The notes under the pieces were generated by a model. The model had not been told where the DNA came from, made no database searches, and saw only the letters and a program-made list of their open reading frames with translations. DNA of 64,000 nucleotides, taken from an uncultured Acidobacteriota bacterium (GTDB lineage: Bacteria > Acidobacteriota > UBA4820 > DSQY01). This document shows positions 1 to 64,000 of the stretch, one piece after another. Position 1 is the first letter of the stretch; each line of letters opens with the position of its first letter. The DNA lies in contig CAVYWK010000021.1 of the NCBI GenBank assembly GCA_963772255.1, forward strand, positions 211,462 through 275,461. Reading direction: 5' to 3'. A program made the position numbers and the translations under genes.

Positions 1-108
1 CATGTGCGGCATGGCCACGTTGGCCACGGAGGTGTCCACCACCTCCATGAAGGTTCCGAGCATGGCCGTGAGGGCGATGAGGTATTTGTTCTCGGTGCTC
101 ATGGACAT
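1..108 (-). CDS. emrB: DHA2/EmrB-family MFS efflux permease, N-terminal fragment (runs off the window)
   Basis: Manual translation MSMSTENKYLIALTAMLGTFMEVVDTSVANVAMPHM matches the EmrB TM1 motif (GtFmevlDtsIaNVA). GGAGG SD lies upstream. Not in the ORF track. Confidence 0.85.
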   Translation of the reverse strand, partial: MSMSTENKYLIALTAMLGTFMEVVDTSVANVAMPHM

Positions 109-193
109 GACCCGCCCTCCGACGAGGGAGTTTAGCGCGCCGATCACCCCCGTGAACAGGAGGCCGGGGAGGCGCGGCATTCCCCTGTCCTCG

Positions 194-243
194 TCTTGAC
201 CCTTTCTTGACGCCGATCGGAGCGCTCTTAACACCCTCTTGAC
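194..243 (+). promoter_or_regulatory. Putative KdpE (OmpR-family) binding boxes: four TCTT(G/A)AC direct repeats
   Basis: TCTTGAC at 194 and 205, TCTTAAC at 226, TCTTGAC at 237. These form two pairs with 11-bp periodicity, upstream of the kdp operon. Confidence 0.7.
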
Positions 244-381
244 GGGAAGGGCTCTAGCTTGTGCGGCGAGGAGATGAGGCGATGGATGCGAAGAGGGTCC
301 GTTTCGCGGGAATCAGCTCCTGGGGTTTGGCTGCCCTGGAGGAGTTTCACGGCCGACTCGGAAAGGCTGAGAGGTGACGAC

Positions 382-474
382 ATGAACGTGATCTATGCGC
401 TCGGATCCAGCACGCTGTGCATCCTGGTGATCTACCTGCTCTACCGGTTTGGAAAGACCGAGGACGAGGCATGA
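382..474 (+). CDS. Small single-TM peptide, divergent KdpF-like (30 aa)
   Basis: MNVIYALGSSTLCILVIYLLYRFGKTEDEA; GAGGTG SD; stop overlaps the next ATG (ATGA). Confidence 0.6.
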   Translation: MNVIYALGSSTLCILVIYLLYRFGKTEDEA

Positions 475-554
475 TGGACCTTCTGTTGATCGGAACGGTC
501 GTGGGTCTCTTTTGGTCTCTGATCAAGTTCGTCGACTTTTTGAGCCAGCTGTGA
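471..554 (+). CDS. Small hydrophobic peptide upstream of kdpF (27 aa)
   Basis: MMDLLLIGTVVGLFWSLIKFVDFLSQL; translationally coupled to the previous ORF; GAGG upstream. Confidence 0.6.
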   Translation: MMDLLLIGTVVGLFWSLIKFVDFLSQL

Positions 555-564
555 GGGAACCGTC

Positions 565-660
565 ATGAACGCTTTCTACTATGCCGCAGGAGCCGTCGCC
601 GCCACGGCGCTCCTGATCTACCTTTTCTTGGCGCTGCTCAAGCCCGAGTCCCTGCAATGA
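565..660 (+). CDS. kdpF: K+-transporting ATPase subunit F
   Basis: [31 protein letters not shown] has the KdpF YLxxALxxPE pattern; ATGA overlap with kdpA. Confidence 0.85.
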   Translation: MNAFYYAAGAVAATALLIYLFLALLKPESLQ

Positions 661-2459
661 CTGCCAACGCATGGTTGCAGATCGCGCTCCTGTTCGGCTT
701 GGTCGTGGCGCTGGTGAAACCGCTCGGCTGGTACATGGCGCAGGTCTACGAGGGAAAGCCCTGCGGCCTCGACCGCGCCTTCGGGCCACTGGAGCGCCTC
801 GTCTACCGCCTCTGCCGGATTGATCCCGGCGAGGAGATGGATTGGAGGACCTACGCCAAGGCCATGCTCCTTTTCAACCTCTTTGGCCTCCTGGCGGTGT
901 ATGCACTCCAGCGCATTCAAGGCTTCCTGCCCCTGAACCCAGCCCACCTCGGAGCGGTGGCCCCGGAATCCGCCTTCAACACGGCCATCAGTTTCGCCAC
1001 CAACACCAACTGGCAGGGGTACGCGGGCGAGAACACCATGAGCTTCCTCACGCAGATGGCGGGGCTCACCGTGCAGAACTTCCTCTCGGCGGCCTCGGGC
1101 ATGGCCGTCCTGGTGGCCCTCATCCGGGGCATCGTAAGGCGCCGGGAGGAGACCATCGGGAACTTTTGGGCGGACATTGTCCGCGGCACGCTTTACATCC
1201 TCCTACCCTTGTCCCTGATCCTCGCCATGGCCCTCGTCTCCCAGGGCGTCGTCCAGACCCTCTCCGGCCCCAAGGATGTCCAGCTCCTGCAGCCCGTGAC
1301 TTACGACCAGCAGAAGACCGACGACGCCGGCACGCCGGTGACCGACGGGGCAGGGAAGCCGGTCATGGAGTCGGTCACCGTGAGTCGCCAGAGTCTTCCC
1401 GTGGGTCCCATGGCCTCCCAGGAAGCCATCAAGGAACTGGGCACCAACGGCGGCGGGTTCGTCAACGTCAACTCGGCCCACCCCTTCGAGAATCCTACGC
1501 CCCTCTCGAACCTCCTCGAGATGCTCGCCATTCTCGCGATTTCTGCGGGGCTCTGCTTCACCTTCGGGGCCATGGTGGGAGACCGGCGGCAGGGTTGGGC
1601 GCTCCTGGCGACCATGTTCATCCTCCTGGTGCCCCTCCTCCTGTTTTGCGCCTGGCAGGAGCAGGGCGGCAACCCCGCCCTGGCGCGGCTCGGCGTGGAC
1701 GACAGGCCGTCGGCCCTTCAAGCGGGCGGCAATATGGAGGGGAAGGAGGCCCGGTTCGGCATCACGAACTCGGCTACCTGGGCTTCCATTACCACGGCCA
1801 CATCCTGCGGCGCCGTCAATTCCATGCACGACTCCTTCACGCCCCTCGGCGGGCTCGTGCCGCTGTTCCTCATGCAGCTCGGCGAGGTGGTCTTCGGCGG
1901 CGTGGGTTCGGGCCTCTTCGGCATGCTCCTCTTCGTGATCATCGCCGTGTTCACGGCGGGCCTCATGGTAGGACGGACGCCCGAGTATCTGGGGAAGAAG
2001 ATCGAGCCCTACGAAATGAAAATGGCTGCTCTTGGCATCCTCGTCATGCCCGTGGTGGTCCTCCTGGGGACCGCGGTGGCGTGCGTCACCAGAGCTGGGC
2101 TCGCAGGTCCGGCCAATCCTGGCGCGCACGGTTTCAGCGAGATCCTCTACGCCTTCACCTCGTGCGGCAACAACAACGGGAGCGCCTTCGCCGGGTTGGG
2201 CGCGAACACGCCCTTTTACAACCTTCTCCTCGGGGTGGTCATGCTCGCGGGCCGATTCCTCGTGAAGATCCCTGTCCTGGCCATCGCGGGGTCACTGGCC
2301 AAAAAGAAGTCCATCCCCGTGAGCGCGGGCACGCTGCCCACCCACACCCCCCTCTTCGTGCTCTGGGTGGTCGCCGTGGTGATCATCATGGGCGGCCTCA
2401 CCTTCTTCCCCGCGCTTTCGCTCGGCCCCATCGCCGAGCACCTTTCGCTCTTCCACTGA
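657..2459 (+). CDS. kdpA: K+-transporting ATPase subunit A
   Basis: Motifs [34 protein letters not shown]; 600 aa. Confidence 0.97.
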
Positions 2460-2470
2460 GGAGTCATTTG

Positions 2471-4543
2471 ATGTCCTCCCGCACAAAGGCCATTCCGCTC
2501 TTCGATTCCGCGCTCAACCGTGAGGCCGCCTGGCAGGCCGTACTCAAGCTGTCCCCGCGCCACATGGTCCGGAACCCCGTCATGTTCGTGGTCGAGGTGG
2601 GCGCCGCCTTCTCCACGCTTCTCTTCGTCACCGCGATCCGCGGCCACGGGGAGGCGCCCACAGGGTTCATCTTCGCCGTCTGCCTCGGCCTGTGGTTCAC
2701 GTTGCTCTTTGCCAACTTCGCCGAAGCGGTGGCCGAGGGACGAGGTAAGGCCCAGGCTGCCACCTTGCGCAAGGCGCGGAGGGAGATCCCCGCCAAGTTT
2801 CTCGTGGAGCCCAAGTACGGCGCGAAGTGGGCGCTCATCCCGTCCGCGAACCTGAGGAGGAACGACAGCGTCCTCGTGGAGGCTGGGGACCTCATCCCCT
2901 GCGACGGAGAGGTCGTGGACGGGATCGCCTCCGTGAACGAGGCGGTCATCACGGGCGAGAGCGCCCCGGTCATCCGGGAGAGCGGCGGCGACCGGAGCAC
3001 GGTCACGGGGGGAACCCAGGTCCTCTCCGACTGGCTCGTGGTCCGCGTGACCGCCGACCCCGGCCAGACCTTCCTCGACCGCATGATTGCTCTCGTAGAG
3101 GGCGCCCGCCGGCAGAAAACCCCCAACGAGATCGCCTTGGATATCTTGCTCGCCGGGCTGAGCATCATCTTCCTGCTGGTCACGGTCACCTTACTTCCGT
3201 TCTCCATCTATGCCGTCAAGAGCTCGGGCGCCGGGGCCGCGATCACGGTCACCACCCTTCTCGCCCTCTTGGTATGTCTGCTTCCGACCACCATCGGGGG
3301 GCTCCTCTCGGCCATCGGCATCGCGGGCATGAACCGCCTCATCCAGGCCAACGTCATCGCCCTGTCGGGCCGCGCCGTCGAGGCGGCGGGCGACGTGGAT
3401 GTCCTCCTCCTCGACAAGACGGGCACGATCACGCTGGGCAATCGGGAAGCGGTGGAGTTCGTTCCCGCCCCCGGCGTGGAGGAGCAGGCTCTGGTGGACG
3501 CGGCCCAGCTCGCCTCCCTCGCCGACGAAACACCGGAGGGACGCAGCATCGTGGTCCTCGCCAAGGAGCGGTACGGGCTTCGCGGCCGCGACATGGCCGC
3601 GCTCGGTGCCACCTTCGTGCCCTTCAGCGCCAACACACGCATGAGCGGGGTCAACCTCGACGGCCGGCAGATCCGGAAAGGTGCCGCCGACGCCGTCGAA
3701 GCCCACGTCGCAAAGCTCGGCGGCGCGGTCCCGGCGGAGGTCCGGCGGGCCGTGGAGCGCGTGGCGCGAGACGGAGGCACGCCCCTGGTCGTCTCGGACG
3801 GCGCGGTGGTCATGGGGACCATCCACCTCAAGGACATCGTCAAGGGCGGAATCAAAGAGCGCTTCGCGGAACTGAGGCGCATCGGCATCAGGACCATCAT
3901 GATCACGGGTGACAATCCCCTGACGGCCGCTGCCATCGCGGCCGAAGCGGGCGTGGACGACTTCCTCGCACAGGCCACGCCGGAGAACAAGCTTTCGCTC
4001 ATCAGGGAGTACCAGGCGAAGGGGCACCTCGTGGCCATGACCGGCGACGGGACCAACGACGCTCCCGCACTCGCCCAGGCCGATGTGGCCGTGGCCATGA
4101 ACTCTGGAACCCAGGCGGCGAAAGAGGCGGGCAACATGGTGGACCTGGACTCCAATCCCACCAAGCTCCTCGAGGTCGTGAGCATCGGCAAGCAGCTCCT
4201 CATGACCAGGGGCGCGCTCACGACCTTCTCTATCGCCAACGACGTGGCCAAGTACTTCGCCATCATCCCGGCCGCTTTCGTCGTGACCTACCCCGGACTG
4301 CAGGCGCTGAACGTCATGCATCTCGCCACGCCCCAGAGCGCCGTGCTCTCGGCGGTCATCTTCAACGCCCTCATCATCGTGGCCCTCATCCCACTGGCCC
4401 TGAAGGGCGTGAAATACCGTCCCGTGACGGCTTCACACCTCCTCCGCCAGAATCTCATCTTCTATGGCCTGGGCGGCCTGCTCCTCCCGTTCCCCGCCAT
4501 CAAGCTCATCGACATGGCCCTCGTGGCCCTGCACCTGGCGTGA
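2471..4543 (+). CDS. kdpB: K+-transporting P-type ATPase subunit B
   Basis: TGES, DKTGT and GDGTND motifs. The true start is ATG 2471 after GAGGAG; the track ORF is over-extended at its 5' end. Confidence 0.97.
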
Positions 4544-4551
4544 GGCCGACT

Positions 4552-5128
4552 ATGAACAAGCAAGTGATTTCGGCTGCCCTGTCCATCCTGGTCCTCACTC
4601 TGCTGACGGGCATTGTCTACCCTCTGGCGGTGACGGGCATCGCCGCCCTCGTCTTTCCTGCGAAAGCGTCGGGAAGCCTCATTCATAGGGCATGGCGCCG
4701 TCATCGGCTCGACCTTGATCGGTCAGCCCTTCTCGGACCCCCGTTACTTCTGGGGCCGGCCTTCGGCCACCGCTCCATTTCCTTACAACGCCGCCCTCTC
4801 CACAGGCTCCAACCTGGGGCCCACCAATCCCGGCCTGCTAGATGGCGTGAAGGCGCGCGTCGAGGCCCTGCGGGCCGCCGATCCCGGCAACACGGTCCCC
4901 GTTCCCGTGGACTTGGTGACGGCCTCTGCGAGCGGCCTCGACCCGGACATCAGCCCCGCCGCCGCCTACTACCAAGTCCACCGCGTGGCCAAGGCACGGG
5001 GGACCAGCGAAGAGGAAGTGCGGAGGCTCGTGGCGTCGCGGGTCAAGGGGCGGACCTTCGGCTGTCTCGGAGAGCCCAGGGTGAACGTCCTCGAGCTGAA
5101 TCTCGCCCTGGATCGCGCGGTTCACTGA
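4552..5128 (+). CDS. kdpC: K+-transporting ATPase subunit C (frameshift near 4690)
   Basis: N-terminal TM ([10 protein letters not shown]), then [27 protein letters not shown] and [11 protein letters not shown] in another frame. Confidence 0.92.
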
Positions 5129-5210
5129 CCTGAGAGCACCGGGAGCGAAGCATTTTGGACTTGTGCCATAATCGGTGCCAGCACGCGGCGGTCTATTCCA
5201 GGGGAACGCG

Positions 5211-7913
5211 ATGGATCGACGGCCCAACCCGGACGAACTGCTGGCCCAGATCAAGGACGATGAGACGCGTCGGGGAAGGGGCCGGCTCAAGGTCTTCTTC
5301 GGCTCGGCGCCCGGCGTCGGCAAGACGTTCGCCATGCTCGAGGCGGCCCGCATCCAGAAGGGCGAGGGCGTGGACGTGGTCGTCGGATGGGCGGAGACCC
5401 ACGGCAGGAGCGAGACGGCCGCCCTCCTCGAGGGCCAAGAAATCCTCCCTGCGCGCCTCCTCAGTTACAGGGGTCGCGAGCACAAGGAGTTCGACCTGGA
5501 CGCCGCACTGGAGCGGCGGCCGGCCCTGATCCTCGTGGACGAACTCGCCCACACCAACGCTCCAGGGTCCAGGCACGCCAAACGGTGGCAGGACGTCCGA
5601 GAGCTCCTCGCCTCCGGCATCAGCGTGTACACGACCCTGAACGTTCAGCACATCGAGAGCCTCAACGGCGTGGTGGCGCAGATCACCGGCGTCTCCGTGG
5701 CCGAGCGCGTTCCCGACTCGGTTTTCGAGGAGGCTGACGAGGTGGAGCTCGTGGACCTCCCGGCGGATGAGCTCATCAAGCGCCTGAAGGAGGGAAAGGT
5801 CTACTTCCCCCAGCTCGCCGAGCAGGCCCTTGAGAACTTCTTTCGCGCGGGCAATCTGATTGCCCTCCGGGAACTGGCCCTCAGACAGACGGCCGACCGC
5901 GTGGACGTCCAGATGCAGCGCTACCGCAAGGACCACGCCGTGGGCCAGACCTGGCCCACGGCCGAGAGGGTCCTGGTGTGTCTTGGGGCAAGCCCTTACG
6001 GACAGCACCTCGTCCGGTCCGCCAAACGATTGGCGGACCGGCTGAGGGCGGAGTGGATCGCCCTGTACGTGGAGACTTCGGCTCAAGGCAGGATCGCCGA
6101 ATCGGACCGGGAGCAGTTGGAGCGCACGCTGCGTCTGGTGGAACAGCTGGGGGGCAAGGCCGTGACCCTCCCCGGAGAGAACACGGCGGAGGAAATCCTG
6201 GCCTTCGCCAGCGCGCGCAACGTCACCAAGATCCTCCTGGGGAAGCCGCCCCGCGCGCCATGGTTCGGTCTCTCCCGACCGGGCTTTGTGGACTCGGTGA
6301 TCCGGAACAGCGAGGGCATCGACGTCTACATCATCGGGGGCAACGCCGAGGAACGGCTCGCGAGGATCCGCAGCGCCCACAGGCCCTCTCGCCCCTGGGG
6401 CCCTTATCTTTATGGCCTGGCCGTGGTGGGGCTATCGAGCCTCGTGGCCGCGCTGCTCCATCCCTTCGTGGAGCCCGTGAACCTCGCCATGATCTACCTG
6501 CTCGGTGTGGTGTTCGTCGCCACCCGGTTGGGAGTGGGTCCGTCGGCGTTGGCCTCGGTGGTCAGCGTGGCCCTGTTCGACTTTCTTTTCGTCCCGCCTT
6601 ATCTGACTTTCGCGGTCGGCGACTCTCAGTACCTCATCACCTTCATGGTCATGCTGGTGGTCGCGCTCCTGATCAGCAACCTCGCCGCGAGGGCCAGGCT
6701 CCAGGCCGACCGCGCCCGGGAGGCCCAGCGTCGGACGGAGGCCATGGTGGGTCTGACTCAGGACCTGGCCCGGGCCCGGGATTCCAAGGGCGTGGCCGGC
6801 GTGGCGGTGCGACACCTCTCCGATCTTTACGGCGCCCAGGCCGCCGTGTTTCTCTCCGACGGGCTGGGGGGCCTCGATCTCCTCGCCGAGCAGGATGCCT
6901 CGTTCGCTCTTCGCAGTGACGAGATGAGCGTGGCGCGCTGGGCCTTTCATCACCGCCAGCCGGCGGGGTTGGACACCGACACGCTCCCCGGGAGCGATGC
7001 CATATATTTTCCCATGGAGGCCTCGGAAGAGATTCTCGGCGTGGTGGGAATCCGTCCCCAGCGGCGCCCCGGGGAGAGCGCCTTCGAAGACCGCCACCGC
7101 ATGGAGGCCGTGGCGAGTCAGACCGCCCTCGCCATGGAACGGGCCCTCCTGTCGGAGCGGGCCAGAAAGGCCCAGATGGAGGCCGAGGCCGAGCGCCTGC
7201 GAAGCGCCCTCCTCAGCTCCGTGTCCCACGACTTCAGGACGCCCCTGGCCTCCATCGTGGGCGCCTCCAGCGCCATGGCTTCTGGGGAGCTCAAGCCGGA
7301 AGAGATCCGGGAGCTGGCCCAGTCGGTCTACGAGGAGTCCCTCCGCCTGAGCCGCTTCGTGGCGAACCTCCTGGAGTTGACCCGCCTCGAGTCGGGCACC
7401 GTGGACGCCAAGCGCGAGCTCCAGCCCATCGAGGAGGTCGTGGGCCCCGCCCTGGAGCGGGTCAAGCCGCGCCTTGGAACGAGGGAGGTGGTGGTGGATC
7501 TGCCCGACTCCCTCCCCATGGTGGCCATCGACGCCAGGCTCATGGAGCAGCTCTTCATCAACCTGCTGGAGAACGTGGCTCGCCACACTCCCGATGGCAC
7601 GCGCGTGGACATCCGCGCCTCTTCCAAGGACGGCATCCTGCGCGTGGCTGTGGAGGACCGGGGCCCAGGCCTTCCCCCGGGTTCCGAGGCGCGCGTCTTC
7701 GAGAAGTTCTACCGGGCCTCGGACCGGGTGGAGGGTGCGGGCCTGGGGCTGGCCATCTGCCACGCCATCGCAGCGGCCCACGGCGGCACCATCACCGCCT
7801 CCAATCGCCCTGGCGGCGGGGCTTCCTTCGTGGTGACCCTGGCGGCCGGCGCCTTGCCCGCAGAGCCCGGCGGAGGGGGCGCCCCTCCTGAGGCCCTGGG
7901 AGGCGTCCCATGA
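5211..7913 (+). CDS. kdpD: Osmosensitive K+ sensor histidine kinase
   Basis: GxAPGVGKT, LVDELAHTN, Usp domain, 4 TM, GAF, H-box SHDFRTP, HATPase. Confidence 0.96.
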   Translation: MDRRPNPDELLAQIKDDETRRGRGRLKVFFGSAPGVGKTFAMLEAARIQKGEGVDVVVGWAETHGRSETAALLEGQEILPARLLSYRGREHKEFDLDAALERRPALILVDELAHTNAPGSRHAKRWQDVRELLASGISVYTTLNVQHIESLNGVVAQITGVSVAERVPDSVFEEADEVELVDLPADELIKRLKEGKVYFPQLAEQALENFFRAGNLIALRELALRQTADRVDVQMQRYRKDHAVGQTWPTAERVLVCLGASPYGQHLVRSAKRLADRLRAEWIALYVETSAQGRIAESDREQLERTLRLVEQLGGKAVTLPGENTAEEILAFASARNVTKILLGKPPRAPWFGLSRPGFVDSVIRNSEGIDVYIIGGNAEERLARIRSAHRPSRPWGPYLYGLAVVGLSSLVAALLHPFVEPVNLAMIYLLGVVFVATRLGVGPSALASVVSVALFDFLFVPPYLTFAVGDSQYLITFMVMLVVALLISNLAARARLQADRAREAQRRTEAMVGLTQDLARARDSKGVAGVAVRHLSDLYGAQAAVFLSDGLGGLDLLAEQDASFALRSDEMSVARWAFHHRQPAGLDTDTLPGSDAIYFPMEASEEILGVVGIRPQRRPGESAFEDRHRMEAVASQTALAMERALLSERARKAQMEAEAERLRSALLSSVSHDFRTPLASIVGASSAMASGELKPEEIRELAQSVYEESLRLSRFVANLLELTRLESGTVDAKRELQPIEEVVGPALERVKPRLGTREVVVDLPDSLPMVAIDARLMEQLFINLLENVARHTPDGTRVDIRASSKDGILRVAVEDRGPGLPPGSEARVFEKFYRASDRVEGAGLGLAICHAIAAAHGGTITASNRPGGGASFVVTLAAGALPAEPGGGGAPPEALGGVP

Positions 7914-8608
7914 GTCCCGTGGCCCCCCTCATCCTCATCATTGAGGACGAGCCCGGAATCCGGCGCTTCCTCCGGGTCACGCTGGCCAGCAGCGGCTACA
8001 GGACCGTCGAGGCGTCCTGCGCCGAAGACGGGCTCAAGCGCGCCGCCCTGGAGAGACCGGACCTGGTGGTCCTGGACCTGGGACTTCCCGACCGCGACGG
8101 CATGGATGTCTTGCGGGACCTGCGCGAGTGGAGCTCGGTGCCCCTCCTGGTCCTCACCGCTCGCGAGTCGGAAACCTCCAAGGTGGAGGCCCTGGACGCC
8201 GGCGCCGACGACTACCTGACCAAACCCTTCGGGGCCGCCGAACTCCTGGCGCGGATCCGCGTGGCCCTGAGGCACGCGCTCCGGGCGAGCACGCCGCAGG
8301 ATCCCGTGTTCGTCACCGGCGACCTGAGGGTGGACCTGGCGGCGCGGGTGGTCACCGTGGCCGGTCAGGAAGTGCACCTCACGCCCATCGAGTTTCGGCT
8401 CCTGGCCACCCTGGCCAAGCACGCCGGCAAGGTGCTGACTCACCGCCAGCTTCTCAACGCCGGGTGGGGGCCCGAATACGGGTTCGAAGCCCACTACCTC
8501 CGCGTGTACATGGCCCAGCTCAGGCGCAAGATCGAGGCCACTCCCGCGCAGCCCAGGTACCTTCGAACCGAGCCCGGCGTGGGCTACCGGCTCGTCGCGG
8601 AAGGCTGA
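7910..8608 (+). CDS. kdpE: OmpR-family response regulator KdpE
   Basis: REC (LDLGLPD, DYLTKPF) plus winged helix (HYLRVYMAQLRRKIE, TEPGVGYR); overlaps the kdpD stop. Confidence 0.95.
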   Translation: MSPVAPLILIIEDEPGIRRFLRVTLASSGYRTVEASCAEDGLKRAALERPDLVVLDLGLPDRDGMDVLRDLREWSSVPLLVLTARESETSKVEALDAGADDYLTKPFGAAELLARIRVALRHALRASTPQDPVFVTGDLRVDLAARVVTVAGQEVHLTPIEFRLLATLAKHAGKVLTHRQLLNAGWGPEYGFEAHYLRVYMAQLRRKIEATPAQPRYLRTEPGVGYRLVAEG

Positions 8609-8705
8609 GCGCGGACACCTCGCAGCTGGCGCGCAGAAGGAGTTCTGGCCGCAATCCGGTGCCCGCCGGAGCTCGATTGGTGCCTCATCCCCGATCCCGC
8701 GTACC

Positions 8706-10061
8706 TCATCCCACCTTCACCTCCGGAAGGTGCTTGAGCGACTCCTCGATGGCCTGGGCCGGGTAGGCGAAGTCTTCCAGCGTCCCGTTCAGAAACGCCT
8801 CGTAGGCCCCCATGTCGAAGAGCCCGTGACCGCTGAGGTTGAAGAGGATCGTCTTGGAGGTGCCCTCCTCCTTGAGCCGGGCCGCCTTTCGGATCACCGC
8901 GGCGATGGCGTGGCACGACTCGGGGGCGGGCACGATGCCCTCGGTCCTGGCAAAAAGCTGGGCCGCCTTGAAAATCTCCGTCTGCTCCACGGACTCCGCG
9001 GCCACGAGGCCCTGGTTGAGCAGCGCGCTCACGATGGGCGCTGCGCCGTGATAGCGAAGTCCGCCGGCGTGCACGGCGGGGGGCATGAAGTCGTGGCCCA
9101 GCGTGTACATCTGCATGATGGGCGTGAGCCTGGCCGTGTCCCCGTAGTCGAAAGCGAACTTGCCTCGCGTGAGGCTGGGGCAGGAGGCCGGCTCCACGGC
9201 GATGGCCGTCACGTCCTTGCCCGCGAATTTCTCCCGCAGGAAGGGGATGGCGATACCCCCGAAATTGGAGCCGCCCCCGTGGCATCCGTAGATGAAATCG
9301 GGGTAGTCGTCCACCAGGGCCATCTGCTTCATGGCCTCCTGGCCGATGACCGTCTGGTGCAGGAGGACGTGGTTCAGGACGGACCCGAGGGCGTAGTTGG
9401 TGTCGGACCGCCCCGCGGCCTCCTCCACGGCCTCGCTGATGGCGAGCCCGAGGCTGCCGGGAGTATCGGGGTGCGAAGCAAGCATGTCGCGCCCGGCCTG
9501 CGTCAGGTCGCTGGGGCTCGCCACCACCTCCGCGCCGAAGAGCCGCATGAAGGTCCGCCGGTAGGGTTTCTGGGTGAAGCTGATCCTCACCATGTAGACG
9601 CGCAGGTCCATGTCGAACTGCTGGCACGCGAAGGCCAGGGAGCTTCCCCACTGCCCCGCGCCCGTCTCCGTGGTGAGGCGGTTGATGCCGCTGATCTTGT
9701 TGTAATACGCCTGGGGCACGGCGGTGTTGGGCTTGTGGCTGCCCGCGGGCGAAACCCCCTCATACTTATAGTAGATCCGCGCCGGCGTGCCCAGGGCCTT
9801 CTCGAGCCGATGCGCCCGGATGAGGGGCGTGGGGCGCCACAGGGAGAGGATCTCCATCACCGGCTCGGGGATGTCGAAGAATCGCTGGGGGCTCATCTCC
9901 TGTTCAAGGAGCGGCCCGGGGAAGATGCGCAGCATCTCGTCGGGCGTCACGGGCGAGCCGGTGACGGGGCTGATGGGCGGTGCCATGGGGACGGGCATAT
10001 CGGCCAGGATGTTGTACCACTGCTTGGGCATGTCTTTCTGGGATAGGAGAATCTTGTCCAT
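8706..10061 (-). CDS. trpB2: TrpB2 (TrpB-like PLP enzyme, tryptophan synthase beta type 2)
   Basis: GSHKPNTA PLP-lysine, TETGAGQWG, HAGGLRYHG, N-terminal PKQWYNI typical of TrpB2. No trpA is adjacent. Confidence 0.92.
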   Translation of the reverse strand: MDKILLSQKDMPKQWYNILADMPVPMAPPISPVTGSPVTPDEMLRIFPGPLLEQEMSPQRFFDIPEPVMEILSLWRPTPLIRAHRLEKALGTPARIYYKYEGVSPAGSHKPNTAVPQAYYNKISGINRLTTETGAGQWGSSLAFACQQFDMDLRVYMVRISFTQKPYRRTFMRLFGAEVVASPSDLTQAGRDMLASHPDTPGSLGLAISEAVEEAAGRSDTNYALGSVLNHVLLHQTVIGQEAMKQMALVDDYPDFIYGCHGGGSNFGGIAIPFLREKFAGKDVTAIAVEPASCPSLTRGKFAFDYGDTARLTPIMQMYTLGHDFMPPAVHAGGLRYHGAAPIVSALLNQGLVAAESVEQTEIFKAAQLFARTEGIVPAPESCHAIAAVIRKAARLKEEGTSKTILFNLSGHGLFDMGAYEAFLNGTLEDFAYPAQAIEESLKHLPEVKVG

Positions 10062-10091
10062 GGGGCCTCCTCGTCAAACTTCGGACACCAA

Positions 10092-10120
10092 CAAAAAAGC
10101 CCCCCGTCTCCGGAGGGCTC
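10092..10120 (-). terminator. Intrinsic attenuator terminator in the trpB2 leader
   Basis: Minus strand GAGCCCTCCG-GAGA-CGGGGGGCT-TTTTT, about 30 nt upstream of the trpB2 ATG. Confidence 0.85.
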
Positions 10121-10140
10121 GCTTCTCGCCTGCGGTGCGG

Positions 10141-10251
10141 CTACGCCGCGTCTCCGCGCCCCCCAGATGTTCGAACGCACCACCACCCCCAGACCTGAAC
10201 AGGGGCCCGTGCGGTGAGTGTCAGGAAGAACGTCGAATCGGTTCTCGCCAT
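10141..10251 (-). CDS. trpL: Trp leader peptide (36 aa, WGWW)
   Basis: MARTDSTFFLTLTARAPVQVWGWWCVRTSGGRGDAA with GGAG SD; followed directly by the terminator and trpB2. Confidence 0.8.
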   Translation of the reverse strand: MARTDSTFFLTLTARAPVQVWGWWCVRTSGGRGDAA

Positions 10252-10269
10252 GGCCGACTCCAAGGCGTC

Positions 10270-10298
10270 ATTTTCTGAGAGAGCCTCAGGCCTGTCAA
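10270..10298 (-). promoter_or_regulatory. Sigma70-type promoter for trpL-trpB2
   Basis: TTGACA-17 bp-GAAAAT on the minus strand, about 20 nt before the leader ATG. Confidence 0.7.
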
Positions 10299-10339
10299 GA
10301 CCGCCGGCGAACGACAGGGGCGCGTGCCCACCCCATCTC

Positions 10340-10687
10340 TCAAGGCCCATCCGAGCCCTGCGGTTCCTCGAAAAGCCGCTCGAGAACCACGCGCTCCACG
10401 GGATCGATCTCGATGAACTCCACTCCCATGTCGAACTGGGGGCCGTGCGGTCGCTCGTAGACGACCCGGGCTTTGGCCTCGAGGACGCGACCCTGGACGG
10501 AGATGAACATGTTCAGGAGGGTCCCCGCTCCCCAGGCCTCGTCGCTGATGAACATGCACCCGCCCAAGCCGACTTCCCGGGTCTTGCTGAAAGCGCCGAC
10601 GGTATCATCCTGGAGTTTTTTCACGAAGACTGGGTTCTCCGAGGGGATTCTGGGAAACCGGCGCTGGTTGGCATAAGTCTCGGGCAT
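10340..10687 (-). CDS. PilZ-domain protein
   Basis: QRRFPR (RxxxR), a degenerate ExGxGG second motif, ARVV and MGVEF; 115 aa. Confidence 0.8.
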   Translation of the reverse strand: MPETYANQRRFPRIPSENPVFVKKLQDDTVGAFSKTREVGLGGCMFISDEAWGAGTLLNMFISVQGRVLEAKARVVYERPHGPQFDMGVEFIEIDPVERVVLERLFEEPQGSDGP

Positions 10688-10955
10688 TTGGCCTCCGTTC
10701 TTGCCTAGAATCTAATCCTCGGCAGACCGCTCTGCAAGGGGCTCGGCCTTGGCGGGCGAGGCGAGTGGATGTCGTCCTCCGGGTCTGGGCGCACCGCTCC
10801 CAAGTTTCCCGACCTCAGAATCCGGACATGGGAGGCCTTCTTCCGCGACCCTCCCCCTCTCGGTCGCCCGAAACCTGGAGCCGCCTTCCTTCGTCTTAAG
10901 GGGGTGAAGGCGGCCGCTCAACGCAAACAAGGCCCGCCAGGAAGAGGAGAGGACC

Positions 10956-11888
10956 ATGCGAGTGCATCGGACACTTTTGGCCGGGCTGTTCTTGGCGGCG
11001 GCCCTGGGCGCGGCGGGAGAGACGGCGACCTTCCACGGGACCAAGACGCTCGTCCCCAAACAGGGGGGTACATTGAAGGTGGAAGGGTCCTTTCAGGACA
11101 TTTCCGTGACCCTGGCCCCCGGGACCTCCGTGGAGGTCACGGTGGACATGAAGCTCAGCGCTTGGCCCCAGGATTCCAAGGAGGCGCTCAAGGCCTACGA
11201 GCCGGTTTATTCGGAGGAGGGCAACACGCTTCTCATACGCTGCCGATCGCAGCACCAGCTCAGCGTGGGATTTCTCAACTCCTCGGGGACCATCGCCATC
11301 CGCATGCCCCCGGGAATGAACCTGGACCTGCATACGGGCTCGGGAGACCTCGAGGTCAGGGGAGACTTGGGCAGCTACGATCTGGTGGGTGACACGGGCT
11401 CGGGGGACGTGCGCATGGAGGGTGGGCTGAGGACCCTCTCGGCGGAGACGGGCTCCGGTGACGTGAAGGCCAAGCTCACGGCGCCGGCCACCTCCGCCAA
11501 AATCCACACGGGCTCGGGGGATGTGAACTTTTCCGGAGGCTGCGCGCGATTTGAAGCCAGCGCGGGATCCGGGAACATCACGGCCGACGGGCTTGTGGGC
11601 CCGGGCACCTTCGAGACGGGCTCGGGGGATATCGAGGCGCTTTGGACCCGGCTGGCCGACGGGACTGCGGTCAAGGCCGAATCGGGCTCGGGCAGGATCC
11701 ACCTGGGCCTTCCCGCGGATGCGACACTCTCGGGTGACCTGGACACGGGCTCCGGAGACATCCGGAGTGACTTCCCCGGCAAGTCCAGCCAGAAGGGGCG
11801 CCACTGGTCCTTCCTGGGCGGCCCCGGCGCGTCTCGCTTCAGTGTGGAAACGGGCTCGGGGGACATTCACGTCGTCAAGGGGAGCTGA
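10956..11888 (+). CDS. Secreted DUF4097-type beta-strand repeat protein
   Basis: Signal peptide plus many (E/D/H)TGSGD repeats. Confidence 0.8.
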   Translation: MRVHRTLLAGLFLAAALGAAGETATFHGTKTLVPKQGGTLKVEGSFQDISVTLAPGTSVEVTVDMKLSAWPQDSKEALKAYEPVYSEEGNTLLIRCRSQHQLSVGFLNSSGTIAIRMPPGMNLDLHTGSGDLEVRGDLGSYDLVGDTGSGDVRMEGGLRTLSAETGSGDVKAKLTAPATSAKIHTGSGDVNFSGGCARFEASAGSGNITADGLVGPGTFETGSGDIEALWTRLADGTAVKAESGSGRIHLGLPADATLSGDLDTGSGDIRSDFPGKSSQKGRHWSFLGGPGASRFSVETGSGDIHVVKGS

Positions 11889-12121
11889 AGCGCGCCCCGA
11901 GAATATCCAGTGCCTGATCTCAGGAAGCGGTCGCCCCTCCTGGGGGGCGGCCGTTGCGCTATCCACGGGGAGAGGATCTTTGCCATGACACATCGGCCGG
12001 CCGGGTGGATTGAGGCCATCATTAGTCGCCGAAGGCCCGCTCCGCCTTGACTTTGGAGCCCGTAGGCGCTACAACCTGAGGTGCCCGGAGGGCGAGGAGC
12101 GCCGGTGCAGGAAGGAGTTTG

Positions 12122-13274
12122 ATGTCCAGAAAAGAATGGGCCCTGGCCCTCCTGCTCGCGGTGCCGACCGCCGGGCTTGCTCAGCAGTTTGGCCCGCCCC
12201 TTCCCGGAACACCGGGCGGGGAATCCCGGCCGGCGGCCGAAGGATTTCGCCTGGCACCCGTGGTCATCACCGACCTCCTGGACGCGCCCATGGGTACGGG
12301 CTCCGCCGAACCTTCCTCCATCCTTCAAACTCGCCAGCGATTCAATTCCGGCCGGGACAAGGTCCTCGTGGACATCCTCCGGCCCAGGGCCCCGGGACGC
12401 TACCCCGCCGTCATCCTCCTCCACGGTGCCCACCCGACCCGCGGTGACGCAGTACTACTACGACATGGCCGAAGACCTCGCCCGAAAGGGCTACGTCTGC
12501 CTCTTCGTCCGTTACTACGACCGCGGGAGGAAGGGCCGGGGGAACCGCGCCGATTGGACCAGGACCGTGGGAGACGCCCTGACCTTCGCGACCACCCTCC
12601 CCGATGTCAATTCCTCGCGGATGGCGCTTCTGGGGTACTCTCTGGGCGCCTTCCTGTCTCTCACCTACGCCCCCACCGACCCTCGAGTTCAGGCGGTGGT
12701 TGCCTTCTACGGGGGCGTCTCTCCAGGAGACATGCCTAAGGCCATGGAGAACCTGCCTCCTACGCTCCTGCTCCACGGCACCTACGACCGGACGGTGCCC
12801 GTGCGACGCTCCATCGAGGCGTTTGAGCAACTCCGCCTGAAGGCCAAGCCGGTGGATGTGGTGATCTACCCCAAGGTGGGTCACGGATTCACGCTGCACA
12901 CCCGCGGCGGATGGGACGAGATCGCTGGAGAGGATTCCTGGGAGCGCACCATCGCGTTTCTCAATTTCCACCTCAAGTACCCCGCCTGGACGCCCGAGGT
13001 TCCCCTGCCGGATCCGCAGGTCCCGGGAGACCCCCGGACCGCGGCTCCCCGCCGAGACCTCTTCCCGGGCCAGCCCGCGCTTGAGATGCCCTATCTCGAG
13101 CAGATCGACAGGGCGGGCGCGCACACGGTCCTGGTGAACCCCTCCCCCGAGGAGGCGAAGGCCCTCACCACGAGAGCCCCTTCCTCCTCCCGGAGCCGTT
13201 CTCACAAGAAGGCCACCCCCAAGGTCAAGGGCAAGGCGCCCGCCGCGAAGCCGGCCATTCCCAAGAAACCCTAG
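12122..13274 (+). CDS. Secreted dienelactone-hydrolase-like alpha/beta hydrolase (frameshift near 12445)
   Basis: Signal peptide and PAVILLHG in one frame; GYSLG, HGTYD and GHGF (catalytic triad) in another; Lys/Pro-rich tail. Confidence 0.75.
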
Positions 13275-13403
13275 GGAAGATCTCGACGCCCGAGCGGTTG
13301 CATCGCCTCCCCCGCCACGATAAGGTATGAGCATGAGGCGCACGGGGATTCGGCGCCACCACCGATTTCGCCTCCCTGGCGCGATGATCTGCGGAGGATC
13401 CGG

Positions 13404-16400
13404 ATGACCATCCCCTCGCGGTCGGCGGTCGCGGCAATCCTTTGGATCGCCCTTCTCGCATCGGCTTTGCCCCTCCATGCACTTGATCCCTCCAAAACGA
13501 TCACCCAGTACGCCCGCGATTCGTGGACCACCCAGACCGGCCTTCCTCAAAACTCGGTGTGGGCCATCGCCGAGACCCGAGACGGGTACCTGTGGATCGG
13601 AACCCAGGAGGGCCTCGTCCGATTTGACGGCCTTCGGTTCACGGTCTACGACCGCGAGAACACGGAGGTATTCAAAAGCGCGGAAGTGACGGCCCTCGCC
13701 GATGGCAGGGACGGAAGCTTGTGGGTCGGGACCCGGGGCGCCGGAGTCCTCCACTACATGGCTGGGGAATTCCGGGCCTTCACCACCCAGGAGGGGCTCG
13801 CGGACAATGTGATCTTCTCGCTGTTGCTGGATTCCACCGGCACCCTCTGGGCGAACACCGACGGGGGCCTGAGCAGCATCAGAGACGGCCGTGTTCAATC
13901 CTACGCGAATGTGGCCGGGCTCTCGGGAAATCAGGTCCGGACGCGTGGTGGAGGACGACAAGGGAGCGCTCTGGGTCGGTACGGCCCTGGGGCTGTACGT
14001 CCTCCAGGCGGGCAGGTCGGTCGGACCGCCCCTCGTGGACGGCCTGTGCGGCACCAGCGTCCGGGCACTCTCGCCGGGACAAGGCGGGCGGGCTCTATGT
14101 CGTCACGGACGGGGGAATCAGCCGGTGGAGCGGGACGACCCTCGCCTGTGTCCTGAAGGAGCCGCTGGGGCCGGTGTCGGTCAAATCTGCCTTGACCGAC
14201 TGCTGCGGGCGCACTGTGGATCGCCTCTCAGAAGGGCCTGATGCGCTTCGCGGACGGCAAGCTCCGGCGTTTCACGGCGGCGGACGGAGTCTCCAACGAC
14301 GACATCCGCGTACTGCTCGAGGATAAGGACCGCAACTTGTGGATTGGCACGCTCGGCGGCGGGCTCCTCCGTTACAGGAGGGGCGTCTTCGATCGCCTGA
14401 GTTCGGCGGAGGGATTCCTGGGGGACCAGCTCGAGGTGCTTTTATGAAGACCACGAGGGGAGCCTTTGGGTGGGTACGGACGACGGGGGACTCCATCGCC
14501 TGAAGGATGGCAAGTTCACCGTCATCGGAAAGCCGGAGGGCCTCTCCCACGACCTGGTCTGGGCCATCTATGAGGACCGGAGTGGCGCGGTCTGGCTGGG
14601 CACCGACAACGGCCTCAACCGTCTCAGCGGTGGCAAGGTCACCTCCTACTTCAAGAAGGACGGCCTCTCCAACAACATCGTCCAGGCTTTCTACGAGGAT
14701 GCGGCCGGCGACCTCTGGATCGGGACCTGGGGCGGCGGCCTGGACCGGATGCACCAGGGAAAATTCGTCTCCTTCCCCCATCAGAAGGAACTCTCCAGCG
14801 ACTATGTCACGGTGATTCAGGGAGACCGCGCCGGAAACCTTTGGGTGGGGACCCTCGGCAACGGCTTGCGCTGCCTCAGGGGCGAAGAGCTGACGACCTA
14901 CACCACCGAGAACGGGCTCTCCCACAACAAGGTCCGGGTGATCCACCAGGATCGCTCGGGAAACCTCTGGATCGGCACGAGCGGCGGGCTCAACCTCTTC
15001 AAGGACGGGAAATTCAAGGTGTTCACGACCAAGGACGGGCTCCCGAGCAAGGAGGTCTACGAGATCTTCGAGGACCGCGAGGGCGTCCTGTGGCTCGGGG
15101 TCGTGAACGGCGGGCTCAGCCGGTTTGACGGCCACTCGTTCAAGAATTACACGAGCAGGGACGGGCTCTTCAGCGACGGAGTCTTCGGCATCCAGGAGGA
15201 CGGGCTGGGCAACTTCTGGATGACCTCCAACAAGGGCCTGTTTCGGGTATCCAGGAGACAGATTCAAGAGCTTGACGAGGGAAAGCGCAAGCGGCTGGAA
15301 TGCAACTCTTACGGCCTGGCCGACGGCATGCGCAGTTTCGAGTGCAACGGGAGCGTCCAGCCCTGCACGTGGAAGACGAGGGATGGGAGCCTGTGGTTTG
15401 CCACGACCGGCGGCGCCGTGGTCCTCAAGCCCGGTCCCGTGCGGCAGAACCAGCTGCCGCCGCCCGTGGTCGTGGAAAGCGTCTCCTGCGATGGCAGGGA
15501 CGTGGACATGGCTCATTTGCGGGACTTCCCGGCGAACGTCCGCGAGGTCGAAATCCGCTACACGGCCCCGAGCCTTCTCTGGCCCGACAAGGTGCGATTC
15601 CGCTACATCCTTGAGGGATATCAAGCCAATTGGGTGGATGTGGAACACGGCCGGGACCGGGTCGCGAGCTACACCAATCTGCCGCCCGGCGAATACACTT
15701 TCCGGGTCAAGGCCGCGAACAACGACGGCGTGTGGAATGAGACGGGCGCCTCTTGGAGCTTCAGGATCCAATCCCACTTCTACCAGACCGCCTGGTTTTA
15801 TGTCCTCGCGCTCCTGGCCATGGCGGCGCTCGTGGTGGGCGGCTACCAGTGGCGCATGAGTGTCTTCTCGAAGCGGCAGCGGGAGCTGGCCCTGCTGGTG
15901 GAGGAGCGAACCCGCGAGCTGGATGACGCCCGGCTGCAGGCCGAGGGATCGAACCGCGCCAAGACGGAGTTCCTGGCCAACATGAGCCACGAGCTGCGAA
16001 CGCCCATGAACGCCATCATCGGCTTCTCGGAAGTCCTGGAGGACCAGTACTTCGGGCCGCTCAGTCCCAAACAGCGGGAGCACGTGGCGAATATCCTCTC
16101 CAGCGCGCGCCACCTGCTCAGCCTGATCAACGACATCCTGGACCTGGCCAAGGTGGAGGCCGGACGGATGGAGCTGGAGTTGAACTCGTTCGTCCCGAGA
16201 GACTTGCTGATCTCGGCCATGACCATGGTCCGGGAGCGCGCCTACAAGCAGGGTATCGGCTTGGACATGAGCCCTGGAGCCGGTTCGGATCTCGTGGTGG
16301 AGGCGGACGAGCGAAAGATCAAGCAGGTCCTCTTCAACCTGTTGAGCAACGCCGTCAAGTTCACACCCAAGGGGAAATCGGTCCGCATCTCCTCATGGCT

Positions 16401-16695
16401 GACCAGGCCCCACCCCCGGGGGGACGGGAAACCGCGCCTCGTGCTTTGCGTGGAGGACGAAGGCATCGGCATCCAGGCGGAGGACCTCCCCCGGCTCTTC
16501 AAACCCTTCACCCAACTGGAGTCGGCCTACACCAAGCGGTTTGAGGGGACGGGTCTTGGGCTCGCCCTCACCCGGAAGCTCGTGGAACTTCACGGTGGTC
16601 AGATCCGGGTGGAGAGCGAAGTCGGGGTGGGCAGCAAATTCACCGTGGAGTTCCCGGTGCACCTGGCGACCGGGTGGCCGAAGGAGGACCCATGA
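13404..16695 (+). CDS. Beta-propeller (Reg_prop/Y_Y_Y) sensor histidine kinase (several frameshifts, 13940-14450)
   Basis: Signal peptide, repeated 'GNLWIGT..GL' propeller units, [13 protein letters not shown], a TM segment, [10 protein letters not shown]-box, GTGLGL. Confidence 0.88.
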
Positions 16696-17078
16696 GCCCT
16701 AAGATCCTGATCGTTGAGGACAACGTCCAGAACAGGCTCCTCATGGTGGACATCTTGAAAGTTCACGGGTTTGAAATCATCGAGGCGCGGGACGGCCAGG
16801 AGGGAATCCAGTTGGCCAGGGACCAGCAGCCGGACCTCATCCTCCTGGATATGCAGATGCCCGTGATGGACGGGTTGGAGGCCGCCAGGCGCCTCAAGGC
16901 GGACCCCGAGACCCGGGCCATCAAGATTCTCGCCATCACGTCGTTCGCCATGAAGGGCGACCGGGAGAGGATCCTCGCGGCGGGGTGCGACGAGTACATG
17001 GCCAAACCCATCGATACGCGGCAGCTGCCCGTCGTTGTTCGACACCTCCTCAATCTGGGCGATGGACATGGACCCTAG
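16692..17078 (+). CDS. Single-domain response regulator (DivK/CheY-like)
   Basis: ILIVEDN, LDMQMP, AMKGD, YMAKPID; AGGAGG SD; ATGA overlap with the kinase. Confidence 0.9.
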
Positions 17079-18579
17079 GCCGCGCATCCTGTGCGTGGAC
17101 GACGAGGCCTTCAACCTCGGCCTCCTGGAAGCGCTCCTCGAGCCCCGCGGTTTCGAGGTACTCAAGGTCACCTGCGGCCCGGACGCCCTCAAGCTTCTGA
17201 GCACTGACCGCGTGGACCTGGTCCTGCTGGATGTCATGATGCCCGTCATGGACGGGTTTCAGGTTTGCCGGACCATCAAGGCGAACGAGCTCACCCGGGG
17301 CGTTCCCGTGGTTCTCCTCACCGCCCTGAGCGGGCGGGAGGACAGGATCCAGGGCATCGAAGCGGGGGCGGACGACTTCCTCATCAAACCTTTCGACAAA
17401 GGGGAGATTCTGGCGCGCATCAAGATGCTCCTGGGGGTCAAGGCACTGAACCAGCAGTTGCGCGGGGCTTACCAGAACATCCTGGGACTGGTGGCCGTGG
17501 GCGGTGATCTCATCAGGGCCTTCGACCCGCTGACCTTCAGCCTCCACAAGAGCGTGGACGCCTTCGCGGCCCAGTTGATCCGCGGCGCGCAGACGGACCT
17601 CGAGAAGCCCCGGATCGCCCTCGTCGGCCTGCCCGCCCCAGAGGGGCATTGGTCCTGGCGGCAGTACTCGGACCTGGAGAGCGGTGTTTCCAAGATTCCC
17701 GTCACCGTCGCCATCCCCGTGGAAGTGGTCCGGGCATCCGACTCACACCTCGTCTTTTTCAACTCACAGGACCTGTTGGCGCCCTCCGCGGCCTGGCTCC
17801 CCATGGCGGTCACCTCGCTGGGCGTCGAGCTGAAGAACGCCGTGTGCTACTTGAGCACCGATCTGATCGTCATGTTGCTCAATTTCGGCAAGGAGGTGAC
17901 GGCCTACGACGCCGCGGTCCTCGAGAGCCTCGTCACCCAGAGCCTGTTCCTGCGCTCCCTGGCCCTGCAGATCAGCGAAACCGAAAACGCCTTCCTGTAC
18001 ACCGTGCAAGCTCTCGCCCGAGCCGCAGAGGCAAACGACGAGAACACGGGCAACCACATCCAGCGGCTGGGAGAATACTGCGCGGCCGTGGCCGAGCGCC
18101 TGGCCATGCCCTCATCTTTCGTCAGGGCGCTGAGAGTTCAGGCCCAGATGCATGACGTGGGTAAGATTCACATCCACCCGGACCTCCTTCGAAAGAGCGG
18201 GGGCCTGACCAGCGAGGAATGGGCGGAAGTGCACAAACACACGCTCTACGGCGCCATGATCCTGGGGGACCACCCCCGGTTGGCGATGGCCAAGAACGTG
18301 GCGCTGAGCCATCACGAGAAATGGGATGGAAGCGGGTATCCCTTCGGCCTCTCCGGGGAGGAGATTCCCATCGAGGGTCGCATCGTGTGCATCGCGGATC
18401 AGTACGATGCCCTGCGCAGCCTCAGAACCTACAAGCCCGCGCTCGATCACGCCACCACCGTGAGAATTATTACGGAAGGGGACGAACGGACCTCCCCCGC
18501 ACACTTTGACCCGCAGGTCTTGGAGGCCTTCAGCGCCATCCACCCCCAGTTCCGAGAAATCTTCGGACGGCTATCCTAG
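17062..18579 (+). CDS. REC-HD-GYP response regulator / cyclic dinucleotide phosphodiesterase
   Basis: N-terminal REC; HDVGK and [11 protein letters not shown] motifs. Confidence 0.9.
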
Positions 18580-18652
18580 CGGGCGGCTCCTGAACTCGGA
18601 AAGGGCGCCCTCCTTCAGTTCGACCCCCGCCGGACGTCGCGTCCGGCCTGCC

Positions 18653-19651
18653 TTACTTGCCCCGGGTGTCGATGCTCACCTGGACCGATAGCCCCACCCG
18701 GAGCTTGTGCCCTGGGTCGGAGGCAGGGTTGATTCGTATTTTCACAGGGACGCGCTGGACCACCTTCACCCAGTTCCCTGTGGCGTTCTCGGGCGGAAGC
18801 AGGGAGAAGGCGGCCCCCGTCCCTGCGCTGATGCTATCCACAGTGCCCCGGTACTCCGTGCCTTTGTCGACGTCGGCCCGGAGCGTGCACGGCTGTCCCG
18901 GCCGAACATTCTTGAGCTGAGTCTCCTTGAAGTTGGCTTCCACCCAGATGTCGTCCAGGGCCAAGGGCACCACGGCGAAGAGAGGCTGGCCCGGCGCCAC
19001 CACGTTGCCCGCCTCCGCCATCTTACGGCTGACCACCCCCGTCACGGGAGCGACGACCGTGCAGTACGACCTCTGGAGCCTGGCCTGTTCGAGTTGCGCC
19101 TGGGCGGTCCCCACCTTCATCCTGCTTACGCCAAGCCCGGCGCTTCCCAGAGAAACGGTTTTCTCGATGGTGGCGAGCTGGGCCTTGGCCACGGCTTCCG
19201 CCGTTACGGCCTGGTCGTATTTCTGTTTGGGAATGGACTGCCGCTCGTAGAGAGCGCTGATGCGTGCCCGGTCAGCGCGCGCCAGGTCGAGCTGGCTTTG
19301 AGCCGCCGCGATCTGGGCCTTGGCCTGGGCGATGTTGGCTTCCTTCACGGCCACGTCCGCCGTGGATTCGTCGAGTTTGGCTTGGGCGTTGGCGAGGGCG
19401 GCGTCGTAATCGCGGGGGTCGATGGTGGCCACCGTCTGGCCCTTCTCCACCGCCTGGTTCTCCAGCACGTCGAGCGCCAGGAGCGTCCCCGGAATCCGGG
19501 AGGCCACCGAGTAGATGTGCCCCCTCACGTAGGCGTCCTCGGTCTCGATGTGCCACTGGGCGTGCCTCCATCTTCCGTAGCCGAAGACGGCAGCGGCGAC
19601 CACGAAGATCCCCATCACGCTCAGCGCCACCCATTTCCGCCTCACGGCCAT
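18653..19651 (-). CDS. emrA: EmrA/HlyD-family periplasmic adaptor
   Basis: TEDAYV, ANFKETQL, FSLLPPENATGNWVKVVQRVPV. Confidence 0.92.
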   Translation of the reverse strand: MAVRRKWVALSVMGIFVVAAAVFGYGRWRHAQWHIETEDAYVRGHIYSVASRIPGTLLALDVLENQAVEKGQTVATIDPRDYDAALANAQAKLDESTADVAVKEANIAQAKAQIAAAQSQLDLARADRARISALYERQSIPKQKYDQAVTAEAVAKAQLATIEKTVSLGSAGLGVSRMKVGTAQAQLEQARLQRSYCTVVAPVTGVVSRKMAEAGNVVAPGQPLFAVVPLALDDIWVEANFKETQLKNVRPGQPCTLRADVDKGTEYRGTVDSISAGTGAAFSLLPPENATGNWVKVVQRVPVKIRINPASDPGHKLRVGLSVQVSIDTRGK

Positions 19652-20980
19652 TTAATTCTCCTTCGCGGGAGCGCCGGGCCCCGCCTCATAGAAGGCCACC
19701 AGATCCTCGCCCATGGCCGCCAGCAGCACCGCCTGGCGGGCATAGGCTTCGTAGTGCATGTGCACCACGCCGTAACGGCTCTCGGCCAGCACCGACTCTG
19801 CGTCGAGCACGTCCGTGGTCCGGGCGAGGCCCTCCTTGTACTGGTCTTCGACGATGCGCAGGTTCTCCTCGGAGGCGGCCACGTTGGCCCGGGCCGTTTC
19901 CGCCTCTTTCAGCGCTTCCCCATAGTCTCTCAGCGCTTGGCCCACGGCCAGACTCACGCCCCTCTTGGCGTCCTCCAACTCCCGCCTCGCCTTCTCCACC
20001 TCGTCGGCGGCCTGGCGGATCCTGGCGGCTCGTGCGCCCCCGTCGAACACGTCCAGGGTGACCCCCAGGAACAGCGAGTTGACGTGCGGGTAGAGGAGGT
20101 AATCGTTCTGCTGGTAACTGTTGGAGAACTGGGCGACGAAATTCGGGTAGTAGTCCCGGCGTCTCAGTTCCACGGCCTGCTCCAGGCCCTTCACTTTCTG
20201 AGTCAGAGCCTTTACCGCATCGTTGTGGTCCACCGCGCGGGTCCGGCAGGCGGCCTCGTCCCACGGGACCGGCGGGGGTGGCGGGAGTCCTTCCGGGAGG
20301 GCCTGCGGGGTCGTTGGATCCATCCCCAAGTCCCTGTTCAAGGCCTCCAGGGAGGTGGCGCATGCGTTGTCCAGCGCGCGCGCCTGGTCGCCCACGGTGC
20401 GCAGGGCGACCTCCGTGCGAAGCAGGTCGTTCCGCGCCGTCATGCCCTCGTCGAAGAGGTCCTTGACGATGCGCAGATAGTCCCCGAGCGCTTTCTGCCG
20501 CAGCTGGAGGACGCCCCGCTGGTCACGCTGGGAGAGCAGAGCGACGTAGCGCCCCGCCACGACCGCCTGCATCCGGCGGACGTCCGAAGTGCCCTTGAGC
20601 TCCACCGCCGACTCCATGGCCCTGCTGGACGCCATGGCCGACTGGCGCCTGCCCCCGTCCCACAGCACCTGCTGAACGGTGATGCTGTACTGCCAGTAGG
20701 CCTGGTTCGAGGAGGGAAAGATGATCGGACCGCTCTTGAAGAAGGGCTGGTTGTCGAGGTTCATGTGCCCCCCGTCCAGGGTGATGAGCGGATAGTATCC
20801 GGCCTTCACGCGGGCCGTATCCTCCTTGGCGGAGGCCAGATCGAGGCGGGCCGATTCCGCGGGCAGGGAGGTTTGCGCCACGAGGCGGAGGGCCTCCGGG
20901 AGGGTCAGAAGAACCTGGGCGGGGGCCGACAGCGCGCTCAAAAAAACCGCGGCCGCCAGGGTCGCACGGCCGATCCTCAC
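19652..20980 (-). CDS. TolC-family outer membrane efflux protein
   Basis: Signal peptide, two OEP repeats (YYP..., YKEGLARTTDVLDAE); GTG start overlaps the tetR stop. Confidence 0.88.
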   Translation of the reverse strand: MRIGRATLAAAVFLSALSAPAQVLLTLPEALRLVAQTSLPAESARLDLASAKEDTARVKAGYYPLITLDGGHMNLDNQPFFKSGPIIFPSSNQAYWQYSITVQQVLWDGGRRQSAMASSRAMESAVELKGTSDVRRMQAVVAGRYVALLSQRDQRGVLQLRQKALGDYLRIVKDLFDEGMTARNDLLRTEVALRTVGDQARALDNACATSLEALNRDLGMDPTTPQALPEGLPPPPPVPWDEAACRTRAVDHNDAVKALTQKVKGLEQAVELRRRDYYPNFVAQFSNSYQQNDYLLYPHVNSLFLGVTLDVFDGGARAARIRQAADEVEKARRELEDAKRGVSLAVGQALRDYGEALKEAETARANVAASEENLRIVEDQYKEGLARTTDVLDAESVLAESRYGVVHMHYEAYARQAVLLAAMGEDLVAFYEAGPGAPAKEN

Positions 20981-21597
20981 GATCCCGCCCCGAGGCCCGA
21001 GAGGAACGCTTCCATCGTTCGGTCCACGCACGCTTCGATCTCCTCTTCCGGACGGTGCCGGAAATGGTAGTGCAGGGAGGCTTCCCACGCATTGACACAG
21101 GCTTTCGCCAGAAAATCCAGGTCCAGGGGCTTGAGCTTTCCCGCCTTGATGCAATCCGCCAGAATGTCCCGTACACGCCGCTGCTCCTCACGGTAAACTT
21201 TGTGGAGCACCGGCCCGAAACGCGACGACAGGCCCCAGTCGTAGTGCAGGCGCTCCCGGACGAAGATCGTGAAAAAGGCGGGAGCCTCTGCGAAGGCCTC
21301 GGTCTGAATGCGCTCCATCATGCGGAGACGCTGAAGGGGATCGGAGATGGGCTTGAGGGCCTCCGCGATGCGCGCCTGGATCCGCTGGACCCGTCCCCGG
21401 ATGAGGCTCTCGTAGAGATCCTGCTTGGATGAGAATTGCTCGTAGAGTCCCTGCATGCCGATCTGGGCCTCGGACGCCACCTCTTGCATGGTGGCCTCGT
21501 CGAAAGGTTTGCGGCCGAAGACCGACTCTGCCGCCGCGAGGAGCAGCTCCCGGCGCTGGGCTCTCTCCACCTCTTTTCGGGTCACCGCGGTCGCCAT
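20977..21597 (-). CDS. TetR/AcrR-family regulator
   Basis: HTH: LLAAAESVF..ATMQEVASEAQIG..GLYEQFSSKQDL. Confidence 0.88.
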   Translation of the reverse strand: MATAVTRKEVERAQRRELLLAAAESVFGRKPFDEATMQEVASEAQIGMQGLYEQFSSKQDLYESLIRGRVQRIQARIAEALKPISDPLQRLRMMERIQTEAFAEAPAFFTIFVRERLHYDWGLSSRFGPVLHKVYREEQRRVRDILADCIKAGKLKPLDLDFLAKACVNAWEASLHYHFRHRPEEEIEACVDRTMEAFLSGLGAGS

Positions 21598-21620
21598 CTC
21601 GGGAGCTCCATATTCAAGAT

Positions 21621-21653
21621 TCGGAATATAGAATCCATATTCTGATTTGTCAA
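21621..21653 (-). promoter_or_regulatory. tetR promoter with overlapping palindromic operator
   Basis: Minus strand TTGACA-17-TATATT. The imperfect palindrome TCGGAATATAGAATCCATATTCTGA (21621-21645) overlaps the -10 and spacer. Confidence 0.75.
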
Positions 21654-21786
21654 GCCCTGCACAGCACTTCGGTGCGCCCGGGCTTGCCGATCGCGTTCCC
21701 GACCCCGGCCGAACGTGAGGCCGCCGCCGTGTCCCCTCGGGGTGTATGCTGAAAACGGCGTGGGAGTCTGAAAGCGGGAGGCCCAG

Positions 21787-22626
21787 GTGCAATTGACCGT
21801 TCTGGTAGACAACAACACCCTCATCGACCGCTACTTTCAAGGCGAACCGGGCATCTCGTTCTTCATCCGGGACGGCGAGCGGCGCATCCTTTTTGACACC
21901 GGCTATTCCGGCCTCTTCCTGGCCAACGCGCGAAAGATGGACATCGACCTCCGGCGCCTCGACTGGGTCGTCCTCTCCCACGGGCACCTGGACCACACCT
22001 GGGGGCTCGATCCCCTCATCAGGCTGTTCACGGAAGCGGCCATCGAGGGGCAATCGGTCGAGCGCCCCACCGTCCTGGGCCACCCGGCCGTCCTGGGTTC
22101 GAAGCGGATCGACGCCCTTCCGAACATCGGAAGCGCCCTCTCGGAAGAAAAGATCTCGCCGCACTTCCGCCTCCGGTTTAGCCGCGAGCCGGTCTGGCTG
22201 ACGGAGCGTCTGGTCTTCCTCGGGGAAATTCCCAGGATTCTCGAATTCGAAGCAGCGCGCCCTCTGGGCGAGGTGATGACGAGGCAGGGACCGGAGCCAG
22301 ACCCGCTGGCGGACGATTCGGCCCTGGCTTACCGGTCGCAAGGCGGCCTCGTCCTCATCACCGGCTGTGCGCACGCGGGGATCTGCAACACCATCGAGCA
22401 CGCCCGCCGAGTCTGCGGCGAGGAGCGGGTTGCGGATGTCATCGGCGGGTTCCACCTGCTGGCGCCGCCGGCGGAGCGCATGGATGAGACCGTGAGGCGT
22501 TTGGAGGCCTCGGGGGTACGCATGCTGCACCCCTGCCACTGCACCGACCTATCCAGCAAGGTAGCTCTGGCCCGACGCCTTCCCGTCGAGGAGGTGGGCG
22601 TGGGGCTGCGCCTGGAATACTGCTAG
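21787..22626 (+). CDS. MBL-fold metallo-hydrolase
   Basis: LFDTG, SHGHLDHTWG, TGCAH, GGFHL, PCHCT. Confidence 0.88.
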   Translation: MQLTVLVDNNTLIDRYFQGEPGISFFIRDGERRILFDTGYSGLFLANARKMDIDLRRLDWVVLSHGHLDHTWGLDPLIRLFTEAAIEGQSVERPTVLGHPAVLGSKRIDALPNIGSALSEEKISPHFRLRFSREPVWLTERLVFLGEIPRILEFEAARPLGEVMTRQGPEPDPLADDSALAYRSQGGLVLITGCAHAGICNTIEHARRVCGEERVADVIGGFHLLAPPAERMDETVRRLEASGVRMLHPCHCTDLSSKVALARRLPVEEVGVGLRLEYC

Positions 22627-22782
22627 CGGACTTGCCCGATGGCTTCTCTGGCGCCAAGTCGAGACACGTCGCCCGATGGACCGGCAAAGACCGCACCGGC
22701 GCATGGGCCAAGCCGCCTGCCCAGCGCTCCGGTTGAACCCGTCGGCTTTTCCCCCAACTCGCCCCAGGCTTTACAGAATCGC

Positions 22783-22812
22783 TTGACAGGTCTGCGGGGC
22801 GCGCCGCATACT
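22783..22812 (+). promoter_or_regulatory. Putative sigma70 promoter of gltA
   Basis: TTGACA-18-CATACT about 180 nt upstream of the ATG. Confidence 0.45.
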
Positions 22813-22991
22813 TTCCCCTAGTTTCGGGGGATACCTTCCTTCTGGCATTGGGTCCAAGGATGGGCGGCCCGCGCGAGGTTCGCTCTTCAGGCATCCTCCA
22901 AAATGGGTTCGCACCGCGGGTCGGCCGCGTGGCGAATGGGGAGGACCGGGGGCCGACTCCCCCGGGCGGTCGCAACATTTGGAGGTGTCGG

Positions 22992-24272
22992 ATGTCCAAG
23001 CTCAAAGAAACCCTTGCAAATCAAATCCCCGCCATGCGGAACGACATCAAGGCTTTCGTCAAGGAGCACGGCGCGAAGGTCATTGGCGAGCTCACCATCG
23101 GTGCCGCTTTCGGCGGCATGCGCGGGCTCAAGGCCATGGTCTGCGACACCTCCGAGGTGCCGCCGGATAAGGGTCTCATCATCCGCGGCATTCCCATCGC
23201 CGAGTTGACGGGCAAGCTGCCCGAAGAGATCTTCTGGCTCCTGTGCGTGGGCACGCTCCCCAACGCCGCCGAGCTCAAGGACCTCCAGGAGGACCTGAAA
23301 GCCCGCGCCAAGAAGATCCCCGCCTACGCATTCAGCGTCCTGGACGCCATGCCGAAGGACTCTCACCCCATGTGCCAGCTCGATACGGCCATCCTGGCGC
23401 TCGAGCGCGAGTCCGAGTTCCGCGCGCGCTACAGCGCAGGCATGAAGAAGGACGAGTACTGGGAGCCCATGCTCGAAGACTCCCTCAACATCCTGGCGTG
23501 GATGCCCGAGATCGCGGCCTACATCTACCGCAAGAGCTTCGACAAGGGCCCCCGCATTCCCGCGGATCCCAACCTCGACTGGGGCGGCAACTACGCTCAC
23601 ATGCTGGGCATTCCCGATCCCACGGGCGAGTTCAAGAACCTCATGCGCCTCTATCTGACCCTGCACAGCGACCACGAGGGCGGCAACGTTTCGGCCCACA
23701 CCTGCCATTGCGTCGGGTCGGCCCTCTCCGATGCCTACTACTCCGTCTCCGCGGGCCTCAACGGCCTGGCGGGCCCCCTGCACGGCCTCGCCAACCAGGA
23801 GTGCCTGGCGTGGATCCTGGAGACCATGGAGAAGTTCCACGGCGCTCCCTCAGAAGAAGACCTCTCCAAGTACGCCCAGGACACGCTGAATTCCGGGAAG
23901 GTGGTGCCCGGGTACGGCCACGCCGTGCTGCGCATCACGGACCCGCGCTTCGACGCCTTCCACGCCTTCGGCGCCAGGGTCTGCCCCGATGACCCGGCCT
24001 ACAAGACCATGGCCCGCGTCTTCACGGTGGTCCCCGAGGTCCTCAAGCAGGTCCAGAAGATCAAGGATCCCTGGCCGAACGTGGACGCCGCCTCCGGATG
24101 CCTCCTCTACCATTTCGGCATGAAGGAGTTCAGCTATTACACCGTGCTGTTCTCCGTGAGCCGCACCATGGGCATGGCCTCCCAGCTCGTGGTCGCCCGC
24201 GCATGGGGCGAGGCCATCGAGCGCCCCAAGTCCATGCCCACGGAGTGGTTCAAGAAGCAGGCAGCGAAGTAA
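22992..24272 (+). CDS. gltA: Citrate (Si)-synthase, eukaryotic/mitochondrial type
   Basis: GGMRGL, LHSDHEGGNVSAH, GLAGPLHGLANQE, PGYGHAVLR, WPNVDA, ERPKS; GGAGG SD. Confidence 0.92.
   Translation: MSKLKETLANQIPAMRNDIKAFVKEHGAKVIGELTIGAAFGGMRGLKAMVCDTSEVPPDKGLIIRGIPIAELTGKLPEEIFWLLCVGTLPNAAELKDLQEDLKARAKKIPAYAFSVLDAMPKDSHPMCQLDTAILALERESEFRARYSAGMKKDEYWEPMLEDSLNILAWMPEIAAYIYRKSFDKGPRIPADPNLDWGGNYAHMLGIPDPTGEFKNLMRLYLTLHSDHEGGNVSAHTCHCVGSALSDAYYSVSAGLNGLAGPLHGLANQECLAWILETMEKFHGAPSEEDLSKYAQDTLNSGKVVPGYGHAVLRITDPRFDAFHAFGARVCPDDPAYKTMARVFTVVPEVLKQVQKIKDPWPNVDAASGCLLYHFGMKEFSYYTVLFSVSRTMGMASQLVVARAWGEAIERPKSMPTEWFKKQAAK
24204..24271 (+). repeat. 68-bp gltA 3' end, copy 1 (copy 2 at 25384-25451)
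   Basis: Exact direct repeat TGGGGCGAGGCC...GCAGCGAAGTA. Confidence 0.95.
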
Positions 24273-24274
24273 TC

Positions 24275-24306
24275 GAGCCAACGAGTCAACGAGTCAACGA
24301 GTCAAC
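24275..24306 (+). repeat. 8-mer tandem repeat (GAGTCAAC)
   Basis: GAGCCAAC GAGTCAAC GAGTCAAC GAGTCAAC directly after the gltA stop. Confidence 0.85.
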
Positions 24307-24310
24307 ACAC

Positions 24311-24340
24311 GAAGGGCGGGACGAAAGTCCCGCCCTTTCT
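24311..24340 (+). terminator. Intrinsic terminator after gltA
   Basis: AAGGGCGGGAC-GAAA-GTCCCGCCCTT-TCT. Confidence 0.85.
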
Positions 24341-24406
24341 GCGTCAGGTTGTCCCGCAGGGGCCGGTGGGCCTATATTTTCTCCAAGTCATTCCCAGGAG
24401 GTCCCC

Positions 24407-24775
24407 ATTCGCTTCGCTTCCCTAACCTTCCTGCTGGTCGCGGTTCTCCTCGCCGCGGCGGCCTGCGCGACGCCCCGGCTCCAGGTGGCCGATCCATCCA
24501 CCCTTCTCCACGGAGATCTCTCCTTCCTTTCCGATGGGGCCACAACGCTGGAGGAGGTTCTGCTCAAACTGGGGGAACCCTCGGCGCGGTTCGAATGCGA
24601 CCGCATTCTGACCTATCCCATTCGCGCCGACGCCACCGGCGACTGGCACTTGGGGACGCTCCCTCCCGCTCCCTCCGGCGAATTCCGGGAGTGGTCCTCT
24701 GGCACAGGTAGCTTGGTCCTCGTCTTCGGGGCTGACGTCGTCCTCAAGCGCCATAGCCTAGTAGTGCCCAAATGA
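24407..24775 (+). CDS. Lipoprotein, SmpA/BamE-like
   Basis: Lipobox LAAAAC and GATTLEEVLLKLGEP. AGGAGG is followed by ATT rather than ATG. Confidence 0.6.
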   Translation: MRFASLTFLLVAVLLAAAACATPRLQVADPSTLLHGDLSFLSDGATTLEEVLLKLGEPSARFECDRILTYPIRADATGDWHLGTLPPAPSGEFREWSSGTGSLVLVFGADVVLKRHSLVVPK

Positions 24776-25224
24776 CAGGGTGCCGCTCCCTGGGCACGGC
24801 TGCCACCCTGGCTGCGCTGCTCCTCCTGCCCGCCTCCGGGTGCCTATGGATTCCGACTCCCGAGCACGGGCTACTAGAGGGACGAGGAGCCATCGGCCCC
24901 CAGGAGACTGCCCTTCTGCAGGAAGGGACCACCACCCGCGAAGAGGTACTGCTGAAGTTCGGGGAGCCCGACGCCCGCCGAGACAGCGATCGCGTATTCG
25001 CCTACCACTGGACCGTGGCCCACGGCTACATCGCCGTGGGCGCCTATTACTCGGGCACGGTTGCCCCGGTACGTAAACACTACCTCCTGATGCTGGCCTT
25101 TGACGACACGGGGACCCTGCTCCGGTGGGAACTCCTCGAGTGCGTTTTCGCATCGGCGGAGGGCCTCCTCGATAAGTGGGCAAGGGGATCCCCTCCGCCG
25201 CCCTCTCCACCTCCCCCGGGCTGA
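24772..25224 (+). CDS. Lipoprotein, SmpA/BamE-like (paralog of the upstream gene)
   Basis: Lipobox ASGC; GTTTREEVLLKFGEP; LxFDDxGxL; ATGA overlap. Confidence 0.7.
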   Translation: MTGCRSLGTAATLAALLLLPASGCLWIPTPEHGLLEGRGAIGPQETALLQEGTTTREEVLLKFGEPDARRDSDRVFAYHWTVAHGYIAVGAYYSGTVAPVRKHYLLMLAFDDTGTLLRWELLECVFASAEGLLDKWARGSPPPPSPPPPG

Positions 25225-25349
25225 GCTAAAATCGCACCGACGGCCCCGGCCAAGCGTCCGGGGCACCCTATTCCGAGCAGCCTCCGTCGCGGCCATTTCC
25301 CGTGTCAGATGGGCTCAAGGGAGATGGTCCAGCTCCGGCGGCGCCAGCC

Positions 25350-25452
25350 TCAGAACGCGTAACCGATGAAGAAATAGATCTGGTGGGGCGAGGCCATCGA
25401 GCGCCCCAAGTCCATGCCCACGGAGTGGTTCAAGAAGCAGGCAGCGAAGTAG
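25350..25452. repeat. Fused copy of the tamA 3' end (minus strand) and the gltA 3' end (plus strand)
   Basis: 25352-25391 matches 26396-26435 at 38/40; 25384-25451 is identical to 24204-24271. Confidence 0.92.
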
Positions 25453-25543
25453 TGGATGGTGGGATAGGGAGAGCGGGAGATGGGGAGGGAACCCTGAACT
25501 CCTCGCCCGCCGGTTCCTAATCCTTCCTCTTGCGACAAAGCAT

Positions 25544-25574
25544 AAGGGCGGGGCGGTTGCCCCGCCCTTTTTCT
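25544..25574. terminator. Terminator hairpin, possibly bidirectional
   Basis: AAGGGCGGGGC-GGTT-GCCCCGCCCTT-TTTCT. Confidence 0.8.
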
Positions 25575-25594
25575 GTTGGCGCTAACCGGCCCGT

Positions 25595-26167
25595 TCAGGC
25601 CGACGGGGGGTCGGCGTGCGGGATGGCGCTCAGATAGGCGTAAATGGCCTTGAGGTCCTTGTCGGTCAGCTTGCTGTAAGTGGGCCAGGGCATGACCTGC
25701 AAGAGTTGTCCGGGGTTGTCCGGATCGACGCCCGTCCGCATGACGCCGACGAACTCATCCAGCGTAAGATCCGCGGGCAGACCCGAGGTTGCATTGGGAG
25801 TGATGTTCCTGGAAACAAAGGGGCCGAACTGCTGCCCGCCTGCGAGGTAGTTGGTGGTGTTGATCTGCTCGGGTTGGCCTAAAAAGGGATTGCCGCCCGG
25901 CGCGTAAGAGGGCATGGAATGGCAGTCGTTGCAACCGCCCACGGCATTCACGAGGTAGCTGCCGTAGCCTACCCAGGCCCTGTCCTTCATCTGGTAGTTG
26001 AGGGCCACCGGGGCGATGGCCAGGCCCCGTTTTACGAGATGGTTGGGGAAAGCCAAGCCGTCCTCGTTCTTCCCGCCGCCGTCCTGGGCTGGAATTACAA
26101 GAGCGAAGGCCATCAGCATGACCGCGACGGCCGTCGCAAACACCACCGCCATAGACTTCTTGCTCAC
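25595..26167 (-). CDS. Periplasmic monoheme cytochrome c
   Basis: Signal peptide, CNDCH, NITP, distal MPW, DLKAIYAYL; AAGGAG SD before GTG. Confidence 0.85.
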   Translation of the reverse strand: MSKKSMAVVFATAVAVMLMAFALVIPAQDGGGKNEDGLAFPNHLVKRGLAIAPVALNYQMKDRAWVGYGSYLVNAVGGCNDCHSMPSYAPGGNPFLGQPEQINTTNYLAGGQQFGPFVSRNITPNATSGLPADLTLDEFVGVMRTGVDPDNPGQLLQVMPWPTYSKLTDKDLKAIYAYLSAIPHADPPSA

Positions 26168-26393
26168 GCTATCTCCTTTCCCAGATGACCCGTCCGACAC
26201 CCACGCCGGACCGGGGCCACCCGTTTCTTGCCGTCCGATGCTCCGGGTTGCCAGAACGTCCAAGACGACCCGTCCATTCCTCGGGAATGGGCGGCCTCCT
26301 TGGCGATCGGGTGAATGCGTGGGGGGTCACGGCGACAACCCCATGGAGCCGTTGGGCCGATCGGTGCACGCGAAAATGGTGGGCCTCGGCGCA

Positions 26394-28209
26394 CTAGAAC
26401 GCGTAGCCGATGAAGAAATAGATCTGGTAGGGCGACGGGTTCTTCGGATCCGCCCTCAGGCGCCAGGCCAGGTCCAACCCGATGGGTCCCACGGGCGTCT
26501 GGTACCGCACCCCCAATCCGGCCCCCGCGCGAAGTTCTTCGGACCTGATCTTGAAGGGTTTCGCGAAGGCGTTGCCCGCGTCGGCGAAGACCAGTCCCGT
26601 CAGTTCGCCTTTGAGGGGAAACCTCAGTTCGGTGGACGCTTCCAGAAGGCCGTCCCCGCCGACCAGGGCCCCGTTGGCATCCATGGGCCCCAGGCTGTTA
26701 TACGCATAGCCCCGGATGCTGTTGGCGCCGCCGGCGTAGAATCGCCGGGACAGTGGCACCTCGTCCCTGGACGCGCCGGCGTAGATGGCCCCCGCCTTGA
26801 GCCTGAACCCCAGCACCCAGCCTTGCCCCAAACTCACGAACTGCCGCCCCTCCAAGATCGATTTGGTAAAGAACGGGCCGCTGTGGTCCAACACCTGGGT
26901 GGGTTCGACATAGAGGTTCAGGATGGTCCCGCGGGTGGGGTTGAGGGGCTCGTCGGTGGATCGGTACATGACTCCCACGGCCACGGAGGCCATGGTGGCG
27001 ATGTCCCGGGCCCCGTTGTCGATGGCGTCTTCGAGGGCCTGGTCCGGAGTGAATTGGAGCACCCGCTCCAGAACGAGAAAGGAGCTCCCCTGCAGGTGCG
27101 GCGTGAACTGCCGCTGGAGACCCGCTTGGGCCTTCAGGTAGCCGTAGCGGAAGTCCGCTTCCACCCTCTGGCCGAAAGTCAGATCGGCCAGGCCGGTCGT
27201 CTTTCTATCCCAAAGATAGGGGCGGCGCAGGTAGGTCTGAAGTCGGCTGTCGATGGCCGACCCCTTGGCTTCGGCGCCCACCTAGCAGTGTGTGGTTGGC
27301 GAAGCGCAGGGTCTCCCATCGCACCAGGCCCCGGATTCGGTCCTCCGACCCATAACCCAGGCCCAGTCTTATGCGGTGAAGTTTCCCCTCCCTCAGTCTC
27401 ACGCGGACATCCACCGTCCCTGGACCTGAGCCGGGTTGGTTCACGAACGTCACCGCATCGAAGAGCCCCAGCTTGTAAAGCGCGTCCCTGCTCTCCTCCA
27501 CCTTGGATTGGCGGTAGAGATCCCCAGGGGCAAAGGCGAGCGCCCGCCGCAAGACGCGCTCCTCGGAGAGCTTCATACCCAGGAAGGTAATGGTGCCCAC
27601 CGTGCAGCGCTCACCAGGCTTGACGGTGTAGCTCGCTGCAGCGGTATGGTCCGCCAAGTCCACGACGGCTTCGGGAATCACCTCGGCAAAGGGTCGTCCG
27701 TCCTCCCGAAGACGGAACAGGATCAGGGTGGCCGATGCTTCGTAGTCGTCCGCCGAAAAAACGGCCCCTTTTTTGAGGGGGAGGTCCTTGGCGAGGGCGG
27801 TCCGATCGATCTCATCGGGCGGCTCTCCCTCTCGCGCGCGAACGGACACGGACGCCACGCGGCACGGCGAGCCCTCCGACACGCGCAAAATGGCTGGCTC
27901 CGCGCCGCTGGGCGGAAGGATCTCGGTGGTCGCCTCAAAGTACCCCTGGCGCTGGTAGAAGAGACGCACGGCCTCGGCCTTGGCGTCCAGGTCCCGGCGT
28001 TCGGCTCTGGGCTTGCGCCCGAGGGTCTTGTCGAGGAGGGAACGATCCACCCCCGCGGCTTCAAACACTTGCGCTTGAGGAAATGCCGAAACGCCTTCAA
28101 GGCGAAGGGGAACGAGGTCCTTGGGGGGGCTCTTGGGCGCGGCGACGGACCGGGTGGACACGATCAGCGATCCCGTGAGCACCAGGGCGAGAAGGGCACG
28201 GCGGGACAT
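26394..28209 (-). CDS. tamA: TamA/Omp85-family outer membrane protein (frameshift near 27280)
   Basis: POTRA domains, RFYAGGANSIRGY, TPVGPIGLD, C-terminal F. Confidence 0.88.
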
Positions 28210-31200
28210 CAGTACCGCCGTTCCCAGAAGAGGTCGATGCCCGTGGTGCCCTTGCTGTTGCTGCCCGTCTGGACGCTCCAGTTCTTGTCGATGCGGTACC
28301 GCAGGTTGACCCACCACTCGGGGAGGGCGCCGAAGGTCTGCTGGTATTCCAAGATGGCCTTGTCCCCCAAGTACTTGCTGAATCCCAATTGGGAATTCGC
28401 CCCCACCCCCACCACCACGGAATCGAGCCCCAGCGCCTCCTTGGCCGACTCCACCAGGGGTGAACTCCCGTAGAGGGTCACGGCCCCTGCTGCCGCCGAG
28501 TACTGCGCGCTGTCCCCCGAGCCCATCTCGTTGGCCCGGTGTCCCAGAACGAGCACGGAGAGGATGTCGGCCTGGTCCATGGGCGGCCGCGACGTGAGGC
28601 TGAGTTCGGGCTTGCTCGCCCGCCCCGTGAGGTGGACCTCCACATCCGTGTCCCGGGTCTGGTAGAGGGCCTTCACGTTGAGATAGGGCGTCAGGTCCGT
28701 GCCCCCGTCAAAGGAAACGCGGGATTCCTGAAGCTCGAATTTCTTGCCCTGGAAGAGGAATCGGCCCTGGAGTACCTCGAGGCTTCCCTCCAAGGTCGGC
28801 CCCCGTTCCGTGAAGCGGGCGGTGAGCGCACCGGAAAGCTCCGCCAGGAGGTTTCGGCTACTGATCCAGAGGCCTCCTTCGCTCCGAAGCTGGACTTTAC
28901 CTCGGAGGGGACCGATGACGGACGCCTCTGCGTCTTCCGTCGGAGCATAAGGGGAACCGGGCGGGGCGTTGATGAACCGGACCGTATCGGGCAGGGGTTT
29001 TCGCCGTTCCAGCTCGGGAAGCTGGATGCGGCCCTTGGTCAATGTTGCGCTCCCCTCCAAAACCGGCCGGGCGAGGGTCCCCGAGAGGGTGGCCTTGAAG
29101 TCGGCCACTCCGTCCATGTCCCGTCCGACGACGAAGGGAATCGCGTGACCCTCCGCGACGAACCGGTACTCCTCGGGCCAGAACCCTTTGAATCGTACGA
29201 ATCCGCTCCCCGTCGCCTCACCGCCCTTGGGTGTGGTGGCCCGGGCCTTCTCCACCACGAGGCGATCGCCCTCGGCCCTGAAGGAGGCGGTGATGGGGGT
29301 GATGACCTGGTCGCTGTTGACATAGCGGTAGAGCCCCTCCGCCAGAGTTCCGCCGCCGTGGAGAACCGGGGCGCTCACCTGCCCCGACCAGGTGAGATCG
29401 GCGTCCAGGAACCCCGCCACCGTCCCCACCGTGGAGGGAATGGGGAAGAGCGCCAGGGGGAAGTGCTTGGCCGTGAGGGTTCCCGCCAGCGGGGCCGAGC
29501 TGAGAGGTCCCTCCAGACCCAACTGACCCGAGGTGCTGACTCGGCTCTCCTTTTTGACCAGCGTGAACCCGGACCAGGCCACGGCCTTCGAGTTCCAGGT
29601 GAGTCGTGCCTGGCCCTCCTGGGTGAAGGTCCTGCCGAGAGCCTCCAGCTTCACCCCCTCCACCTCGAGGTCGAGGCCTCCGGGTCCCCACCCGCCCCTC
29701 GCCTGCAGGGCCACGCGCCGGTCCGCGCCGGCCTCCATCTCCAGTGCGCCTTGGACGGCCGACGGCTTCCCGCGAAGCGTGAGCTTCCCCGTCCCCCAAA
29801 GGTGGCCCTGGTGCGAGACCCCGGTCCAGGCCAAGACAAGGTCACTGCCGGGGCCCTCCGGGTTCCACCGGCCGCGAATTTCCACCCGGTCCAGCGCGAA
29901 CCCGCCCCACGCCGCCGCGGAGAGGGTGGCTTGCCCTTCAGCGGCGAGGGCTCCCAGGCGTCCCGTGATCTGGACCGAGGACCTCAGAGCCCCCGAGGGC
30001 AGCCCTTCACCCAAGAGGGGGCGCAGGCTGGACAGGTTTTCCACCTCCAGGTCCAGTGGGCCTTCTACTCTGCCGTCGCGGTGAAAGGTCCCGGCCAGGC
30101 GGGCCGTTCCCGCGCTCGTATCGAGCGCCACGGGATCCAAAACGACGGCTTCCGGCGAAAAGCGGACGCGGGCACGCAGGGGATGTAAGGCGATTCCGGC
30201 CCAGCGGCTCTCGTTCAAGGCCAGGTCCAGGGTCCCCGATGAAGTTCCCTCGACGGTGTAGCGGGCTTCTCCTCCCAAGGTTCCAGGCTTGCCAGGAAGC
30301 AGGCCCCAGGCCGATGGGTCCACCCCATCAAACCGGATGGTGCACCCAGGGAAGTGAGTGCTCATGGGTCCCAGGGCGACATCCCACCGTCCGCCCACCG
30401 CGTCGGCGCCCTTCGCTTGGATGGAGAAGGTCGCGCCCTCGCCCCAGGCGGCGAAGTGCTCCATGGGCCACGGGCCCTCGGGCGGACGAATGGGGGCGGG
30501 CAGGGGTACATCCACGCCCAGGGCATGGAGTAGGTCGAACACTTGCACCCGGGGACCCGACGCCTCCGTGCGCCAGCCCCCGCGGCCCAGGTCCACTCGG
30601 ACCGAGCCTCTGCATGGTCCTGACAGGGGGGCGTTCCAATCGCCCGAAGCCTCCAGGCGCTCGCCTGACCCCGACCCGGCGAGCGCGGCCGAGTCTACAG
30701 GGAGGCCCCACACCGTGGATCGAGCGAGGCGGGCTTTCGCCTCCCATCGTTGCAAGGCGCCCCGCCGCACCTGGACTCCCCAGGTTCCCTCGCCCGACAC
30801 TTGGGTCTCGCGGCCCCTGGGCGCGGCCCAAAAGGGGGCGAGGTCGGCGCCCGTCGTGCGGCAATCGCCGGTTAGGTCAAGCCCCTCGGGGAGAAACTCC
30901 GCCTTCCCTTTCGAAGACACGGGACCCAATCCGGCGGCATGCATATCCGCTTGGTAGGCCAGCGAGCGTAGGTCTCCTTCCACCTGGACAGAGCCGTTGA
31001 GCTGCAGATCCGGCGCGCCCGTCCATGTGGAGCTGACCTCTCGGAGGGCCAGGGGCGCCAGCTGAACGGAGGCGTGGTACCGCGGGACCTGTCTCCCCAC
31101 CCATCCATGCCCCGCGGGCCTTCACGCGGGAGCGTGGCGAGGCGACCGCCAGGTCGAAGCGGAGGTCCCCGGACTGCGCGATATCAAGGGTTCCGGAGGC

Positions 31201-31788
31201 GTTCAGGGGTGTGGGAAAGGGCGCCGGCGCCGTCAGCGCAATGGTTTCCAAGTGCACGGAAAGGCGCCCCATGAACCAGGAGCAGTCGCTCTTGGCGTCC
31301 ACGCCCGACCAAATCACGGAGGAATGTTCGGTCCCGTCCTCCCGGTTCAGCACGAACGCGCCTCCCGAGATCACGACCTTGGGTGCGGAAACCCTCAGCC
31401 AGGAGGGAAGCGGTGCCGAAGCTCCTTGCGGACGCCCATCTTTCGTCGACAGGAGTTCCACGCGGGGCTCCACGATCCGGAGATCTTTAAGGAGTAGGGT
31501 CCCGGCGAGAAGAGCGGTGCGGGAGAGCCTCAGGTGGATGCGGCGGGCGGTGAATTTCAGGTTCGGAGGTACGTCGAGGCGAACGCCCTCCAGGTCCAGG
31601 CCTCCCGCGAGGGAGCCCGTCCTTGACGCTACGGTGAACGTTCCTCCGCTGCGTGTCAGGGCTTTTGACAAGTACCTCTCCGCCACGCGTTCCGAAAGAG
31701 GGGTGTGCAAGACGAGGGTCATCAGCGCCGCCACCACCAGGACGAGCGCCAGAAGACTCCAGAGGATCAACCGTCTGAACCGCCTCAT
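28209..31788 (-). CDS. tamB: TamB/AsmA-like (DUF490) protein (frameshift near 31100)
   Basis: N-terminal TM; C-terminal DUF490 (LTSRPPMDQADILSVL...GIDLFWERRY); adjacent to tamA. Confidence 0.85.
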
Positions 31789-31920
31789 CGCCCCCCTTTC
31801 GCGCGCCCATGGACACCGGCGCGAGCGTCTTTACCACTTTAACTCAACCCGCGCATCAGAAGCGCCCGTAATTACTACGCGGCCCACCCTTGGAGTATGC
31901 TCTCTGCCTGGAGCCGGCGC

Positions 31921-32331
31921 ATGGATCAGGAGTGCATTTCCCGAGAGATTCTGGAGGCCCTGAACGACCTGGCGAGTGGCCGCATCCACCGTTCACGTCA
32001 CGACTTGGTGTTGGACGGCCGCGACTGCACCATGGCATTCGAAGCGGCCCTGCAGGACGCTGGATTTGTCCAGGTCCGCGTGCGAGATCTCGACCTCCCC
32101 ACCGGGAAGCGCTTCCCGGCTTTCTTGCTCCGGAACGGCGTGGCCCATTTCGGACACGCCTTCAGGGAGAAGTTCACCGAGGCCGAGGACCGGGTTCTCT
32201 TCGGCTCCGTGGTCCGCGACTGGCGCGGGGACTGGGAGATCATGCTCACCCGGCGAAGCGCCGAGTGGATTTGGGTCCATCTTGCGAAGGGTTCGCCCTT
32301 CGACGACGAGAGGCCCTCGGGGGGGATGTAG
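31921..32331 (+). CDS. Hypothetical protein
   Basis: GGAG SD, typical codon usage, fills the gap between genes; no recognised motif. Confidence 0.55.
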   Translation: MDQECISREILEALNDLASGRIHRSRHDLVLDGRDCTMAFEAALQDAGFVQVRVRDLDLPTGKRFPAFLLRNGVAHFGHAFREKFTEAEDRVLFGSVVRDWRGDWEIMLTRRSAEWIWVHLAKGSPFDDERPSGGM

Positions 32332-32336
32332 AGAAT

Positions 32337-32367
32337 GAGCCGGAGAGCCGGAGAGCCGGAGAGCCGG
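32337..32367 (+). repeat. 8-mer tandem repeat (GAGAGCCG)
   Basis: GAGCCG GAGAGCCG GAGAGCCG GAGAGCCG after the stop codon. Confidence 0.85.
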
Positions 32368-32420
32368 GGCGAAAGAAGAAGCAAGAACCAAGGACAAGGC
32401 CCAGAATAAGGGCGAAGGTC

Positions 32421-33125
32421 ATGAAAAAGGCAAAAGACATACCGGGCGAGTCGAAGTGGCCCAGGCCGGAGGCGCCCATGACGGCGCGGACGCTCTCCGG
32501 TTTCCTGACGACGGTGCGGGCCTGGAAGCAGGGACGAGTCGAACCGGTGGTGGGGCGGATCAAGGAGGACCAGGCCGATCCCTTCGCGGTGCTCGTGGCC
32601 ACGGTGCTCTCCCTGCGAACCCGCGACGCGGTCACCGAGGTCGCCTTCGAGCGACTGTGGCCGAGGGCCTCCACGCCGCGCCATCTCCTGGAACTGCCGC
32701 TGAAGGACCTGGAGGAGGCCATCCGCCCCGTGGGCTTTTACAAGACCAAGGCCCGCGCGCTGCATGCCATCGCCGCGCAGCTTCTGGCGCGCCACGGCGG
32801 CGCGGTGCCCGCCGACCTAGAGGCGCTGCTCGCCCTGCCCGGCGTGGGACGCAAGACGGCCAACCTCGTGCTGACGGAGGGGTTTGGCAAGGAGGGCATC
32901 TGCGTGGACACCCACGTCCACCGGATTCTCAACTGGTGGGGATTCGTGGAGACGAAAACCCCCGAAGAAACGGAAATGGTCCTGAGGGAGACCCTTCCGC
33001 GTCCGTGGTGGATCCCCGTGAACGGCCTGCTCGTCTCCTTCGGTCAAACGACGTGCAAACCCGTGGGGCCCAGGTGCGCCGATTGTCCGTTGAGACCCCG
33101 GTGTCCTTACCCCGGGAAGAGATAA
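32421..33125 (+). CDS. nth: Endonuclease III (HhH-GPD, 4Fe-4S)
   Basis: LPGVGRKTAN, VDTHVHR, C-x6-C-x2-C-x5-C. Confidence 0.9.
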   Translation: MKKAKDIPGESKWPRPEAPMTARTLSGFLTTVRAWKQGRVEPVVGRIKEDQADPFAVLVATVLSLRTRDAVTEVAFERLWPRASTPRHLLELPLKDLEEAIRPVGFYKTKARALHAIAAQLLARHGGAVPADLEALLALPGVGRKTANLVLTEGFGKEGICVDTHVHRILNWWGFVETKTPEETEMVLRETLPRPWWIPVNGLLVSFGQTTCKPVGPRCADCPLRPRCPYPGKR

Positions 33126-33153
33126 GGCGTGAGGGTTGCCCCAGCCGAGGCTT

Positions 33154-33499
33154 TCAAGTTCTGAATCCCAGTTGGGCCAGAATGGGTACGAGGCTGCCGC
33201 GGTGGTCGCCCTGAAGCTCGATCTCGCCCGTCTTTGGCCGTGCCGCCCGTACCGAGCCGGTTCTTGAGCTGCGACGCGAGCGCCTTGAGGTCCGCCTCGC
33301 TCAGCGTCAGGTGCGTGATGACGGTGACGGGCTTGCCGCGGCGCTTTTCCAGGCGAAACCGTGGGCGCTGTTTCCCAAAGGGCAGGCTGGCGATGGACTT
33401 GGGCGGGCAGGTGCAGCGCCCCTCCTCTCCCCCGCACACGGGGCAATGCCAGACGACGCCCCAGCCCTCCCCGCCGGTATATTTGCTCTCCCGTGCCAT
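33154..33499 (-). CDS. yciH: SUI1/YciH translation initiation factor-like (frameshift near 33225)
   Basis: RRGKPVTVI, LASQLKNRLGTGGTAKDG, then ELQGDHR in a shifted frame. Confidence 0.8.
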
Positions 33500-33606
33500 G
33501 GGACCTCCCCGAGACGGGAACTATACCGCGAGACTCGGGCCATGCGCATCGGCCGACGATGAAGGGCGCCTCCGGGGTAGAATCCCCTCTGGAAAAGGAG
33601 GGCGCC

Positions 33607-33954
33607 ATGCCCCAGGACCCCGGAGAATGGGTGAAGGAATTTCCAGTGGCGGTGACCGTCACCGCCTCGGATGGCACGATCATCGGGATGAACGACCGGT
33701 CGGCCAAGGCTTTCGAGGAGGACGGCGGCGCGGCCCTCCTGGGAACGAGCGTCTTCGACTGCCACCCCGAACCCGCCCGCACCAAGACCTTGGAACTCTT
33801 CGATCGCAAAACCCCGAACCACTACACCATCCGGAAGAAGGGGCAGAAGAAGATCATCCACCAGATCCCCTGGACCAAGGACGGCGCCTTCGCAGGGTTC
33901 GTGGAGATCAGCATCCCCATCCCCGACGAACTGCCGCACTTCGACAGGGACTGA
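33607..33954 (+). CDS. Small standalone PAS-fold protein
   Basis: AVTVTASDGTIIGMN, LLGTSVFDCHP; AAGGAGG SD. Confidence 0.75.
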   Translation: MPQDPGEWVKEFPVAVTVTASDGTIIGMNDRSAKAFEEDGGAALLGTSVFDCHPEPARTKTLELFDRKTPNHYTIRKKGQKKIIHQIPWTKDGAFAGFVEISIPIPDELPHFDRD

Positions 33955-34053
33955 CGACCGGCCCCGCCCGTGCGCGTGCGGGTCGGTGCGGCGAGAAGCC
34001 CACTTGCCACCTCGGGCCATGTGCCGTAGCGTGGAAGGAAGGACGGGACGGTG

Positions 34054-35499
34054 ATGCCCCAGTACGACGCCATCATTCTAGGCGCGGGTGCGGCGGGAAT
34101 GGCCGCGGCCAAGGCTCTCGGACATCTGGGCGCCAAGGTCCTCCTGGTAGAAAAGGAGGCCCTCGGCGGGGACTGCATCGCCTGGGGCTGCGTCCCCAGC
34201 AAGGCTTACCTCCACGTGGCACGGCGCCTTCGGGAGGCTCGAAACGACTCCCGGCTGGGTATCTCCGCCGGCGAGGTCACCTTCGATTTCGGGGCGGCCC
34301 GGCGCTACGTGGCCCAGGTGCAGGCCACCCTCACCCGCCAGGACACGCAGGACAGCCTCGCGGGCGAGGGCGTGAACATCGCCTTCGGATCGGCCCGCCT
34401 GCTGGGACCCCGCCGAATAAGCCTCGAAGGCGCGGTGCTGGAGACGCGCCACATCGTGCTCGCCACGGGCGCCCACGCCGTGGCCCCGCCCATCGAGGGA
34501 CTCGCGGAAACGGGCTTTCTGGACAGCCGGACCGCCCTCCAGATGGAACACCTGCCCGCCTCCATGATCGTCCTGGGCGGAGGCCCCATCGGCAGCGAGT
34601 TCGCCCAGGCCTTCCAGCGCATGGGCGTGGCGGTGACGGTGGTGGAATCCAACCCGCGCCTGCTCCCCCGGGAGGAGCCCGAGGCCGGCGACTATCTGCT
34701 CAAGCTCATGGAGGCGGAGGGCGCGCGGTTCCTGGGCGAGCGCCGCGCCGTGAAGGCCATCAGAACAACGGCCGGCAAGGCGCTGATCCTGCGGGGCAAG
34801 GACGGACAGGAAGAGACGGTGGAGGCGGAGGAGATCCTCGTGGCCACGGGCCGTGCGCCCAACGTGGAGGGGCTGGACCTGGAGCGTGCTGGGGTGGCCT
34901 ACGACCGCCAGGGTATCCAGGTGGACCACGCCATGCGGACCACGGCCCGCGGGGTATGGGCCATCGGGGACTGCAACGGCCTCTACCAGTTCACCCACAT
35001 GGCCGAGCACGAGGCGGGCGTCTGCGCGAAGAACATCGTGCGAAGCCGGCTCCTCCCCTTCTGGCCCGAGCGCATGCACTTCCGCGCCGTGGCGTGGGTC
35101 ACCTTCACCGACCCCGAGGTGGCCCACTGCGGCCTCACCGAAGCGGAGGCCGCGGAGCGCGGTATCGACCATCGCGTGCTGCGCTACGACTTCGACCACC
35201 TGGATCGGGCGGTCATCGAGGGCCAGCCTGGCGGCATGGCCAAGGTCATCACGGACCACCGCGGACGACTGCTGGGCGCGCACATGGTGGGCGCCCACGC
35301 GGGCGAACTCCTCCAGGAGCTCGTGCTGGGCGTGCGCATGGGCCTGAAGGTGATGGACATCTCGCAGACCGTGCACCCCTATCCGGCCTTCGTCCAGATG
35401 GCCCGCCGCGCCGCCAACGAGTACTACGTCCAGACCGTCTACGAGAACCCCCGCCGCGTGGCGTTCCTCAAGTGGCTCGGGGGCTTTGGGAAAAATTGA
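34054..35499 (+). CDS. Pyridine nucleotide-disulfide oxidoreductase (Lpd/MerA-like)
   Basis: GAGAAG, GGDCIAWGCVPSK, GGGPIG, GRAPN, HPYP. Confidence 0.88.
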   Translation: MPQYDAIILGAGAAGMAAAKALGHLGAKVLLVEKEALGGDCIAWGCVPSKAYLHVARRLREARNDSRLGISAGEVTFDFGAARRYVAQVQATLTRQDTQDSLAGEGVNIAFGSARLLGPRRISLEGAVLETRHIVLATGAHAVAPPIEGLAETGFLDSRTALQMEHLPASMIVLGGGPIGSEFAQAFQRMGVAVTVVESNPRLLPREEPEAGDYLLKLMEAEGARFLGERRAVKAIRTTAGKALILRGKDGQEETVEAEEILVATGRAPNVEGLDLERAGVAYDRQGIQVDHAMRTTARGVWAIGDCNGLYQFTHMAEHEAGVCAKNIVRSRLLPFWPERMHFRAVAWVTFTDPEVAHCGLTEAEAAERGIDHRVLRYDFDHLDRAVIEGQPGGMAKVITDHRGRLLGAHMVGAHAGELLQELVLGVRMGLKVMDISQTVHPYPAFVQMARRAANEYYVQTVYENPRRVAFLKWLGGFGKN

Positions 35500-35544
35500 G
35501 GGAGAGCGGGAGCAGGGAGCGGGGAGCAGGAGGGAATCCTCGGC

Positions 35545-36570
35545 CTAGGTGCTCCTTAGGTCTTTTCTTCCTTGATTCTCAGTCTCTTCTCCGGCTGCCC
35601 GGCTCTCAGGCTCCCCTACTCCATCCTCCCCCAGCGGCTCGCACACGGCGGCCAGGGCGCCGGTCAAGGCCACGCCCAGAACGCTCGACAGAAGGCCCTG
35701 AACCAGGGTGAGCAGCAGCCGTGGGATGAGGGCCAGGAGTCCCACCAAAGGGAGGAGCGAGAGCGCCAGAAAGGGCAGGCTGATGAGCAGGAAGGCCATG
35801 GCCAGGATGTACTGCGCGGCGATGGCCCCTCCCATCACCGCAAGGAATGGGAGAAAGCGCGCCCTCAGGACCGCGTTCGCCGCGACGATGGCCTCGCGCC
35901 AGCCGCAGGCGCGCTGAACCGCGCACACCACGGCGAGGCGGTAGTGTGCGGACAACAAGATGGACACCAGGATAACGGGGAGCAGACCGAAGATGCCGGC
36001 GATGATGGCGACGACCATCTGCCGATGTCCCGTCATCCCGAGCCGCACACATCCCAGGGCCCACAGCGCGTAAAGGAAGAGGACCAGGGTCCCAGCCACG
36101 GAATAGGCCGTCGCCACCATCGTGACGCGCCATCCGTGGGCCCTCGATTGCTCCCACAGCAGGTCCAGGGAGAAGGCCTTGAAGGCCCGGCTCGAGCCCA
36201 GCCGGGGCTTGAGAGAACGGTCCGCGGTTGGAGCGGCTCGGTGGGCATTCACCACGCATCCGGTGACACCCGCCTGCAGGTAGAGATAGAAAAACAGAAC
36301 GAGGCAGACCCAGGCCGTGGCGAGCAGGACCGCCCCCAGGACCATGGCCCAGTGTTGGAGCATCAGGTCCGACGCCAGGAGAAAGGCCTCCAGCCCTGAG
36401 GCGTCCTGAACCGCCGGTACCACCAAGGCCCCGGAGCCCAGCGCCAGCCCCAGGATGGGGACCACGACCAGCAGGCCCGTGGCGAGCCCGGCGGCCCAGG
36501 TCACGACCGCCAGTTCGAGGTTCGATACGCCGAGCTTGAGGCCGCGCACGAGGGCATAGCCTGGATCCAT
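35545..36570 (-). CDS. Multi-pass membrane protein of unknown function
   Basis: Several hydrophobic segments; GGAGG SD before MDPGY. Confidence 0.7.
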   Translation of the reverse strand: MDPGYALVRGLKLGVSNLELAVVTWAAGLATGLLVVVPILGLALGSGALVVPAVQDASGLEAFLLASDLMLQHWAMVLGAVLLATAWVCLVLFFYLYLQAGVTGCVVNAHRAAPTADRSLKPRLGSSRAFKAFSLDLLWEQSRAHGWRVTMVATAYSVAGTLVLFLYALWALGCVRLGMTGHRQMVVAIIAGIFGLLPVILVSILLSAHYRLAVVCAVQRACGWREAIVAANAVLRARFLPFLAVMGGAIAAQYILAMAFLLISLPFLALSLLPLVGLLALIPRLLLTLVQGLLSSVLGVALTGALAAVCEPLGEDGVGEPESRAAGEETENQGRKDLRST

Positions 36571-36979
36571 AAGGCCTCCACGTTCTGGAGTATACGCTGG
36601 AAGACGCGAGAGGCGAGACGCGAGAGGAGACCCCAAATTCCGCGATGGGTGCAGATCAACTGGATCGAAGGCCTGACTGGACAGGAGCTTGATGACCCCG
36701 CCCCGATCACCTGGCAGGTGACCGGGGCCGCCTCCGAGCCGGACGCCTTTCAGGCAGGAAAGCCCCAAGGGTGGGTGGGTCCCCAACGGGCTTTGCCCGT
36801 GGGGCGGGGATGGAATGGGCCCTCCCCGTCGCGGAGACAAGGCGATACGCACCCGAAATTGCCCCCCATTTCGAAGGCAAGAGCATTCAATCGCGGAGTT
36901 TGAGGAGACGAGGAAGAAACGGCGCTGGAGGGGGTTTATACTTCACATCGTACCCTAGGGGCGATGGGAGGAGAATGTC

Positions 36980-37444
36980 ATGCTAAATGAGGGCAAGAAG
37001 ATTCCGGCATTTGCCGTGCCGGACGAGACGGGCAAAGTGCGGAAGTTCGCCGACCTGACGGGCCCCAAGGGCCTGGTCCTCTATTTCTATCCCAAGGACA
37101 GCACGCCGGGGTGTACGCTCGAGGCGCAGGGCTTCCGCGACCGCTTGGCGGCGTTCAAGAAGCTGGGCTTCACCGTGGCGGGGGTTTCCAAGGACTCGCA
37201 GAAATCCCACTGCTCTTTCATCGAGAAGCAGGCCCTCACCTTCTCCCTCCTGAGCGACCCCGACGGCAAGCTCTGCGAGGCGGTGGGGGCCTGGGGCGAG
37301 AAGAAGAACTACGGGAAGACATACATGGGCATCATCCGCAGCACCTTCCTCATCGGCGCCGACGGCAAGGTCCTCAAGGTCTACCCCAAGGTCTCCGTGA
37401 AAGGGCACGTCGACAAGGTGCTGGAGGATGTGAAGGCGGTGTGA
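36980..37444 (+). CDS. bcp: Peroxiredoxin Bcp/PrxQ
   Basis: [21 protein letters not shown]. Confidence 0.92.
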
Positions 37445-37561
37445 GAGCCCATTTAGGAGTTGGAATTTGGGATTTAGAAGCAGAGCGGGTGAAGGCGGAA
37501 TGATGAACCCTGAGTGCAACAACCGCTATAGGGTCGCCTCCTACATGTGGTCGTCTTGCCT

Positions 37562-37596
37562 ACATTCAACATTCCACATTCCACATTCCACATTTT
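37562..37596 (+). repeat. 7-mer tandem repeat (ACATTCC)
   Basis: ACATTCA ACATTCC ACATTCC ACATTCC ACATTTT, intergenic. Confidence 0.85.
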
Positions 37597-37612
37597 GCCT
37601 TCGCCCTCTGCC

Positions 37613-38365
37613 ATGAGAATCCAGAGCCCTCCCTTGGATGTGGGGCTCCAGTTCGCCCTGGGACCACTCCTCCTGGCCCAGGGACTCTACGTCCGCAAGA
37701 CGATCCCCAAGCTCCCCGAGCCGCAGGGAGACCGCGCGGGCATCTGCGGTAGCGGGAGAGAGCTGCGTTTGCTCATCCTGGGCGACTCGGCGGCGGCGGG
37801 GGTGGGCGCGGCCTCGCAATCGGAGGCGCTGTCGGGGCAGGTGGTCTCCAGGCTCAGCGGCGCCTTCCGCGTGTCGTGGCGCCTGCTTGCTCACACGGGG
37901 TACACCACGCGGGCCACCCTCCGCCGGCTCGAGCAGGAGCCCCCAGCGCCTTTCGATGTGGCGCTGACCTCCTTGGGCGTGAACGATGTCACCTCGGGGA
38001 GGACTCTGAACGTGTGGCTGCGCGAACAATCCCGGCTCGCGGGCATACTCAGGCAGAAGTTCTCCGTCCGCCATTTCCTCCTGTCCGGGCTCCCGCCGGT
38101 GGGGCATTTCCCCTCCCTCCCCCACCCGCTCAGGTTCTGGCTGGGCCGCCGGGCGGAGCGCTTCGACGGGGCACTGGAGCGCTGGGCCGCCTCCCAGCCC
38201 GACTGCGACTACATGGGGGTGCGGTCTGGCGGAGAGGTTGAGGTGACCGGGGTCCACCAGATGGCCACCGACGGGTTCCACCCCGGGCCCGAGATCTACG
38301 CCATGTGGGGCGAAGCCGCCTCGAAGCGTATCCGGGCAAGGTGGGACAGTGCGGCCTCCCATTGA
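37613..38365 (+). CDS. SGNH/GDSL hydrolase
   Basis: GDSAAAG, GVND, DGFHP. Confidence 0.88.
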   Translation: MRIQSPPLDVGLQFALGPLLLAQGLYVRKTIPKLPEPQGDRAGICGSGRELRLLILGDSAAAGVGAASQSEALSGQVVSRLSGAFRVSWRLLAHTGYTTRATLRRLEQEPPAPFDVALTSLGVNDVTSGRTLNVWLREQSRLAGILRQKFSVRHFLLSGLPPVGHFPSLPHPLRFWLGRRAERFDGALERWAASQPDCDYMGVRSGGEVEVTGVHQMATDGFHPGPEIYAMWGEAASKRIRARWDSAASH

Positions 38366-38382
38366 AAGGGAAAGGTGCGGGA

Positions 38383-38877
38383 TTGGCTTATTGGCTCGTG
38401 AAGACCGAACCGGGGGCGTACGCGTGGGCAGACCTGCTGCGGGACAAGAAGACCGCCTGGACGGGGGTTCGGAACTTCCTGGCCCGCAACAACCTGCGGG
38501 CCATGGCCAAGGGCGACCTCTGTCTGGTCTACCACTCGGTCTCCGAAAAGGCCGTCGTCGGCGTTGCGCGCGTCACCAAAAAAGCCTATCCCGACCCGAC
38601 GGCCCCCAACCCAAAAGAAAAAGGTGGCGACTGGTCCTGCGTGGACATCGCCCCCGCCTTCGCCCTGAAACGCCCCGTGACCCTCGCGCAGATCAAGGCC
38701 GACCCGGCGCTGCAGGACATGGCCCTCCTCCGCCAATCCCGCCTCAGCGTCTGTCCCGTCGCGCCGGCCGAGTTCCGCAGGATTCGCATCGTGGAGACTG
38801 AGGAGTGGATCCCCGGGCCCGAAGGCCCCCCGTCGCCTGCCGAAGTCCGAACCTCGCGGGGGCGGCTCCTCCAGTGA
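38383..38877 (+). CDS. EVE-domain protein
   Basis: YWLVKTEP, WTGVRNFLARN, YHS, RQSRLSV. The C-terminal extension is atypical. Confidence 0.85.
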   Translation: MAYWLVKTEPGAYAWADLLRDKKTAWTGVRNFLARNNLRAMAKGDLCLVYHSVSEKAVVGVARVTKKAYPDPTAPNPKEKGGDWSCVDIAPAFALKRPVTLAQIKADPALQDMALLRQSRLSVCPVAPAEFRRIRIVETEEWIPGPEGPPSPAEVRTSRGRLLQ

Positions 38878-39064
38878 CCTGCATGTGCGGCCACGGTGCT
38901 CGCGCGGTAAACCTCGCCGACAAGGACTTGGACCTCCGTCGCGTCACCATCCGAACCGAGGCCCTCATGTCGATCTCCCGGCACCCTCTCGTTCCTCCGA
39001 CCAGTCCTGGACTTTCTCCGTTCGCCAGGATGACGCAGTGAGCATCCCGCCCAGGATGCCCCCG

Positions 39065-40370
39065 TCAGTTGGCGGGATGCGGGGAGGGCGACGGTCTTCC
39101 CGCGGCGACGGGCGGCAGGGTCCAGGTGAAACCGATGGCGGCGCGCTTCCCCTCGGTCAGTTTCTGGTAGAGTGAATCGGCGTCGGGAACCGCGAGGGTG
39201 GCCGAACCGTCGGGGTGCAGCGTGTACGCTATGGGCTTGCCCGAGAAGGGATCGGGAATCTTGGCGCCGGGGAAAGCAGACAAGTCAGTGGGATAAGCGC
39301 CTCGCTCCAGCCCCGCCCTTCGGACCTCTAATCCGAGAGCGGTCATCTGCCTCAGGGCCAAGGTTGCCTGCATCCGGCCAGCCGGACTCCCGAAGCTGCG
39401 CGCTTGTATGCTTCCAATCCCGGCCCAAGGGAGTACCCCAAGCGGATGAGGAGGCGCGGGAGACCTCAGCGCGTAGGGTTCCCGTGCCCAGGAAACGGTC
39501 TCAACCCACAGGCGAAGGTAGCGGGCATGATCGAGGTCGCCGGTCATCCAACTGATGAGCCGGGACCGCAGGCTTGGCCTGCCGGAAGAATCCTCCCCTT
39601 CGGCTGCCGCCCCCATCCGGGTCTCCAGGTCAGCCGCCTCCTTGCCCATTGCCCTTCGCCAAGCGTCCATCAAGTTCGCGCTCGGGATAAGGGCATCGAG
39701 CTTTGAGATAGCGGCCTCGTCTAGCGCCGGCGAGCCGGAGGCCTCATGGAGCACCGGCAGGAGAACACGCTCAGCGTAGGATCCCTAGCAGAAGCTTCAG
39801 CGTTTCGGGTTCCCGCTCCATGGCGGAGGGCGAGGTCCGATAGAGTCCTGACGTCGCTGGAGAAGCGATCCGCCTCATTCTGACTGAAGGGCGTCGCTGG
39901 CGTCCGCGGCAAGCAGCCGCGCGCTCGTCACCAAGGCAAGGTTCTGGCGTCCGTCGTCGCCCCTGAGGGCCTGAAGGTCACATCTCTTCATGCCCGAGGT
40001 CCGCCGGAGAAGAGCGAGAGCAGGAGCGTTTCGCACCTTGATCAGCTGTAAAACGATCCACCTGTTCCCTCGTCCATTGAGAGGACGGAGAGTCTGCCAG
40101 AAGCCCCAAAGTGGCGCGCTCCTGCTGAAACGTCACCACAGCCTGGGCACCGGCCAACAGCCAGACCGCGCCGTTGTCTTCTTCTGGTATCCAGCTTGGG
40201 CTTATAGGCCATCCGGGCTCCAAAGGCCCCACCTTGGCCTCGAACTCCTTACGCGCTTCGGCCAACTCATTGGCGCCACGCGAGCGATAGTAAAGCGTCA
40301 CGGCGAGGAGGGCCAGGAGGAGCAGGGCCACGCACCGAACGGTCCACCGGAACCAGGATCGTTTCCACAT
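39065..40370 (-). CDS. Membrane-anchored hypothetical protein (multiple frameshifts)
   Basis: N-terminal TM (MWKRSWFRW...), IPEEDNGA, C-terminal GAYPTDL..IPDPFSGKPIAY; split over several frames. Confidence 0.55.
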
Positions 40371-40381
40371 CGTTGTCCCCC

Positions 40382-40749
40382 TTAGAGTCCCGCGACCACC
40401 GAATGGTCGCCTTGTAGAGTGATCACGCTGCATCCGCGAAGGCGGCGTGCACATCATTTGGTTGGTAATGCCCAGGGCCGCGAGGTCCGCATCCTGCATG
40501 GAGACAGGCCTGGCGGCCATCTCGCGCGGGGCGTGTTCCGGCGAAGCGAGGCCGAGCAAAGTATGGGCCAGAACCAGCAGCAACAGAGCGGCGGCCCAGG
40601 CCCAGTCCCAGGGTCCAAAGGCGCGCCGGGGAAGCGGAGCCGATTGGGCCGCCCGGGGAGCCCCCTCCGCGGCCCGCAACGCGCGCGCCTTCAGTTCAGA
40701 GGGCGGTTCGGGCGAGCGGAACGGATTCGAGCGGATGTTTGTTGGTCAT
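40382..40749 (-). CDS. Putative anti-sigma factor, single TM (frameshifted)
   Basis: Coupled to the ECF gene; short cytoplasmic part, then WAWAAALLLLVL TM. Boundaries are inferred. Confidence 0.5.
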
Positions 40750-41274
40750 GACGATTCTCCCGATCAATCGGCGCAACCGAGTCAGGGCCAGCCGGTGGCG
40801 GCTGGCGGCGGTGAAAAGTGAGATACCCAGGGTCATTCCGATCTCGGCGAAAGAGAGGTCGCAGAAGTGCCGCAGGTAAATGACCTCGCGATGCTCGGGC
40901 GTAAGCTTGGCCACGGCCAGAGACGCCTCCCGTGCGGCCAGCAGCTCCCGGGGACTTGAGCCGCCGTCCAAGAGAAGTGCCTCGTCCAGGGGCGCCGTCC
41001 GGCGGCGGGCGCGGAAGAGGTCCACCGCCGCCCGGTGGGTCATGCGCAGAAGATAGGCCTTGGGCTTGGACACTTCGCTCAAGGGGGAACCGGTCTGAGC
41101 TAGCCGCACAAACACCTCCTGCACCACGTCCGACGCGTCATCCGGGTTTCCGGTCTTCCAGAGCGCGAAGCCGTAGAGGTCTCTTCCGGCCGCATCGTAG
41201 ATCACCGCCATGGCCTCCTGTTCCCCCCGGGCCAGGGATGAGAACGCCCCGGCTAGAACTCCATCGTCGGACAT
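40746..41274 (-). CDS. ECF RNA polymerase sigma factor
   Basis: DASDVVQEVF, KAYLLR, LTPEHREVIYLR..LSFAEI. Confidence 0.88.
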
Positions 41275-41457
41275 GGACCCCCCAAGATGCTTGCTTACTT
41301 CCGCCCGAGCAACCGGGAGGACGTCTCTCCTCCCACTCTATAGACGGCGCGGCGGAGCCATTTTGTCACATTGTCAGCGGCCGGCTTTTGACCTGCCTCT
41401 CCGCCCCGCGTAGAATAGCCTCCGTCGGCACCATATTCCCGGCCATCGAGGAAGACC

Positions 41458-42454
41458 ATGCCCGTTCAATCCTTCGCTCCTGTCTCTCCGTACCCTCCCC
41501 CGCCGTGTCCCGGCTTTCTTGCTTTTCACTTTTCACTTTTCACTTCTCACCTTTCTCCTGGCCTGCGCGCCGCAGAGACCGCCCGAGGTGACGCCCTCTC
41601 CCGGCGCCACGAAAGAGGTCCCGCCCAAGGTGGGGCTCGCGTTGGGCGGCGGCGGCGCCCGCGGCTTCGCGGAGATCGGCGTGCTCCGAGTGCTGGAGCA
41701 GGAGAGGATCCCCGTGGACCTGGTGGTGGGAACCTCGGTGGGCAGCCTCATCGGCGCCCTGTATTGCGATACGGGCCGAGTTCTGGATGCGGAGTTCCAG
41801 GCGGTGGCCGTGACGGAGGAGGACATCTTCGACTACAAGGCGCTGGCCATCCTCTCCGGAGGCCTGGTGAAGGGCGAGCGCCTCGAAGCATTCCTCAACA
41901 CGCACCTCAAGCACAAGACCATCGAGGCCATGACCGTGCCCTTCGCCGCGGTGGCCGTGGACCTCATGTCGGGACGGGCCGTGGCTTTCGAACGCGGGTC
42001 CGCGGCCCAGGCGGTCCACGCCTCCGCGGCCATCCCGGGGGTCTTCGTGCCCGTGGAGTTCGGGGGGCGCCTCTACGTGGACGGCGGCGTCTTGGATCCC
42101 GTTCCCGTGGATTTTGCAAGGCAGAAGGGGGCCGAAGTGGTCATCGCCGTGTCCATTCCGCCCGGACCTCCCGCGGCGCGGCCGGGCAATCCCGTGGAAG
42201 TGGCCCTCCAATCCATCGCCCTCATGTCCGCCGAGATGGGCGCCATCAAGGCCAAGGCCGCGGACGTGGTGATCACGCCCGACGTGGGCGGGGTGCCCTT
42301 CGACGATTTCACCCAGAAGAAGCGCCTCATCGACGCGGGCGAAGCCGCCGCGAGGCAGGCGATTCCCGCGATCCGCGCCGCCCTCGCCAACAAGACCAAA
42401 CGCGTGCCCGCTGGAGGCGACACCATGAGCAAAAGTGAGGCCACGAATCCATGA
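41458..42454 (+). CDS. Patatin-like phospholipase, lipoprotein (1-nt frameshift near the start)
   Basis: GGGGARG, GTSVG, DGG; lipobox LLAC. Confidence 0.88.
41523..41550 (+). repeat. 7-mer tandem repeat (TTTTCAC) inside the patatin signal peptide
   Basis: TTTTCAC x3 plus TTCTCAC. Confidence 0.85.
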
Positions 42455-42480
42455 GCCTGGGCGCTCGCGATTGTTTGCTC

Positions 42481-42527
42481 CTCACTTTTCACTCTTCTCT
42501 TTTCACTTTTTACTTTTCACTTTTCAC
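42481..42527 (+). repeat. Degenerate TTTTCAC tandem repeat, intergenic
   Basis: About six imperfect 7-mer units after the patatin gene. Confidence 0.8.
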
Positions 42528-42551
42528 CGTGTTTTCTGAGGTGACCTTGGC

Positions 42552-43118
42552 ATGAGAACACTCCAGTTCGTCCTCGGGTTTCTGGCATGTTCCGCCATGG
42601 CGGCCTGCGGCGCCGTGAAAACCGCCCCCGATTCGGACCTGCGGGCTGCCGCGCAGGACGGCTCCTACACCCTGAGCGTCCGGAGCGACAACGCGGGCCT
42701 GGACGCCCTCCTTTACCCCATGGCCGTGGCGGAACTCGCCCCGCTCCTCCCCATCGGGACCGCCGCCCCCGTGAACGGGGAAGTCCAGGTGCTCTTCTCC
42801 ACGACCCAGACCTTGAGCGACCCGAGCGTGGGCTTCGGCGTGGGATCCGCGGTGGGCACGTGGGGCTCGGGTGCCAGTTCGAGCGAGGGCGTGGCCTCCG
42901 GCGGGCCCAGGGCGTACCTCGACGGCTCGCTCCTGGTGGTGGTCAGAGACTCGGCGGGGCGCCAGCTCTGGTTCGCCGACTGCAAGCACAAGGGGCGTTT
43001 CTCCCTAGCGGCGACGCCTCAGGACGTGGCGCGCCTCTGCCTCCAACAGGTTGCCCATAAGCTCAGCGCCGACCTCAAAAAGGCGGGGATTTCGCCCGCC
43101 AAGAGACCGACCTCATGA
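42552..43118 (+). CDS. Hypothetical lipoprotein
   Basis: Lipobox MAAC; Gly-rich VGFGVG segment; DGSLLVVVRD..QLW. Confidence 0.7.
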   Translation: MRTLQFVLGFLACSAMAACGAVKTAPDSDLRAAAQDGSYTLSVRSDNAGLDALLYPMAVAELAPLLPIGTAAPVNGEVQVLFSTTQTLSDPSVGFGVGSAVGTWGSGASSSEGVASGGPRAYLDGSLLVVVRDSAGRQLWFADCKHKGRFSLAATPQDVARLCLQQVAHKLSADLKKAGISPAKRPTS

Positions 43119-43631
43119 AACGTGTCCCCCTCGACCGGCTCATCCTCAGGCCCTTCCACCTATTGGACCAAGAGTGGGCCCTCCTCGTGGCCGGGTCCCC
43201 CTCCCCCAACCCCATGACCGTGTCCTGGGGAGGACTGGGAACCCTGTGGAACCGTCCCGTGGTGACCCTCTACGTCCGCCCCACGCGATTCACCTACGGG
43301 CTCTTGAACGACCATCCGGAGTTCACCTTGAACATCCTCCCTCCTGCCATGCGCCCGGCCCTCGATCTCTGCGGCAGCCGCTCGGGCCGGGATACGGACA
43401 AGTGGACCGGTGCGCACCTTGTTCCCGAACCCTCGGAGACCGTGGCCGTGCCTCGCGTGGCGGGTGCCGATCTGGCCCTGGAGTGCCGCACGCTGCTCAC
43501 CTTCGAGCTGGACCCGGCGCGATTCCTCGACCCCGCCATCGAAGGTCCTCTACCCGAACAAGGACTACCACCGGGCTTACATCGGCCAGGTCCTCGCCGC
43601 TTGGGCCTCGGACCGGTTTACGGCGCCCTGA
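43115..43631 (+). CDS. Flavin-reductase-like FMN-binding protein (frameshift near 43545)
   Basis: NPMTVSWGGLG, VRPTRFT, CGSRSGRDTDK; C-terminal YPNKDYHRAYIG in a shifted frame. Confidence 0.82.
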
Positions 43632-43640
43632 GGAGTGGCG

Positions 43641-44228
43641 GTGCGCATCCTCGTCGTCCTCGCACATCCCGACCGTGAGAGCTTCAACGCGGCCCTGTGC
43701 CGGGAATTCTGCCGTGGCCTTCGTGACGCGGGCCACGAGCCCGACGTGGCCGACCTCTACGCCGAAGCCTTCGACCCGAGGCTGGAGACCGCCGAACTGC
43801 GCCGCATGGGCTCGGGCGCGACGGAGCCTGAGGTCAAGGCCTTCCAGGACCGCATCATAGCCGCCCGGGGGCTCGCCTTCTTTTTCCCCGTGTGGTGGTT
43901 CGGTCCACCCGCCATCCTCAAGGGCTTCGTGGACCGGGTGTTCCAGGAGAACTTCGCCTTCCGATTCTTGCCCGGAGGGCTCGTGGAAGGCCTCCTGAGC
44001 CATCCGAAGGCCCTGGTGATGAACACCACGGGGACGGGCGCGCTCCTCTACCGCACCTTCGGCTTCGACAAGCCCCTCCACAAAACCTTCTGCGAGTGGA
44101 CCCTGCGGTTCTGCGGCGTGAAGGAGGTCAGGCAAGTCCTCCTCCACAACGCCGTGGAGGCGGACGACGCCACCCGCCGGGAGTACTTGGAGCAGGCCGG
44201 CAAGCTCGGCAGAGAATTCTTCGGATAG
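43641..44228 (+). CDS. Flavodoxin-fold NAD(P)H:quinone oxidoreductase
   Basis: AHPDRESFN, DLY, FPVWWFGPPAILKGFVDRV. Confidence 0.88.
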   Translation: MRILVVLAHPDRESFNAALCREFCRGLRDAGHEPDVADLYAEAFDPRLETAELRRMGSGATEPEVKAFQDRIIAARGLAFFFPVWWFGPPAILKGFVDRVFQENFAFRFLPGGLVEGLLSHPKALVMNTTGTGALLYRTFGFDKPLHKTFCEWTLRFCGVKEVRQVLLHNAVEADDATRREYLEQAGKLGREFFG

Positions 44229-44285
44229 GAAGCGCTCGGAATCCCCATGACAGTGCCCCTCACCGATGGGGATGCAAGCCTGTCC

Positions 44286-44400
44286 GTCATCCCGAGACTT
44301 CCTTTGCGACGGGCAGCTTTCGAAGGATCTCGGCCGGCTTCGCTGCAGGTACGATGTGAGATCCTTCCTGGATTCGCTCTGGGGATGCCGTCAGGATGAC
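44286..44400. repeat. REP/MITE-like nested palindromic element
   Basis: GTCATCCCGA...GAAGGATCT...AGATCCTTC...TCAGGATGAC form nested inverted repeats between convergent genes. Confidence 0.7.
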
Positions 44401-44435
44401 CGCGAGGCGCGGGGGGCACCTTCCGCCTTGCCGGG

Positions 44436-46926
44436 TCACTTGAGCTCGTCCCACCGCTTGCCGGTGGAGAGGCTCACCGCGAGGGGAACGCGGAGCACCA
44501 TGGCGGTCACCATGGCGTGCTTCAGCACCCGCCCGGCCTCCTCGGCCCGGTCCTCGGGCGCCTCCACGATGAGCTCGTCGTGGACCTGGAGGACGAGGCG
44601 GCATCCCGGGGGCAACTCGGGTTCCACGGCCACCATGGCCTTCTTGATGAGGTCCGCCGCGGAGCCCTGCACGGGGGTGTTCACGGCCTGGCGCAACAAG
44701 CGCCTGCTGGAGTGGCTTGGCGGCCTTGGCGATGCCGGGGAACCGGCGCCGGCGGCCCAGCAGGGTGGTCACTTCCTCCGTCTCCAGTGCCTGGGCCTGC
44801 ACGCCGTCAAGGTAGCCCTTGACCTTGGGGAACCGGGCGAAGTAGCGCTCGATGAAGGCCTTGGCGTCCTTCTGGGAGACGCCCAATTCCCGGGCGAGGC
44901 CGAAGGGGCCCATGCCGTAAAGGATGCCGAAATTCACCGCCTTGGCCTGCCGGCGCATGTCGGAGGTGACGAACATGGGGCCCACGTCGAAGACCTCCGC
45001 GGCGGTGGTGGTGTGGATGTCCTCGCCCCGCTCGAAGACCCTGAGCAGGGAAGCGTCCCCGCACAGGTGCGCCAGGATGCGCAGCTCGATCTGAGAGTAA
45101 TCGGCGCCCACGAAGAGATGCCCCTCCCCCGCGACGAACCCGTGCCTGATCTTGGGACCCCATCCGCCCTTCATGGGGATGTTCTGCAGGTTCGGATCGG
45201 AGGAGGACAAGCGCCCCGTGGCGGCCACCGTCTGGTTGAACCGGGCGTGGACGCGCCCCGTGGCGGGGTCCACCCAGGCCGGCAGCGGGTCCACGTAGGT
45301 GCCCTTGAGCTTGCTGAGAATACGATAGTCCAGAACCAGCGGAACGATGGGGTGGACTTCCCTCAAGCTCTCGAGGACCTCGTTGTCGGTGGAGAAGGAT
45401 TTGGTCTTGCTCGTCTTCTTCAGGACGGGGAGGTTCAGCTTCTCGAAGAGGACCTCCCCGAGCTGTTTGGGGCTGGCCACGTTGAACGCCAGCCCCGCGG
45501 CCTCGTGGATCTGGTGCTCCAAGGATTTGAGGGTCGTCTCCAGTTCGCGCCCCAGCGCATGAAAGTAGGGCACGTCCACCCCGATGCCCGCGGCCTCCAT
45601 GCGGGCCAAAATCGGGATGAGGGGACGCTCCACTTCCTGGAACAGCTCCGCCATTCCCGCGGCTTCGAGCTTGGATTCCAGGGGCACCTTGATCCGGGCG
45701 AGGGCGAGGGCCTCGGCGGCGCGATCTCCCGCCTGGGGCGCCGCGCCGGTGAGATCCTCCGAGAGCCTCGCCAGGGAGGGAACGGCCCCCGAGGGTTCGA
45801 TGAGGTATCCCGCCACCGAGGCGTCCAGGCACGTCGGTGCAAGACCTGTCCCCTCGCCGACCCGATGCAGCAGGGACTTCAGATCGTAGGCGCAGAGCGC
45901 CCAGGAGGAGAGTCCCGCGCCGCACATGGCGCGCAGGTCTCCTTGCCACACGCGCTCTCCGTCGGAGACCCACGCCGAATCCCCGTCCCAGCACAGACCC
46001 ACAGCCTTCGCGGCCAGAGCCGCCGCGGCACCCTCATCCATGGGAACGGCATCGGCGCCAAGCTTCTGAGCGGGCGGAGGTGGCGCCTCGGCGAGGGAGC
46101 CGAATTCCCAGCGGGTGTACAGCGCCTGCAGCGCCTCCCGGTCGGGAGCCTGCCGGTGAAAGTCGCCGGGCTCCTCCGTCAGGGGCGCGTCCTGCCGAAC
46201 GGTAGCCAGCTCGCGGGAGAACCTCGCGGCGTCGGCGTGCTGTTCCAGTCCCTCCCGGTAGGCCTTGCGCGTGACCTCGCCGGCATGGGCCAGGACGCTC
46301 TCCAGGTCGCCGTACTGTCTCACCAGTTCCTTGGCGCCCTTCTCCCCGATGCCGGGCACTCCGGGGATGTTGTCCGTGGGGTCGCCCCACAGGGCCAACA
46401 CATCCACGACGCGCTCCGGAGGCACGCCGAAGACCTCCTCCACCCCCTTGGCGTCCAGAAAGGCGTCCTCCTTTTTCGTGTGGAGGATGCGCACGCCGGG
46501 CCGCACCAGCTGGAAGAGGTCCTTGTCCGCCGTGACGATGACCACCTCCATCCCGTCGGCCACGGCCTTCTTGGCCAGGGTGGCGATGCAGTCGTCGGCC
46601 TCGTAGCCCTGAAGCTCCACCACGGGCAGGCCCATGGCGCGCAGGATCTCCTTGGCCGGGCCGAACTGGGCCGACAGGTCGGGGGGCGTCTCGGGGCGGT
46701 TGGCCTTGTAGGCTTCGAACGCTTCGTGCCTGAAGGTGGGACCCGGCAGGTCGAAGACCACGGCGATGTGCGACGGATCGCGCTCGCGCAGGAGCTTCTC
46801 CACCATCTTGAGCGTCCCGAAGATGGCATTGGTGGGCCGCCCGTCACGGGTGGAGAGGTGGCGGATCGCGAAAAACGCGCGGTAGAGGATCGAGGAGCCG
46901 TCGATGAGGTAGAGGGTGTCTGCCAT
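44436..46926 (-). CDS. polA: DNA polymerase I (frameshift near 44700)
   Basis: LIDGSS..YRAF 5'-3' exonuclease, TGRLSSSDPNLQNIP, DYSQIELR, AKAVNFGILYG, VQGSAAD, QVHDEL. Confidence 0.95.
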
Positions 46927-47138
46927 GGACTGATTCTAGCAGAAGACCGGCTTACCGCAGAGAACGCAGAGATCGCGGAGGAAAAGCAAGGATTGAGGGC
47001 AACGCCCTTTCTCGCAAATGCCCGCCCTGAGGCAACACCGCAGAGGTCCTTAACCGAACGGGACGCAAAGCGCGCCAAGAAGGAAAAGCACCGACGGGTG
47101 AGGCTCCCTCGCCTAGATGTGGGGTGAAATGGCCTTCC

Positions 47139-47900
47139 TTATCCCAGCCGCTCCATGATGGCCTTGACCAGGCCGTCTGCGGTGGATTCGGCACAGAGCG
47201 GTGCGGGTGAGAGCCCGACCTGCTGGAGGGCGCGCGCGGTGGTGGGGCCGATGGGCTGGCAGACCGATTTTCGGAGAACGGCGCGCGCCGTCTCCGGGAG
47301 AGCCTCCCAAAGGGCCCTCACGGCGGAGGGGCTCGCGAAGAGGGCGGCGTCCACGCCCTGTTCGATGGCCCAGACGTGATCCGGGGTGATGGCCGCGGGC
47401 CGGGTCTCATAGAGCACCAGGGAGGTGAGCTCCCACCCGGTGGCCCGAAGGTGCGCCTCGAATTCTTCCCCGCCCGATGAGGCTCGCGGGAAGAGGAGGT
47501 GGCCGCGCAGGTGCTTCTCGGTCAGGAGCCTGGCGAGGTCCAGCCCCGTGAAGGTCTCGGGCTGGGCTTCGACCTTCAGATCGCGTGCCACCAGCCCCCG
47601 GCTCGTGGCAGGTCCCACCGAAGCCAGCCGCAGGTGCTTGGGGAGATCCAACCCCTCGCTCTCGAGTGCCTGGAAGAAGAATTTCACGGCGTTCTCGCTG
47701 GTGAAGGCCACCCAGCGGAAGCGCTCCAGGTTGGAGAGGATCTCTCGCCCGGCGTCGTCCAGGGGAAGCGCGGAGGTCGTGATGGCGGGAACCCACACCA
47801 CCTGACCGCCCTGTTCCTCCACGGCCTGTGCGAGCTTGGCGCCCTGGGCGCGGGATCTCGTGATGAGGATGCGGCGACCCCTAAGACCCACCATGGCCAC
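47139..47900 (-). CDS. hemD: Uroporphyrinogen-III synthase
   Basis: ILITR, FTSENAV, VGPAT, FASPSAV, IGPTT. Confidence 0.88.
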   Translation of the reverse strand: MAMVGLRGRRILITRSRAQGAKLAQAVEEQGGQVVWVPAITTSALPLDDAGREILSNLERFRWVAFTSENAVKFFFQALESEGLDLPKHLRLASVGPATSRGLVARDLKVEAQPETFTGLDLARLLTEKHLRGHLLFPRASSGGEEFEAHLRATGWELTSLVLYETRPAAITPDHVWAIEQGVDAALFASPSAVRALWEALPETARAVLRKSVCQPIGPTTARALQQVGLSPAPLCAESTADGLVKAIMERLG

Positions 47901-47924
47901 GCCTCCTGGCGGGTGGGATCCGCC

Positions 47925-48845
47925 TCACGGCTGTCCCATTAATGCCGCCGCGCCTTTGGCCCAGAACCGGCTCAGAAGATCGTCGGCAAGCCTGAGCGCA
48001 TCGGCGGCCGAGCCGTCTAACCCGTCGCGGATCTGCGTGGACCCGTCCACGGAAGAGAGGAATCCGCGCAGCACCACCCGATCGTTCTGCACCTCCGCGT
48101 GGATGCCCAGGGGCGTGGTGCACGATCCGCCCAGACCCACCAGGAACCGCCGCTCGGCGTCGATTTCCCTGCGGGCTCTCTCGTCCTGCATCTTGGACAG
48201 GAGGGGGAGAATCCAGGCGTGGTCGCGCCGCGTTTCGATGGCGATGGCGCCCTGACCCACCGCGGGGACCATCTCGTCCCGCGAGAAGAGGCGCGTGATG
48301 CGCCCGCCGTGGCCCAGTCGGTTGAGGCCGGCGGCCGCGAGGATCACGGCGTCCAGTTCTCCCGAATCCACCTTGCGCAGTCGCGTGTCCACATTGCCCC
48401 GGAGCCCGCCGATGACCCAGCCCGGGAACGCGGCCTGGGCCTGGTGCTGGCGGCGCAGGCTCCCCGTGCCGACCCGGGGCGAGGCGGGCAGGTCTTTCTC
48501 CGTCTTGCCTTGGGGCAAGACCAGCGCATCGCGCGGGTCCTGCCGCTGAGGCACGCAGGCCAGGACAAGCTCCGCGGGGTTCTCCGCGGGGTAGTCCTTC
48601 AGGCTGTGGACCGCCAGGTCCACCTCGCCGGCCAGAAGAGCGACCTGGATCTCTTTCACGAAGAGGCCCTTGCCGCCCACCTCCAGGAGGGCTCGGTCCT
48701 GAATGAGGTCACCGCTGGTCTTGATGACCTGGATCTCCACGGCGGTCCCCGGCGCCAGCGCCTCGAGGCGGGATTTCACATAGCGCGCCTGCCAGAGCGC
48801 CAGCGCACTGCCCCGGGTTCCGATTCGGACGGTCTCGGCGGTCAT
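47925..48845 (-). CDS. hemC: Porphobilinogen deaminase
   Basis: IGTRGSALALWQ, GKGLFVKE, AVHSLKD, RGNVDTRL. Confidence 0.95.
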   Translation of the reverse strand: MTAETVRIGTRGSALALWQARYVKSRLEALAPGTAVEIQVIKTSGDLIQDRALLEVGGKGLFVKEIQVALLAGEVDLAVHSLKDYPAENPAELVLACVPQRQDPRDALVLPQGKTEKDLPASPRVGTGSLRRQHQAQAAFPGWVIGGLRGNVDTRLRKVDSGELDAVILAAAGLNRLGHGGRITRLFSRDEMVPAVGQGAIAIETRRDHAWILPLLSKMQDERARREIDAERRFLVGLGGSCTTPLGIHAEVQNDRVVLRGFLSSVDGSTQIRDGLDGSAADALRLADDLLSRFWAKGAAALMGQP

Positions 48846-50137
48846 CGATCCTCCCGGGATGTTTTGTGATCCGGCTCGTTTTCCGTGGGGAACAGCTCGC
48901 GGAAGATCTGGAGTGCGTTGGACGCCTCCTCCTCCAACACGAGCCGCTTGACCTGCGTGACGGGGGCGTGGAGCACCTTGTGCACCACGCGCCGTACGGT
49001 ATTGCGTACGATCTCCTGCTGCTTGGGATTGAGGTCGCCGAGCTTCCGCAGGGCCTCCTCCAGCTCCGCGTCCTGGATCTTGGCCGCCCAGCCCATGACC
49101 CCGCCGATGACCTCCGAGAGGCCCTGGTGCTCCAGAAATCGCGCGTAGAGGTTCAGTTCGGAGGCGATCATGGCCTCCGCCAGCGTGGCCTTCTTCTGGC
49201 GCTCGGCGAGCCCCTCGTCCGCCACCTCCTGGAGGTCGTCGATGTCGTACAGGTAGACGCCGTCGAGCTTGCCCGCGGCCTCCTCGATGTCCCTCGGCAC
49301 GGCGATGTCGATCATGAAGAGGCTCGCCCAGCGCCGCAGCTTCATGACCGTTTCCAGCATGGGCCGCAGGATGACGGGCTGGGACGCGCCCGTGGACGAG
49401 ATGACGATGTCGCTGTGGATGAGCGCTTTCGGGAAGTCCTCCCAGCGCACGACCTCGGCTCCGAACTGCCGTGCAAACTCCACCCCGTGCTCGTAGGTCC
49501 GGTTGGATACGCGCACCTGCTTCACGCCGCTCTCCACGAAGTGCGTGGCCACGATCCGGCTCATCTCGCCGGCGCCCAGCAGAAGGATCCGCTTGGTGCC
49601 CAGGTCCTGAAAGATGCCTTGCGCCAGGTTGAATGCCGCGTAGCTGATGGTGACGGGGCGCTCCCCGATGCCCGTCTGCGTGCGCACCTGCTTGGCCACA
49701 TGGAAGGCCTTCTGGAACAGGAGATTCAGCGGTGTCGTCACGGCTCCGCCATCCCGGGCCAGGAAGTAGGCATCCTTCACCTGCCCCAGGATCTGCGGCT
49801 CTCCCAGGACCATGGAGTCCAGGCCGGAGGCCACCCGGAAGAGGTGCTGGACGGCCTCCTTGTGCTGCTGCACGTAGAAGAGGTCGCGCCTCTCCCGCGG
49901 AAATTGGCGGGCCTCCATGACCGCCTCGATGATGTGGTCGGGGCTCGTCCCTTCGGCCGGGTCGGCATACAGCTCCACCCGGTTGCAGGTGGAGAGGAGC
50001 ACGGCGCCCCTGGCCCGGCCCGATGCCCGCAGCTTCTCGATGAAGGGAAGCTTCTCCGCGTCCCCGAAGGCGAGGCATTCCCTCAGTTCCACGGGAGTGT
50101 TCTTGTGGTTGACGCCTACCAGGATGAGGTCGCTCAA
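48842..50137 (-). CDS. hemA: Glutamyl-tRNA reductase
   Basis: LSTCNRVE, SGLDSMVLGEPQILGQVK, GAGEM, DIAVPRD; TTG start. Confidence 0.95.
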   Translation of the reverse strand: MSDLILVGVNHKNTPVELRECLAFGDAEKLPFIEKLRASGRARGAVLLSTCNRVELYADPAEGTSPDHIIEAVMEARQFPRERRDLFYVQQHKEAVQHLFRVASGLDSMVLGEPQILGQVKDAYFLARDGGAVTTPLNLLFQKAFHVAKQVRTQTGIGERPVTISYAAFNLAQGIFQDLGTKRILLLGAGEMSRIVATHFVESGVKQVRVSNRTYEHGVEFARQFGAEVVRWEDFPKALIHSDIVISSTGASQPVILRPMLETVMKLRRWASLFMIDIAVPRDIEEAAGKLDGVYLYDIDDLQEVADEGLAERQKKATLAEAMIASELNLYARFLEHQGLSEVIGGVMGWAAKIQDAELEEALRKLGDLNPKQQEIVRNTVRRVVHKVLHAPVTQVKRLVLEEEASNALQIFRELFPTENEPDHKTSREDR

Positions 50138-50928
50138 TGCCAGATGATCCCTATGATGATGAGCACGGAGAAGGCGGCCCCCGCCACCACCAGCCAGGAC
50201 CGGCGTCTGGGGTGGACCTTGGCCGTAAGCCAGCCGTAGCCCGCCACTCCCAGGATCACCCACGCGAGCACGCTTGCCGCTTCCAGGACTCCGGGACGGT
50301 AGTTCTGCCCACTTCGGTGAAGGACGCCGTAAAGGATCGAGGAGAACATGCCCAGGCTGAAGAGCGGATAGCCCGCCAAAAGCAGTCGCGCCGACCACCG
50401 CTCGGCCTCCTCGAGGGAGGGGAGCGGCAGGTGCGAAGGGGCGCGGCGGTGGCGCAGGCTGTGGTCCTGCATGATGAAGATGGCGGCGTAGAGGAAGGAC
50501 ACGAAGAAGAACGAGATGCCGAATACCAGCAGGAAAATGTGCACGGCGAACCAGGTTGTAAAGAAGAAGGCCTTCGGCTCGGCGGCGGCCTCGTGCCCCG
50601 AGACGAGCATGCCGACCAGGTAGCACAGGTCCACCACCGGCATGAGAAAGAACGCCAGGATCTTGCTCCGCGTCATCGGGTACATGGCGAAATACAGGGC
50701 GAGCACGGCCCAGGCCGCAAGCTGGAAGAGCTCCATCAGATTCGTGGCGGGCGGGTACCCCCTGTGGAGCCAGACCTCCGTGATCTGCCAGGTCTGCAAG
50801 GCGAATCCGGCTCCCGCCGTGGCCATGGTCAGGACAAACAGGACCCTCTGTCGGAATCCGCCGTACAGCAATGCGAATGCCATGGCCGCGACATAGAAGA
50901 AAAGGGCGAAGTTGCCCGCCACCGTCAT
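50134..50928 (-). CDS. CcsA/HemX-family membrane protein
   Basis: About 8 TM segments, WFAVHI, LPSLEE; directly upstream of hemA. Confidence 0.8.
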   Translation of the reverse strand: MTVAGNFALFFYVAAMAFALLYGGFRQRVLFVLTMATAGAGFALQTWQITEVWLHRGYPPATNLMELFQLAAWAVLALYFAMYPMTRSKILAFFLMPVVDLCYLVGMLVSGHEAAAEPKAFFFTTWFAVHIFLLVFGISFFFVSFLYAAIFIMQDHSLRHRRAPSHLPLPSLEEAERWSARLLLAGYPLFSLGMFSSILYGVLHRSGQNYRPGVLEAASVLAWVILGVAGYGWLTAKVHPRRRSWLVVAGAAFSVLIIIGIIWH

Positions 50929-51290
50929 GTTCGTCCTCCGACGATCCAGCCGCCTCCCACCACCGTGTCCCCCGCGTAGGCCACTGCCGCCTGCCCAGGG
51001 GTCACGCACTGGGGCGTAGCGATCCATTCTATCATCACGCCGTCATCGTGCCCAAAGAGCTTGGCGGGACCTGGATCCTGACGGTAACGCACCTGCACCC
51101 ACGCCTCGCCGGCGTGCTCGCCCTCTGGGGCGTGCCAGTTCCAGCCCTCGGCACGGAATTTCTTCGTTTGAAGCGCCGAACGGGGGCCCACCACGACCTC
51201 ACCCGTTGCGGCGTCGATCTCCACCACGTAGAGGGCTTCCGAGAAGGGAATGCCCAGCCCCTTCCGCTGGCCGACGGTGAACCGGTGGAC
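50925..51290 (-). pseudogene. mnmA: C-terminal fragment of tRNA 2-thiouridylase MnmA; 5' part missing at the junction
   Basis: FTVGQRKGLG, LYVV, VRYR, VTPGQAAV, GGGWI. Confidence 0.85.
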
Positions 51291-51648
51291 TCGCGACGGC
51301 CCAGACTTGCGGTTTGCCCGGTAGGGCCGCCAGCGTCTTGACCGCAAAATCGGCCACCACATCATTGAACTGGCCCACTAGTCCCTGATCTGAACCAAAC
51401 ACGACCGCGCCGATCACACCCGCAACTGTTTTTCCCTTGCTTTCCGCAAAATGTGGCGCAGACCCGCTTTCACGGAAGCATGCGCCCAACCCCAGTTCAA
51501 CTGTGCGATAGTAGTCGGCCAATGCGCTCACCGATTTCTCATATTGTCCTATGCTGGAGGCAGCCGCAGCCTTCATCGTGCGGACGACGGATTGGAGATC
51601 TCCGGCTCCGGCGATCTTTCGACGCAGACTGACCGTGGTCTTGCTCAT
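51291..51648 (-). pseudogene. atpG: N-terminal fragment of N-ATPase gamma subunit, truncated at the junction
   Basis: LQSVVRTMKA, VFGSDQGLVGQFN; breaks off after QVWAV. Confidence 0.85.
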
Positions 51649-51724
51649 GACTTCCCCGCTCGGGTTCGCCCTTCGGCTCGGGTTTGTCTTTCGCTTGTAG
51701 GCTTGGGCCGGCTTGGCTTTGGCT

Positions 51725-53287
51725 TCACTGGCTTGGAGCATCCGGCTTGGGTTCAGGCTTGGGTTCGAAGCGAGCAAGCGATTTGCGGGCGATTTGGATA
51801 ATCGTTTCACGATCCGAGTCGCTCAATTTTTCAGCGGTGTCCAATCGCTCGCGCACATCCGCAGGGATATCTGCCGTCGCCTCGCGTAGCACGTGCTCGG
51901 CCTCCGTCATCTGGTCAAGCGGCACTAGGTCGAAGAGTTCCGCGGTCAAGGCCAGCAGCACAACGATTTGCGCGGGCACGGGAACGGGAGCGAATTCCGG
52001 CTGTTTGAGACAGGCGCGGATTCGCCGTCCGTGTTCGATCGACTTGCGGGTGTTTTCATCCAGGCGGGCTCCAAACCGGGAAAAGGTTTCGAGTTCCTCA
52101 AACTGCGCATAGGCGAGCTTGAGGTCGCCCGCGACGGCGCGGTAGGCGGCACGTTGTGCTTGACCGCCAACGCGCGAAACGGATTTGCCGACATCGACGG
52201 CGGGCAGTACGCCCAATTCAAATAGCGACGGCGAGAGGTAAATCTGCCCATCCGTGATGGAAATAAGATTGGTCGGAATATAGGCGGAAATGTCCTGCGC
52301 TTCGGTTTCGATGATGGGCAGCGCGGTGAGGGAGCCGCCGCCGAGTTCGTTGCGCAAGTGCGTCGCACGTTCGAGCAGCCGCGAGTGGATATAAAAGATG
52401 TCGCCGGGAAACGCTTCGCGACCGGGGGGACGGCGCAGCAAGAGTGATAGTTCGCGGTAGCAGCGTGCGTGGTGTGTGAGGTCGTCGTAAACGATCAGCA
52501 CATCTCGACCCGCTTCCATGAAAGATTCCGCAATGCTGGTCGCGGCGTAAGGAGCGATATAGGCAAGACCCGGCGGGTCGTTGCCTTCCGTGACGACGAC
52601 CACGGTGTAATCCATCGCGCCATTTTCCCGCAGGGTCGCCACGGCCTTCGCGACGGCGGACGCGCGCTGACCGATGGCACAATAAACGCACAGGACATTT
52701 TGGCCGCGCTGGTTGAGGATGGTGTCAATCGCAATGGCGGTCTTACCCGTCTGGCGGTCGCCGAGGATCAACTCGCGCTGGCCGCGCCCAACGGGAATGA
52801 GCGCATCGATGACTTTGAGGCCCGTCTGGAGAGGCACCGTGACGGGCGCGCGGTCCATGATGGGCGGGGCGGGGCGTTCGACGGGCAGGCGCTTGCTGGA
52901 GGCCACTGGCCCGTTGCCATCGAGTGGCCGACCGAGCGGGTTGATGACGCGCCCAAGCAATCCATCGCCCACGGCCACGTCCATGACCCGGCCCGTGCGC
53001 TGGACTTCATCTCCTGCGTGAAGATGCCAGAATTCGCCGAGCAGTACGACGCCGATTTCATCCGCGTCCACATTGAACGCAATTCCGAGCACATCGCCGG
53101 GAAACGTCACCAATTCATCAAAGCCAACGCCAGGAAGACCTGACACTTTGGCGATGCCGGTGGCGACACTGGTGATCGTGCCCACCTCCCGTGGCGTCAG
53201 TTGCGGTGTGAATGTTTCCCGCACCTGGCTTATTTCAGCAAACGCGCTGTCGAAAACGTTTTTGAGGCTCTCAGGGTCCATGTTCAT
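51725..53287 (-). CDS. atpA: N-type ATPase alpha subunit
   Basis: [31 protein letters not shown]; repetitive C-terminal tail. Confidence 0.95.
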
Positions 53288-53354
53288 TGGCTCTTTGTTT
53301 CGGGCTTAGGCTTTTCAAGCTTTAGGCTTCGGGCTTGGCTTCAGGCTCTTGGCT

Positions 53355-54182
53355 TCAGGCTTGGCTTCGGGTCTTGGGTTCGGCCTTGGCTTCAGGTTTG
53401 GGTTCGGTCTTGGCTATAGGTTTGTCGTTCTCTTTCAGGAGTTCATCGACGCTTTTTTCCATCGACGTCAGATAATCCGCGATGCTCCACGCAACCTTTT
53501 GTCCATTCGTGGTGAGTTCAATGCCGCTGATCAGGTCCGGCGCGGTCTCGAAACGGACGTGGATTTCAGCCGAGAAGGTTTCGTTCAGCGCATTTTGTAT
53601 CGCTGCGCGTTGCTGCGCGGGCAAGTCGAACGCGCTGCGCACGACTGCGGGGTCAGACGCTGTCTTAAGGGGCTGGGCGAGACCTGCTTTCGCCTGGGCG
53701 TCCATCTCTCGAAGACGGCGAGTGAATACTTCGCCCAGGCGTTCTTCCAGACTCACCGTGGCGAGATCTGTCAGCGTTTTTCGTGCGATGGCAAATACTT
53801 CCTGTTGCGTTCGTCGGCTGATCGCTTGATGTAGGGTATGCTCTTGGTCTCTCAGCGCCTCCTGTAATTTTGAACTCAAAGCCGCGGCGTCCTTCCGCGC
53901 TTCGTCGAGGAGCCGCTGACGTTCGGCCTTCGCCTCGTCGGTTGCCTTGCTCAAGAGCGCAGCGCGTTGCTTGTCAAACTCCTCGTTCTTGTGCTTGAAG
54001 TCGTCGCTCTCCTTTTGGGCTTCGGCCTTTTTTTTGTCGGCATTCGCCAGTTCCGTGGCGATCCGCTTCTCCCTCTCATCGATGGCATGGAGGATAGGCT
54101 TGTAAAGGAAGCGCTTCATCAACCACACCAGGATGAGGAAGTTGACCACCTGCGCGGCGACCGTGAACCAATCAATTAACAT
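53355..54182 (-). CDS. atpF: N-type ATPase long b subunit (probably extends to ~53284)
   Basis: MLIDWFTVAAQVVNFLIL; C-terminal delta-like LISGIEL..KVAWS. Confidence 0.9.
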   Translation of the reverse strand: MLIDWFTVAAQVVNFLILVWLMKRFLYKPILHAIDEREKRIATELANADKKKAEAQKESDDFKHKNEEFDKQRAALLSKATDEAKAERQRLLDEARKDAAALSSKLQEALRDQEHTLHQAISRRTQQEVFAIARKTLTDLATVSLEERLGEVFTRRLREMDAQAKAGLAQPLKTASDPAVVRSAFDLPAQQRAAIQNALNETFSAEIHVRFETAPDLISGIELTTNGQKVAWSIADYLTSMEKSVDELLKENDKPIAKTEPKPEAKAEPKTRSQA

Positions 54183-54186
54183 AGGT

Positions 54187-54468
54187 TTACTTTCCTGTTG
54201 CTTGGGCGATGACGTGGTTCCAGAAAGGGTTAGCGAAGATCAGAATCATCGAGACCACAAAGCAATAGATGGCCAGGGACTCGATCATCGCCAGGCCGAC
54301 GAACAAGGTTCGCGTGATGGTCGCGGAGGCATCGGGCTGCTGGGCCAGAGAACTCAGCGCGGTCGCAACAGCCCGCCCTTCCGCCAGCGCGGGAATCATA
54401 GTCCCGATACCGATGGTGAAGCCGGCGATAACAATTGATGCCACCGCGATAATCGTCATGCTGTCCAT
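54187..54468 (-). CDS. atpE: N-type ATPase c subunit
   Basis: PALAEG, AQQPD, MIESLAIY, FANP. Confidence 0.93.
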   Translation of the reverse strand: MDSMTIIAVASIVIAGFTIGIGTMIPALAEGRAVATALSSLAQQPDASATITRTLFVGLAMIESLAIYCFVVSMILIFANPFWNHVIAQATGK

Positions 54469-54499
54469 GGGATCTCCTTCTGTTGTCGTAGTTCACGTT

Positions 54500-55195
54500 T
54501 CAATGTATCGCCTCGGGTTCCAGCTTGGGCTTACGGACTCGCGTGGCGGCCGCGATGTACACCGCTGCCAGGATGCTGAAAATGTAAGCCTGCACCATTC
54601 CGGTGAGCAGGCCGAGCGTCGTCATAAAGATCGGAAAGATGAAGGGCGTAATCGTGAGCAGGATGGCGACAATCATCGCCCCGCTCATCATGTTGCCGAA
54701 CAGACGGACGGCCAGGGCCAGTGTGCGCGAAAGTTCACTAATAATGTTAAACGGCAGCATGATGAATGTCGGCTTCGTATAGGACTTGAGGTACTCGCCC
54801 AGCCCTTGCTCCTCGATGCCGAAGAACGGCACGGCCACAAACACGGACAGCGCGAGCGCCGCCGTGGTCGAAAGCGAGGCAGTCGGCGGCTGGAAGCCGG
54901 GAATGACGGTGCAAAGGCCGGCTGTCGCGACAAACAGGAAGAGCGTTCCCAGAAAGCCGAGATATTTCTGCGGCTGACTCAGGCCTACCTCTTGAATTTG
55001 TTTCTCGATGCCAGTGACAACGATTTCCAGAAGGTTCTGCCAGCGGGAACGCTCAAGACCTGTGGAAAGCTTGCGTGTAATGAGTCTTGAACCGACGGCG
55101 AGCAGGAGCATCAGCGCCCACGTGAACACAATGGTGCCGTTGAGTTTCAGAAACCCGTGTTGCCAGAAGATAATCTGATCGGGACTAAGGTGCAT
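54500..55195 (-). CDS. atpB: N-type ATPase a subunit
   Basis: PPTASL, SRTLALAVRLFGN, QAYIF. Confidence 0.93.
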   Translation of the reverse strand: MHLSPDQIIFWQHGFLKLNGTIVFTWALMLLLAVGSRLITRKLSTGLERSRWQNLLEIVVTGIEKQIQEVGLSQPQKYLGFLGTLFLFVATAGLCTVIPGFQPPTASLSTTAALALSVFVAVPFFGIEEQGLGEYLKSYTKPTFIMLPFNIISELSRTLALAVRLFGNMMSGAMIVAILLTITPFIFPIFMTTLGLLTGMVQAYIFSILAAVYIAAATRVRKPKLEPEAIH

Positions 55196-55496
55196 GGCTC
55201 ACCTTCTGTGCTAAGTAAGCCGGCTTTTCCCCCGATTGGGTGAGCCGCGTCACGATAAGGCGCGCGACGACAAATCCAATGAGGCACACGATCAGCCTCT
55301 GCCAATGACCGCGCGCGATAAAATAAAAACCAGCCAGGGCTATGCTCGTTCGCACCAACAGGCTGCCGACAAACCAAAGCGCGGGCCGTTTGGACGAAAC
55401 GCCCTTCTGAACCGTCCACCAAAGGCCGCCGAAGAACATCGCGCCGAGCAAGAGGCCCGTCACCAAAGCCACCATCAGACGGAAAGTTTCATTCAT
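55185..55496 (-). CDS. atpR: N-ATPase AtpR subunit
   Basis: GAMFFGGLWWTV, SLLVR, GFVVAR; position in the operon. Confidence 0.85.
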   Translation of the reverse strand: MNETFRLMVALVTGLLLGAMFFGGLWWTVQKGVSSKRPALWFVGSLLVRTSIALAGFYFIARGHWQRLIVCLIGFVVARLIVTRLTQSGEKPAYLAQKVSHAP

Positions 55497-55816
55497 CTTT
55501 ATCCTCCGGTTCCTCTCCTATTTCCTTGTTTTCCTTGGTGACCCAATGCCAGGCATTCAAACAGCCGATGGCCAGGCCGATGACCAGCAGCATCAGTGTC
55601 CAGGAATGGCTTCCTGGGTGGTGTTTGTCCAGCCAGATGCCAAGCGCCACGCCGGCCAGCGTCGGAACCACCACCGACCAGCCGATAAGCCCCGTCATGC
55701 CCAAGCCGAACCAAACGCCCTGCTTGGAGTTACGCGCCCTGAGCTTGCGTGCCGCCTTCTCGCCGATCTCCCTGCTGAACGCGGTCGGGTCTTTCGCGCT
55801 CCTGATTTCCGGTGTC

Positions 55817-55824
<8 letters not shown>
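55489..55824 (-). CDS. atpQ: N-ATPase AtpQ (AtpZ/AtpI-like)
   Basis: GLIGWSVVVP, GIWLD, GCLNAWHW. Confidence 0.85.
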
Positions 55825-60214
<4,390 letters not shown>

Positions 60215-60231
60215 GATTCAATTCTCCTTTT

Positions 60232-61423
60232 TCAGCCAAGGCCGAGAACGCGGCAAACCGTCTTGGCGATCATGCGTTCTTCGTCCGTGCGAATGACGCG
60301 GACCGCAACCCGGCTGGCCGCCGCGGAAATCACGCCCTCATTCGCCGCGTTTCGCTTTTCTTCGAGTTCGATTCCAAGGAATCCCAGCCCATCGCAAATC
60401 CGGGCGCGGACTGCGGGCGCGTTCTCTCCGATGCCGCCAGCGAACACCAGCGTGTCCAGTCCGCCCAACGCCGCCGCGAATGCGCCGATCCATTTCTTGA
60501 CCTGGTAGCAAAACAGCGCGACCGCTTCGGCCGCCCGCACGTCCTGCGTTTCACGGTCGAGCAAGTCACGCATGTCGGAACTGGTCTCGGATATGCCGAG
60601 CAGCCCGGACTGGAAATTGACCATCTCGTTGAATTGCTTCGCGCTCATTTTTTCAGTGCGCGCCAGATACCAAACCAGTCCGGGATCGAGATCGCCTGAG
60701 CGGGTGCTCATCGGCACCCCGGCTGTCGGGGTGAAACTCATGCTTGTGTCCACGGATTTGCCGTCACGCACCGCCGCCAGACTCGCGCCATTGCCGAGGT
60801 GGGCGAGGATGACCCGGCCGTTGTGCCGCCGGGTCGCCGAGGCGCGCCAGTTCTCCCATGAGAAACGCATACGACAACCCGTGAAACCCGTACCGCCGCA
60901 CGCCCTGCGCTTCGTAGCGGCGCGGGATCGGCAACAACTGCGCCACGCGCGGCAGGTCATGGTGAAAAGCCGTGTCGAAACACGCCACTTGGGGCAGGTC
61001 AGGAAATCGGCGATGAAACGCCTCGGTCAACAGGATCTCCTCCGGCAGATGCTCAGGATCGAATGGACTGAGCCGGTGCAACTCCTCAACCATTTCCGCA
61101 GTGATTCGCTGCGGCTTGCTATACTTCGGCCCGCCATGCACCACGCGATGCCCCACCGCGGTCAATGCATCACGCCCGCTGCGTTCCTCGATCCAATCCA
61201 TCAGAGCGCCCACCGCCACCGTGTGATCCGGCGCCGTCACTGACCGCGAAAAGTTGTCCGCCTGGTTCAAACCCTTCACCCGCAAGGTGGCCTCCGGCAG
61301 TCCAATCCGCTCAATCCCGCCCTCCAGAATCCGTCGGAGCGAGTCACCGGCCTCGAACAGCGCGAACTTGATGCTCGACGAGCCGCCATTGATCGTCAGG
61401 ATGCGTGGGTTAGCTGGTTTCAT
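60232..61423 (-). CDS. ackA: Acetate/propionate kinase (frameshift near 60830)
   Basis: [44 protein letters not shown]. Confidence 0.93.
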
Positions 61424-62057
61424 GGATGACTCTTTCGTCATTCTGCAATCCGAACGAAGCCAGTTTCGCGCACGTGGACTTGTAATCCGTGTGAAGAATG
61501 CTTCGAATCCCCAAACCTTCCGCGATCTGGACGAACATCGGGGTGTTTTCGATATAGACTACCTGCCGGGCTGGCGCCTGGGCGATGTCCAGCGCAAGCC
61601 GAAAGATGTCCGCGTCGGGCTTGCGGACGTGGACGAAGCAGGAGGAAATAAAAGAATCCACAAACCTGTCCAGCTTGAACTTTCGAATCCGATACACATT
61701 CAGTTCGCGCGCTTCGTTGCTGACCACGGCGATCTTCAGCCCGTGCCGGACCTTGAGCTGAGCGACCAGCTCGATCATCTCGGGGTAAGGTTTCGATTGC
61801 GCGAACATGAAGCGCCGAAACTGAGCCCGGGTGAACGGTCGCTTTTGGTAGAAGACCACCCGGCCTAAATATTCTTCCAGCGTGAGCTTTCCCTCCTCGT
61901 AGGTGTCGAAGGTCAGGTGATGCCGATCCTCCATCTCGGCCAACTCCAGCTTGAAGTTCGTCGCCGCCCGTTTGCGGGCATGATGATCCCACCCGTCGGT
62001 GAGCAGGACACCGCCGATATCCAGAAACAACGTCGTGATCGGGATCGCTCTTTTCAT
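61410..62057 (-). CDS. HAD-family phosphatase
   Basis: FLDIGGVL, SN, RKPD; GGAGG SD. An alternative start at 62102 is coupled to glgX. Confidence 0.85.
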   Translation of the reverse strand: MKRAIPITTLFLDIGGVLLTDGWDHHARKRAATNFKLELAEMEDRHHLTFDTYEEGKLTLEEYLGRVVFYQKRPFTRAQFRRFMFAQSKPYPEMIELVAQLKVRHGLKIAVVSNEARELNVYRIRKFKLDRFVDSFISSCFVHVRKPDADIFRLALDIAQAPARQVVYIENTPMFVQIAEGLGIRSILHTDYKSTCAKLASFGLQNDERVIHETS

Positions 62058-62098
62058 TTGGCCTCCGTCAACGCCGTCTGCCACCTTTGACAGTTCGT

Positions 62099-64000
<1,902 letters not shown>

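Follow-up and report, generated by a model that had tools for sequence, protein, structure and literature searches.

Tandem duplications in bacteria can show microhomology at their join points. Homology-facilitated illegitimate recombination is reportedly the subject of work by de Vries and Wackernagel in 2002, Prudhomme et al. in 2002 and Meier and Wackernagel in 2003. The literature on this process is cited in PMC5361080 and PMC2884548, the former of which proposes it as the origin of additive arrays of orphan immunity genes. In an E. coli conjugation study, 56 of 60 clones carried a duplication of the homologous segment that was ascribed to the single crossover of a circular molecule (PMC3240628). 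The circular molecule in question was a plasmid, and the duplicated segments measured 109-950 bp.

The window described here, a 64,000-nucleotide stretch of DNA from an uncultured Acidobacteriota bacterium, belongs to a metagenome-assembled genome (MAG) of 3.49 Mb in 38 contigs that is 86% complete, with 3.75% contamination. Between its citrate synthase gene gltA and the envelope gene tamA lies an arrangement that resembles Campbell-type integration, as outlined in PMC3240628. Direct repeats of the homologous segment, 68 nt of gltA that are identical (68/68) at 24204 and 25384, flank the insert, the closure joint lies inside it and no site-specific enzyme is needed; the putative circle, however, would be a piece of chromosome whose ends met at an 8-nt microhomology, and the crossover would have had only 68 nt to use. 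The products of homology-facilitated illegitimate recombination lie in homologous DNA at one end and are joined at the other by a short GC-rich microhomology, and they bring in foreign genes from a relative, as would have happened here. At our locus a single microhomology joint of a few bases is found, free of site-specific signals, but whereas such products usually lack recipient DNA, none was replaced or deleted at the illegitimate end and 68 + 40 nt were duplicated.

In the orphan module arrays at T6SS, Rhs and CDI loci, exemplified by the Vibrio cholerae immunity gene arrays of PMC5361080, a new module is also placed beside a conserved gene, and the old module with its displaced 3' gene remnant is shifted downstream, integrase-free, as at the present locus. 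Those arrays are recurrent, selected by toxin-immunity interactions and anchored on one side (PMC5361080), whereas the present locus represents a single event between convergent housekeeping and envelope genes, both of which left remnants, and its cargoes are unrelated. As in a tandem duplication with microhomology, the end of one unit is joined to the start of the next at a few shared bases, yet the two units contain different genes. Accessory genes are stacked at one site as in integron gene cassettes, but no integrase, attI or attC was found at the locus.

The event is of a known kind and reveals no new mechanism. In an uncultured Acidobacteriota lineage, it would be a clear natural trace of genes added by a combination of illegitimate and homologous recombination, and it can be reconstructed base by base because both parental gene ends are preserved. 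It suggests that a slot between convergent genes can gather accessory genes without mobile elements, here a cytochrome c and a putative BamE-fold lipoprotein pair near an Omp85 gene, and it illustrates how the contigs of other public runs can serve to test a strange-looking repeat in a MAG.

Layout of the gltA-tamA interval

The conserved genes gltA and tamA are convergent, and two different accessory cargoes lie in tandem between their 3' ends (Table 1). The left unit starts with the end of gltA (stop TAA at 24270-24272), continues with octamer repeats, terminator 1 (hairpin 24312-24338) and the two lipoprotein genes, and closes with a tamA flank of the type found in G003, a genome of the same genus, and the first 40 nt of a tamA end. 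The right unit opens with the 68-nt gltA end, which is followed by a spacer, terminator 2, the cytochrome c gene and the true tamA end. This layout of duplicated gene ends and two cargoes had been proposed in a first-pass annotation of the sequence, and every one of its elements was recovered. Nothing is missing at the locus: both gene ends are duplicated, genes have been added and none replaced, the 3' ends of gltA and tamA are intact and each cargo has its own terminator. The GC content is flat.

Table 1. Coordinates of the features in and around the gltA-tamA interval
Feature	Position	Strand	Remarks
gltA (citrate synthase), complete	22992..24272	+	Pfam Citrate_synt, E 3.6e-92
Repeat A	24204..24271	+	final 66 coding nt of gltA and the TA of its stop codon; 68/68 identical to 25384-25451
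Octamer repeats and terminator 1	24276..24338	+	octamer repeats (CAACGAGY)n, then GC-rich hairpin 24312-24338
Promoter-like site before lipoprotein genes	24349..24378	+	TTGTCC-18-TATATT, 9/12; consensus match only
Lipoprotein gene 1	24407..24775	+	signal peptide, lipobox AAAC
Lipoprotein gene 2	24772..25224	+	lipobox ASGC; ATG overlaps gene 1 stop; predicted BamE-like fold
Flank of tamA-end copy	25316..25349		homologous to DNA just downstream of tamA in G003
Repeat B' (tamA 3'-end copy)	25350..25391	-	12 codons plus stop TGA
Joint octamer	25384..25391		TGGGGCGA common to both copies; tamA has TAGGGCGA
Repeat A' (gltA 3'-end copy)	25384..25452	+	stop TAG; gltA itself TAA
Terminator 2	25544..25569		11-pair hairpin with T runs on each strand; 81% similarity to hairpin 1
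Monohaem cytochrome c	25595..26167	-	CNDCH motif; N-terminal membrane or signal segment
Repeat B (tamA 3' end)	26394..26435	-	end of real tamA
tamA (Omp85 barrel + POTRA)	26394..28317	-	Pfam Omp85 and POTRA
tamB, upstream partner of tamA	28209..31100	-	Pfam TamB, E 2e-57

We consider it probable that two allelic versions of the short gltA-tamA region stand in tandem because a single illegitimate join was combined with a single homologous exchange, the incoming DNA being that of a closely related strain. This relative's allele, containing the two putative BamE-fold lipoprotein genes, would have been added beside the cytochrome c allele through the microhomology join. The claim that the process was integrase-free agrees with the neighbourhood, since the Pfam hits of 16 ORFs between 12177 and 38362 (two of the 16 had no hit) include no integrase, transposase or recombinase. 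An Rfam search over 22000-29000 yielded two sub-threshold, chance-level matches.

The joint and the source of the tamA-end copy

Repeats A and A' are spaced 1180 nt from start to start, and exact repeats of 68 nt are not attributable to chance. As the first-pass annotation had reported, the gltA copy is identical over its 68 bp and then ends in TAG instead of TAA; it cannot be translated as gltA because an in-frame TAG lies upstream of it. The same values were also obtained for the tamA copy, in which 25352-25391 and 26396-26435 agree at 38/40 positions, with TGA in place of the resident TAG. One of the two mismatches is synonymous (GGC/GGT) and the other lies within the octamer at 25384-25391, where the two copies overlap, as described, in near-identical sequence (TGGGGCGA against TAGGGCGA in tamA) and the copy agrees with gltA. 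The left and right units meet at a 7-8-nt match, (T)GGGGCGA, situated in coding sequence and away from the hairpins. A divergence of 0/68 for the gltA repeat against 2/40 for the tamA repeat is not significant alone, the probability that both differences fall in the tamA repeat being 0.135.

When the whole 3.49-Mb assembly was searched, the joint region matched these two gene ends alone. In a crude genome-wide script, which listed 15 candidates, many of them apart from this one being repeated matches to the same few ORF ends, the gltA-end copy ranked first in length and was the only gene-3'-end copy of at least 50 nt in nearby non-coding DNA of this genome. The 62-aa chimeric ORF that runs across the joint gave no candidate when used as a query, a result that is uninformative.

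The 34-nt flank beside the tamA-end copy is 30/34 identical to positions 173-206 of G003 contig C500, whereas the flank of the resident tamA can be aligned with it only with gaps. The TGA stop of the copy is the stop used in G003 and in G001; the resident gene ends in TAG. By sequence comparison, the tamA-end copy derives from another, G003-like allele, in keeping with the earlier proposal that the allele of a relative was the source.

Slot states and routes to the stacked arrangement

Comparison of the interval across relatives, which had been suggested as a check, revealed several states. The slot is empty in G001, where on contig C61 the gltA stop is about 190 nt from the tamA stop, and in G003, whose overlapping contigs C172 and C500 contain gltA, the octamer repeats followed by a GC-rich hairpin as in our genome, about 170 nt, and tamA. 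In a 574-nt contig of a relative from run X7 (record 26), position 24336 is joined to 25588, so that gltA and the terminator are followed by cytochrome c, and a second contig (record 27) spans cytochrome c to tamA. The slot is variable in the genus: empty, with cytochrome c only, or stacked. Of the cassette stacking put forward initially, the variable slot and the joint were borne out, but not a recurring process, of which the genome-wide script gave one example. A lipoprotein-only allele was not found in the 24 other genomes of the family, nor among the 53 metagenome loci described below.

In the simplest route, an 1180-bp circle closed at the microhomology would have inserted in a Campbell-type manner by single crossover in the 68-nt gltA end. 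Alternatively, homology in gltA (or tamA) would have anchored a linear fragment, the distant end of which was joined at the microhomology. The two routes are indistinguishable and we regard them as evenly balanced; duplication followed by replacement gives the same product too. The single crossover has only 68 nt of homology on offer, and the linear route needs a microhomology located within the homologous region. The conserved genes gltA and tamA would be the anchors for the homologous exchange.

Linear homology-facilitated illegitimate recombination specifically, with the unpaired end joined at GGGGCGA, is a variant of the main explanation rather than a competitor, and is possible, if on balance doubtful. 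In its favor, gltA is a good anchor, with 80-92% DNA identity among the gltA matches across the family, and in two genera, which differ in the neighbour on the right, cytochrome c follows immediately after gltA. No Ku was detected in the genome, which is 86% complete, so there is no sign of a dedicated end-joining system capable of closing a circle. The genes for ComEC and DprA are present, but both carry little evidential weight because they were also found in 10 or 11 of 14 control genomes. Arguing against the linear route is the E. coli study, in which true events of this kind gave deletions and duplications were ascribed to circles (PMC3240628).

A broader reading holds that the conserved gltA 3' end, or convergent core-gene ends generally, acts as a recurrent anchor through which terminator-bounded cassettes pass between Acidobacteriota lineages, recombinase-free, and are stacked. 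We consider this improbable; if true, the present locus would be a caught intermediate.

It is unlikely that the unit from gltA end to tamA end was duplicated in tandem within the genome, at the microhomology, and that one copy then underwent replacement or insertion. A joint at which the end of a unit runs into its start is a classic mark of such a duplication, but the units have in common just their 68-nt and 40-nt ends and a hairpin that is 81% alike, and the flank of the tamA-end copy is G003-like and not resident-like. As the replacement crossover would be confined to 40 or 68 nt, this route requires two rare steps.

The concatenation of two strain haplotypes by the assembler, raised at the outset as the alternative, is very unlikely. 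The genome is a MAG with the fragmentation and contamination given above and contains at least one probable single-base error, in tamA. The joint, however, is also present in a contig assembled from the reads of another run: in public run X2, a Logan contig of 182 nt matches 25307-25488 without gaps and with a single mismatch, and it extends beyond the joint by 77 nt on the left and 97 nt on the right, into unique sequence on both sides. Run X2 may share a campaign with the source sample. Moreover, the 8-nt overlap at the joint is too short for a k-mer overlap, which speaks against an artefact. The joint exists in DNA. The whole 2.2-kb stack is spanned by no independent contig, and the MAG contig alone connects gltA and terminator 1 with the lipoprotein genes. 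Runs X1, X2, X4 and X7 gave little or no coverage of 24336-25306, the lipoprotein region, from which nothing is concluded; the run contigs are fragmentary, with depths of 2-7, and at most 0.19 of the sampled words occurred in any one run.

It is hardly credible that gene ends or terminator hairpins serve as the recombination sites of a dedicated cassette system operating recurrently: a similar GC-rich hairpin precedes each cargo, and two such hairpins likewise flank the cytochrome c gene of genome G015, but the genome-wide script gave a single example, no recombinase is nearby, the joint is within coding sequence and the G015 locus is free of gene-end remnants.

Cargoes and neighbouring genes

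The two cargoes are unrelated to each other. The lipoprotein genes are paralogues with 39% identity, neither of which had a Pfam or NCBIfam match. Gene 1 would begin at an ATT codon 5 nt behind AGGAGG, no ATG, GTG or TTG being available. When a model of the gene 2 product (pLDDT 75.7) was searched with Foldseek, 19 of the first 20 rows were BamE chains, with weak scores (best E 1.9e-3, query-normalised TM 0.33-0.43), and this fold search suggests a BamE fold for the lipoproteins. Gene 2 had no match in 24 other genomes of the family and is therefore an acquisition. Among 53 metagenome loci with related lipoprotein pairs, none had gltA, tamA or a cytochrome nearby.

The cytochrome c protein has 2294 relatives at E<=1e-40, named cytochrome c by some sources, and is 76% identical in amino acid sequence to that of G015. 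In 48 genome loci with relatives of the cytochrome, neither gltA nor tamA occurred within 4 kb. A plasmid search gave a single weak match (67%) to a cytochrome c relative, and a search of a phage collection gave none. The 90% protein clusters contain five member sequences for the cytochrome and one for lipoprotein 2, which is at best a weak hint that the cytochrome allele is the commoner.

The gltA protein is 79-97% identical to those in 18 relatives' genomes over the aligned part. On the other side, the tamA product combines an Omp85 barrel with POTRA and is encoded beside tamB, as expected of TamA, in a frame broken by one base. A single extra base near 27284 divides the gene between two frames; contigs of runs X1 and X7 are one base shorter at this position, and the extra base is probably a single-base error.

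Layout of the slot and reality of the joint

The window (G000:C21:211462-275461), in which the gltA-tamA interval (Table) lies, belongs to a MAG of 3.49 Mb in 38 contigs, with 86% completeness and 3.75% contamination. The Omp85/POTRA gene at the right border of the interval is tamA, since its upstream neighbour is tamB. Sequence comparison confirmed in every detail the arrangement of gene-end copies and cargoes described in the first-pass annotation. The gltA 3' end and its copy are identical at 68 of 68 positions, followed by TAA in the gene and TAG in the copy, and the tamA 3' end matches its copy at 38 of 40 positions, with the stop TGA in the copy and TAG in the gene. The two copies overlap by TGGGGCGA. 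On the minus strand the joint opens a 62-codon frame (25350-25538) with the TamA C-terminal motif QIYFFIGYAF at its end; a search of a protein collection gave no relatives, and nothing marks the frame as a gene.

Features of the gltA-tamA slot (window coordinates)
Feature	Position	Strand	Remarks
gltA	stop TAA 24270-24272	+ (rightwards)	Pfam Citrate_synt
Octamer repeats, then GC-rich hairpin (terminator 1)	hairpin 24312-24338		directly after gltA
Lipoprotein genes 1 and 2	24407-24775 and 24772-25224		translationally coupled
tamA-end copy	25350-25391		42 nt
gltA-end copy	25384-25452		69 nt
Spacer, then strong bidirectional terminator (terminator 2)	25544-25569
Monohaem cytochrome c gene	25595-26167	-
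tamA	3' end at 26394	- (leftwards)	Omp85/POTRA (Pfam)

Concatenation of two strain haplotypes by the assembler had been considered as an alternative. Across the public runs the share of the sampled words was at most 0.19; Logan contigs from four runs of three studies were aligned to the locus. A 182-nt contig of run X2 (record 12) spans 25307-25488, gap-free and with a single mismatch, and so includes both copies together with unique sequence on either side, to the left of the tamA-end copy and in the right-hand spacer. Because a k-mer assembler cannot make an 8-nt overlap and the X2 contig spans the joint, it was concluded that the joint exists in DNA and did not arise by concatenation. X2 and the MAG may stem from one campaign; the X2 contigs were nevertheless built independently from reads. 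On the left side, no independent contig among those of the four runs connects gltA and terminator 1 with the lipoprotein genes.

Slot alleles in relatives and origin of the left unit

In a DNA search of 41 genomes, gltA and tamA shared a contig, or lay on overlapping ones, in just three, G000, G001 and G003, out of six genus genomes with G000 counted. In G001 (C61) about 190 nt separate the gltA stop from the tamA stop, and the overlapping G003 contigs C172 and C500 yield the same empty arrangement. A 574-nt contig of run X7 (record 26), with about 90% identity, connects 24336 with 25588 and thus reads gltA, one terminator, cytochrome c; a second contig of X7 (record 27) links cytochrome c to tamA. 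Judged by their occurrence both cargoes are accessory, lipoprotein 2 having no match in the 24 other family genomes searched and the cytochrome showing high identity in one of the 24 (G015, 76% aa) and weak similarity in three more. Related lipoprotein pairs or triplets were found at 53 metagenome loci, at none of which gltA, tamA or the cytochrome lay beside them. The postulated variable slot is therefore supported by empty and cytochrome-only alleles; a lipoprotein-only allele was not found, since the 24 family genomes and the 53 metagenome loci gave none.

Neither gltA nor tamA was found within 4 kb of cytochrome relatives at 48 genome loci. In G015, which belongs to another genus, the cytochrome gene directly follows the gltA terminator, probably with a group II intron in between, and its right-hand neighbour is not tamA but a large gene ending ...IEGCIYFNKGV (L032); in G011, of the same genus as G015, gltA adjoins that gene (L013), without the cytochrome. 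The gltA-cytochrome adjacency in the second genus leaves room for a bolder reading: it fits an old adjacency with many losses as well as recurrent transfer for which the conserved gltA would be the anchor. The G015 assembly breaks just after the gltA terminator (start of C52; C194 1-170; L033, L032), and the other contig starts with the intron 3' end (RF00029, E 1.3e-6, 39.5 bits where the gathering score is 40), which lies some 45 nt ahead of the cytochrome c stop.

Next to the tamA-end copy, 34 nt (25316-25349) are identical at 30 positions to G003 DNA just downstream of tamA; the flank of the resident tamA end can be aligned with them only with gaps. The TGA stop of the copy recurs in G001 and G003, and the octamer repeats and hairpin after the complete gltA are also G003-like. 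Because flank, stop and post-gltA DNA all point the same way, the left unit can be identified as a G003-type allele of the slot, in line with the relative's allele supposed in the first-pass annotation, and the resident tamA end is not the template of the tamA-end copy. The 976 nt with the lipoprotein genes (24340-25315) occupy the place of about 130 nt in G003. The lack of differences between the gltA copies (0/68, versus 2/40 for tamA) is not significant alone (probability 0.135), and their identity fits a close-strain donor; G000 and G003 share 92% DNA identity in gltA and about 70% in tamA.

Proposed routes to the stacked arrangement

To form the product, two events are needed: an illegitimate join at the 7-8-nt match, and a homologous exchange involving two alleles. 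In route A, proposed at the outset, the 1180-bp unit from the gltA end to the tamA-end copy would be circularised at the microhomology and then inserted by single crossover, with the 68 nt of the gltA end as all the homology available. In route B, a linear fragment would be anchored in gltA or tamA and its far end joined at the microhomology, which must sit within the homologous region. An E. coli study ascribes duplication of the homologous segment in 56 of 60 clones to single crossover of a circle and describes deletions as the outcome of true homology-facilitated illegitimate events (PMC3240628). Models of the route B type are proposed for additive orphan immunity gene arrays of Vibrio (PMC5361080) and dimorphic loci of E. 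coli (PMC2884548). Ku was not found in G000 and genes for ComEC and DprA are present, neither of which is decisive; the two routes are about equally probable and inseparable on these data. A tandem duplication in which one copy was later replaced needs two rare steps, and the G003-like DNA flanking the tamA-end copy speaks against it. There is no support for a dedicated cassette system.

The stack is a new case of processes already known, Campbell-type or homology-facilitated additive integration. Similar arrays of orphan modules occur at T6SS, Rhs and CDI loci; the stack differs from them in its unrelated cargo, its borders of two convergent core genes and its remnants of both gene ends.

The integration had been called integrase-free, in agreement with a Pfam scan of 16 ORFs chosen between 12177 and 38362, in which no integrase or transposase was found and two ORFs had no match. 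The matches comprised a hydrolase, two-component signalling proteins, an efflux system, a TetR regulator, a metallo-beta-lactamase-fold protein, a DNA glycosylase, a pyridine nucleotide-disulphide oxidoreductase, a peroxiredoxin, a lipase and, weakly and below the cut-off, YhdP/DUF748. GC content is flat over the region, a phage collection gave no match for it and a plasmid collection a single weak one, to a cytochrome relative. A crude script run over the whole G000 genome revealed no other gene 3'-end copy of at least 50 nt in nearby non-coding DNA; the gltA-tamA locus was the longest of 15 candidates, and several of the others, counted without inspection, hit a small set of ORF ends more than once.

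Lipoprotein genes, tamA frame and tandem repeats

The two lipoproteins have no Pfam or NCBIfam match and belong to an uncatalogued family, encoded in tandem pairs or triplets on the 53 metagenome contigs (L043-L095), whose contexts vary, and marked by the conserved motif PTPEH...EEVLLKxGEP. The predicted model of lipoprotein 2 (pLDDT 75.7) most closely resembles BamE, and the genes (24407-25224) here adjoin an Omp85 gene. In lipoprotein gene 1 the signal peptide is preceded by no ATG, GTG or TTG, and within 24396-24409 a perfect AGGAGG stands 5 nt 5' of an ATT codon (24407), which suggests either that ATT serves as a rare start or that the start codon has mutated.

tamA is read as two overlapping frames (26394-27281 and 27205-28317), split by one extra base near 27284 (within 27205-27290) outside any homopolymer. 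Because the base is missing from one X1 contig and one X7 contig and its removal gives a continuous Omp85 protein, a sequence error is the probable explanation and a real frameshift the less probable one.

Tandem octamers, GTCAACGA / GCCAACGA, immediately follow the stop codons of a number of unrelated genes, in G000 as well as in G003, and often precede a hairpin (window 24276-24306; G000 L002-L007; G003:C172 4786-4830). The intergenic DNA of G000 and G011 also contains tandem repeats of other sequences with a 7-8-nt period (CCCTGGTT, TCCCTGC, CTGGCTCG).
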